This document shows positions 1-64,000 of a stretch of 64,000 nucleotides of DNA, in pieces. Within the stretch, counting starts at the first letter, position 1. Each line of letters begins with the position of its first letter. Under the pieces are notes generated by a model, which did no database searches, was not told the DNA's origin, and saw only the letters and a list, made by a program, of their open reading frames with translations. The position numbers were made by a program, and so were the translations under genes. The DNA comes from Lophium mytilinum (taxonomy: Eukaryota). Location: the NCBI GenBank assembly GCA_010093605.1, contig MU004189.1, positions 1,743,834-1,807,833 on the forward strand, written 5' to 3'.

Positions 1-1932
1 ACAAGACTCCTGAGAAATCTCGCATCGAGCGACAGCAGAGTCTGTTCATGGAATATGGCAGTGAAGAAATGATACCGCAGCTGGCGTCTCGCCTCCCTGA
101 TTTGATGAAAGCAAGCTTCATATCGAGCCCGCCTGTGCCTCAGCCAGCACACCAGCATCGCTTCCAAGTCCCGGCATTCTTGCCTCTTCCTACGCAAGAA
201 GACCATAGAGATCCTATCGCGATTCCGTCCGAGGGTCACACGGACCCCGCTCAGAGTCTGCCTATGATCGAACTGAATAAGATCTACCAGCGACTGAAGG
301 AATCACTGCGTCATAATGGCCTTCAGACCCGATTCGCATATCCTCACACTTCAGCAAATACGCTGGACGAATTGACTTATACCGACACATTAGCTAGAGC
401 GCTTGGATACTCAATTTCTGCCGTTGAGATAGCCCAGAGAGGAGTGGAGTCCCCCAACCCGAGAACTACTCTTTTGGACAAGATTCCACCACAGTCAATA
501 ACTCATTTGAGAATCTTCTCAGAGACCGTATCGTCATACTACGCAGTTGGTGGTCTTCGGAATTCCAGCGCATCTAAGACATGCCAAGAGTTCATGGACA
601 GTCGAGACAGGCAATTGCACCAGCTCTTCGTAGGACACCCCAATGTCTTTCCACAGAATGCGCTTCTTTACGAGGCTAAGGGAATATCTGCTCTTCTATA
701 CCAGGATCCATTCATCTTCCTCTCGGAGTGCGCAGTATGTTGTGTGCCATCACACAATCTGAACATATTCCATATGCTGCGACTTTGCTATCTTGCAGAA
801 CTTGTTCGAGTCGTCATTGCATATGCGGCTGACGACTCGAGTAATCCGTTTGGAAGCCCGGAAGACGCGCCTGTTATTGATATACCATCAGTGCACGGCC
901 ACTGGCAGCGCCCAGGCCCATTCATAAATCCCGACAAAAGCAGCGTTTCTCGAGAAGAAATTGAGGACCTGTCTTCGTTCGTAGGTCATATTGTCAACAA
1001 TGCCCGGCTACACGACTATCCATCCTCTGCTGTCTCAGGAAACCACGCCGATGCTACAGCCGCTAAGACCCTGGGGGACGAGAAGTTCTTCCGGTTCATG
1101 CATACGATGATGGAGACTTACGCCCTACCCTTCCTCCGAAAATGTGCCATCCTTTTGAACGTTCGCTATGGCTTAGAATTCCCCTCTACGCCTGTTGCTG
1201 TCTCAGAAGAGCGTGAGATTGTTCGGCTCACGTCCGTCCTCAAACTTCCTGCTTTCCAGGAAATTTTCCGCGACTTTTCCGCTAATAGCCCTGGCGGCGA
1301 AGCCACTCGAGCAACTGTGAGCGGGTGGTTGCGGCACTGGTCCTGGTCACGGGAGGGCAAGCGCCCCGCCAGACCGACTATATCGCTCGCGCATCCAGCC
1401 ATCTTTGAGCTTGTGGGATTGCCTCGAAACTACGACACTTTGACCGACGAAGCGATCCGGCGGAAGTGCCCCACGACTGGGAAGGAACTGACAGATCCTT
1501 GCGTGTGTCTGTTCTGCGGTGAGATATTCTGCAGTCAAGGCGTTTGCTGCATGAAGGATCGGAACAAAGGGGGTTGCTTCCAGCACCAGACAAAGTAAGT
1601 AAAACCACGATACTAAATTCCGCAAAGCAGCGATTTTTTCTCAAATTACTAACATATTCCACAGGTGCGGCGGCAATATTGGGCTCTTTATCAACATCCG
1701 AAAGTGCATGGTGCTCTTCATGAATATGTCAAACGGCACGTGGGCCGTGGCGCCGTATCTAGACAAGCATGGCGAGGTCGATCCAACATTGAGGCGGCAC
1801 CACCAGCTGTTCTTGAATCAGAAGAGATACGACCACCTTCTGAGACAGATATGGCTCCATCACGGCGTCCCGAGCATGATAGCGAGGAGATTGGAGGGGG
1901 ATGTGAATAACGGAGGCTGGGAGACTTTGTGA
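1..1932 (+). CDS. UBR1: N-end rule E3 ubiquitin ligase UBR1/UBR2-type, C-terminal part (5' end outside window)
   Basis: Translation contains the UBR1 C-terminal motifs LVGLPRNYD, C(P)TTGKELTDPCVCLFCGEIFC and APYLDKHGEVDPTLRRHHQLFLNQKRYD. Intron 1595-1664 (GTAAGT...TACTAAC...CAG) joins in frame to give TKCGGNIGLFINIRKC. Confidence 0.92.
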
Positions 1933-2737
1933 GTTTGATGTTTTGGCGTTCTGGCATGAGAAAGAGAACCCCATTTCTTAGGCATTTCCTGACTCCCGAG
2001 CGGCGTTTGGACGTAGGCACATGAGAGGTGCATCGGATTTGCGTCCGTCGGGTCTAGACTCCGGAAACGGTTACTTGGCCATTGGTAGTCCTTGGTCATG
2101 GGCGTGAGAGTCGATGAAGTCTGCTGTGGCTGTGCTCATGGTCATGAGAGAGTTATTCAGTTTTGCAGTGGTACAAGTGTAGTCTATTGAGAAGAGTCCT
2201 ATCGAGGAATAAGATAACCGTGCATTTCGTGAGTTCATGTTTCTGCCACGACTTTGAAGAGCGCGTGGATGAGTCAGGTATCTACGTTGAAGTCCTTAAC
2301 ATAAGTCTATGACCACTTTATTTTATTTAGTTCTAACCCGTGTTCTGGAGATCTGATGAGAATGATGAGCCACCCGGAACGAAACATTGTAAAAGGTAGA
2401 CTAAAAGAGTTAGGAGAGCTCTACACTGCGTTGCCTTAGCTTTACATCATATCTGAACTCCTGATCATGCATTGAATGATGTTATATAGTAGTGAGTAGC
2501 AGTGCACAGACTTATGCCCAGGCGCTGTGCAAAGTAATAGGTGAAAGGCCATGTCATGTTATCCGTTGGCCGGCTTGCCCAAGTAGATGCCAGCAAGCTG
2601 CTGTAGTCTCCATTACCACGACGCTTGCCATGTACAAACCAATGTCTTCACTCTGTAGAATAAAAGGAACAGAAGTATTTAGCAAGCACGAGAAGACAAC
2701 TCTCTCCATCAAACACCAATGACCCGAAAGATCCACC

Positions 2738-3349
2738 ATGCTCACAGTGCAAACAGCAATCAAGAAGTACCATACAAGCGTCTATAACTACCACATGGCC
2801 GACCTCCAGGATATTACAGACTCACACCTTGCTGCCATCAACGAAGCCGAAGCGATGGCAGCTCTGCAGTCTAACAAGCCTACTCCACCTCTCGCCGACC
2901 AACTTACAGAGCTCAGCAATTCCCTTACCAGCCTCGCGAAAGGCATCGATTCTTTCTTCGAAGGGCTCCCGATAGTCTACGCAAAAGATCCCCGGCCGTA
3001 TCCCGACCCGAACCTGCACTTCAAAGCCCATGTGCGCACAATGCTGGCCATGCTGCAGCCGCATCTCGATGTGCACCGCGGGGTCTTCAGGGCGCTGGAA
3101 CCATACCGTAAGGCCGGCGAGCAGGGCCACTTAGTTCGCAGCGAGACTTCTGGGCGGCAGGTCGACGAGTTGGAGAAGCTGGTGAAGGAGATCAAAGAGG
3201 TTACGAGGGTGGTGCATCGGACTTTCGGATACCCGGGTGTACCGAGGAGCAGGGGAGTGATATTGGAGTGTTTGAAGGGGGTGCAGCAGAGCGTAAAGCG
3301 GGAGCAGGAGCTCGTGAGAGTTTTGCTTGTGGAAGGGAATGCGACTTAG
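2738..3349 (+). CDS. hypothetical helical protein (start uncertain)
   Basis: 203-aa ORF with coding-like composition and amphipathic/coiled-coil-like segments. No family recognised. Confidence 0.55.
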   Translation: MLTVQTAIKKYHTSVYNYHMADLQDITDSHLAAINEAEAMAALQSNKPTPPLADQLTELSNSLTSLAKGIDSFFEGLPIVYAKDPRPYPDPNLHFKAHVRTMLAMLQPHLDVHRGVFRALEPYRKAGEQGHLVRSETSGRQVDELEKLVKEIKEVTRVVHRTFGYPGVPRSRGVILECLKGVQQSVKREQELVRVLLVEGNAT

Positions 3350-3782
3350 TGAGCGGAGACATAGGGAACTAGGCAAGATAGGATGGGAAGATTACGATAG
3401 TAGCGGAAGATTATCCTACAGTTCTTCTACAGTCCTAGACTATAATACTTGAGCTAGAGCAATTTGCTATCTTGGAAACGTGCTGAGTTTTTCTCATAAT
3501 CTCTACGTGGTACAGTGCCCGCCAGGGACAGTTTTGACACGTTATGATAGGTTTCAACAGAGGAGCCATTTGAGCGACATGTACTTATCCAGAAACTGCA
3601 GCCATAGCTGTTGGGCGTTGAAGCAACATTGTAGTGTCGTTGTGGTGTTGAAGGGATGTCAAGATTACCGTCAGGGGTTACGCGCACTGACGCAACGACC
3701 TCGCTAGGTCTTGCCCATCTATTTAATTCACTCGAAGCTCAGCTCCCTGTCGCAACGACATCCCCGCTTCAATTCGCCGGAA

Positions 3783-5264
3783 ATGGCTAATTCTAGGTCA
3801 TCACCGCCCTCCCAGCTTCGAGTCCTCTCCCTTAATTGCTGGGGACTGAAGTTCATAGCCAAATACCGTAATGAGCGCCTTGTAGAGATCGGAAACCAGA
3901 TCGCCGCCGCAAGCCCGCAGCCAGACATTGTCGGACTCCAAGAATGCTGGACGCAGCAGGACTACAATGCCATTCGCGATAGGACGCGGAGCTTCTTGCC
4001 ATATGGAAAATTCTACCATAGCGGTATCTTTGGGGGTGGTCTGGTGATTCTGTCGAGATGGCCCATCGTGGAGAGCAGTATGATGCGGTATCCATTGAAC
4101 GGGCGGCCAGCTGCATTCTACCGTGGAGATTGGTTTGTGGGCAAAGGAGTAGCTTGCGCACGCATACGAATGGGGCCAGGCAGGAGAGACATAGCTGAGG
4201 TGTTCTGTACACATGTTAGTACACACCTTCAAGCTCATACACGAAGCATACCTGACTGACTCTGGCAGCTCCATGCTCCTTACGAAACCGAGCCTCACGA
4301 CTCCTACATATGCCACCGAACAGCACAAGCATGGGAGATTGCAAAGCTCATGCGCGGAGCTGCAGAAAGAGGCCATCTTGTTGTTGCATTAGGGGATTTC
4401 AACATGGTCCCACTATCGCTCGCACATCGCATTATCGAAACGCAATCCCCAGGACGAGACGTCTGGAGAATACTACACCCCGACTCTTCTATTGGCGCCG
4501 CGAAGGACATGGTGGAGAAGCAGAGAGGGGTTCCTATGCCCAGTGCCCATTTCAACCTCACGGTCAATGGCGCAACATGCGACAGTGCGCTGAACAGCTG
4601 GCGCTGGAATGCAGCCCACAAAAAGCGTCTCCGGAAGGGCGAGAACGTGGTGATAGAACTCGACGTTCCCGACCCCAGCGCCAAACGCCTGGACTACATC
4701 TTCTTCAGCAGCGGACCACATCACGACAGCACGACCGGTGAGGCCACTTCGGAGTGGACGCTAGAATCTGCAAACGTCGGCATGACGGGAAGGCACCCTA
4801 CTTTGTATTGCTCTCTCAGCGACCACTTCTCTGTCGAAGCGACTCTAGTCCGCAGCGTTTCCGACGCTACTGAACCGTCTCGCAGCAATGGACCGTGGGC
4901 ACTACCGGAAACTTACCTACCGATCTCCACGTATGACGAAATCCTGGCGACCATTGCGAAGTACATGAGGCGGGAGCAGGTGCAGCGACAACTACGTCTT
5001 GGGCACTTCTTATACCAGCTCGTCCTCTCCATTGGCTGTCTGATTGCGGTGTGGTGGTCACCGCACAACTACGTTGCGTTCATCTTGATGCTCGTCAGCA
5101 CTCTGAGCCTGAGTACGGGCGTGATTGATGGCCTCATGGGCGGCTTGTTCGTAGGGAGCGAGTTGCGAGCGCTAAAGGAGTTCCAGTGGGAAGTTAGCAA
5201 TACCAGAGCACGAGCTGTCGATATCAGCGCGAAAGTCACCAAAGCTGTTGCTGGAGCCGAGTAG
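3783..5264 (+). CDS. ISC1: inositol phosphosphingolipid phospholipase C (neutral sphingomyelinase family, EEP fold)
   Basis: Motifs LSLNCWGLK, DIVGLQECW, GDWFVGKGVA, LGDFN, KRLDYIF and SDHFSV, plus two C-terminal TM helices. Intron ~4215-4268. Confidence 0.93.
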
Positions 5265-5820
5265 AGAGTCAACGTAGAGCAGCGATGCCTGGGTGTATAT
5301 AGGTGCATAGGGTTACGAGTCTGATGCATATTTGTAGCGTTCTAGCGTATTGTCTTGTATACATAATCTAAGATAGAGCATGCAAGCCCACAGCATGTTG
5401 AAATCCGACAGCATTCGCACATTCACCTCTTTCCTCTGCGCATTACTCGAGCATGCCCTCTGAAAAGTAGCCGTTGGCAGTATGGTTTTGTTTCGGTATT
5501 AATATGTACAGGACTACTAATGCGGCAAATGTGATCATGTTACGTTTGTAGTACCCCGTATTGTTCGGCTGACAACAGGACGGATCCGACTACTTAGAAT
5601 ATCCCACCGCCAAGACAACGCCGTTCAACATCTACGACGCCGATGCTCACCACCATCACCCCCTTATCCCCTCGCCCCCTCGAAGAACCCATTGTTACAC
5701 CTCTGTTTCTGCCGGCCAGAATCAACGCGCATATTCCGTTTGGTCGACCCGTAGATCGGCCTGTCGACAGACTGCAGCTTCCCGGTACCTAGACGCTGTT
5801 CCCACGGAACAGAACAAACG

Positions 5821-7714
5821 ATGAGCAATCCAGGCCAACAATCCCAAGGCGCACCGGGCGCACCGCAGCAAAATCCGCAGCTGCTAAAGCCTGAGGATGT
5901 TTTGAAGCTCACCTGCCTCAACGACGAGCAGAAGACCAAATACAGACCCGCCGTCGCCAGCCTGTGGGCCATGATCCAGGGCAAGCCGAAAGACTCGCCA
6001 GAGCGCATATCCGCCCACAACAAGCTGGCCGAATGGTCGCAGAAGCTGATCGGTCAGGAACGACTCCAACGACAGAAGGCACAGGCGGCACAGGCGGCAA
6101 ACCGGCCTCAGAGCCAGCCAAGCCAGCCCGGACAGCAGCCTCCGCAAGGCCAAACGATGAATCAGCCGCGACCGCAGATCCAGAATGCCCCGTCGCAGCC
6201 CATGCAAGGCGGCCAGCAGCAGCAACAGGTCAATCCCAGCATCTTAAAGCATGTCCAGGACTTTCCCTACCACATGCCCCCTGGCGGGCCTCTCCTGGGA
6301 ACACCCGAAGGCGATGCGAAGCTGAAGGAGTATAAGAACAGCTACCTCATTATGTTGACCAAGCAGGAAAAGGCGAAGTCAGCGAGTGCCCAGATTATGC
6401 GGATAATGGAGGAGCGGAGGAATGCCGGACAGGATGTGCCGCCAGAGCTGATTCAACGAAAGGCGGCCACGGAGCAAGAATACAATGCGGGAAAGCTGTA
6501 CGTGGATGACTTTCGCAAGAAGCAAGGACTGTGGAAGCAGCAGGCAGAGCAGCAACGGCTCCAGCAGACACAGCAACAACAACAGCAGCAGCAGCAGTCG
6601 CATAACCAACAGGGCTTCCCGCAAGTGAAGAGCGAAGTGCCCATCAAGACGGAGGGCGGCAATACAGCTCCCGGTGGACAGCAATTCACCAACATGCAAA
6701 TGGGCGGTCAGCCGGGCACGCAGCAACCAAACTCGCAGGGACCAGCACACAACCTGAACGCCGCTCGAAACTCGATGTCTTCGGCGCCGCAACAACCCGG
6801 CCAGGCCCCATTCACTCCCCAGTCCTCACAGGGACAAAATCCATCGGGCCAGATAAATCAACAGCACAACAATTTGAATGCACAGCGCCCGCAGATCAGC
6901 CCCGCGCAAGCCAACGCCCATGCACAACAACAGCAGCAGAACTCACCTCACCCACAGTCCGCAACCGGTAACAACCCCACTGGCCCGCCTGTTCCTCTCT
7001 CTCACCGAGACGCTGTCGGTCTCGCCCAGCGCTCTTACTCACAAGGTGAAGCCAATCGCAATTCCGCGCCGCAGCAGATGCCGACCAGCGCGGGGGGCTA
7101 CCACAGCATCCCAAACCGCGACCAGATGAACAACACCAAGATGCCCATTCCCAAGACGCTGAACGTAGCGCAGCCGACACCCGTCTCTATGGGACCCGCC
7201 CGACCTACCTTAGGGGGCCCCGGAAACGGCGCGCCGGGCATGATGGGCCAGCCCGTCATGCAGAAGGTGCCGACTTTCCAGCTTGAGGGTGAAGGTGATA
7301 GGGTGCTTAGCAAGCGCAAGCTAGACGAGCTCGTGCGGCAGGTCACTGGTGGCGGTGAGGGGCCGGGTGGGGAGTCGCTGACTCCGGAAGTCGAAGAGGT
7401 GCGGCCCTGTTGTATACCTCTACAAACACACATCATGAGCTAACAGTTTGTGACAGGCGATGCTTCAGCTTGCGGACGACTTTGTCGATACGGTCATCAG
7501 CTCGGCGTGCAAGCTCAGCAAGCTGCGCGAGTCGCCACAGCTAGATATCCGCGACCTCCAGCTCATCCTCGAACGTAACTACAACATCCGCATTCCGGGC
7601 TACGCATCCGACGAGATCCGCACCGTGAAGAAGCTGCACCCGGCACAAGGGTGGACGGCGAAGATGAACGCCGTTCAGGCAGCCAAAGTCATGGGTGGGA
7701 AGACTGATATCTAG
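5821..7714 (+). CDS. TAF12: TFIID/SAGA subunit TAF12
   Basis: Q-rich N-terminus, then histone fold RVLSKRKLDELVRQV...LADDFVDTVISSACKLSKLR...LQLILERNYNIRIPGY. Intron 7399-7456. Confidence 0.93.
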
Positions 7715-8606
7715 TAATTGATTTACAGTTTTTCTAAAATTGTACTAACTTCTCATTCTGTCGTAGTGGCTGATCAGCGGGCCAAAGAAGAACGCGAGCG
7801 CGAGAAACAGAAGAAGTTGGACCTGAAGAGGAGGAAGGAGCTCGCGATTCAGAGTCTGAAGAGACCGAAGAATTATGCAAGCAATTTTGACGGTCTCTGC
7901 AAGGAAGTCGGTATTGCTACAGGACAGAACAATCTTACCAATTCTAGTGCGAGAAAGGACTCGGTGCACGATCGGCCTTGAATCAGCCTCCCGAGGCCTT
8001 GAGGTCAGACGCCGCTTGGGGTCCGTGACGGTAATTCAAGGTTTCCAAATTTCAGGCGCTATGGAGCATTTCATTCACGGCAACTATCCTTGGGTGGGCT
8101 CGGAAGGCGCTCATGGGCTGTTGGGTGCACCTCGTGTTGCTGCTTTCTTTCTTTTTGCCATACCCAGAGTGTTCATAATGGCTTGTGGAATATCTTCGAT
8201 ATCTCCAAGGAGGGGAGTTTTGCGTTTATGCTGCATATAAGCTGAAAATCATTTCCAATCAGGTTGAAGCGGGAAATAGGGCAGGATATCAACGAATACT
8301 AAGCCTGGTATCATATGAAAATACTATTTTACCTCGTGGCTGCTGTGTCCAAACAATGATTGGGGTTGTTAGGGTCATGAAGCATATGATGGGAGGTCCA
8401 AATGAGATATGTGACGAAAGATACAACAGAAGACCAATCTCGAATCTCTTATCATTAGCCTATCATGCTCTATAATAGATATATCGTGAGAATCACGAGA
8501 CGGACGACCTGTGTCATAGCCTCTATGCACAACCCTCCACGGTCAAGCTAGCCAGCCCTATGCCCAGCGTTTGCTCTACACATTCCATGCACAACTCCCA
8601 AATCAT

Positions 8607-9797
8607 CTACGCTCCCTCTCCAGTAGTCCCACCAACCTGTGCCTTGACGCCCCTCCACGCATCCGAAAACACCAAATCCGGCTCTTCGCCACCCCTATCC
8701 CGCCACCCCCAGCACACACAGTAATGCCCCAACAGCAGGCCTAACTCCTCAAATTCGTCCAGCATCTCCAACGCCCCGACCCGCTCCTTCTCGGCTTCGC
8801 TCACCCACTCCCGCCACACAAACCCGGTGTCCACGCCTCCTTGCCCCGCGTCAAACCCCGCTGTTTTGAGCCGGGTTATCTGCGACGCAAGGTCCGGGTA
8901 TGTGGCGAGGGTGTGTAAGTGGATGTTCCTCGACTTAAGGTTCGAGACCATGGTGCGGCCGAAGGCGTCATGGGGGCGGACGGGCTCGTAGAGGACGAGG
9001 GCGCAGGGGGTGGTGGGGGAGAGATGGTGGGTTGAGAGGGTAGTGAGGATGGCGGAGGCAGTGGTGGGCGGGAGGTAGACGAGGCAGCATTCTGAGAGGA
9101 GGAGAGTAGGGGTGGAGGGGTTGAGGTTTGGGAGCGGTGGTGGGGTAGGCGAGGCGAGGGTCCGTAGGTCGAGAGCTGTGATGTGGTAGGTGGGCGTACT
9201 TAGGGACGTTCCATCTGTAGAGATGGTAGGGGGGTGAGAGAGGAGGGAGAGTATGGCGGGGGAGCGCTGGATGGCGGCGATTTTGGACGAGGTGTTGCAG
9301 GGGAAATCGATCTCATGGTAGGTTAGATCTAGAGACGGGTACGCCGAGAGGAGGCGAAAGTAGCGCGTGTCTGTTCCCGCGCCCAAGGAGATGATCTGCT
9401 TGGGCGAGCCGGGCGCGGTGGTGAGGAATTGGAGGATGAGCTGGTCGAGGCCGGTGGTGCGGACGTATGTGCCTAGACTTCGGCATGAGCGTCGCTCTGT
9501 GTACTAAGAAAGTGTTGGTAGGAGTGGTAGGAAGGTACCTCTGTTGAGAAGAGGTAGACGCCGCACCGTCTGCTGTGTGGCGAATACCTTTGCATATGGG
9601 TCGTCGAGATAGCCCAGCTCTACGCAGCTCACTCGCGAGCCCGCTGCATCCTGATCTGTGCCCTTCACGGCCTCATCTTTAGCAGCTTCGCTGGTTTCAT
9701 GGCTGATGGGAGCTCTGGGACCGCGTCCTCGCCCGCGTAGTCCTCCGCGGCGCTGGGCGAGTAGCGATTTCAGGTTTGGGATCTCCGGAGCAGCCAT
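8607..9797 (-). CDS. PPM1: leucine carboxyl methyltransferase 1 (PP2A methyltransferase)
   Basis: Motifs TDQDAAGSRVSCVELGYLDDPY, LPLLNRGTYVRT, QIISLGAGTDTRYF, HEIDF, LLLSECCLVY and EMLDEFEEL. One intron ~9473-9538. Confidence 0.92.
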
Positions 9798-10138
9798 GAT
9801 GGTGCACGATATTTGTCGTGGTGTTGAGCTTTAGGCTCACGTCATAAAGTGGCAGGGGTCCATGTCCCTTCACCCTGAAGGTGCGATGCACGGGAGGAAC
9901 ATCGGTGTTCAATGTGGAAGCTGGAGGAGACACCTCTCATATCGATTACAGGACTGTCCAAAGTTAATGGCACTTCTAATGATGTTCCAGCATCGACGGG
10001 GTGCTTCTTTTGGCGAGCACGTGAAGCTAAGCTCGCCGTTTACCGAAGATCTCCCGGCGCGTGAGGCTCTTCGTCCTTTCTTTCAACTTTGTCGACGACC
10101 CTTCTCGACTTCCTTACCTTACTAACCCCCAACACGGG

Positions 10139-10170
10139 ACTGCGACACTGCGACACTGCGACACTGCGAG
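10139..10170 (+). repeat. 8-bp tandem repeat (ACTGCGAC)x4 just upstream of the RPB5 start codon
   Basis: Read directly: actgcgac actgcgac actgcgac actgcgag. Confidence 0.85.
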
Positions 10171-10181
10171 ATCGACCCAGT

Positions 10182-11002
10182 ATGGATTCCGACAGGAGTA
10201 ACAGCGCGGCCATGATCCGGATGTGGCGCATCTACCGCACCGCGAAAGAAATGTGCATGGATAGAGTACGCGCAACACTGCAACAAAGCTGCTCCTCTGG
10301 TTGCTAACAGCTTTGCAGGGCTACCAGATGCTGGAAGAAGACATCAACATCTCACTATCCGAGTTCGTCGACCGCTTTGGCAAAGAGGGAGAACTCGAGC
10401 CCGAGTGAGTGCGCCCGCTTCTTGTATGCGAGCTCGCCCAGCTAAACGTCCTCTCTTGCAGCCGCTCTCGCATGGGCTTCAGCGCGAAACCCACCGAGGC
10501 CATGTTGATCAAATACACCGACCCGCCTACTCCCAAGGTCCCGAACCCCCAGCCCCAGATCGGCGAGATCTGGATCGACTTCAGCGGCGACGAGAACGTC
10601 GGCCTGAAGCAGTTGCGCGACTTCATGCAGCACCTTGTCTCGACTAGCTACTACTCCGGCATCCTCGTCACCCCGAAGCCCATCACCGGTATGGCCCTGC
10701 GTCTGCTGCGGGGCAGCACACAGTTCGAGGATGGTCCTCGCGGCGGCGTCGAGACATTCGAGGAGCAGCACTTGCTGGTAAATATCACAAAGCATGAGTT
10801 GGTGCCCAAGCACGTGCTTCTGAGCAAAGAGGAGAAGGCGCAGCTACTAGAACGCTACCGGTTGAAGGAGACACAGCTGCCTCGGATTCAGGTCACCGAT
10901 CCGGTGGCCAAGTATCTGGGGCTGAGGAGAGGGCAAGTGGTCAAGATCATTCGGAGGAGTGAGACAGCGGGCAGGTATGCCAGTTACCGATGGGCAATAT
11001 GA
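10182..11002 (+). CDS. RPB5: RNA polymerases I/II/III shared subunit RPB5
   Basis: RMWRIYRTAKEMCMDRGY at the N-terminus; LLVNITKHELVPKH...QLPRIQVTDPVAKYLGLRRGQVVKIIRRSETAGRYASYR at the C-terminus. Introns ~10266-10318 and ~10405-10461. Confidence 0.96.
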
Positions 11003-11285
11003 AAAGGCACAATCGTGCAGCGAGGCGTTTGGCGGCATTGAATCCTGCTTTGGCTAGGGTTGGAGTTTGGGCGGGTGGGATAGTAATCGATTGTATCAAA
11101 AGAAAACGGGCGACGCCTGCCATCAGGTTCGTTGCTAGGCGCAGAATTTTGAGGAAATGCCCCTGAAAAGGCTAGACAGGAGAAATTTCTATAAGATTTG
11201 AGTATTACTGGTTAATCCTTGGATTAGGTACGGCGTGTAACATCAAGCATCATTAGCTACCGTCTTACGAAGATGTATGCAGTAT

Positions 11286-13050
11286 CTACAACATCGCCTT
11301 CTCTCCCACCGCATCCCTAACCTTCACCCCGACTTCTGCACCCTTTCGGTCCCTTAGCATCCTTCGCAGGATTTTCCCGCTCGCGGACTTCGGAATCTCA
11401 TCTACAAATTCTACCTCCTTGATCCACTTATATCTTGTTTTCCTTTCTCTTACCCACTTCATCAACGCCCGTCCCACCCCCTCATCCGCATTAACTCCAT
11501 CTTTCAGCACTACAAATGCCTTCGGGAGCTCGCCTGAATAGTCATCCTTAATTCCCATCACCGCCACATCTTCAACCTCTGGGTGCCCTAACAGGAGATC
11601 TTCCAACTCCGCCGGCGCAACTCCGATCCCCTTTACCTTTATCATCTCCTTGATCCGGTCCAGGATATGAATCATTCCCTCCTCATCCATGGCTCCCTGA
11701 TCGCCAGTTCGCAACCACCCATCCACGAACGTCTCTTGCGTCGCCTTCTCGTTCCCTAGATACCCCATGACGATCTGCGGACCCCGTGCGAGAATCTCTC
11801 CAGCCTCTCCAACTCCCGCTTCGGTCCCGTCTTCTTTGATGACTTTCACTTCCGTGTTTGCGACCACCGCGCCGCCCGTGTGTGCGTATTTGTAGTCATA
11901 CTTCTCCGGGGGATGCGCTGTTATACACGAGCACGACTCCGTCATCCCATAGCCTTGCTTAAAGCCCGTCCCCGGGAACTTCTTCTTTAGCAGCTGGATG
12001 ATCTCCTCGCTCAGAGGCGCCGCACCAGAAGAGAAGCGTGTCACGTGGCTCAAGTCGTAGTCGTTGACTTCCTTGTCCCGTACTAGGCGAATGATGATAG
12101 GCGGAACGAGGAGGAGCTCGGTAAGCTTGTAGTCGACGATTGTTTTCAGCATTCCGGGCATCGTAAATTGCGGGAGCATGATAACTTCAGCGTTGAGGAG
12201 AACGGGGAGGTGCAGTTGGTGCACGAGGCCAGTGATATGGAAGAGCGGCAGGACGGCCATGATCTTGCGGTGTGTGACGGGGGTGATTTGTTGGATCTGG
12301 AGACATTGGGCTATCACGTTCTGGTGGGATATCATGACCTGTGCATAGAAAAATCAACATCAACACCACCTTCTCACCACCACGAAACTCGAGACCCTGA
12401 ATCAAACTCACAGCCTTAGGCAGCCCAGTAGTCCCACTACTGAAACTCAAATACCCACACACATCCCCATTCCTCTTTCCGGGGGGAATCTTCCAACTCC
12501 CCACCTGCCTCCCTTCCCCCTCCCTCCTCCCCTCCTCCACAAGCTCCTGCACCGTCTTAAACCCCTCCACCCTCCCCTCCAGCAAAATCACCCTCTCCCG
12601 CCCCAATCCCACCCTCTCCGCCGCCTCAACCGCCACCCGCAAACTCCCCTCCATCGTCATCAGAAACCGCGCCTTCGCCGTCTTCAGCGCATACGCCATC
12701 TCCTCCACCCCGTACGCCGGGCTCGCGCCGCTGATCACCGCCCCTGCGCGCAGGCCCCCGAACATGGCGATGGGGTACCAGATGCTGTTTTGCGAGAAGA
12801 GCGAGATGGTTTCCCCCGGCTGCAGGCCGTGGTGCTTGACGAGCGCGGTGGCGAGGTGTGTGCTTAGGGTGCGGACTCGGGCGTAGTCGAGGCGGGCGCC
12901 CGTGGCGGCGTTGGTGTAGCCGCCTAATGGGCCGGCAGAGGTGGGGGATGATGGGGTGAGGGGCGAGTAGGGGGAGTCGAAGAGCCAGTCCCAGGCGGTG
13001 AGGGAGGAGGGGATGTCGAGCGGGGGTTGGTGGGATTTGAAGATTGTCAT
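11286..13050 (-). CDS. AMP-dependent acyl-CoA synthetase, 4-coumarate/phenylacetate-CoA ligase-like
   Basis: ANL-family motifs FSSGTTGLPKAV, QGYGMTE, GWLRTGD, DRIKEMIKVKG and IPKSASGKILRR. Intron ~12340-12411. C-terminus -AML resembles a PTS1 variant. Confidence 0.9.
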
Positions 13051-13684
13051 TTTGGGGGGTTGGGGGTGGTTTAGGAGGGAGGTGAAGTGTGGGAAGTGTG
13101 GGACGTGAGCATGGGAGGGAAACGAAGATGTAGCACGAAGAGAGTGGTTGAATTGACAAAGACTGAAATCGAATTGGAAATGGGATATGAGTAGCTTTTG
13201 AATGTCTATAGAGGCATTGAAAGTCCTCGGCGCTACCAACTACGTCTTTTCATCTTGCCTCGTCCACCTCGGCGCGCTGGATTGGGGTGGAGGGGTGATG
13301 TGGAGTCGGTGATTGCGAGTCGCGTTGCGGGGAAGATGGCGGCGATTTGGTGAAGCGTGAAGATCGGCAAGGTTTGCCGAGTGGCTATATGTCGTCTTCA
13401 AAGACCAGCAAAGGGAGGGCATATTGGGTATTTATGTACAAGCTTTGAACTGCGCACACGAGATGTTGAGTAAACGGACCGTCGCTCGATTATAGATCAC
13501 TTGCACACAGGTCTATGGAGTCGCTAGAATGGTATCAAGAAGAAATTAACCGCCATGTACTTTATGTACATCATACCAAAAGAAGCTAGCCCGGCATTGG
13601 GACTTAGCCTTAACAACATCAAGAAAACCCGAAAACCGTCTATGGTATATCACCAAGCCTTTGCCCAAGCGCCCACTGAGTGTA

Positions 13685-15847
13685 TCAACAATACCCAGCA
13701 TCCACACCAACTCTTTGGGTGAAGACAGTTTCATATTGTCCTGCAACTGGGAACTTCGTCGCATCCCCTGGCGTTACTGGAGCTGTAACGACTGAGAGTT
13801 CGATGCCTGGGACAGCCCCTAGGGGAACGTTGTGTTTTTGAACCTATGCCCATTAGGTCAGTATTCATCCAAATGGAAGAACCCAGTAGATCTAAAATAA
13901 CTTACAGATAAGACACGCCAACTCAACTTTGTCTTGAGGTACTCCGTAACAAGATCTATCTCACACAGATCTGCTACCTTGCCATCCTCTACATGCTTTT
14001 TCAGCGTCCATGTGAGCGGAACAGCGGTATTTACCATGCCGGTGCCATTCGTAGAGTGCTTCATGTTGTCCGACGACCAGACCGCAGTAGAGCCGGCAAA
14101 ATTTGGGTGGCTGTTCCAGCATGTCGGGTCCGAATCGTCCCCTGGTGCGTCGCCTACGAAGACGTAGACGAAATAGCCGCCTGACAATGCGAACTTGGGA
14201 GCTTTGATCTGAGCTACGTAGATCTGTTCCATGACGGTTTCAACTTCCTGGATTATGCCAGCTTCACGCTTCTGGTTTGAAGGCGCGGAATCACCGTAGT
14301 GATTTTCGATGGTCTGCAGGAGAGTAGCTGGGTCGTCTGAGATGTCGTCGTATGTGTATCCGAACACCGTGTAATCCCTCACGTCTTGAGAAGTAAAGAA
14401 TTCGCCGCCTGCGGTCTTATGGAAAGGGTAAAGCTCTAAAGCAGCGAAGTTAGCATTAGAAGAGAACTGACGAAAACGACGCTTACCAGAATTCTCATCC
14501 GCAACGGCGTTATTCGGTCTCGCAAAAGTGGTGTATTCCTGGGTTTGGGGCTGTACCCAAGTGTCCCGATGTCCTTTCTGCCACATGGCTGCTATATGAT
14601 CGATGTTGCTAGATTTCATGATCAGTCTACCAGTACTCCGGCGCTAGGGGTATTGACAACAGATAACTGAATCTACTCACAGATGATGGAACATGAATAT
14701 TGGGTCAAAGGACGAATACGGAACATTCGACATATGCCCACCCTCTCCTCCTATCGTCATGTGAACAATGTCATGCACGGATTCCAGACTGTCGCCATCG
14801 TACGAGGAGCTGCTGACGTTGCTGAAGTTGGTTTCCAGGGTTAGAATATGGTGGACACGCTCGCGTAAGTTCAGACTGGTCTTTTGGAGTTCACTGTTGA
14901 CGACATCATTTCGACTGGCGGCATTTGCGTCTTGCGAAGTAGGAATCCGGACAGTGTTCGGGTATTCCGACCACGATAGGTCGTTCTTCTAAGATTAGTT
15001 CATGTATTGGCTTTCCGCGTATGCCCGCGATCGAGTATAGGAAGGACTTACAGGGTCATACAAATCTTTCTTGCTGTTCGAGGGAAATTTGTAGGAGAAG
15101 AGGGGGTTGTCGACCGTTTGATTCCCAGTAGATGTGACGATATTGACTTTAGGCCGCTGAAAGAAATCGGGGAGGGTCGGATCCCCTGATGCAAGATTTC
15201 TTGCCCAGTCAAAGTACGGTACTCTCAGAGTTTCCAGTACCTTGCTATAACGGTCTTTCAACCCACCATTTGGGAACTTAGAGACAGCCGTTCTAGCGTT
15301 CCCCAAAAGGGTTTGCTAGGTTTCTTAGCGAAGGAATGGGCTACAATGGAGTGCTATATGCTCACCTCGATGAGTGCGCAGTACGGCCTGTGCCATGTGA
15401 GGAAAAGATTAGAAGAGTGAGTGCAATAACCTCCGGACCCTCCATCTGCCTGTGGAACACTATCCCACGCTTGCTGCATACCATGAATTCCTAAGGTAGG
15501 GTCAGCAAATGTACATTCTTAAGGAGAACACGCCGGCAAATTCACTCACCCATGATTTTGTACCAGCTGAAGGCATCGTTTGGATCCACCTCCTCCTGCC
15601 ACCACTTCATGCCCAACACAAAGACGTTCCACGCATCCACGTCCTTCTTCAAATCCCGGATCTCAAGTCGAGGATGTACACCACCAACAGGTGATGAAAT
15701 AGCGTGATAATTGCCACGGCGTGCGACTCCTGGCGCCTGACGGTACTCTAGCTCCTCTGCGAGGTGGGATAAGCTGCCAATGGGCTTACAGATAGCAGAA
15801 GATAGTACAGCGAGGACGACTGCAGCGGTGCGGAGGTAGCGCGACAT
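13685..15847 (-). CDS. secreted tyrosinase (type-3 copper) with C-terminal shielding domain
   Basis: Signal peptide MSRYLRTAAVVLAVLSSAIC. CuA region GYCTHSSNLFLTWHRPY, LRVPYFDWA. CuB region ESVHDIVHM...GHMSNVPYSSFDPIFMFHH. Last exon (13685-13843) restored via intron 13844-13905; about 5 introns. Confidence 0.9.
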
Positions 15848-17711
15848 CCTGGGCAGATGTGGAGGGAATCTTAAAGTTACGAGCTAGAGGCCCTTCGGGG
15901 TTCTTTAGGAATGGCCACAGGAGTATCGGTGGATTCGGAAAGTTGGATATGCGGTGAAGACCACGAGTGGGGGATGAGTGTACAATGAGCCGAACAGAAA
16001 TAATCAAGGAAAGGATCAGTTAGTAGTGGAAGCTTGTCGCACCACAAGGCGAGTCTGAGAGAGCGCGAATGATCACAACCGTGCAAGCACGAAGAGAAAC
16101 GAGTGAAGTAGGAAAAGAAACGAAAGAAAAGCAAAAAGACCGTGGAGACACTTTGTGTGACGTGGAGCAGTGTGATGTAGACAGACAGCAACTGGGGGGT
16201 AGACGGTGAATATAGGTGTCCATTAATTTAACGGATCCTAGCTGCAGTACTGGGCCCATGCGAAGATCCTTATGTCCGTTGAAGATAGGACCTTCGAAGA
16301 TCCTCCACAGCTACGCATTGCCTAGTTTGGGGTAGGGACAGAGAGACAGCAACTGTTTGCAGACAGCGTCATTCCGTCCGCGGGAGAAGACACAGCACTC
16401 GCAGGATTCAACTGCAGTAGACTAAACGTTGTGTCGGCCAACACGAGGTGGAGAATGAAGCGTATAACCAGGGCCGTAGATCTATACTTAGTCCTCGCAA
16501 AGCAGATTGGCTGTCTGCCTAGGTAGTTCTAGTGAAAGATGACACTGCGCCGGTCACGATGCGGTGCTTGGCCACTCTCGTTCCATCCATCGGGGAGCCA
16601 GTCTCGCATCTGCGTAGACACAGAGACGGCACAAGTAATCCAACGGGCGTACTCGGAGCAGGCGGCATCCTGCATATTCTGCGTATCCTGCATGTGGTGG
16701 AGCGAGGTAGGTGCGTCGTTCCTCCAGGAAGTATTCCTACGGCATACTGCAGAACTGAGTCGTAGATCTACAGCACGTCCATGCCTCTGAAACACAACGT
16801 TTGCAAATCTTGGACAACGTCGTGCACACTTTCCAGCGGCCCACAGGGCGACATGTTCAGCACACGATGCAGTGCCCTGAGACCTGGTCTAACACGCGAT
16901 TCAATTCTCTGCAGGGCCGTCCTCATTCATCAACTCGCATCCAGGAACCGTCATGTGCAACCAGACCGACATCATGGAAGCGGGTACATGGTGTAACCCT
17001 GTCGCCCTCACCACTGTCATGTTTCTCGATTTTCCAGCCACACTAATCACCGCTGTATAGTATGTTGGTTGTTGGGGGAGGCGGAGTCGCGCCGCGGCTG
17101 TGCTGGCTCCCAGTCCTGTCATCAATCTCGCGAGATGGGCAGTATATTCATAGACAAATACCCAACGAGACCATTGCTGCTCTGAGTTAGTTGCGAGTGA
17201 GGCCACTTGTACATCCTGAGCTGCCTGCAAGCAGTCCACTGCGTGAGACAAAAAGGCCCAACGGCGGTCAACACTACGTGGCTGGCGATGTAAGGGGTGC
17301 ACTCGCACGATTTGCCCACGAGAGGGCAACGAGGCTATAAGAAAGCTTCTGTGGTCTTGATCCACTCAAGCCTCGAATGGGACTGTAAGGAGCAGTAATG
17401 CACTGCAAGGGCGACAAAGATGACGCTTCGCCACGAGAATCGAGTGAGTCTAGACTTGGGACGATGTGTGAAGCACGACGAAAGCACGTACGATAGATTA
17501 TGATAACGTGCATCACGTTTCCATGACCCAGCCGAGACAGACAGATAATTCTGTGACCAATTGTCTTCCAGAACGCCATAGTAGCCTCGGTATAGTTGTA
17601 CACCCCGAAAAGAAACCGACCGCAACAGACGCCAGGGACCACGAACCCAGTCCCTCAATTTCTCTGACCAAGTCCCTCACGGCACTTCATCTTGTGCAAC
17701 TTCTCAGCCTC

Positions 17712-20003
17712 CTAATCCTCCCCGGACTCATGCACCTCCGTCCCATGGAAAGCATCACCAAAGGCCGAGTCCTCTAATGCGAGACCAAGATCATCGTCTG
17801 CGTTCGCGTAGTCAGCCAGGGCATCGCCAGCTGTATCCAGATTGTCGAAGCTGAAAGAGTCCGTCGTATCAAACAGTCCCGTGCCAGTTTCAGTATTGGA
17901 AGCGGGTGCAGCGGCTCGTGCAGAAGTCGCTGTGGAGTTGTCGGCTTTGGGCTGCCCGCCGGTGGTTTGCGGAGCGTTCGCGGCCTCATTAACCATGACC
18001 CAGTCACCCTCACCCTCGCTGCCCTTGCCATCCCCCATTCCTGCCATTTCCACATCCAAGTCCATTAGATCGTTTGCCCCGTCGCTCTGCCCCATCAATG
18101 TTGAGCTCCCTACGCCTGGAGTCCCCACGGAAGATATAGCTCCGCTGCCAGTCTGCGCACCATGCAGCACGGCGGGATTAGCGGGTGTGGTGGCCAGCGA
18201 TGTCGAGCCGCCATACTGGTCTAGTAGGCTTGCGGCGGTGTTATCTGCGTCCATAGCACTCTCTTCGAGCAAACCATTCAACGCACTGTCGTCGTTTCCA
18301 TTGCTCTCATATGCAGCACCCTGTCCATTGGTACCGCCATTACCATGTCCAGTGCCGTTGACCGGTTGCTGGACCTGTACAGGCTGGACCTGCTCCTCGA
18401 TGAAGCCACCTTTGTCTACACAGATGACGCTCTTTTGCGTCCCGATTTTGACCCCCAGCAATGCCTCGATTTCTGCAACAATAGCATCCGGTTTCTCTTC
18501 GTCTTTGGGTGTTTCCGCACGGGGCGGTTGTGGACTCAACTCATCACCTGTCTCTTCTGGCAGAGTGGTAGAAATGTTGTGACCAGGGCTATGCGCAGCT
18601 TCTCGCAACCTACGTTCTGCCTTGATGTAGGTTTTGCTGCGCTTGAGGTTGGCAAGTTTGCGGGCGTGGTCAGCGCGCATCTTCGCGAGCTCGGCCTCTT
18701 CCTTTTTGGTGTACTCCTCTACGCGCTTTTCAAAGTCCGCAAGCTGCTCAGGGTCAAGTTTGTGGTAGCTCTTCGACTTGTTCGGGGCGCTTGGAAGAGA
18801 GTCCGCTGATGGGGCATCGAGAAGGCCGTCCGTCAGAGGCGCGAGTTCTCCCATAAGCCCTAGACCAAGATCAACAGGGAGAATCTGGCCGACGGCGTAG
18901 GGGGATGAGAAAACTTCTTCCATCCACTCATGATGTTGCGTGTAACGCATGGTGCTGATCTCACGGGGAGTGAGGTGATCGAGCAGGTCTCCAAGGGTGG
19001 TGTTTTCTTCATCTTCTATGCTCGTATCAGCGCCGACTGCAGTTGGTGGCATCCCAGGACCGCCGACTGTTCCTGGCATTTGTGAGGGTGGTACTTGGCG
19101 CATGCGCTTAGCCGGGGGGCCTCCGGGCGTTGGCGCCTGTGGTTGTTGGTAGTATTGAGCCTGTCTTGCCATGGCACCACCCATTGGCTGCATTGGATTG
19201 AACATCGGGCGTCCTTGGGCGGCCATGTTGTGCATTTGACTACTAGGAGCGAACTTCACGTCTGGCCAGTTGCCCCTGTCTCGAAGCATAAATTCCTTCC
19301 GCTGCAATTGTCCTTGTTTTTCGAGGTAGATCCGCTCTTGTATAACTCTTTGAACGTCGGGCCGGATTTGGATTTGAGCCGCGGGGAATCTGCAATCTGG
19401 CGCAGCTTGTGTGTAGTGTACGATCCAGAGATTAGGGTCAAAAGGTGCATTGGCCGCCGGGTTCTTGTCGATGATGCGATATCTATGGCGAGAGTGAGTT
19501 GCTAATTGTTCAACGCCGTAGCGACATCCACTACGGTGAACGAGGATTTCTAGGGTCTGTTCGCGGGTGAAAGGTTAGAACTCAGCACTGTCGCGAACTA
19601 TAAGGGTTACTCACATAACCTCGAATGTCGATTTTGTATGATGTTTCCTCGTCTGCCCAAGTATAACCATCGCTCGCAAAGCTGTTACCCATATGGGGAG
19701 GCTGCCATGTTAAGATAACGGTGCCGTCGGGAGGTGGAGCCTGAAAGTACGTCCATGCGACAGGTTGCGCATCGTTCACAATCTTAGGAGCGTTGAGAAG
19801 ATAATCCAGGGCAATATTGGGTTGGAGCTGCGCTTGATGGGGAAATCGGTAGGAGGATACCAAATGTACATGAGGCAACTAGTAAAGTCAGCGCATCTGG
19901 GTTGGGGGCATTGGCTTCCGTAAAGACTACTCACTACAAACTGGGGAACATTGCTGCTGGGATCTTGTCCCATTCGGACATCCACATGATTCTGAGCCAT
20001 CAT
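17712..20003 (-). CDS. SSR4: SWI/SNF and RSC complex subunit Ssr4 (DUF1750)
   Basis: N-terminal PHVHLVSSYRFP...DGTVILTWQPP...FASDGYTWAD and central GDLLDHLTPREISTMRYTQHHEWMEEVFSSPY match the family. Two 5' introns. Confidence 0.82.
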
Positions 20004-20422
20004 TTTGCTGACGAGAATGCCACAGGCAGCGCGTTGGTGGAGGTATGGTGAATGCGCGTGGGGAGCTTCGATGTTGCAGTGGTTTCTGAAGTCGCGTTGA
20101 AAGACGCTAGGTAGTATTCGTGTTGGGTCACGTGACTATATAATTTTGCATTATCGACACCGGCGCACCTGACAGCAATCTGGACAGTATTTCAGCCATG
20201 TACGCATGCAAAGGTCCAAAGTGTGAGAAGATTTGAGCTTCAATTGATTTTATCCGCTCCGAGTGGGTTGACTGCCCAGTATGGCTCCGATGATATCCAG
20301 CAACCTTGAGAACCAGAATTACAGTAAGCTTGATGTAAGCCATGCTACCCGGAATCTTCGAAAGAGAAGTGTGACATGTGGCCATACTTCATACCCAACA
20401 CTCCGTTCCAATGACTTAGTCG

Positions 20423-21445
20423 CTATCCCCCTTTCCTCGGGGCAATCGGCGTAGCAACCGACACCCTTGGGTTCTGAGCCTGGGCTTGAGGCTGCTGGCC
20501 TTGCTGCGGTCCTGCTCCTGATTTCTTCTTCGCGAAGAAGTTCTCCAGCACCTTTTTCACGTGCGGGATACTCTGCTGCTTGCCCTGCGGCGCCTTGCAG
20601 TCTTCAAGAGAATATGGCTTGGAGATGATGACGGCGTCGTTGACAATGATGTCGGTATCGTGCCAGCGGCATGGAAGACTATATTGCCATATGATTGGTT
20701 AGCAGCGGTTGAGGAAAATGGCCCCGGGTTATTATCTGGGCCAGAAAGGATGTATAAGGCAACCCACGTTCTAGCCAACGCGTCGAAGATCTCTTGTGCC
20801 TCCTTGCTGACGCCTCGTCCTCTCATCGCATCGCGTTCCTTGATCTTCCTGATTGTAGCCTCCTCCCTAGCCCTGACAGCATCGAGATCAACCTTTGCAA
20901 TGCTTGGTAGAGCCCCGTCAAAGCCGGGAGCTGATCCCTCAACCCGCTCTCCCGCGCCCAGCAATTCAATGTTCAGGATGTGCGCGAAGGGGATGATATG
21001 GTAGTCGCCTGGCTGGGACGAAATGGTCGCAGAGGGATTGGGGGGTGCGGGGGTGGTGTTGATGGCGATGGCGTGGGTTATGTTGCAGGTTGTAAAGAGG
21101 GTTCCTTCAAGAACGGTATTATACGGTGCAACGGTGATTTTGATGCTGTTTTCAACGAATATAAGCTTGATTCATCCATATTGGTAGGTCATAGGCTCTG
21201 GATCCCGTCCTCACTGGAAATCCCCATGCAACTCCAGCTGTTGTGTTTGCTGATCCGTTGCGCAAGACACGATGGGATGGGAGATTGCGAGTTTTGGGCA
21301 GGGAACTGAGAGAGAGAGGGCGAACATACCGCGCGCCAACCGCCTTGTAGAGGATAGAGTCCGAATCGATCACATCTTTCCCGCCTGCAACCTTCGGTGT
21401 CGCAATCTTGCCCGCCGTAGCCTGTCTCTTGTGATCCGCAGCCAT
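20423..21445 (-). CDS. LSM12: Lsm12-like protein (Sm fold plus anticodon-binding domain)
   Basis: Spliced product: AVGARIKITV...LEGTLF...GDYHIIP...GRGVSKEAQEIFDALARTLPCRWHDTDIIVNDAVIISKPY. Introns ~21146-21329 and ~20680-20767. Confidence 0.82.
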
Positions 21446-22208
21446 GCTTCCCACGGCTTGCTCTTCTGCTTCTCGTGCTCACTGCCTCGGAAGAGAGAAC
21501 CGGGTCGCGATTTCTTTTTTTGTCGAGGCCGTAGAGCTTGTATTCTCCTGGAATCTTCTGACTGTGAGAGGTCTCTCTGGCTTCGGGAGCCTCTGCTGAG
21601 CGCGCGCCCTGTCCGTCAACGCCGACGCATGTAATCAAAGAAAAGGGAGGAAGCAAAAGAGCGACAAGAAAAGCAGAAGCAGCCTAGAAGACGAAAGTAA
21701 GGTGGCCTTGGTAGAGCGTGCAGCTCGGAGGTGGATGCACAGGGTGAAGTTCCGATGGCTTGGCAACAGGTAATAAATTAGGTACGTCAGTTTGCACCGA
21801 CACAGCGCTTTGTTTTGCTTAACGAGATTATAAGACCGGCAGAACCAGAAGCACTACCGACATCATGAATGTGCCTTGTAGGTATGAGGTAAGTCAGCGG
21901 GTTCAGAATTCCAGATACAGCCATTCATCGAGGTGCACAGACCAATCTGACTACTTCGTACCGTTGGCAGAATAGCCGTCACCACATATCGCTCTACTCA
22001 TCGTCTCAGCTATCAGACACTTTTCATCACTACAGAAGCACTACAATCTCCAAATGGTGAACGCCTCTCTCATTTCTCAATTTGACTTTCGTATGTATGC
22101 ACATGTTGTCACAGTACGGAAGCCCAGTGCAGCCCAAGCGCGCCTATTGTGAATGTGCCTTTATATCTATGCCGCGAGCGAGCTCTCCAGAGTGCCAAGA
22201 ACCTCTTC

Positions 22209-24200
22209 TTATGCGGTGTAAGTCGACGCCGAGATGTTTCCTCCCCGTCCAGTCCAATTGACGTGGATGTCCTTGCCCTCTGGGTAGTCGGCGTTGGCGG
22301 CTTCGGGCTTGACGCGGAAAGTGTGGGCACCGAAGTAATCTCTCTGTGCCTGCAGCAGGTTGGCGGGCAGGTCCTTGGAGCGGTAACCGTCGTAGAAGCT
22401 CAACGCAGTGCTGAAGGCTGGGGTGGGGATACCCCACAGGGCGCCCTTGCTGACGATGTCTCTCCAGCCGGGTTGAGCCTATTGTTGTGTCAGTATCTTG
22501 CAGATTCACAATACGCGGAGGCACTTACCTTGTGGATAGCCTTGTTGAAGAAGTCGTCGAATAGAAGGTTCTCTAGGTCGGGGTTCGCACGGTACCTGAA
22601 TCGGTGAGTCAACACACTACTATTACCAATGTTCTACGGGTTGCTTACGCCTTGGTGATGTCCTTGAGGAAGACGGATCGAATGATGCAGCCACCACGCC
22701 ACATGAGGGCAATTTCGGGCTTGTTCAGCTTCCACTTGTACTCCTTTGCGGCCTTTCCATTCGTCAGCACGAGTCCACTGCTATCTTGATATGAAGACTC
22801 ACATTTTGGATCAGCATGAATCCTTGGGCGTACGAGATAATCTTAGATGCGTAGAGGGCCTGTTCGAGGTTCGCCAGGAATTGCTTCTTGTCGCCGGTGA
22901 AGCTAGGAGTTGGTCCGTCAAGGACCTTAGCAGCACGACCACGCTCAGCCTTTAGAGAGCTGAGGCAGCGAGCGAAGACGGCCTCACCAATCAAGGTGAC
23001 GGGCATACCAAGGTCCAATGCGTTGATGGCGGTCCACTTTCCAGTACCTTTCTGTCCGGCAGAGTCAAGAATCTTCTCAACGATAGGTTGTCCGTCCTTG
23101 TCATCGTTCTTGTACATGATGTCGCGGGTGATCTCGATGAGGAATGAGTCGAGAACGCCCTTGTTCCACTCAGTGAAGACGTCACCGATCTCCTTATCCT
23201 CTAGATCGAGACCGCGCTTCATGATGTCGTAGGCCTGGAAAGGTCAGGGATTTTCTCTTCATTTCAAGTGGGTCTCCTCGTACCTCGCAGATCAACTGCA
23301 TGTCACCGTACTCAATACCGTTGTGGACCATCTTCACGTAGTGGCCAGCACCCTCGTCACCAACCCATTGGCAGCAAGCTTCGCCGTCAGACTTGGCAGA
23401 GATGGATTGTAGCACGTCCTAGCGACTGTTAGGACCGAAGCAGGGATTAGCTAAGACTTGACTGACCTTGATGTATGGCCAGGCCTCTGTGCAAAGGTTA
23501 GTCCCAATCTGTCAAATATGCTATAGAAGCGCGCCGTACCTTCGTTGCCACCGGGCATGATACTGGGGCCATAACGGGCACCCTCCTCACCACCGGAGAC
23601 ACCGGTTCCAACGAATCGGATTCCCTTGGCCGAAAGATACTTGGTACGGCGGTTGGTGTCGGGGAAATGTGAGTTACCGCCGTCAATGATGATGTCGCCC
23701 TCCTCGACACCACCGTTCAGGAGGAGCTCGATGAAGTCGTCGACGGGCTTGCCAGCCATGACGAGCATCATCATGCGGCGTGGCTTCTTAAGCTTGGACA
23801 CGAACTCCTCGATGGAGTGGGCGCCGACAATGGACTTGCCCTTGGCCTCTGGACCATTGGTCAGCGCTGTCTTGGGTGAAATTTGGGGTGTCAACGTACC
23901 ATCTCCGAGGAAACGGTCGACCTTGGCCACCTGTTCTTTTGTCAGTTTCCTTCTTCTCACATCTGGGCGGCGGACTTACGGTGCGGTTGAATGCCACAAC
24001 AGTGAAGCCATGATCCGCGCTTTCCGGGTCTTAGTACGTGTTTGCGCGAGCGAGGCGGGACGAGGGGCTGCTTACGCATTGAGGATCAGATTCTGGCCCA
24101 TAACCTGCGGCGCGTATTAGCAATGGCTCTGCAAGAGTTCAGCGTGCACAGTACTCACGGCCAGGCCAATGAGGCCGAAATCTCCAACGGGCTCAGCCAT
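22209..24200 (-). CDS. GND1: 6-phosphogluconate dehydrogenase, decarboxylating
   Basis: Motifs [64 protein letters not shown] and [12 protein letters not shown]. About 10 short introns. Confidence 0.97.
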
Positions 24201-25117
24201 TGTTGGGAATGGAGGGGTGGTGGGACTGCGAAAGGTTTGATGGCGGGGTAGCAGCGCTCGTCGAGAGGGCTGGATGGCGGGGCGATGGAGTGTGAGTTTG
24301 CGGTGAGTTCGGCAGCGGGATGCTGATAGAGTCCAATGGAGCAGAATTCTGGCTGCGGAGAGAGGTGTAGCAACAGAGTCTCAGACTGGAGGGGCAGTGC
24401 CACAGTGCTATATCTTTGATGACCCAGCAAGTGCCTAGGTGCTAGGCCTTTCCTGCATGGCCCGCTGCCCGGCATGGATCAATCACGGCCGGGCACCGGA
24501 GATTCAGCAATAATTGCCAGTGTCGGCCGCGGGCCCTAGCCGTGAAGACCATGAGTAGTCTGCCTAGATGATGCTGGATACTAATCCGTCCCATTGCCTG
24601 CGCCGCTGCCCGCGCTGTTCTCACCGCGGGCTGGCAGTACTGGCAGCGGGGTGAAGCTGCGCACGTTGACGAATAGTACGCCGAAGCAGCCAACGTCGCA
24701 GCGAAGTTCGTTGGCCCCCGTTCGCCGAAAACTTCCTCCATCAACCACACACCCGTGCAACCAGGCCGACGCCCAACGAGCATCAGATCCCGACGAAGCC
24801 GGCCTCTGCCACTCGGCCACCCGCGCTAATCCTTGGCGTCACCGTGAATACACCTTCAGTCAGCGTTCTCGTCATCGTCGTGCAGCCACGGCCGGCCTCA
24901 AACTCGACCAGCAACCACACGTGCACGCCTACGGAACCTTCACGACCAGGCCGTGCGCCGTTTGTCCCATCCTTCTCCACCGCTGCTCCACCACTGCTCC
25001 ACCACCCACGCCACGACCCTTGCTGTGACGGCCGTCTACTGCTTGCTGTCTTACCCGTCACCGATCTGGGCTGCGTCGTAAGTCGCCAACCTCCAAAACT
25101 TAGTCCGCCCGTTCATC

Positions 25118-26164
25118 ATGTCCTCGTACCCCACGCCACCAGGTCGCAATTCTGCCTCACCACATCCGTCGCTGCCAGCGCGCCCGCCCCCGTCTTCGAA
25201 CCACCATGTCTTCAAGCCGACCGTCAGCAGTGGAGCTGCAACCTTCTTCAAGCCGCGCACCGTAGGCCCTCCGCCGCCTATCGTGGCTACCGCACCGTCC
25301 CCCAGCTATGGAATCTCTCAACCCTCTTACTCTGCCGGTGGGTATCAGACAGCTTCTTACCCAGGCCAAGCTCAATACTACCAACAGCAGCCTGAGCATT
25401 TCGCGCCAGCCACTCCCCATATCGTCAATCCGTTTCCCCTGCCTGGCCAGGGACCAAACGCTCGCGCCGGCTATGACCCTGAGATGGATGCCCAAATGGC
25501 GCAATGGCAGAGTGCCTATACTTCCACGAAAGATGACGGAAAGGGCACCGGCAAGAGCGGGCGCGGCGAAGGTCTCTTGTCTGCCGGAGGCGCAAACGCG
25601 ATCCCGCTGGGTGGCCGATCTGGAACTCACACTCCGTTCGAGGGCGCAGCAGCTGAAGCAGGCCCAGCCCTGAATTCTGTCGACGGAGCTGCAGCTGCTA
25701 AACCGAAAACCGTGGTGCGCACCGGAGGTGGAAAGACCTGGAATGATGATACTCTCATCCAGTGGGACCCCAACCACCCCCGGATCTTTGTCGGCAATCT
25801 CGCGGGCGAGGTCACCGATGACTCACTCCTAAAGGCCTTCTCCAAGTATGGCTCTGTCCAGAAGGCTCGCGTCGTCAGGGACAATCGCACCAACAAGAGC
25901 AAGGGATACGGCTTCGTCAGCTTTAGCAACACGGACGACTTCTTCAATGCAGCCAAGGATATGAACGGAAAGTACATCGGCAGTCACCCTGTGCAGATTA
26001 AGCGCGCCAATACCGAGATCAAAGTGTCGACTATCCCCGACAAGAAGCAGAAGAACGCAAGAAATGGAAAGCAAGGCGGAGGTCGGCAGACCACGGGAGC
26101 CGGCATTCAGAAGCCCCAGCAGCCGGCGCATAGGCACAAATCGGGACCACGCATGCTGGGCTGA
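25118..26164 (+). CDS. RRM RNA-binding protein, RBM42-like
   Basis: TVVRTGGGKTWNDDTLIQWDPNHPRIFVGNLAGEVTDD...KSKGYGFVSF (RNP1)...MNGKYIGSHPVQIKRA is the RBM42-type RRM with its preceding W-x-D-x-T-L-x-x-W signature. Confidence 0.85.
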   Translation: MSSYPTPPGRNSASPHPSLPARPPPSSNHHVFKPTVSSGAATFFKPRTVGPPPPIVATAPSPSYGISQPSYSAGGYQTASYPGQAQYYQQQPEHFAPATPHIVNPFPLPGQGPNARAGYDPEMDAQMAQWQSAYTSTKDDGKGTGKSGRGEGLLSAGGANAIPLGGRSGTHTPFEGAAAEAGPALNSVDGAAAAKPKTVVRTGGGKTWNDDTLIQWDPNHPRIFVGNLAGEVTDDSLLKAFSKYGSVQKARVVRDNRTNKSKGYGFVSFSNTDDFFNAAKDMNGKYIGSHPVQIKRANTEIKVSTIPDKKQKNARNGKQGGGRQTTGAGIQKPQQPAHRHKSGPRMLG

Positions 26165-27073
26165 GCTGTGCTATCTCGTGGTACGTGCAAGTCTGACCTA
26201 GAATGAAACGGAAATATTTTGATGATTTACAGGTTCATTCACCACAAATTACTTTTCAAAGCCAAGCGGGCATATGGAACGGCGTTCAGGAGATACCAAT
26301 GATTATAATGTCAGACCTCTCAAGGCATTGCTTACTCTAGCTTTCGGAAACTTAACATTTCTTACTAGGCTACTGCAACAGGAGTCCACCAGCACGACAC
26401 GAAACGAAGCCTTCCTTGTTGTCCAGTCACGAATAGCTGACTGGATGATTCACTGCAACCATCTACTCTAGAGTGGTTGTGTTCCTCCAGCGACAAACAG
26501 ACTGGTGACACAACGAAGGTACGTGAGTGTGAATCTTAAGGCGTTCAGCGTGTTTTGTTCTTCAAATTTGCACATTATGCCCACACTTCCTTTGATTTGA
26601 TTGGCGATGGATTGGCACCGGCTGGCTTGCATATGTGTCTTGTGCATGGCAAACCGCACAGCGACTCGACTCTATTCGACCCACCGTATTCCTTTTCCCT
26701 GGATTGTTATACGCTCGACGCTACATAACCGAATCGAACCGAATCGACTTCGCTTTCTATTCGGACTTCTCGACACCATTTCCGGACAATAGATGGAGAG
26801 AGGAAGGAAGGAAGGAAGAAAGGCGAAGGGGACTAGCTAGCAGGCTGGGTTGGGGTTGAGTAGTATCGATGCATTCAATTGGACACTGTCGGTTTGTGAT
26901 TTCCCCAAATTTGAATATATGCCCTTTGAAGTGAACCAGCAAGCGCTCCGCCGGCCAAAAGCGACCCCAATTCCCACTACATCGCTCTCTGTGCCTGCAA
27001 ATTCCTATAGAACTAGGCCGTAGATCCAGACACGCGGATATACTATAGCTCGATATTCAGCTTTGCAGGCACA

Positions 27074-27261
27074 GCACCGCTGTGAGGAGTAGCCCGTCCA
27101 GCAGCCGACCAGTTCGTCAATACGTGACCCAACTTGCATTCCTTCAACCTCGACACCCTCAAGTCAAACCCACATCTCCAAAGCCCACTGATACACTCTG
27201 AATTTCAACTACCCTACCTCGCTATTGCCCCTCTAACGCCGCTGTAAGAAGTAGCCTAGCC
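27074..27261 (+). repeat. two degenerate copies, 162 bp apart, of the 57-60 kb array motif
   Basis: GCACCGCTGTGAGGAGTAGCCC (27074) and ACGCCGCTGTAAGAAGTAGCCTAGCC (27236) resemble array copies ACGCCGCCGTCAGGGGCGCCCTACC (58850) and ATACTGCTGTAAGGGGTGGCCTAGC (59175). Confidence 0.55.
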
Positions 27262-27534
27262 CGCAGACACCCAGCCCGCCAAAACCATTTCGATTACGAA
27301 GATACCCGGAAATATTGTATGATGAGCGCTCGAAAGCTGGCGTGCAGTACACATATATGCCTTACTCACGATTGAAGCTCCTGGGTTTAAACAGCTTTTC
27401 TCGCCATTAAAACTTAAGGACTGCTGATATCAAACTCGTTTATGCTGATTGGCTAACCGACCGAAATCCTTGGCACTTCAAGATGAACCTCACAGCATCA
27501 TTGGAACGCCATCATCCATCCTCCTCACCCTGCA

Positions 27535-28548
27535 ATGGCTTCAAAACTAGCACCGCTCGTCTTCCGACGTGCTCCCCGGGTCTTCCGGCAGTTCCAGACA
27601 CCTCAATGGCGATCGTTTACAGCGAAGACGCCCTCGCGGAGCGACTCGCTGCAGGTGGTATGCTGCATCTCTTCCCCGACAGCAACACAGGAAACTCCTG
27701 CTAATACGACGGACAGCACCGCGATTCTTCTGACAACAACCCCTCTATCCCCTTCAAGTTCACGGCCCAGAATGAGGAGATCATCAAAGAGATTCTGAGT
27801 CGGTATCCCAGCCAATACAAGAAGGCCGCCGTGATGCCGCTCCTAGATCTGGGCCAGCGCCAGCACGGCTTCACCAGCATCAGCGTCATGAACGAGGTGG
27901 CTCGGTTGCTGGAAATGCCCCCTATGCGGGTCTACGAGGTGGCGACCTTCTACACCATGTACAACCGCACTCCGGTGGGCCGGTTCCATGTCCAATGCTG
28001 CACCACGGTATGTCGAACGATCTGGTCATTGAGTTTGGGTGACGATATCTAATGGGACTCTATAGACACCCTGCATGCTCCGAGACAGCGACTCCATCAT
28101 GAAGGCCATCGGTGACCACCTCGGAATCCACCACGGCGAAACTACCAAGGACGGCCTCTTCACCTTCACAGAGGTAGAGTGCCTCGGTGCCTGTGCCAAC
28201 GCCCCCATGGTCCAGATCAACGACGATTACTACGAGGACTTGACATACGACACCACTGTGTCGCTACTAAAGGCTCTGCAACACGCCGCTCAAGCGACTG
28301 GCGCGCAACCTGGCGAGGCGGGACTGGGCGGCGAGGCGGGCAAGGGTGCCGTGACAGGCGACGACAGGAATGTGAAGAGCGGGAGCGAGATCAATAAGCA
28401 AGGACGGGCATATGAGGCTGGAGGGGTAAAGGTACCAACACCTGGGCCATTGAGCGGAAGGAAGAGCTGCGAGCCTGCGAAGGGGTTGACATCCTTGACC
28501 GGTGAGCCGTGGGGCAATGAGACGTTGCGTACGGATGGTGCTCTATAG
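27535..28548 (+). CDS. NDUFV2: NADH:ubiquinone oxidoreductase 24-kDa subunit, mitochondrial (NDUFV2/NuoE family)
   Basis: Mitochondrial presequence, [30 protein letters not shown] and [2Fe-2S] cysteines CTTTPC and [12 protein letters not shown]. Introns 27658-27716 and 28008-28065. Confidence 0.96.
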
Positions 28549-28869
28549 TGGGTCTGTATATACCTGTATGTTATTCTATTGGGTTCTTGATCCTCGACTG
28601 CGACGATGCTGTTACTTAGACTATGGTGGACCTTTGATTGAGCTAAGTCCCGCTTCACAGATTAGCGTATAGATCTGGGAAGCCCGTGGAAGTTCCAAGC
28701 ATGTGGTCACGATCCCTTTCGCATTAACCCAATCAATCCTGTGAGAAGCTTCTAGCTTGCTTTACAATCGGTTTGCATTCTTGTCGTAGCGTCAAGAGGC
28801 GTGCAAGACATAGGGTAAATTCACTTTAGACTTAGTCTGAAGTATTTATATGAGGCTAAAGATAGAGGC

Positions 28870-29240
28870 GACTTCGCGCGATTTGCGCCTTGATTCAGGA
28901 CGTTCGATCTCAGACATAGACCATCATCTGTCGGAAGATTACAGTGTGGTGAGATGCATAAAGTGGAGCCAGTCCGTGCGATCTGGACCACGTTTTGGCA
29001 TACTATTGCTATTGGTTGTGAATCAGACTTCGGGATTAAGGTAGGGACCGGAAGCTGGTCTGGTGTCTGTGTGCGACGCCAAAGGGGTAAGAAATTCCGC
29101 GCGATTCGCACTCGCTTTTGGGATGTAAGATCTGGGACGTTGTGAATGGGGTCGTATGATTGGGGTATGTTACGATGTGGTGAGATGTATAAACAGGAGC
29201 CAGTCCCTGTGATTTGGACTTGGTTTTGCCTTGTTATTGT
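28870..29240. repeat. degenerate direct repeat, period ~225-231 bp
   Basis: 28939-29008 and 29170-29239 align without gaps at 55/70 by hand count (core TGTGGTGAGATG.ATAAA..GGAGCCAGTCC). Upstream CGCGCGATT(T/C)GC is also duplicated. Confidence 0.8.
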
Positions 29241-29656
29241 CGGGCGCTATGTATTAGGAGTATGGATACGGGTGTGATAGGAGGCATGGGTTGGCATTGG
29301 TGCTTGGGATTCTTCATCTACTTGGGCCCCTTCTTTTGTTTGAGAACCTTTCCTCTGCCTGAAAATCTCCACTTGCTCGGCTCTGAACGCAAGGGAGCGC
29401 GGACGAACGAGGGTTTCAAAGAACCCTGAGAACTTGAATGAGCTCTTCAAAGCCATTTCAAAGGCCAGAGATACTCTATCCAGTCCAGGGTGTGTCTAAG
29501 ACTTGGTTCCTTGGCGGAGGTTTCACTGTCACAGAACTAAATATAAAACGCCGTCGAGAAGGTCAATATAATTAGGATCTCATACTACTCCAAAAAGACC
29601 GGGTATCATGGGAATTGAAATCACGCATCATACAACCACATAATCTCATAAACCTC

Positions 29657-31113
29657 TCAAGTCTCCTCCGCCACCGCAGTCTCAATCTCACCATCCACCT
29701 TGGCCCCTGCAACTGCTTCCCCATTGCTTTCTTCAACCCTCCATAATCTGATCGTCCGATCCAACCCCGCACTCACAATCACCTGCTGCGTGGGATGCGC
29801 ATCCACGCCCAACACCGCCCCCTCATGTCCCTCGAGCCTTTGCATCACATTCTTAGAGCTCACATCCCACAGCACCACGCTACCGTCCTCGCTCCCGCTC
29901 GCCACAAACGCATACGGGTAATCCCGCGTCCCATACACCCCAAACGCACCACCAATACTATAATTCTTGTTTATATGCCCCTGATACGTCTTCACACACC
30001 TCCCCTTCCCCTCAATATAGTTCCAAAGCCGTATGCAGCTATCCAACGTCCAAGCCAGCACGTATTTTCCGTTCGGGCTAAACCGCACATTTGTGACCGG
30101 GGCGTTGTCCTCGTGCACAAGTGTTCGCAAGCATTGGCCGGTTGCTGTGTCCCATACGCGGATTAAGCCGTCGGAGGCGCATGAGACGATGAGGGTGCCG
30201 TCGCGCACGAAGTCGACGCCGGAGACGGGGTCTGAGTGCGCGGGGAGTGAGCGCATTACGCGGGCGGCGCGCACGTCCCAGAGGAAGACGGCTTCGTCGT
30301 AGGAGCCGCTGACGAGCATGTTGCCTTTTGGGGAGAAGGCGAGGGCGTAGATGTAGTTGTGGTGGCCGAGGAGGGGGACAGGCTGGGGTTGACCCTGGTG
30401 GTAGGAGAGAGGTTAGCAGCTATCTTTGAAGGGCATATTTATTGTGTGGGTGTGATAGCGGAATGGAGATTGCGATCGAAGGTATGGAGAGGGAGGCTCA
30501 CTGTAGTGACGTCCCATAGCCGTATGGACTTGTCATCAGAGCCAGAGGCGAGGATTTTGGAGTCTGGGCTCCATGCTATGGTGGATATACCAGCTAGATG
30601 GCCTTCGAGAGTGTGTGCTAGCTCCCCGGTTTTCGAGTCCCAAATCTTGATTGTTGCATCCGAAGCTGTGAAGATGACTACATTAGTATTCCAAATTACT
30701 CAATACATCAGACAGGCAGCACACTCACAGCAGCTGGCTATCCACCGCCCGTCTGGCGAGAATTTGACGGCGGCCACCCCCTTCTTGTGGCCCCGCAGTA
30801 TGAAGTACGGCTGGTAATGTAATTGAGTAGGTTTCTCTGGCGGAGGAGTCACAATCGCCCCGGACGGGGATCTTGAGCGTCGTCTCGACCGCGACCTTGA
30901 CGAGCGCGGTGATCGCCGATCGCGGTAGTATCGTCTGTCTGCTTCATCGTCGCTGTCGGCGCGACTGTAACTGCGACGCGCCGGTCGCTCGGTGAGGTTG
31001 TATTTGGGGGAGCCGTGGGTCGGGGAGTGGGATAGAGAGCGGCGGCGAGGCGGCGACTCTACATAATTATCGGTGGAGCGGCGACGTTTGGGGGAGCGTT
31101 CTGTGGGGTCCAT
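29657..31113 (-). CDS. SWD3: WD40 COMPASS subunit SWD3/WDR5 with Arg/Ser-rich N-terminal extension
   Basis: GHKKGVAAVKFSPDGRWIASC, SGSYDEAVFLWDVR, LPAHSDPVSGVDF and VRFSPNGKYVLAWTLDSCIRLWNY closely match WDR5 repeats. Two introns. Confidence 0.9.
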
Positions 31114-31441
31114 TGTTAGCAGTTTCGTTGGAGGAGTGTTGTTGCAGCTTCACAAACGTTGGAGATGACGAGGTCATGACAAGCGTACATTTCAGCACGC
31201 CATCACCTAACCGGTATTCACTCTTCATCTTAGTGAATATAATTGCACAAATTGGTCGATGCAGCGGGTCGGCTAATAGTTGATAGAGCTCCATTGGGGT
31301 TTTCTATTACAGATGTTTCACATATCCTGCTAGATCTCGAGATGAAAGATACATGTGCTAACATGAACTATTAGCTAGCTCAAACTGCATCGTCAATAGC
31401 TCTGTTGGTATATCCTTCTCCAACAATGTAAGCTCCAGACT

Positions 31442-32350
31442 CTAACTGAAAGTGGCTACCCCTTTCCATACAACCCTATAAACTTCACATTCAACAGTCG
31501 GCTTCTTCGGATCAATCGCGCGCCATCCCTTTGTGTGGCGTTTCGAATTGTTCGGCGCAGTCCAACTAAAGCGCTCCACTCTCGAAGCAGCTTTTGCGAA
31601 AGAAGACTCGTCTATTCTCAGGACTTCATACGTCCTCAGCCACTGCACATACTCTTCCGCCTCCGCCATGCCTTGATACCTTCCGACCGACATTGGCTGT
31701 GGATCCTTCAACACTTCCACTTCGAACACGAGTTCAGAGCAGGACAACGGTACTTGAATTGGGAAGGCATGGATCTGCCATATTTCCTCTGGGTGCGCCC
31801 ACAATTCAGGCAAACTGGTGTGCCAATTCTTTGAAATCGTGATCTTTTTCCAAAATGTTCCGTCGCCCCGGGTAAACCTATCGAGAAATTCAAAGTTCCT
31901 TTCAAGGGATGGAGTGAAAGAGACGTGCAAGTGGTACAAATTTACCTGTTGTGCTCTCGTGAAGTGGAAAACATAGTAAGGCCAGTCCCTCGCGGTGTAA
32001 ACGTAATGCGTTGCGCTTTGGAGAGGAATTACGCGGGTCTCGTAGTAAATCAACCGGCAGGTCCGGAGAAGTGAGGTGCATGTTCGAACTGGATGCTGAT
32101 GGCTAGGGCGGCAGACTCTAGGTTGAATGCCTCTAAGGTCGATTACACAGGATGTGTCGCGATACTGAGAGCATACGAGCGCGAATATCTGATTACGAAG
32201 TTCCGCAGGTAGCACAGAAAAAAGTGGCGACGCGAGTTGTGAGCTGGAGTTCTCTGGAGTGATGGAAAGGAGAGAGCGGGTGATTGAGCGGCGCTGAATT
32301 TTCCTTTCTCTAAAGGATAAGTCCTTGACAGGACGAGTTTCTGTAGCCAT
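31442..32350 (-). CDS. fungal F-box-like hypothetical protein
   Basis: SPLFSVLPAELRNQIF and SLLRTCRLIYYET are typical of expanded Pezizomycotina F-box-like families. Start placed at MATETR (uncertain). Confidence 0.65.
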   Translation of the reverse strand: MATETRPVKDLSFRERKIQRRSITRSLLSITPENSSSQLASPLFSVLPAELRNQIFALVCSQYRDTSCVIDLRGIQPRVCRPSHQHPVRTCTSLLRTCRLIYYETRVIPLQSATHYVYTARDWPYYVFHFTRAQQVNLYHLHVSFTPSLERNFEFLDRFTRGDGTFWKKITISKNWHTSLPELWAHPEEIWQIHAFPIQVPLSCSELVFEVEVLKDPQPMSVGRYQGMAEAEEYVQWLRTYEVLRIDESSFAKAASRVERFSWTAPNNSKRHTKGWRAIDPKKPTVECEVYRVVWKGVATFS

Positions 32351-33574
32351 AGTATCGGCTTGATTGTATACACGTAGGATGTCCGCTTGCATCATGTAAA
32401 TTAACAACAGCCCAAGCCAGTGCGTGTCAGTGAGAGTCTGCGTTTCTTCGTCGCTGTCTGGGCTGCTTCGATGTACGTCAGATCTCCTGAGCCAATGATC
32501 AGTCATTTGGAGGCAGAGTTTCAAAATCGTCGTAACCCACTGATTCTGGTTCGAAACACCTCAGCCTAGCCTACGAAGTAGCTTACGGAGTCTAGCTACC
32601 AGACCGACTAATGGATTAACGGGTGCTGAAGGGGAACATCAGGTAGCACAGCGACCTATTGTGACGTGTAACGGATCTGCAGGATAGACATTCCATACAG
32701 TCCAGGCAGAGAAAGTATCAACCTTGGCGCGAAGTCGTCCGAGGTCCCTTGGAATTAGGCGATCGTCCCCTTCCGGCTTAGCGTTTGTCGGATGCGAAAT
32801 AGCCAGGCGTCTTAGGTTACTCGGGCAGACACTAACTAGACCTTTATACCCAGGACCCCAGGCTCGGTGTCACAAAGAAAGTGGCAGTCCTCCATACTAT
32901 AATTGGCTTAAGCGAACTGCCAGTTTTTGTGACGCCGAGCCTGGACCCCTCCACTTACTGAGATCCTACTTTTGGACCCAATTATCAATGACGAGGCTGA
33001 GTTCTCATTACCCTGTCTCTTTGTAGGTGGGCTTGAGTGCTCATTCTTTCGGATACCTGCAAATAACCTGTCTGGCTACTCGAGGCAAGGGCGGGCAATC
33101 GTTCACTTCTTTATGATGATCTACCGTATTCTAATCTAGGGACAGCATTAAAGTTGATTGAACGCATTCCCTTGTCACCGGCCGTTAGGTCTCGAGCACT
33201 TGGTAAATGCTGAGCTGGCTCATCATGTGGGCCATCCCCAACATGCATTGCGACTGTGACACGTCAGAATGCAGCAAGCCGATGTTACCAACACAATCTT
33301 CTCGTAAATGCTGCGTAACAAAAGGCTTTATAAACCTGCAGGAGCTATTTCGGCCAATAGAATCTCTCTCATCGACGTCCAGTACCGTAACTTACCTTCG
33401 CAGCCACCTGCACACTAACCACAGCATACGTCAACAGGCTGTACTTATCTACCCCTCCACACTTTCTGTGTGGTCGTGTCCTTAGCAATAACTAGCGAGG
33501 CCCCCAGACTCAGTTGATCCTTTCAGACCGGAAGAATAGCCTTACCAGCCACCCCTGGCTGTGCGTGAAAAATC

Positions 33575-34926
33575 ATGGATCAGCTCACTGGTAGGCCCTC
33601 TAGATCACAGAATAGCGTTGAGATTGATGAATAACTTATAAGAAGCAGTCTTGGACCTCGTGGACGACGACGATGGGGATGTCCCTGTCATCACTCAAAC
33701 GAAAAGTAAGAAGAAGGGGAAGAAAACAGCTCAGCGCGGTAAAGGAAAGCAACGAGAAGACCCAGTCACCCCTTCAGCTAGCAATTCGGAGAAAGTTGCA
33801 GAGAGTATCATCTTAGATGATGACGGCGACGTCACCCTCATTGTTGGTAATCTGTCGACCAAAATTCGCGTGTCCTCTCAGGTCCTACGCCTCGCTAGCC
33901 CGGTGTGGAAAGCCATGTTCAGCGACCGGTTTGCGGAGAGCCAGGCTTCTGAAGTCGAGTTTCCCGATGACGACGAGGAAGCATTACTTGTCGTACTCAG
34001 AGTGGCCCATCTGCATTTTCTCCAACTTCCGCCTGCGACCCCAATGCCATTTCACCGGCTGCTCGACCTTGCGGTGATATGCGATAAGTACGACACCGTG
34101 AAGATTGTGCGACCATTCATCACTGCCTGGAGCCAGAACCTCGAGGAGCTATCCCTCCAGAACGGATACGAGGAGTCACTGTTCATCGCTTGGACATTCG
34201 GCTACCACAGCATATATAAGTCCCTTGCCTCAAGGCTGGTCCTTTCCGCCATCATAGGGCCAGATGGAGAGTGCTTAAACAGCGGAGGCGACTTTCTCGG
34301 CCCGACAATGCCGTTAAATTCCATCGGTGAGCACGAGCCGGCCTCCATACCCCTATAGCGCATTTCGCTATTGTAAAATTCTCAAGGACTTCCCATTACC
34401 CTTCTTTATCAGTCTAAGCACAGTTATATTGCTACTACCTAAGGCCTCGAGTGCGCTCGTGAATAATCCTCAGAAACTGACTATATATCAAGAAACTATC
34501 CTCAAAGTTAGAGAAGATACCATATCAACTCTTTTAAATACGTGCTACAAGAAGTTCGACGCTACTCTAGCCACTCCCCATGTCTGTACGGTCAATCAGA
34601 AACATGTCGAAGCATGTCATGCCTCGATTGTCGGCTCTTTAGTCCGAGGATTCCATCAGCTTGGGTTATTCCCGGACCGTCCTGCTGCCTCAGAAATATC
34701 GCTAAACATCAGCGAGCTTTCGGCATCACTCATCAACCTACCGATATATTCTTGCAAGACAAACACTGGGTCTTCCTACAACTATGACTACAATACCATC
34801 CGGGATCATACTGCATGCACGAAAGCAGCTCAGCTATCCGATCCCATCCAAGATATCCTCAAGAATATCCCATCGGCGGCCCTAGACTCCCACAAAACGC
34901 ACATGGACGAGCAGGCCAAGAAGTAG
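33575..34926 (+). CDS. BTB/POZ domain protein
   Basis: LDDDGDVTLIVG...IRVSSQVLRLASPVWKAMF...FPDDDEEALLVVLRVAH...LAVICDKYD is a fungal BTB domain. Probable introns ~33591-33642 and ~34328-34491. Confidence 0.85.
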
Positions 34927-35633
34927 AGTGATGATAGTGAAGAACTTGAAACGAGAACGCTTTTAGATTCGTCTTGATACAGTGGTGAACACCATCACGC
35001 TTATTAGTGCTGGCTGGGAAGCTACATTATCGATATAAGCGCCTGGAAATTACCCTTTCTTTCCGACTTTCATTTATCTTCCGAATGTTCGATCTACTCC
35101 TCTCTTGTTCCCATATAACAGCCCTTAGTCGCACCTACACCTAGCAGATATCACTTCAGGTCTAGAAATCTCCTTTCAGTCGCACACCAAGGTCGAGTCT
35201 CGAAATAAACATATATGGTAGAAACAAAACGTTTGTGTCTTTAATTGCAGCCTCTCGCTCCATGCAAAGTTCCCATCGCTCGCTAAAGGTATATCTAAAA
35301 AGCCTCATGCCCATGTGAAATGATGTTCTATGTGGTATAGAAGGCGAACATAAGTAGAAAACCTGGCACGTTCGGCTCCATGCTGTTTTCACCGCCGTGG
35401 TGGAAGAAATCCGAAATCATCAAAACCTATTGCAGCCCGCCTAAGATCCATTCAAGGTAGAAGAAACCGAGGGTATTCGCGTAGAGAGCCCAGGGAAGAA
35501 ATAACACCAAATCTATGTCGCCTCCAATCTTGAAACCGAAAGCGAGGGATATCGAGTAAGAAGATCCCGTCAGGACATCCGGTTTGCGGGCTGCTGTTGT
35601 GTGTCGTCCATCATTACTGCAGCTTTCCTCGTC

Positions 35634-36662
35634 TCAGGTAGCAAATACGAACTTCCTCTCTCCCATGCAGCCCCACATCTCCTCAATCACCTCCTCCTGG
35701 CCACTCGGCGCTCCTCTTACAGCCAGATACAGCCGCCCTTCCAGACTCGGGTCCCAATCGCCAGGATTAGCGCTCGCCACCATCCCGCCTGCTTCCTCGA
35801 GGATAATCCATCCGGCACAGACGTCCCAGATCCAGCACCCGCCTTCCCAGAAGACGTCAATGCTGCCCGCGGCCACGTAGCAGAAGTCAAGCGCCGCGGA
35901 GCCAGAACAGCGGATAGAGTGCACCATCGCGCCGCCCACGGTCTTCGCGCTCATCAACTTCCGGGTCATATCGGTCCGAAGGTCCCAGTTCGGGCCGCTG
36001 CGCTCACTGCCCCACTCCACAGCCACGAGACAGCCGTCCAATCCAGTAAGGGGAGTAGGATTCTGGCGGATTGGTAGCTTGTGAATAGAGCCGTTTGGCC
36101 TTTGGAGAAAGGCACCGCGTCCTTTGATGGCGGTGTAGAGCTCGTTTCTGAATGGGTTGAAAACAACGCCGATTACGGGCTTTTTGGACACTGTGAGAGC
36201 GAGCGAGATCGCGGTGTTGGGGAAGCCGTGGATGAAGTTCAATGTCCCGTCGATAGGGTCACAGACAAAAGTAGGTGCATCACTGAGCTTTTGGCCGTCT
36301 TTTAAGGTCTCTTCTCCGAGGAACTCGAAGTCAGGGTACGTGGCCCTGAGACGCGAGGACACCATACTCTCAACGGCCTTATCGGTTGCGGTCACACGGT
36401 CGCTGCTGTTCCGTTTTGAGTCGGAAGTGTCCACGGACGGGTCTGCGGCGAGCATCATGTCGCCTCCTTCCTGGGCGATTGAGACCAGGGTATCTTTGAT
36501 TGATACAAGGTCCATTTGATCGATCAGACAGTCCAGCAGGGCTTTGTTCACATCTTGGAAGGATGAAATGGAGGATGTGATTGAGGTCGCTGGGGTGTTC
36601 GCCGAGCTGCAGTCTGAGACTTCTGGTGTCGCCAGAGCGGAGGAATGGGTTGAGGGAGCCAT
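35634..36662 (-). CDS. inositol monophosphatase family protein (QutG/IMPase-like)
   Basis: Motifs VTATDKAVE, FLGEE, FVCDPIDGTLNFIHG, GSAALD and WDVCAGWIILEEAGG. Intronless. Confidence 0.93.
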   Translation of the reverse strand: MAPSTHSSALATPEVSDCSSANTPATSITSSISSFQDVNKALLDCLIDQMDLVSIKDTLVSIAQEGGDMMLAADPSVDTSDSKRNSSDRVTATDKAVESMVSSRLRATYPDFEFLGEETLKDGQKLSDAPTFVCDPIDGTLNFIHGFPNTAISLALTVSKKPVIGVVFNPFRNELYTAIKGRGAFLQRPNGSIHKLPIRQNPTPLTGLDGCLVAVEWGSERSGPNWDLRTDMTRKLMSAKTVGGAMVHSIRCSGSAALDFCYVAAGSIDVFWEGGCWIWDVCAGWIILEEAGGMVASANPGDWDPSLEGRLYLAVRGAPSGQEEVIEEMWGCMGERKFVFAT

Positions 36663-38418
36663 TTTCGGACGATGAAGGCTGAAACCAGAGAGCTTGGAAA
36701 TCTTGTCCACAATGTGCTTGGAGACGGCAGTGCTCTGGAACTTGATATCTCTCGAGAGGCTTCCAGAGGTGTGGTAGACGGAGCGTTGGTGGGGTTATAT
36801 CTTTTTGGTTTGAGCTAGGAAGCGGAAGAAGATATGGCAGTGGAGCAAACACAAATAAAACGCGTCGGGCAAGTTCAGCTCAACTGAATTGTCAATCTCG
36901 CCGGCTGATAACGTGATACTTGAGATTGATAAGAAAAGTCGGAATCAGACGTCACGAAGACTCGGGATGGCAACGTCAGTATGTGACACAGCTATCTCTT
37001 CCAAGCAAAGGAGCAACAGAGCACAGTAGATAACGATTAATCAGAGCAGGAACGAGAGATAGGGTACAGGAGCCGGCGCAGAGGGGGAGAGGGGCTTTAA
37101 GAAAGTAGCTGGAGCAACAGCACGCGATAGCGGGCGCAACGTGGTGAACTGGTGGTTGATATTGAACCAGGAGGCTGCTGCACGCTCTAACCAGTAGCAC
37201 GCGGATTGCCGGTTCCAAGATTCATGATGCTGCACCAGCAGGGGAGAGATAGCAGGTAGCTCCTTGACCCAAGCCGTCGGTGCAACAAGCAACGGCCAGC
37301 TTGTGATAGTGGCCCTCATATTGGCCCTCATTCTCTCCGCCCCTTCACCAGTCCGGCCTGATTTGGGGCCAGAACCTCGGCAATCATTCCGTTCGGCCAT
37401 CGTCGCCAGGATGCGGGCAGGGGGACTGGGGGATACTTATCAGCCACGCGAGTCGAAAGACGGGAGCCGGGGAGCTTGTTCAACGACCACGCGATGTCGG
37501 GGTCCTGGATATGGCCGGGCGAGCCGTGAGTAGCTAGCACCCAGGTGCTGCCGAAGCTTGTATAAGGCTCAGGCCAACCTCATGTTTCCCCTCCCTTGCG
37601 ACTTCATCAAACGGCAAGAAGCACAGTGCCAGACCACGTTGTGTGCACTTCCGAACGCACCCGAGGCGCCGCGATTGGGCCTGAGGAGCAATTGAGTCAA
37701 GGTGTTGACCATTCTGCTCGATCGGCATGTGGAGTCTGATAGACACTCCACTACGGCGAAGGCGAATAGTGGACCTGAACCCGGAAACTTCCTTTCGCGA
37801 ATGAGATGGCCAGATCTGGGGCCTGTGAGCTGGGGTTTGGCCGCTCACGTCTCCTCGAAGGGCAGACTTCTGGGAAATTTCCTCGTACGTCACGGAGAGG
37901 GTGCATATTCACTCCGAGCATCCGAAGGCGTCCTGGGTACTCACACCGCTCGATGAGTTTGTTGAGACACACGTAGCGCATACGACACGGGCATTGTCGT
38001 GGTGGGCTGCTTGTGCAGTATCCCGGAAGATACATTGGCGAGAGGGGAGGGCAAACATTGTGGATATTGGACCGTGCACCACGCTCCCAAAGGTCTCCTG
38101 GTAACATATCATACGTGCAATCTCTAGCATGTGCGAATAATCTCTACGGATACCCACAATCGCTCTCTACAAGTTTTCCTGCTTTCTTAAGGTGGAGTCT
38201 GGAGATAATCTGAAGTGAAAGTAGTCTCGGTGCCGTAGCGCTAATCCCAACATGGCGTCTTAGGCGAGCTTCTTGTGTCGATCCCGATCTCCATATCTTG
38301 GCACCCCTCCGTGCCCTCTTCCCGGTCCCCCTAGCATCCGCCGAAGACAGACCGCTTGCACTTCACAGGCGTGGAATCACCAATCATGGTCCTGCCTCAC
38401 ATATACTTATAATGAGCA

Positions 38419-40210
38419 GTGAGACTACCCATTACCTCGTCGAGCCCCTCAGACCTCTCAGTAGGGTTTGCGATGAGCAAGCTTCACGCTCGCAATCCCG
38501 CCATAGATTCTATCGAAGGCTTCGACGTCGTTCGAACATGGCTCAAAACATGCACAGACCATCATAAGCTATGCAGCAAGACGATCTCCGGTACCCTAGT
38601 GAACGACGGATTGCCGGGAAATGCCTTGCCCACGAGGATCATCGATGTGGGTGACGATCGAGACACGCCGCCGAAGCTGGTTGCTACCGCGGGCCGGAAG
38701 GGCATCTATCTTGCACTAAGCTACTGCTGGGGAACGACCCAACAGTCGAAGCATCTCAAGACGACGAGGTCGAATCTCTGCGATTTTGAGGGAGCCATAC
38801 CCTTCTCTCTCTTGCCCGCAACTATTAGAGATGCTATAATTGCAACTCGCCTGCTACATATTCGCTACCTTTGGGTTGATACGCTTTGTATTATCCAGGA
38901 CGACGATCTGGATTGGAAGCATGAATCTGCCAACATGGGCAGCATCTTCCAGCTTGGTCTCTGCACCCTGGCAGCAACTTCAGCGCGACATAGCGGTGAA
39001 GGTCTATTTCTACTTCGACAGGCCGATAATGAACACGAGAATCACGGCCTCGTAGAGGAACTTGCACGGTGCGAGTGGAGCAAGAGAGGATGGGTGGTAC
39101 AAGAGCGCATTCTTTCACGTCGACTTGTCCATTTTGGTTCTCAACGGCTCTTCTTCGAATGTCAAGAAGGCGTCGATACCCAATTTGAAAATGGCCCAAC
39201 ACCTTTTACTCATAATCTGCAGTCGAAACCACGGATCTTTCATCGACTCATGCTCGAAGCAACAGTAGTAGCCAGGATGACGAACGGCTCCCATACGTTG
39301 CAGACTCTCAGAGTTGTTGCGGCGCTAGTCAACAACCACTTTCTGTCTAGAAGAAAGCCTGATCCTGATAGAGTCCACAGCGCACAGCACCGCTTCTGGT
39401 CTAGAGTTGTTCGAGCATATAATCAATGCGATCTAACCCAGCCTAGCGATAAGCTTCCTGCTATATCTGGTCTTGCCCGAGAGATGAGTGCTCTAATCCG
39501 CCAGAGCTACTTTAGAGGCTTGTGGATTGAAGACATTGCAAGAGGGCTGTTCTGGTGTGCGTCTCATGATCCATTGACCATCCTAGAAGGCGCTCAAGGT
39601 GCGTATGCTCGTATCTCCCTTGACGTTTAAGGAACATTGCTTAGTAAGACCAGCGCCATCGTGGAGTTGGGCTGCTTGGAAAGGCGAAACCCGGATGGCA
39701 ACCTACTATGCTGAGTACGACACTGGTAGACCCTGGGTATATGAGACCAGTACTGCGAATTGTGGCACTCTTCACCTCGCAGCCCATTTCTGGAAAGCTT
39801 CTAGGCTACCCGGAGGCCATGCAACTGATTTTCTCGACAACTGGATCATGCAAGAGTGGTGGACTAACCCGGGCAAAGAGACAAACGAAATATCAAGAGA
39901 CCTCCCTCGATTTAACCGTTTCATCACTCGAGGAGCAGAGGAGCATGAAATACAGGGAGTGGTTGCCTTTGATAACGAGTCGAGTCAACCACTGGACTTT
40001 ACATGTGTCATCTTGAACACGGTTTCATTAAAGAACTCGACAACAGGAGAAAGTGGATACGGGTATTACCAGCTAATCGTTCACGAATCCCCTGTCGTCC
40101 CTGGAGCGTATGAGCGGGTCGGGGTTGGGATCGCCATATCATTGACCGACTACATATCCCATGGTTGGCTGGGTCGCTCTTCTCCTTCGAATCGCATTAT
40201 TCTTGTGTGA
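38419..40210 (+). CDS. HET-domain (heterokaryon incompatibility) protein; 5' end uncertain
   Basis: HET blocks LPTRIIDVG, YLALSYCWG, YLWVDTLCIIQDD, ESANMGSIF and WSKRGWVVQERILS, then SDKLPAISGLA. After an intron at ~39599-39648 comes APSWSWA, and later YERVG. Confidence 0.9.
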
Positions 40211-41272
40211 ATCTAGTCTTTGGCTAAAATGCCTTCAAATGGGATCAACGATGTTTTGGCAAGCAGAGAAATGTAGTAGATCCCTACAGGCATCGTCCTA
40301 ATTCTCTCGACTATTATACCGATCTCGCGGCTGACATATATGGAAGTATTGTAGGCGAGGATAGCTTCTTCGACGTGGAGATTGAGGCGACCCCCAGGTC
40401 ATATCGACGAAAAGGGTTCGCTTTGTGCTCTGATGGTAGTGGTTTGACTGACTCGACTTAGACGCTCGAGCTAAAGATAGGGCAGGCTAAGCTTTTGATA
40501 CTAGAGAAATAAGAACTAGCAGCGCACTTTAGCGGTGAACATATGCCCCACTTTCTCCAGACAAAACAAAAAAAGCGGGACTTGGCTTGCTGAGCATGAC
40601 GGGAGAAGTACTGGGATATGCGGGCTTGGTGTTGGGAAGATATGGTGCGGAGCCTCAAAGAGGACGAGGTAATTAGGACGGAGAGATATCGAATGAGTGA
40701 AAAGCTGGGATGTTATGCGCGAAGGACGGTCGAGTGTTGAGGGATGGAGAAATGATCAGGATTGGAGAGAGCCTCATAGTTTCAAGGTTGAAAGCACACG
40801 ATAAGAGAACGGAAACACGATCGCAAAGTGTATCTGAATACTTTCGTAACGTTTGGCACTGCGCGGGGTTTTTCAACGATGCGAAGGAAATCATCTACTT
40901 TCTCATTTCCGGACGTTGCAGACCAGGCCTTCGATTTTACAGCTCGAGAGTAGCTTTCGAATATACAGATTTTTTGTTCAGTCTTGTTAGTCCAATCTTG
41001 AGGTACTCTGCGTGATGGTTTTTCCTGAGCCTTCGAATCAAAGTCGGGGGTTCTGAATGAATGTAAGAAGGCCCTAAGGGTCCCGAAGAGCCACTATTAT
41101 TTTTCAAAGCACACCGAAAGACACTTCAAGGAAGATAGTCTGCAGTGTGGAAATACATCGAGAAAATTATCTCCCTAGTTCAATAGCTGGAATACCCAAC
41201 TCCTAAATGTTCCCCTAGTGCTTCTGGGACTATCATGTTGCCCAAATTAACTCTATTCTAGTCTCCGATACA

Positions 41273-42423
41273 TCATCTCTTCTTTGCAGCCTTCTCCTCT
41301 ATAGCACGCATTGCAGCACGCGCGCTTCGGCTACCCCCTAGCTTCGGTCCTTTGGGCCTCTCTTCCCCTTTCACACCTTTGGCCGTGCCGGGGGGCAGAG
41401 GAGCCGTACGTCTGACATTCCGAGACTCGATTGCGTCGATGAACTCCTGTCTGAATCTCTCCGCTAGCAGGTCATCGGCAGCATGGTCGCCTTCCGATCC
41501 TCCTTGGGCCTCAGGCTCGTCGTACATATCCACTGCCGTAGTTAGCAAATGCATTCCCTCCACACCGCAAGCGTGCACTCACATCTACTCTCCCGAAGCA
41601 CCTCCTCCACAAGCAGATCCCGTTTCACGTCCTCACTATTCCGTCTCTTGCGGCCCCGCCACGGCTTGCCATCCCTCCCCAGCCTCACTTTCCCCGGCCT
41701 CAGCCCGCTCTGCGGCTCGTCGCCCGGCACCCCCTCCATCTTCCTCCTCGCAGCCTCCGTCCGCGCGATATTCTGCGCCGTAGCATCCGGCCCCAAATCA
41801 ATCTCCTGCAGTTTCCCCACGCCCGCGGGCTGTCTCTCGCGCGCCTTCTCCGACGCCGCAATCGCTGTGGCGCGCTCTTCCGTAGACAGGTCGTCGAGGC
41901 TCGTTTTGTTCAGTGCCGCCTGCGAATGACGGAGCTCGGCCATTCTAGCGTCTATAAACTCCATCCTTAAACTATCAGTCCCCGCTTCAAGAAGACGCAA
42001 TGGGGATGGCTTGAGAAGGCCCACTCACATGTGTTTGTCGTGTACGTCTGCTACCTTCCCCGTCTGTGGCGCGAAGCGCTTCGCCGCGACGTCGACCGCT
42101 GAGCGGTTGTCATCCGTGTGGAGGACCAGCGCGTCGGAGGAGGGTGGTGCGGCTGTGCGGGTTGAGGGTTGCGATGCGCTCGAGAACTCGATGCCGGCGC
42201 GGCGCGTCCTGCCTTGTTTGCGGCGGCGGAGGATCTCGGCCATGGAGAGGCCTTGATCCTTTTCATCTCCTGGCTCGGCGACATCTCGAGGAGTTGGGGC
42301 GTGCGACTCGGATTGAGGGCTTGTGATGTCGTTCGATTCGTCGTCGACCGTTTTGCGGAATATCTTCCGGCGCTTTGAGGCTCGGAAGAGGGGTTCGCTG
42401 GGTTTCGCGTCTAGGTCCGCCAT
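41273..42423 (-). CDS. C9orf78/HCA59/Tls1-like splicing-associated protein
   Basis: RFAPQTGKVADVHDKHM(intron)MEFIDARMAE...GKLQEIDLG...RRNSEDVKRDLLVEEVLRES...ADDLLAERFRQEF...PKGPKLGGSRSARAAMR. Two introns. Confidence 0.75.
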
Positions 42424-42770
42424 AGTGAGTGGTTGTAGAGAGTGGAAGCGCGTGCCGAGGTGTGTAGTTTGGAGATGGAGAGCGCGGACAGGAGTTGAGC
42501 CCCGATTCGATGTCACGTGCAACCAAATCACTTCTGAGATCTAAAAGCTGAAGAGAACAACTGTGAAAGCTCTTAAGGAGCGCGAATAACGAACGTCGGC
42601 TTAATCTCGTCTACCACCTATTCACATTTCTGTGCTAAAGAGTCCAGCCAATAGCAGTCCTTTGGCCTTAAGCATAGCTCACATCCCTGCCAAATATTTT
42701 GGACTTCGAAAATTTCGCGAACAGCAGCAGATTCAAGCTACTTTCCACACGCGGAACTGCACCAACCACC

Positions 42771-44792
42771 ATGGCACCGGTAAAGACGAAGGCGCCTAGT
42801 AAGAAGCAATGGAAGCCAGAGCTGCCAGAGGAAACGAATGCGCAAGCTCTGATCAAGGCGCCTACCCCCGACGAATCGTCCGGCGACGATCAAGAAGAAT
42901 TCGCGGGGTTCGATGATAATGAAAGTGAGGAAGATCAGGCAGAAATGGAGGGAGAAGACAGTGCTGGCGACTGGGAAAAAGATGCGACTGAAGAAGCGCT
43001 AGAACGGGCTGTTTTTGGAGATGCAGTGGGGTTCAGGGAGGGGTTGAGGTCGTTTGCCGCCGACGAGAGAGGAGGACTAGACGACGAGGACGGGCAGGAT
43101 AATGGAATGGAGCTGGAGAGATTAGCAGATGCAGATGTGAGTCTTGCATATGGGGTATAAGTTTTATCAGCGTATGCTAATATGCGTACTTCTGCAGCTT
43201 TTCTTCGTCGACTCTGGACCTGCGCCCGCTCCCGCTGGTGGGGAAAGTTCTGATAGTGAAGATGGCGAGTTTCGAGGCAAGCACAGGGAACAGCCTGCCT
43301 GGGAAGACAGCGACGATGAAAGGATATCAGTCTCTCTGGCTTCCGTACCGCGACTGAGGAAACTTAGAAAGACGGAAGAAGAGGACGTCATAAATGGGAG
43401 AGAATATGTGAAGAGGCTGCGAAAACAGTATGAGCGGTTACATCCCACGCCAGATTGGGCGCGTACGGCTATGGTCAAGAAGCGGAGGAGGTCAGATGCT
43501 GCAGGCTCCGATACCGATTCGTCTGCAGACGAGATGGATGTGGACGAGGATGCCATCTCCGTCCAACCGCTGGCAAAGCTGCTGCAGGATGCGGACATGC
43601 TTACCAGGGGATCAAACTCAGGGTCGAATAAGCGCCGTAAACTGCAACCAGAAGTTTTGGATATACAGCGCATGAAGGACGTGAGCGGAGCATTACCGGT
43701 ACGTTCTATCTCCAGCGATCATCTAAGTTCGCGTTTGCTAATCCCTATACGTAGTCTGCAATCACGTCCCTCTCCTTCCACCCCACACTCCCTCTTCTCC
43801 TATCGTCCGGCCCAGCTTCAACCCTTTACCTGCACCATATCCACCCACACCCCCCTAACCCAAACCCTCTCCTTACATCCCTCCACATCAAAAGAAACCC
43901 TCTCACCACAACTGCCTTCCACCCTACCGACTCTCGAGTATTCCTCAGTGCGCGACGCCGCTACTTCCACATATGGAACCTGACGACTGGCTTGGTCGAG
44001 AAGGTCACCCGCGTGTACGGTCATCAGGATGAACAGCGCAGCATGGAAGACTTCTCGCTCTCCCCGAACGGGCAATACATGGCGCTAAAAGGTACCGCGC
44101 GTAAGGGCGGCGGAGTGGTCAACTTCCTCAACGCCTACACGCTTCAATGGATCGCACAATGTCGGGTAGATGGTCTTGGCGGCATCGCAGACTTTGCCTG
44201 GTGGGGTGACGGTCGTGGCATCACAATAGCATCTAAGAACGGGGAAGTCTCGGAATGGAATGTGGAAGAGAAGCGGTTGGTGGGGAGATGGGTGGACGAC
44301 GGAGCTGTGGGCACGACGACGATCGCGCTCGGTGGGAAGAGCGGCAGAGACGGTTGGATTGGCGGAGATAGGTGGGTTGCAATTGGCAGTTCGAGTGGCA
44401 TCGTCAACATCTACGATCGGAGGGCTTGGAGTGCAAATCGGAAAAAACAATCAAGCGACAGCGACGATGAGGAAGAGGTGGTCGTGAATGGAGGCATCCC
44501 GAAGGCCCCTGTACCAACACGTGTACTAGACCACCTCACCACCCCGACGTCTCATCTCGCCTTTTCGCCAGATGGGCAGCTACTAGCAATGTCCAGTCGA
44601 TGGAAAAACAACGCGCTGCGGCTGGTTCACTTGCCGAGTTGTACAGTTTACAGGAATTGGCCCACGGACAAAACACCGTTGGGGAGGATAACAGCAATAG
44701 CCTGGGGAAAAGCCGACAGGGAGGAGGCGCTGGCTTTCTTGAGCGTCGCAAACGAGCAAGGAAAGATCAAGCTTTGGGAAGTGCGAGCGTAA
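42771..44792 (+). CDS. UTP18: U3 snoRNA-associated protein 18 (SSU processome WD40)
   Basis: EKDATEEALERAVFGD, PAWEDSDDERISVSL...LRKLRKTEEED...YVKRLRKQYERLHPTPDWA and LRLVHLPSCTVYRNWPTDKTPLG. Two introns. Confidence 0.92.
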
Positions 44793-45535
44793 GAGTTGGT
44801 GTAGATAGAGATAGGCTGACCATAGGGAAATTACTACCAACAGCTCCTTATTTACGCACACATATTCAAGCAAACGACGCATCCTCGCTCTCGCGCTGTC
44901 TCAAAGGTGAGGCGTAACACGTAAACGTGAAATCATGTTATAGTGAGGTCATCAACTATAATTTATATTTCAAAAAAATTCTGTGGCACTTAAAATGCAT
45001 TTGGGGTCAGCCAATGGTAGGTTGGTATGATAGTACGAGTGATCGTCGTTCTCGTGCTGGGAAGTGCCACTACCGGCTGTCAGATGGGCGCCATGAACCC
45101 ACCTGGCGAAGCTCTGCTTTTATTTTCCGAACTGAGGTTCCAGCCCTGGTGTGCGCGTGTGCTTTCTTTATCATTTTTTTGAGCAACTTTAAACCGCGGT
45201 GTCGCATGAACATCTCAAGTGCTGTTGCCACTAGCAGCGGAGCTACTCTTCAGCAATATTTGTAGCTTCTTATTGTTAGCAAGCAGTCCTCAAGACATCT
45301 TCAAAATCCTATGTCCTGTCCGCATCGACAATGAATCCCCTCTTTTGTCTCACCTAGGTCTTCGGAAATGCCTCCGGGCACTTCAAGCAGCGACATACAA
45401 TAGGTAAGCTGTCGGTGAAGAGGTAGCCGGAGAGTTCAAATGAAGTCTAATATACAATACAATGTTCATATCCCCTAGCCTTCAGCTAAACGACAGATCG
45501 AGCTTTTACTGTACACCGTAGCAGCCGCCCTCACC

Positions 45536-48248
45536 CTACACGTCCAACGGGAACCTGCTCAAAATCTTGAAAGTCCTCAAGCTCTCCAAGAAGTCTTTGC
45601 TCAAGTCCCCAACCGTCGTCTGCAAGATGACCCCGTCACCTCCTTTGATACCCGCCGCCGCAAACGCCGCGCTTCCATCTCCAACGGCGCCAACGGGCTT
45701 CCCGTACCTGTACCCCTCCTGCAGAACCTGCAACGGACGACCCGCGGGGAACAGCGTCGACGCCGCGGTGCCATTGCCGTACCCCTGCGGAGGCACGAAG
45801 AGGGCTGTCGTCCCATCCCCGACGATGATCCCATCGAACGCCGTGGCATCAGCGAGCGAATAGGTGACGTCGATACCCTCAGACAACGCCTCAGCCACGA
45901 CTACCACATCCACATTCTGCTTCGCGAACCCGTCTTTGAGCCCCTTAAGACTCGAGTCATCCCCTTTCCCACTCGTCAAAAATGCAACCTTAAGCCCATC
46001 TAGCTTTAGTAGCTTCTTATCAAAAACGCTCACCCCGCTCGTCTTGTTGTTGTGATAATACGTGTCGTCGGCCGCCGGCGCCTCTAGTCCAAGAGCGGAC
46101 GCCACGCGAACGGCTACATCGTGACTGATGCGGTTGAGCTGAATCAGCACATTGCTCTTCACGACGCTGGATTTGAGGTTCGAGACCTCAAAGCGGATCG
46201 CGTTGATAAGGAACTGCTGCTCGGTGGGGAGGAGCGAGTTGAAGAACAGTCGCGGTTGGGACCAGACGTCGGCGAAGGTGGGAGAAACGGCGCGAGTGAG
46301 CTTGCCCGAGGCGCCGCGGGAGGGCGCGGTGAAGAAGCCATTATTGGTTGTCTGATTGGCCTGCGCTGGCGAACCTTTGTTGAGGGTGTTGGGGCTGTAT
46401 GCGGCGGTGTTGAGGGGAATGAACATTTGGCCTGTGGTGTGTATGGTTAGAAGAATGTGGTGTGGGACAGAGATGTAATGACAATGATGATGGGACTGAG
46501 GAGTTGTTCCACGTACCTGCCCCGTCACGGTTGTTGTTGTGCACTGGTACGCGTGGTTGGTTGATTGGTAGTTGCTCAAAGTTCGGTCCTCCGTTGCGGC
46601 TAGTGGTTGTGAGTACAAAGCTCTGGGTGGGAGTATCTGCGCTCGGTGCGAGGACTTACTTGAGTTGAGTATCAAGGTACGAAAACAACCGGCCTTGTAG
46701 GAGTGGATCTTCTGTAAAGTCGATTCCTCGTACGATATGCGCTATATACGAGTCCCTTGTCAGTAAGTTTGTACACGTGGGAGGCAATATGATCACCGAC
46801 CTGGTTGAAACTATAGACAACACAACGTATCAGCAGATTTCTTTGTTGTTGGGTGATCAGGAGGCGGAAGGCGGGGAAAGGGGTTGTCCATGCATGCTTA
46901 CCATTATCTGCTCAGTCTCCGCAAAGTAATTCCTCGGATTGCGATTCAGCACCAGTTTTCCTAGTGGTGTAACCGGTACAAGATTTTCGGGGACAATCTT
47001 GGTTGGATCCAAAAGATCAAAGCCGAAGCGGAGTTGGTCCTCCTCGTCCATTATTTGTACGCCGAACTAAATCCAGTCAGATCAAAGCATTTGAGTAGAG
47101 TAGGAATGGCGTACCTCCCACTCCGGGAATCTCCCCTTTGCGATGGAATCGAATAGGTCCTGTCTGTGGAAATCCGAGTTCTTCCCGGCCGTAGCTTGGG
47201 CTTCTTCCCACACCAAGCTGGCTTTGCCTTGCAGCGTGCGGAACTTAAACTTCACTAGCTTGGTCTTACCCTCGTCTGTAACGAGTCTAAACGTATGCAC
47301 ACCGAACCCGTCCATATGACGGAATGACCTGACGATGCCGTTTGGTGACATGGCCCAAAAAAGAGTGTGCAAGGCGCTCGGCTGCTGACTGAAAAAGTCC
47401 CACGCCGTGTCGTGTGCTGTAGCAGCCTGCGGAATCTCCGAGTCTGGCGAGGGCTTCACGGAGTGAATGAGGTCGGGGAATTTGATAGCATCCTGAATGA
47501 AGAATACGGGGATATTGTTGCCAACGATGTCTGCCTACTTGTCAGTTACTACGTCGAGGATGCTCTACGCGGCTTACCGTAATTTCCTTCATCCGTGTAG
47601 AATCTGGTGGCGAATCCGTGGACATCCCGAGCCGTATCTGCAGAACCTCTGCTGCCAGCTACGGTAGAGAAGCGGATGAAGACGGGTGTCTCTTTGCCCT
47701 TGGAGCCAAGGAATGACGCTGCGGTGATATTTGACCAGTCGGCGTACGAAGTGAAGACACCGTGAGCACCGGCGCCACGAGCATGAACCGCTCGCTCTGG
47801 CACGCGTTCATGATCGAAATGTTGTCTATAATGATTAGCTGTCGTTCAAAAAGGTGTGCTGGGACCAAGCGGGGGGTTGAAGTCATTGATAGGGTATTTG
47901 AGCGCGATCCAAGTAGGGTTATAGACACCATTCGAGCCAGATTTTGACTCATCTCGGAGAAGATAAATATTTGGTGGAAAATCCAACCTACATCTTTTGG
48001 CGAAAGATGAAATCCTCCAGCAGCGTAGAGCCCCGCCCTCCAGCTTTCAGGCTTTCTTGGTCCGAAATGGGCCCACCAACGTCGCTGGTCAGAACGACAT
48101 CAGTGTCGTCAACCTCATATTGCTTAAGGAAATCGTCGGTTGAAGCGGGGATGTCTCGGGCTCTGAGTTCACCGCCCATATAGGGACATTGAGCCGCAGC
48201 AAGATGGCCACATGCTACAGCCGTAAGGAGAACTTGAAGAGCAACCAT
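45536..48248 (-). CDS. large-subunit secreted monofunctional catalase (CatB/Cat-3 type)
   Basis: Signal peptide plus [46 protein letters not shown], proximal heme motif [11 protein letters not shown] and a C-terminal DJ-1/flavodoxin-like domain. About 7 introns. Confidence 0.96.
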
Positions 48249-49963
48249 GATGAGAATCCGACGGTGTCACGAGCAAATCGTCAAGAAGAGGAAGAGGCGC
48301 CCGTCTTATACTTCTAGGTCCCAGGATGTCGTCAGGTACTGTGGGACTGGTCGTGAGATATGTGCTTAGCTCCATTGTGGCAAGTGCACCTGCATGGGAC
48401 AAGTCGAGGAAGTTACACCCTGTTTGTTGTGCTCTGGGCAGAACTCCCCACGGCAGGCACGAGGAAGAGTCTGAGTGGGCGACCAATAATAGGCAAGTGA
48501 CAGGGCTCTCGGCCACCTCGACCGAGCACGGCATCCCCATGCATGAGTTGTGCACAACCGGCAGGCACCGTCACCGCAATTGGCATTCTCTCCGGGGTGA
48601 TGTAATTGCATCCGCTATGGCGGGCGAGCCCGAGTGCTGGCACCACGGCACCACTCCTGCAAGCAAGACTCGGTGATTTTGTATTCTAATGTTTCGGCGA
48701 AGAAGAAAGCTGATTGAAACGCGCCCTGAAATAAATTGGAGGAGAAATGGACTTCTTGGGCACTTTCTCAATGCAATGAAGTCACAAGGAAGGTGTGAAG
48801 CAGACAACGGGTGGAACGAATCACAAAGACGACAAAGAAATCGAGGAACTTTGCTTTGCCCAGCAACACCGCAGACAGGCGTATGGCTTGGCAACGCTGA
48901 TCTCCGCTTTCCCGATGGGACTACAATTAAGCGCGTGGTTCGTTGGGCCAGATTCCATTGTTACAAATAGGTAGGTGATATGTGGTGCGTCTGGAGGATG
49001 CTTGGTAAACCGACTGGGTCGCGGCTCCTCTGCGGCTCTTGAAGGATCTGTCTATAGCGGATAGCGACGTGCTATACTAGGCCAGTGTGACAAGCATGGC
49101 TCGGATAGATCAGAAGGGTAGGCATCATCGTCTCGGGGTTCTCGGTCGCGTCAGGGGTCGACGCGCTGATTCCATATCCTATCCTATGCGTTGATGCGGT
49201 GAAGGTATGGAATCTCCGATGCCAGATGGAGAAGCACCGAAAGAAACCTGATGAACATGTTATGCGCCGGTGGTTCCGAATTTCGCGCACGCGTATCGCG
49301 AGAATAAGCACCGATGAGACTGCAAGTCGCGGTCACGGGCAGCGGGTGGCGGCGGCCGAATGATGGGTCCAGGACCTGGGCAGCGTGATGCGGTGATCGA
49401 GTTGCGCTGGTGGGACGATACTTGCTGACTAACTTGGTGCTTGTTATTTACCCTATATCCCCTATATTTCGTTGGGACTTCAAGAAGAAACAAGGCCAAC
49501 TGTTCCAACAAGCTGTACATAACCTCGTCTGATACCATTATTCTGCAAAGTTGTGTAGTTGTGCACGCCAAGAGTCACATGGTCTAGGAAGGTACGAACT
49601 TTCGCCAATGGAGCAATTTCCGCTCGAGGCTTGGCGTCTATAGATAGGATGGGAATCTTTTCTACAATAAGTCGGCATGCGTAGTGAATCTTAGGGGTTC
49701 TTATTGTTTACAGGGGAAGATGGAGCATTTCATTCGTATTGCCAATATCACGTGATCAATTGCAGTACACTCCAGTCATACATTGCTCATGCAGTTCCAT
49801 TATCATGTCTATGCCCAGTAGCAACAGGATTGCCTCCAGCCGTTTGATCATTGAGAAGAGAAATCGAACAAAGGAGAGGAAAGGTGGATTTTAGGAGAAC
49901 TGTGCCGCCCGCCGCACATGGACGCCAAGTATACATCAAAGAGAAAGTTCAAAGCAACCCATT

Positions 49964-52479
49964 TCATGCGGATGCGCCAGTCTTGAAAGGCCAGCGCCAG
50001 CCGGTCAACTCCTCCGGATCCATGCCCTCGTGGAAGGCGTAGTTCCGGGCTGTGATCTGCCGGTTCAACAGCTCCTCTCTCGCGTAGCTCGCCTTGTTCT
50101 TCAGGTTTGGCATGCGGTCAATCGCGTCGATGGCCAGACTGAATCGATCCGTCTCGTTTCGGATAGCGAGTTCGAGGGGTGTATCGATGTTGCCCTTCTC
50201 CTTGTATCCGCGCACGTGGAGGTTGTGTTGACCGTCACGCTTGTAGGTCAAGCGGTGAATGAGCCATGGATACGAGTGGAAGTTGAAGATGACTGGCTTA
50301 TCATTGGTGAAAAGGGCGCGGTATTCCCGGTCCGAGAGGCCATGAGGGTGCTCTTTCTCTGGTATAAGCTTGAACAGATCTACCACGTTGACGAAGCGGA
50401 CTTTGATCTCTGGAACTAGCTCGCGGAGAAGGCAAGTCGCAGCGAGAGACTCGTGTGTGGGAACGTCACCGCAGGAGGCCATGATGACATCTGGTTCTTC
50501 TCCCTGGTCGTTGGAAGCCCAGTCCCAAATACCAGCGCCTTTCGTGCAATGTTGGATAGCTTGCTCCATGGTGAGGTATTGGAGATGGTCTTGTTTGTCG
50601 GCGACAATGACGTTGACGTAGTTGGCACTACGGAAACAATGGTCCGTGACGCTGAGTAGGCAGTTGGCATCAGGTGGGAGATAGATACGGACCACTTCGG
50701 GGCTCTTGTTGGCAACAACATCGAGGAAGCCCGGATCTTGATGGGTGAAGCCGTTGTGGTCCTGGCGCCAGACGGTTGCAGTCAGGAGGATGTTGAGAGA
50801 GGCAACCTTGACACGCCATTCAACCTCGAGGCACTTCTCTAGCCACTTGCAATGTTGGTTGACCATTGAATCGATGATGTGGATGAAAGGCTCGTAGCTG
50901 TTGAGTAGACCGTGTCGTCCTGAAAGGATATAGCCTTCGAGCCAGCCTTCGCAGGTGTGCTCGCTAAGCATTTCCATGACACGACCCGCGAACGCGAGAT
51001 TTCCGCCGTCGGCGTCTTCTTCGAAGTACTCGCCCATCCATACCTTCTTGCCAGCTTCGTAGATGGCACCAAGCTTGTTTGACTCTGTTTCATCCGGGCC
51101 AAAGACACGGAAGTGGTTGGGGTTGTTCCTCACGATGTCTCGAAGAAAGGTAGCGAAGATAGCCATGCTACCGACATTTTCGACACCACCTTGCTTGACC
51201 TCAGTGGCGTAGTCGCGGAAATCCGGGAGGTGAAGCTTGCGGCGAAGGATACCACCGTTGGCTACGGGGTTGGCGCTCATGCGTCGGACCCCTGAGGGCG
51301 CCAGCTCCTTCAGTTCCGGAATAAGAGCACCAGACTCATCGAATAGCTTGTCTGGTCTGTAGCTGCGCATCCATTCTTCCAGGATTTTCAGGCTGTTCTT
51401 GTTCTTGGCGACATCCGGGATAGGGACTTGATGAGAGCGCCAGAAACCCTCGAGGAACTTGCCGTCAACCTTGCGAGGTCCTGTCCAGCCCTTCGGCGTA
51501 CGGAGCACAATCATGGGCCAGCGTGGACGGAATGCCTTGCCGGAGTCGCGGGCCTGCTTCTGATACTTCCTGATTTCAAGAACGCAATGCTCCAAAGTGG
51601 AAGCCATGGCTTGGTGCATCGTGGGTAGGTCTGATCCTTCCACGAAGTAGGGTTGCCAGCCATATCCGGTGAAGAGCGACTCGAGCTCCTTGTGGCTAAT
51701 ACGCGCTAGGACAGTGGGATTGTTGATCTTGTAACCGTTTAGATGCAGTACAGGAAGAACCGCACCATCAGTGATTGGGTTGAGGAACTTGGTGCTGTGC
51801 CAGCTAGTTGCCAACGGACCAGTCTCGCTCTCGCCGTCACCAACCATTGTCAAGGAGATAAGGTCTGGGTGGTCGAAAACGGAGCCGAAGGCGTGCGAGA
51901 TTGAGTATCCGAGTTCTCCACCTTCGTGAAGACTGCCTGGGGTTTCGGGGGTTGCATGACTACCGATGCCACCGGGGAACGAGAAGGCTTTGAAGAACCT
52001 CTGCAGGCCCTTCAAGTCCTCGGATTTGTCGGGGTAGACCTCGGAGTAGACACCCTCGAGATAGGAGTTCGAGAGAACCGCGGGGGCTCCGTGGCCTGGG
52101 CCAGAGATGAAGAGGGCATCCAAATCGTACTTCTTGATGAGACGGTTCATGTGGATCCAGGTGAAGCTCTGTCCAGCATCGGATCCTATCAGAATAGGTC
52201 AGTATTGCCTGGGAAGCTGGATGGATGTTTAGTACCCCAATGGCCGAGTAATCGGCGCTTGATGTGATCCAGGGTGAGCGGATCGCGTAGAAGAGGGTTC
52301 TCCTTCAGGTAGATCATGCCCAAGCAGAGGTACATGGTCGCCATGAAGTAGTCATTTGTCTTGCGGAGCTCCTCATCGTTGAGCGGCTGCTCGCTCGAGA
52401 AAGAGCGGGCGGCGCCATAGGGAGAAATGCTGAGCTCCTTGAGGTCTTCGGTGACTTCCTTGGGTTTGGTGGAGGCCAT
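49964..52479 (-). CDS. xpkA: xylulose-5-phosphate/fructose-6-phosphate phosphoketolase
   Basis: KRRLLGHWG, GPGHG, HEGGELGY, TPP motif GDGESETG...LNGYKI, FGPDETESN and QDHNGFTHQDPG. Intron ~52186-52234. Confidence 0.96.
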
Positions 52480-55151
52480 GTTGATGGTGTACCTCCAGTG
52501 GGAGCTTTCTTTGTGGGTGAGGGGTAGCGGTCAGCTATTAAGTAACTGTGCCTGAGCCGGAAGGCGGCGGAGACACTACAGGGAGAGCTTGCTAGAAAGA
52601 CTAGGAAGCTACGACAAGCTGTCAAATGATGAGTGGTGAATGAAGAGTTAGCAGCGTGGGTGCGGGCAGCCTTTTATTTGGTTGCTGAGCCGCGGGCTGG
52701 AGCTGGGAGTTAGATACCCGGTCTTACGATGTCAATACCTCGTAGACTCGGCGCGATGCGACTCTTGCGAACGAAGGACGCGCTGCTACTGCGGCTTCGC
52801 CGTGGGCCGCAATCAGGTGAGGGCAATGCGCCACGCTGGACAGGGCTCCGGAGGTTAGCAGCACGGTAAAGATGCCTAGGTGGGGTGATGTTGCTGCACG
52901 AGAAGCTCTGGGTGTTTCTCTTTGCTGCAGATGGTCGCGGTCGCGACGCGATCTCCGTTGATTTTTTTGGTGGAATGATATGACCTCATTGTTCTTTGAC
53001 AGCGAGGTACGGCGTACGACATGAGAACCATCCTGCGCTACGCCGCTTTGGAATATCAAAATGCAACAACACTGACAAACACCGACGGATCTAGGGACAA
53101 CTGCCATTCACTACAATAGGCTCACAACCTCAATGGCAGAGAGCTTGAAGAGAGCGTCCTGACCAGCTGAGTATTGCATGGTTTCAACTGCCTTTGGGCG
53201 CCCGGTAGCGTTGAATATACTTTCTTTACCATACACAGCTTCAGAACATCAATCTATCGATTGCAAAAGCACGAAGTTATATCTATTCCAACACCTTTTT
53301 CCAAGTCTACAGCTTCAGTAAAGAGATTATCATTAGGAAAATTCCGTTTGTTGCTATTTTGGTCAGTGTTTCTCCAGTGTGCCGACACCGAAAAGCCCCT
53401 ACCACCCCCACACCACGCCTAGAGTATGCCGTATTGTTTTAATAGCTGCAACCATCATGCCACCTCAGGCCTGTCTTCGCCGCCGCACCTGTGTGGAGCG
53501 CTCCACTCCGCCCGGATGTTAAGATAGCGGCTCGCTCTCTCGAATCAGTTATGCTGTCCTTCTTACCCGACTTCGATGCTACGTACTCCCGCCTACTCTA
53601 CGCGTCTCTTGATCGTCGCGAGGGCTTCAGAATTTTCTTCTCGACCACGCTGCACTGCCGTCAATCGACTTTCACAGACCATGGCCTACAAGCTGTGACG
53701 ACCAAGTCCTAGTGCATCACTGCACATGATGGGGTTACGAGAGGATCAGTCAACCAGAGCTTCCAATTACAAGGATCACGGAGCACTTCCGACTTCCAGA
53801 CCATCGAGATCGCGATTGCGATTGTCGCCCGCCGATTCCAATTTGAGACCGGACCCGTTTTCCATAATTCAGGCTGACTGCAGGCTCGGCTCTGGCTCTT
53901 GGCTCCTGATGTCGCAAACCTAAAGTTTCAGTGATTCACAAGTTGTGGGATCAGTGGAAAAGGCGCAGTCGTGGTCCTTGCCGGGCCGCGTTCCAGGCGG
54001 CATTCGCCATGAACACGAGACCTACGAAATGCATCATGATACTTCCACGTCCGGTAATGCATCCTACAAGCACTCCTTGCCGGTCGGCTCGTAAAAGGGG
54101 CCTCGTCCGACGTGCTCGTTGACGTGTAGACCTCGTCTCTCAAGCTGAGCGCGTTGCGGGCAACGCTCATCTGCAGTTCCATTCTGTCACTTGAACGAAG
54201 AGCTTCGAAGTCGGCGCACTTCAGAGCTCTCACCCATACAAATCGGACACAGTACGGCGCCCATAGAGATGGCTTTATCAAACATCTTCCTAAGTGTCTT
54301 AACTTTACCTAATCAGTCAGCACGGTGGGCGGAGAGAATGGCAAGTGCCGACTCGGCGCGCGTCGTCCCATCCATCGCGGTGTAGACCTCCGCGTTATGA
54401 CAGATTGAGTCTCTCAACAAATCAATCTCTTTAAGAACGCGGTCCTACCATCTGATGTGGCCTGGAGAGCTACTAGGCGGCTTGCCAAAGCTGGCATTTC
54501 ATGAGTAGCAATAGCATATTGGAGGACCTTAACAGTGCTAAATATGCATGGAAGCAGTAGGTAATAACCTAGAGATTTGTGGACTGCTAATTTCTACTTC
54601 CACTCAACTATCCCGCTATTTTGTACCCGGTATGTAGTATGTACACCGGTCTGCCACTGTATGGAGTACTTCAGCAAGTTTCCATATAGCCCAAAACTAT
54701 GAGTTTCAATCCCATTTACTGTTTAAATAATGCACCACAAACAGCGGCGAACAGGTGCATGTATTAAAGGCAGAATGCTTGCTGGGCGTGCCACTTCTTT
54801 CATGCCCTGCGAGGCGGTGAAGGAGCCGCCGCCCCACTTGCCGCCCGACTCATAACATCACCACCAACCTCAGCTGCATCCTCGCCACAACACCAAACTG
54901 TCGCTGTCGCCTTGCCGTGCCGTGCTAACACAATTTTTCGAGCGTTCTAGCAATTCATAGTAGCATTCCTTACTGATCATTCCCAAGCCAGAGTTATCTT
55001 CGACCATGCGCCTGCGCTTGAAACACACAATCGACGATAAATACAGTACGTTTCCCCGTTCAATCCGCGAAATGCCGTCTACTAATCCGACCGACAGCCC
55101 TCGCATAGCACTGCGAGAACTCTCCAAACCGACACGAAGAACAACAACACC

Positions 55152-56804
55152 ATGCCGTCGAGAGCGGAGGAAACCACCTGGGACTTCGGACCCGCTCTGG
55201 CCCTTGTCGATGGAGCGGAATATGGAGATCCAGGCGACGGCGATGAAGAGGAGGAGGCTATCGAAGTTAAGAGGGGGACATTGGGAGACTTTGACAACCT
55301 GTTCGAGCTTCTTGGTGACTCAAGCCTTCCTCCGACAGAGTCGCCACACACGTCCAACGAGGGATATATAACTGCGGTAGAAGACATCGGATTGCCGCAA
55401 TTGTTGACTGATTCAGCTTCGGATCAGTCAGACCTTGAATCGACAGAACTACTAGCCGTCTATACTGAGAGGCTAGCATTTGCTACTAAGAGTTTCGAAG
55501 CCTTTGCAGGGAAGTCGAGCGCCTTTGGGGGCCTCTCAACGCGCGGTCCGATTCAAGAGTCTCCTCAAAAAACCAAGTGGCAGCGAAAGAAAGCTAGACG
55601 GGCGGAACAAAAGGCCCTCTTGAAAGCTAGCGCGGCTACGACCCTACTCGATCCGAAAACGCCAGAGAGCCCCAGGCGCAGGCGACTGCAGGTGGAACCT
55701 CCCCGGACTCCCGTTGCGCCACTCGATTACCTCCCAGTTCCGAAATCTGCGCCTCCGAAGCCCTCTGTTCCCTTATATCCTTCAGCCATTCAAGCCCCCA
55801 AGAAGAAGGCCAATACCCAAGCCCTTATTTCCGATCTCCATGGACACCAGTCGCTTGGATCAACTGGATTGTTGCAAATAGAGCAGCGTCCCCAAGCTAT
55901 CGATTCGTTTCAGCAAGAGACTTCAACACACGTTGACAGACCTGGTCCAATCCTCCATTCTGCCTTCCTTGCAGCACATGGCTTCAAGTTCGGAATCGAT
56001 CGCCACATCCTCCTTGCATCTAAACTTCGAGACCGCTTTTATCAAGATCGGGATTGGCTCGATGCTGCAATGCAGTTCAATGTGCCTAGGGATGGTATCC
56101 ATGTCTTTGTGGATGCTTCGAATATCGTCATTGGCTTCTACAATGAGCTCAAGCGCCTACTCGGCTATCCTAATGGCCTCCGTAACGAGGAAATCCACGT
56201 CGCCTTCGATTGTCTAGCATTATTGATGGAACGACGGCGGCCGGTTTCGAAGCGGGTATTGGTCGGCAGCAAACCAGAACTGCTTGCCTTTGACATCGCT
56301 CGGAAGATCGGCTACGAGACCCACATTCTTGACAAGGTCCTGAAAATCCGAGAACTCACGGAGAAGCAGAAGTACTTCAAGCAGCGCGAGCTCGACACCA
56401 AAACCCGGCGTCGCCCCATTGCATATGGCATCAGCCACGACGGACCCTTCGAAGCATTCGCGGAGCCGAAAGCATCGCAGCTTCCCCAGCAGGAGCAGAA
56501 GTGGGTAGAACAAGGCGTGGACGAGCTCCTGCATCTGAAAATGATGCAGAGCCTGCTCGATGCCTCAGACGAACCCGGCACTATTGTTCTGGCGACCGGA
56601 GATGCTGCTGAGGCGGAGTACTCGGACGGCTTCAAGGAGAACGTTGAACGGGCGCTAAGGAAGGGCTGGAAGGTGGAGTTGTACAGTTGGGCCAAGAATA
56701 TTAGCAACGAGTATCGGAAGCCGTCGTTCACGAAACAGTGGAAGTTCGGCCAATTCCAGATCTTTGAGCTGGATGAGTTCGCACGAGAGCTGCTCGATTG
56801 CTGA
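55152..56804 (+). CDS. NYN/PIN-like (LabA-type) putative ribonuclease with long low-complexity N-terminus
   Basis: C-terminal domain has the acidic catalytic pattern IHVFVDASNI...EQGVDELL...IVLATGDAAEAEYSDGF...ALRKGWKVELYSW typical of NYN/PIN_LabA proteins. Intronless 550-aa ORF. Confidence 0.82.
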   Translation: MPSRAEETTWDFGPALALVDGAEYGDPGDGDEEEEAIEVKRGTLGDFDNLFELLGDSSLPPTESPHTSNEGYITAVEDIGLPQLLTDSASDQSDLESTELLAVYTERLAFATKSFEAFAGKSSAFGGLSTRGPIQESPQKTKWQRKKARRAEQKALLKASAATTLLDPKTPESPRRRRLQVEPPRTPVAPLDYLPVPKSAPPKPSVPLYPSAIQAPKKKANTQALISDLHGHQSLGSTGLLQIEQRPQAIDSFQQETSTHVDRPGPILHSAFLAAHGFKFGIDRHILLASKLRDRFYQDRDWLDAAMQFNVPRDGIHVFVDASNIVIGFYNELKRLLGYPNGLRNEEIHVAFDCLALLMERRRPVSKRVLVGSKPELLAFDIARKIGYETHILDKVLKIRELTEKQKYFKQRELDTKTRRRPIAYGISHDGPFEAFAEPKASQLPQQEQKWVEQGVDELLHLKMMQSLLDASDEPGTIVLATGDAAEAEYSDGFKENVERALRKGWKVELYSWAKNISNEYRKPSFTKQWKFGQFQIFELDEFARELLDC

Positions 56805-56813
56805 GTGGGGGTG

Positions 56814-56972
56814 TGGGCGGAGGTACGGTGCGTGGTTGCTTATGTAGCTTTTAGAGGCCGAAAGGTCTCTGGATAGCGTAGCTACCTTGGATTGGGCGGA
56901 GGTACTGTGCGTGGTTGCTTATGTAGCTTTTAGAGGCCGAAAGGTCTTTGGATAAGCATAGCTAGCTTGGAT
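56814..56972 (+). repeat. 79-bp tandem duplication, each copy with a GAAA-tetraloop hairpin
   Basis: Copies start at 56814 and 56893. Hairpins TTTAGAGGCC-GAAA-GGTCT(C/T)TGGA at 56850-56873 and 56929-56952. Confidence 0.9.
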
Positions 56973-57056
56973 CGTGTTGGTTGGTAACACTGCCTTTTAC
57001 GGTCTTATGTAGCGAAAGCGTCACAGTAATTCAGTTGAGTTTAATGTCTGATTAGT

Positions 57057-60010
57057 GATGACCTCCATATACCGCCGTTTGGGGTACCCCAGCGAATTAA
57101 CTGACTGGTCAAAAAGATGATATTCTGTCTCGTTTGGAGGCACGAAAGTATGTTGAGGTGCTTCAGACGGCGGTGAAGATTGTACCTATTGTGGTCTCGA
57201 GCGATGTAATATGGCTGGTGCTGCATATAGCACTTGCGAGAGGTCAATTTCTGGCCTTAAGAGCCTTGTGATGACCTCCAGATACCGCCGTCTGAGGTGG
57301 CTCAACGGGTTTACTGACTGGTGACAAATATGGTTTTCTAGTGGGCGAAAGTATGTCAAGGCGCTTCAGACGGCGTTGAAGAGGTGTAGCTATTGCGTAT
57401 TACGAGGTGTTAATTTTGCGTGTTACGGTCTTATATAGCCAAAGCGTCATAGCATAGCCTATAAAACTCTAGAAACCTTCAATCAAGTTAGAGTTTTGCT
57501 TCGTAATGACGTCCATATACCACCGTTTGAGGTGCCCTGGCGAGTTGAATGGCTGGTGAGAAAGGTGGTTTTCTAGTGCGCGAAAGTATGTTAATCCGCT
57601 TCAGACGGCGGCGAAGAGGTGTAGCAATGCGTGTTACGATATTACAGTTTTGTATAGAGAAACTATCACAGCACTTCAATTGAACACAATATTTGCCCGG
57701 TGGTGACCTCCAGAGACCGCCGTCTAAGGTACCCCAGTAAGCGGGTTGCCGGCCAGCTAAAAGGTAGTCTAATATCTACTGCATAAAAAAAGGCATAGAT
57801 GGACAAATGTCTAGCCGCTTTGGCTTTATTCTTGCTTAATTGATACCACCGTAAGAGGTACCCCAATAAGTAGGTTGTCGGTTAGCTAAAAGGTAATCTA
57901 ATATCAACTGCATGGAACTCAGGATAAGAGGACGAACATCCAGCTGCTTCGGCTTTATTCTTGCTTAATTGATACCACCGTCAGAGGTGGCTTAGTGAGT
58001 TACTAGTTTTTTGAAGACATGGGTTTCTATCCCGTTTAGAGGTGCGAAAGTACGTTGAGGCTCGTCAGACCGTAGTGAAGAGGTGGAACTATGACCCGTA
58101 CGGCACGATGAAATACACACTCTGATCAAACTTCTACCTTTTAATGCCTTATCATTATCGCAGACACCGCCATCTAAGGGGCCCTAGCGAGTTTACTAAC
58201 TGTTCAAGAAGATAGCTTTCTATCCTACTTGGATGCGTGAAAATAGATCAGGGCACCTCAGACGGCGTTCAAGAGGTGTAGAGAGCTAACGCGTATCCTG
58301 TAACATTTGAAACCTTACAGATCTACTGAAGTATGTTGGTTATATTTCTTCTTTATTGTACTCCTGTAGTCCCTCTCAATGACCGCACATACCGCCGTCT
58401 GAGGTGCCCTAGCTCGTTTTAACGGTGAGCATGCAACTGCCTTCGGGCGAAAATCCATCGACGTTGTCCGAGTCGTTGACGAAGAGGATATGGCAGAGCC
58501 GACCATCTACAGGTTCGTCCTCGGCAAAGCTGCACCGCCACCACCGCCGCCAAGAAGCAAGCTGTCCGTGGCAAAGAGAAGAAGATAAGAAAGATGATCC
58601 CTCGCCCGTGTGGTGGACGACGGCTCGGTATTGAAACATAAATACTGAGCTTCGAGGAATAAGCCCGTTTGCGAATGTGGAGCTACTTATCTACTCCCGT
58701 TAATCGCAGGGGTTCGGCGGAGTCTTCCTCAAAAAAATGTTGTTCTATCACGTTTGGATTTGTGAAAGTAGATTGAGGTATCTTAGATGGTGGTAGACTA
58801 GGGATTACACGCTGTCGCGCGACCCTATAGCTTCGGCATTGCCTGTTTGACGCCGCCGTCAGGGGCGCCCTACCTATTAGTACTTTAGCTTGTCAAAAAA
58901 TAGCCGAATATCCACCTCATTAATACCTACATGCTTCGGGGAGGTGGTTATTACATTCATAGGCCTAGGGACAAGATATTACCCTAATTTAGCTTCAGTC
59001 TTGCTTATTCGACGCCACCGTTAGGAGCGCCTTAGCTAGTAGGTTTCTAGATATTCAAGGGATAGCTCGATCTTCACGTTATTAGCACGTACATGACTAA
59101 AGGAGGTGATTATCATGTCCCTAGGCATACGGGGGGGACATTACCCTGCCTTTACCTTTAGTCTTGCTTCTTCGATACTGCTGTAAGGGGTGGCCTAGCT
59201 AGTTAGTTCCTAACTAGTCAGGTAACAGTATAATAACCACTGCTAGACCATATACATGCTTTGAGGAGGCGAGTGTTACAACTCTAGACATACGCATGGG
59301 ATATTGCCCTGATTTAGCTTTGTTTGCTAGAACTACATCGCTGTGTTCTGCGTTAGAGGTATCTTAAAGGGCAGGTCCTTGGACTCTGATATTGGAACTC
59401 TGACAATCGGTTTGAGGGCAAGAGGATAGCGCCGTTTGGGGTGGCTCAGCCAGCACAATGATAATACCTTACCGTCTTTTGGCACCTACGAAAGCGTATT
59501 TAGGCGCTTCAGACGGTGATAGAGTGGTGTACACAAGGCCAGCAAGGAGAGTTTTTACTGTGAATTTACCTTGCGAGTTGAAGTGCAATGCCTCATTCTA
59601 GAGCTTTGATACAGCATTAACGATCTAACAACCTCGCCGCATAGACTTACGAGCACCGACAGTGCCGTCTGAGGTGCTTCAGCGAGATTATGGTCTATTC
59701 AGAATAACGGACGTTTGACCTTTTGATGATTTCCGAAATGGCATTGTGGGACTTCAGACCGGGTCAGGCGTGTTTACATAAACCTAGTGACGAGACATAA
59801 TACTATGAATCTACCGCTATGATGTGAAGTGCAATGTCTCACTCCAGGTCTTCGGATCGGGCAAGGCTCCGAGTTTGACGAGTGGATCTACGTACACAAA
59901 AACAGCGCCGTCTCAGTGCTTCGACGAATTTGCTCCAGGTTACAGATCATGAGATTCCTTTTCTAAATGAATCTGTGAGAGTGTCCTGAGGTACTTGGGA
60001 CGACAATAGA
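57057..60010. repeat. degenerate tandem array of a ~22-bp motif, mostly as inverted pairs spanning ~94 or ~104 bp
   Basis: Forward motif (ATACCGCCGTCTGAGGTGCCCT-like) at 57069, 57282, 57517, 57714, 57843, 57972, 58164, 58389, 58850, 59012, 59175, 59426, 59659 and 59902. Inverted motif (GAGGTGCTTCAGACGGCGGT-like) ending at 57174, 57377, 57612, 58076, 58269, 58794, 59520, 59765 and 60007. Confidence 0.88.
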
Positions 60011-61860
60011 AAAGTGTATACCTACAAATCTTCTACAGTGTACATAAATAAGGCCCCCGACCAATTACTATTAAAACCCACTACTCCCCCAACCAAGGCC
60101 AGACCTACCGTTTATTAATAAAATTTTCGCCCATCCCCATCCCGCGATGTTCATCCGAAGTTTCACCCTGCCAACGGGGGAGGTACAGACCAAATACAAA
60201 TCCTTCAAACTTTCCACAGCGGGAGGGAGGTTGGGCGCTGGTTGCCCTGCCAGGCCAGCCCTACCATGTGGCGTCATCCAGGGGCAGTCGGAGGCGAGGT
60301 TGCTCAAACCACCGCCAGCCCCGTGTGCTGGGAGAGTTCGGTACGGCGCGAGGTGAAACGCGAAAACGGCAGAACGGGGTGCTGGGATGCCTGTTCGTGT
60401 TCGCGTTGGAGATGTGGCGCGGCTGTTGGTTGATGCGCAGACTGCAACTGCGCCTTGGGGGGTTGCGTGTGGTGTCCGAGGCTGAAACAGGCAAGGCAGA
60501 GTTGGGGATTCTACATGAGTTCAGGACGGGCGGGAGCTGAAGTGAGTTGAATTGGAGGAATTTTCTTCCTGGCGCGAGTCTGGTCTGGGGAGGCTGGTGG
60601 AGTTGGGATTAGTAAAATTGCAGTCGGAGGGTCCACGGGCAGCGGCTTCGGCGATTGCTAGGCTCCGGGCATGCAGGCGGCCTCGGGAGGATTGATCAGC
60701 GAGGTGCCGCCTTTGCATGCCATGGCGATTGTGGATTTCTGTATTGTTATCTCGTTCAGGCGATGGGGCGTGAAGGCGGCGCGGGGTTGTCGCCAGAGAC
60801 GGGTCTGGGAGGGTGTGGGAGGCGCGGGGACAAGGCGAGGTGTCCTGCAGGAAAACGGGTTTCAGCACAGTCGGAGATGCTGTGCAGCTGTCACGTTTTC
60901 TGCGAGCCAGTGCGCGCCGTTGTGGCAGCGGCAAGGCTGCATCTTGGGTCAGGGTGCCAGCGGCGTTTGCTTGGTGGTGAAAAACTGGAGAGCGTCCATG
61001 ACTGCACACTTTGTAGTTTTTGCGCGCTACCATATGTGGGCTGACATCATGGACAAGACTAAGCACTATGCAGCAGCGAAATGAGGCCGTGGAGCGCGAG
61101 GACAAGAAAAGGCGAGGCACATTTATAGACGACATTTATAGAAGAGGGCGGCTCCATGATGCTGACGGCGGGGTGTTGGAGATGGACTGCTGGATGGCCA
61201 GACACCGGCCCATGTCGCTCGGCGGTGCACACCTATCGCAGGCGGAGCTTGTGAAGATGCAGAAGACGGCATGCCGTTCAGGCATCACGCGACCTGGTGC
61301 TTCTCGTTATCATCATCATGGCACCATGGCGTTGTCGTTGCGCACACTGCGGCTCTGGGATAATCGAGTCCATCACGCCTGCCCGACCACCGCTTGACCC
61401 GCCGTGCAACATGGAGCGTGGAGCTTCCAGGGCCTCCTTTCCACAGTTGGTGCGTCTGTCAGCTTGCAGTCGAGCATCATCTCGCATTTCGGGGCGCAAA
61501 CGAGATTTGCGGCGCGCTGATTCGACGGGCGCGGGCCACAAGCGTGGCACCAGCAAGGCTGCTCTCGGGCTGGCTCTCGGGCCCGGGCTTGGTAAATTGC
61601 ACGCCTCAGCCATCCGACCCTCCCGGCCCAGCAGACACCCAGCTTCATAATCCGCCGCTGTCCGCCGCCCACGCTGCTTCAACTTCTCACGATCCCCAGA
61701 CGAGCTGGCCCCAGACTGTCTCCGCCCTCAGCCGACTTCCAGAAGCCCAGCAGACTCGCGGTTGCCGCCCAGAGCCGATCCCGCGCCGCTCTCCTCCGCC
61801 GCCCATTGTTCAGACCGTCCCCGGATCACTTTTCGCTGAGGAGCTTGGGAGTCGCCTGCG

Positions 61861-63395
61861 ATGGCCAAGTCGTCCATATTCGCCTTCCTCGACACGCCTG
61901 CGCCCCAGATGCTGTCGAGCACGAAGCTGCCGGCCCTGGGTGCCTTCATCCCCCACCGCATGCGCCGGAAATGGAGGGCCACCAAGTCGCGGATACGGAG
62001 CCGCCAGTCGCCCACCTCCTCCATCAGCTCGCTCGAGACCTCTTTCAACCCCAAGGACACACTCCGCTCGCTGCGGTCACATCGGTGGTCCATCTATGAC
62101 GCCCAGTACCTCTTCCTGGCCCTCATCGCCATATTCGCCCTCTCCGTCATGGAGACCCCTGGCCCGTTTGCAAAGACTTTCACCGCAGCCCTGCTAATGG
62201 CCGGAGCCCTGATGCCAATAACCCGCCAGTTCCTGCTACCATTTCTGCCTGCCCTGACGTGGCTGCTGTTCTTCGCCTGCTGCAAGTGAGTTTCCCTCTT
62301 TTTCGTACTGCGCCACACCAACTTTTGGGGGCGATTTTGAAAGTGTCACGGATCTGCGACGATACGCGGCCGCACAGCCCACGGCGAACTGCACACCAGA
62401 AATGAACCTGGCGCAGCTGGCTAACATTTATGAACAGATTCATCTCAGCCGACTACAGACCTCCAATCTGGGTCCGCGTCCTCCCAGCCCTCGAGAACAT
62501 CCTCTACGGCGCCAACCTCAGCAACATACTCTCCGCCCACAAGAGTGTAGTGCTGGACATTTTGGCGTGGCTTCCATACGGGATTGCTCATTACGGCTCC
62601 CCGGTGGTTGTCTGCGGCGCTCTCTTTATCTGGGGACCCCCGGGAACCATGCCCACGTTCGCCAGAGCGTTCGGTTACATGAACATCGCCGGTGTGATGA
62701 TTCAGCTGGTTTTCCCCTGCTCGCCGCCATGGTACGAGAACATGTACGGCCTTGCTCCCGCAAACTACTCCATGTCTGGCGATGCTGCCGGGTTGAAGGC
62801 CATTGACAAGCTTTTTGGGATTGATCTGTACACCTCGGGTTTCCATGCGTCGCCTATGGTGTTCGGAGCTTTCCCTTCGCTGCATTCCGGCTGGGCAACA
62901 CTGGAGACTCTGTTTATGGGTCACGTTTTCCCTCGAATGCTGCCAATCTACATTTGCTACACTATGTGGCTGTGGTGGGCAACTATGTATTTGTCTCATC
63001 ACTATGCCGTCGATTTAGTGGCAGGCAGTCTACGTAAGTTTTTGCACCCCAAATTCGATACTCACAAGCTAATTAATTCAGTCGCTGGAATTGCATTTTT
63101 CTTCGCCCGTGCCAAATTCCTTCCCCGCGTACAAATGGACAAGACTTTCCGCTGGGATTACGACTACGTCGAGATCGGGGAGCCAGCGGACGACTTCTCC
63201 CACGGCATGTTCGACATCTACGAGGAATTCCACCCCCAATCAGACAGTGATGAATGGACAGTCGGGTCTTCGTCGTCTTACTCGTCTGGTGGCAGGAGTC
63301 CTTCAACCGGTTCTAGGAGTCCAATCGACGAACACCACTCTCTATGGGAAGGAGATACGCTCGCCTCACACTCCGACCACGAGCAAGTCCGGTAG
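61861..63395 (+). CDS. AUR1: inositol phosphorylceramide synthase (aureobasidin A resistance protein)
   Basis: RPPIWVRVLPALENILYGANLSNILS, LPYGIAHY, PPWYENMYG, FGAFPSLHSG and MYLSHHYAVDL. Introns ~62286-62437 and ~63034-63081. Confidence 0.96.
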
Positions 63396-64000
63396 CACGC
63401 GCCATCACCTCCTTGCAACACTTTGGATATAAATCACAACCCCTCATCAACAATTTCGCCATACAACCACCCTGATCATCCTCACCCGGTCACGCTCTTA
63501 ACGATTCATGCATCAACGGAGTTCATTTGAGCATTTCCCAGCGACCATTTGAGATCCCACTTCACTTCAAACTATTTTTCACGCCAATTACTTTGGGCCA
63601 TAGACGGAGCGTTGTGTTCGCGCGCGCCGCTGGAACTGGCGTCGAGCAGCATTACCCTGGCTGGCACCCCTCCATCAAGCCACCTTATCCGCCCACCTCG
63701 TCTACCTCTATCCTCCGCGAGCACCTCTACCCCCATCGTAACCACCTTTTTTACTCGGCAAGAGCCTCACCCCTATGGATCTTCCCGCCAGTGGCCTGCC
63801 TTACCTTCGTCATCTTCACTTCTTCTTCGACCCGGCCTGTCCTTTGACGGGCGTAACAGGGTATATAACCACGCTTTTGTAATCATTTTGATTTTATTTG
63901 AGAGGGCTCTGAGCCAGCGGAAGCTTGAAACGCTCGCCCGTTCATACTATCCCCGACAACACCTTTGATACCCCGGATCCAGTCGCTTCCTGTACCATTA

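Follow-up and report, generated by a model that had tools for sequence, protein, structure and literature searches.

A helically phased box array in Lophium mytilinum as a probable relic of an old MITE-type transposon family

The run of hairpin-capable units at positions 57057 to 60010 of our window (the whole 64,000-nucleotide stretch of Lophium mytilinum contig MU004189.1 that was analysed) is probably the relic cluster of an old non-autonomous MITE-type DNA transposon family, the boxes of which were synapsed in helical phase. Modules bearing the box are dispersed through the genome, their ends have a definite position, their lengths are quantised, and their spacings are phased; the array is built as a mosaic, one of its multi-unit blocks is matched on another contig (C17), and modules have been captured by a second, carrier element. 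We infer simultaneous binding of two boxes by a transposase or helper protein. As a MITE-derived satellite the array is ordinary; its helical ladder is unusual.

The array in the window and its mosaic build

A weight matrix of the box, trained on 92 sites that all came from loci outside the window array, identified 13 forward copies from 57074 to 59664, with a 14th, decayed box at 59907; at a score of at least 10, the matrix gave zero matches in 50 kb of shuffled window on both strands. Successive boxes are spaced by 213, 235, 197, 129, 129, 192, 225, 461, 162, 163, 251, 233, and 243 bp, in keeping with the first-pass annotation, which had counted about 14 motif copies at intervals of 129 to 251 bp and 461 bp across one interrupted unit. 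Its report of nine copies with a downstream inverted partner was likewise confirmed, with arm spans of 98, 88, 88, 97, 98, 398, 87, 99, and 98 bp (398 being 98 plus the 300-base insertion of unit 8), and its arm coordinates for unit 1, with four of the five mismatches G-U compatible, are correct on the sequence. The partner arm is absent from the other five of the 14 units, which represent a separate unit type. No open reading frame of at least 150 amino acids lies within the array, in agreement with the earlier view that it contains no convincing gene, and the window gave no match to Rfam at the gathering score. Two more lone boxes in the window, at 27241 and 45391, are intergenic. Elsewhere in the window, positions 38419-39630 hold a HET-domain (heterokaryon incompatibility) gene (Pfam PF06985).

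The window array is composed of several subfamilies in mosaic fashion. It had been noted that the arms stay recognisable while the linkers diverge strongly; the first half of this holds, since arrays keep the box over the linker, whereas the linkers prove to be three or four subfamilies, each with members on other contigs too. The hairpin units 1-3 have flanks in common among themselves and with one single copy elsewhere on their contig; the closest dispersed single copy found for unit 2 is on this contig (L007, 73%). Units 4-5 are a form of the 163-bp type with a deletion of roughly 34 bp; they are nested within a hairpin unit, the box marking the joint on either side, and a single copy of their type is present on contig C3 (L005). 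Unit 12 carries a 10-11-bp deletion at another place than the deletion of units 2-3. Units 9-11 each have a counterpart at the matching position of an array on C17 (74, 68, and 65%), with tree support of at least 0.8 for two of the three pairings in a tree that is nearly star-like, indicating that several units were copied together from one contig to another at an early date. In the insertion of unit 8, which reads like a gene fragment, 97 bases (58615-58711) match the 3' terminus of a C3 open frame (L004:1501-1597) with 88% identity; that frame in turn has a single hairpin module about 230 bp away.

Table 1. Array units and upstream features, in window positions
Feature	Position	Strand	Description
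Decayed carrier copy	54321..54813		Two modules, same box family; upstream of neighbouring gene, outside array
Neighbour gene	55152..56804	+	Single-copy; relatives named NYN domain-containing protein by UniRef
Unit 1	57062..57183	+	Inverted-repeat module of 122 bp with decayed left end; arm span 98
Unit 2	57275..57386	+	112-bp module, span 88; right end GTG|TA
Unit 3	57510..57621	+	112-bp module, span 88; sister of unit 2, flanks in common
Units 4-5	57711..57968	+	Two 129-bp single-box units, no partner arm
Unit 6	57969..58085	+	5' flank of single-box type, fused at box to hairpin-type body, span 97
Unit 7	58157..58278	+	122-bp module, span 98; right end GTG|TA
Unit 8	58382..58803	+	122-bp module, split by an insertion of 300 bases (about 58421-58735)
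Units 9-11	58847..59330	+	Three 162-163-bp single-box units
Unit 12	59419..59529	+	Module, span 87
Unit 13	59652..59774	+	Decayed module, span 99
Unit 14	59895..60016	+	122-bp module, both ends readable, TA|CAC...GTG|TA

The gene upstream of the array has 754 relatives, mostly in Dothideomycetes and several of them named NYN domain-containing protein, of which the best is from Mytilinidion resinicola (66%); it gave no significant Pfam or PDB match. A functional pairing of the array with this NYN-named gene, as in toxin-antitoxin or CRISPR-like systems, was considered and dropped because the gene is single-copy and widespread and other arrays adjoin unrelated genes. Directly past its stop codon is a young 79-bp tandem duplication (56814-56972, 93-97% identical) that contains no box. 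A GT..AG intron at 55046-55097, upstream of the open reading frame, falls within an RNA contig running from 53822 to 56843 that also spans the carrier copy.

Dispersed modules, the carrier element, and the search for an enzyme

Across the host genome (43.4 Mb, 49 contigs), a 17-letter box pattern with one mismatch allowed gave 228 matches versus 5 in the control. Box counts were taken from 150 partly overlapping loci, picked around box matches, plus the window; this sample contains 509 distinct boxes, some of which stand alone while others form inverted pairs or arrays with up to 16 members. Convergent box pairs span 87-88 or 97-99 bp in 109 of 129 cases (84 and 25, respectively), counts that are inflated by kinship between copies, those for span 88 in particular. 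In the 79 free hairpins that are not tied to a carrier, arm complementarity stops 14 bases outside the box; at that position TA is found in 42% of arms, compared with 1-10% at 15 other positions, and CAC follows it in 25%. The basic unit is a 112- or 122-bp TA|CAC...GTG|TA module with a box of roughly 20 bp (core CCRYCGTYWGAGGTGGC) 12 bp inside each end, the box itself consisting of two 6-bp inverted arms around a 6-bp spacer that varies between neighbouring boxes. Short and non-coding, with arms complementary out to position -14, present in many dispersed copies, and largely confined to two size classes, the hairpin unit appears from its sequence to be built like a TA-flanked MITE that has decayed. 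For module insertion at TA, no empty site was found.

The arrays run as mosaics with a single orientation, and the genes beside them (called with an in-house dicodon model) are unrelated from one array to the next. Among the eight unidirectional arrays with genes called on both sides, six lie between convergent genes; an apparent rule that arrays follow the sense of the upstream gene (9/10) is confounded by this placement and was discarded. One 108-bp box array (L090:4467-5503) has two nearly identical young units, which shows that arrays still expand, and the gene about 600 bp ahead of it reads, by its motif, like an Argonaute. The 108- and 164-bp units of six loci (L090, L091, L094, L103, L119, and L135) have a second motif in common, approximately GATGTCAAA, at a fixed distance some 42-50 bp past the box. 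Box-pattern scans of metagenome and viral contigs gave no match, and look-alikes were absent from the other genomes examined, in a search that did not extend to fungal genomes at large.

Some modules reside in a carrier element with a 26-bp terminal repeat (CAC...GTG) that has 221 genome matches versus 0 in the control. Thirty-nine complete copies, 92-466 bp long, were recovered, and a 5-bp target duplication is exact in 19 of them and has one mismatch in 10 more, while an exact duplication of 2, 3, 4, 6, or 7 bp occurs in none of the 39. The exact duplications are GC-rich (62 of 95 letters are G or C). The first-pass annotation had offered a decayed MITE-derived satellite as one option and had named many dispersed copies with target-site duplications as the mark of an ordinary MITE or satellite; the dispersed copies (228 matches versus 5), the TA ends, and the carrier duplications (19/39 exact) bear this option out. 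The duplications have decayed only about 12% in pairwise comparison among the 34 of 39 copies that retain at least three matches, which is below the divergence of the linkers, so most divergence would predate insertion, and constraint possibly acted on mobile master copies. Carriers contain 0, 1, or 2 modules at varying offsets, and only 117 of the 509 boxes lie within 450 bp of carrier ends, which ruled out a fixed subterminal role of the box in this element. In 25 carrier copies of about 400 bp, module 1 measures 88 bp in 23 and has 2 indels per 287 substitutions, whereas the linker after it has 97 indels per 589 substitutions and 15 lengths; these indel counts tally shared events repeatedly. 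Module 2 measures 98 bp in 13 of the 25, 97 bp in 4, and exactly 88 bp in 5, its commonest change being an exact 10-bp deletion (5/25).

An autonomous element with these ends was not found. Profile searches for RAG1 (PF12940), Helitron (PF14214), Transposase_21, and Crypton DUF3504 gave no match, and their controls were also silent. Transposase matches of other kinds are present and mostly stop-riddled: 16 Plavaka, 14 DDE_3, 10 DDE_1, 3 hAT, and 21 MULE. In a survey of about 1.5 kb on each side, which took in 12 Plavaka loci, 12 wider stretches, and all DDE_3, DDE_1, and hAT loci, the box was absent at the ends of 12 of the 16 Plavaka, 14 of 14 DDE_3, 10 of 10 DDE_1, and 3 of 3 hAT matches; one box near a transposase locus (L183) is part of a neighbouring carrier copy. 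Among the 43 best-kept ends there was no convergent box pair 1-5 kb apart. Two 1.3-kb Tc1-like elements (L173:723-2017 and L184:737-2016) have perfect 41-52-bp inverted repeats starting TACAC and lie in GC-rich DNA, where RIP has hardly touched them; TACAC is all that these mini copies have in common with the module ends. The Plavaka matches include at least 16 stop-riddled copies (L160-L171) in a Dothideomycete; one published account reports Plavaka from Agaricomycotina. FoHeli-type Helitrons are described, in the account drawn on, as having 5'-TC and 3'-CTRR ends, or asymmetric inverted repeats, and no duplication (PMC5148889), and a Helitron or Helentron origin was rejected since the module ends are symmetric with TA on both sides.

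Helical phasing and the explanations weighed

Same-direction box spacings of up to 260 bp (192 units, 50 sequence families, and 78 family-by-length classes) have a best period of 10.55 bp with R 0.50, a value reached by 0 of 5000 jittered control sets. When true tandem periods are each counted once (n = 23), the period is 10.65 bp (R 0.62, p 0.004), and p rises to 0.049 once these periods are pooled into 14 classes. The window array alone is not significantly phased (p 0.24), with 9 of 11 spacings within 2.3 bp of the ladder when 461 is omitted and 129 counted once. Periods from 65 to 225 bp share one ladder, and deletions of about 10, 12, and 34 bp are found at different places in different units. 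Box conservation exceeds that of the linker in 12 of 12 arrays (0.67-0.88 versus 0.51-0.71), a difference inflated by the choice of boxes with the matrix, and fixed-length unit alignments have no gap in 6 of 12 arrays at linker identities of 51-71%. Ts/Tv in the arrays is 0.9-1.9; RIP alone therefore does not explain the indel-poor divergence. An array of protein-binding sites had been another option of the earlier annotation, and both the conservation in 12 of 12 arrays and the helical phasing suggest that the box behaves like such a site. This option and the MITE-derived one go together rather than compete.

Under a transposon-relic explanation, a transposase-type protein would synapse two boxes lying on the same side of the helix. 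The DNA between them is so short, near or below its bending length, that no other register would work, and the variants that propagated would differ in length by about one turn or three (10-12 or 34 bp). Arrays would grow by duplication and exchange at the box, and multi-unit blocks would be copied between chromosomes. The simplest candidate for this protein is the transposase of the element itself, or a helper, at work on mobile master copies; the elements now look decayed. The weak step is that end synapsis by itself leaves phased single-box direct repeats unexplained, which gives some room to a host binder, an unlikely candidate, and very little to a cassette mechanism.

It was also proposed that the array encodes a polycistronic hairpin or microRNA-like RNA precursor, a reading that is now hardly credible. 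Units 1, 2, and 14 do fold on the + strand (z -5.0, -4.8, and -3.4), and among nine related pairs + strand mismatches are of the G-U type more often than A-C (42 versus 24). However, these three are the only units of the 14 with z at or below -3 on that strand, unit 7 folds on the - strand instead, and five units have no second arm. The covariation test that had been suggested gave no compensatory signal: for eight window units and one dispersed copy, the RNAalifold covariation term was -0.09 kcal/mol, with a double change of any kind in 5 of 15 pairs. A larger count of G-U against A-C mismatches (431 to 432 in 114 hairpins) was set aside as uninformative because hairpin strand is arbitrary. 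Hundreds of dispersed copies and the silence of Rfam are further points against a precursor, as is the 10.5-bp ladder, which is a signature of double-stranded DNA. Nor was a known ribozyme found per monomer, as in retrozymes, at the Rfam gathering score, and a hammerhead or snoRNA reading gave no fit by eye. Contigs of the RNA run show spliced introns and cross unit 14 and the carrier copy without a gap; their depth of 0-1.4 over 57213-59618, versus 130-980 on either side, reflects contig cover and is not evidence. One RNA contig (59773-60905, depth 131) spans unit 14 and a GC-rich stretch with no clear gene. As a caution, G-U-looking hairpin arrays in fungi can be DNA-level relics.

Three DNA-level alternatives were also weighed. 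The array may be a neutral MITE-derived minisatellite, its lengths merely inherited and its period arising from a few ancestral lengths; conversion of MITEs to satellites is well described in the review consulted (PMC12628747), the strictest phasing test is borderline (p 0.049), and the placement of most unidirectional arrays between convergent genes (6/8) is as expected of tolerated junk. We consider this improbable given that deletions of about 10, 12, and 34 bp arose independently and not at one place, that 23 of 25 carrier copies keep the module length beside a linker of 15 lengths, and that a single ladder accommodates periods of 65 to 225 bp. Binding arrays kept by the host, with the box now bound by a host or domesticated protein and selection maintaining phase for chromatin or looping, would account for the phasing of single-box direct arrays that have no pair of ends for transposition, for the conservation of the box over the linker (12/12 arrays) without gaps in 6 of 12, and for C17 units that still measure 161-163 bp in a block about 30% diverged. 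This reading is more probable than neutrality but still unlikely. Against it, neighbouring genes are unrelated between arrays, strong pairing is limited to 3 of the 14 window units, matrix-picked boxes inflate conservation, and the slight decay of the carrier duplications places most divergence before insertion. Very improbable is a cassette system of the integron or dif type, in which recombination at the box would release units as small circles that then integrate at other boxes. The two 129-bp units nested in a hairpin unit with joints at the box, the single orientation of the mosaics, and a phasing suited to loop-out of short circles would fit, although unequal crossing-over at the box yields identical joints, the 163-bp units travelled together in order rather than singly, and the Crypton DUF3504 search was without a match (as was its control). 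Furthermore, the 6-bp spacer differs between neighbouring boxes, and site-specific recombinases tolerate spacer differences badly.

Relation to known systems

The nearest parallel for the ladder is in ciliates. Paramecium IESs are described as TA-bounded, Tc1/mariner-derived, and of lengths on a 10-bp ladder (PMC3464196), and a helical-repeat length ladder has been argued likewise for Blepharisma (PMC9942856); in both accounts the argument is that a protein must hold both ends. The spans and spacings of the fungal boxes show a similar periodicity of about 10 bp, and in both cases short TA-bounded transposon relics follow the helical repeat. The array differs from IESs in that its copies lie outside coding sequence, its direct repeats are phased too, and it shows no sign of programmed excision, the RNA contigs being gapless over unit 14 and the carrier. 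In the literature found, the helical ladder has been described mainly for ciliate IESs; our search returned ciliate work, two unrelated papers, and no report of phased MITEs or MITE arrays, and among the matches listed for MITEs in this fungal group no title was relevant.

The carrier resembles the non-autonomous elements of the Transib/CMCT clade, as these are described (PMC1131882, PMC12730594), in its CAC...GTG termini and GC-rich 5-bp target duplications. Unlike the published Transib terminal repeat, with its heptamer, 23-bp spacer, and A-rich nonamer (PMC1131882), the carrier has an A-run at 14-19 of its 26-bp repeat. The window array itself has no termini of this kind. ESTA elements are reported to have CA..TG ends and a TA duplication (PMC12730594), which fit the module ends by description.

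Routes from MITE to satellite have been reviewed, with the Xstir and miDNA4 tandem repeats of Xenopus among the cases covered (PMC12628747). By these accounts, MITEs of the Tc1/mariner type (Stowaway-like) and the Xenopus repeats are, like the modules, short and non-coding elements of high copy number with inverted ends and TA flanks, and they likewise have single copies beside tandem and composite arrays. The fungal family differs in having a 10.5-bp ladder of lengths and array periods and a box common to many unrelated-looking unit families, and no parent transposase was identified for it. It offers a path by which MITE ends can become satellites, in a genome whose long transposon copies, where examined, are wrecked by RIP. 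The ladder amounts to a natural helical-twist experiment in a fungal genome and yields a testable prediction on the geometry of the protein that spread the repeats or still binds them.

The bacterial REP, REPIN, and BIME elements are also built on a short palindromic box, which may stand alone, form inverted doublets with a fixed spacing, or be tandemly arrayed, in each case outside genes. The fungal family differs from them in its eukaryotic host, its TA and 5-bp duplications, and in that no HUH/RAYT enzyme has been shown for it. We see a modest chance that box spacing is still held to the helical repeat by a living protein, either a domesticated transposase or a chromatin factor. If so, the family would be to eukaryotes what REP/REPIN repeats are to bacteria, or an equivalent of the phased IES geometry of ciliates, and its hundreds to thousands of boxes would serve DNA looping or box-directed rearrangement rather than form a graveyard of dead MITEs.
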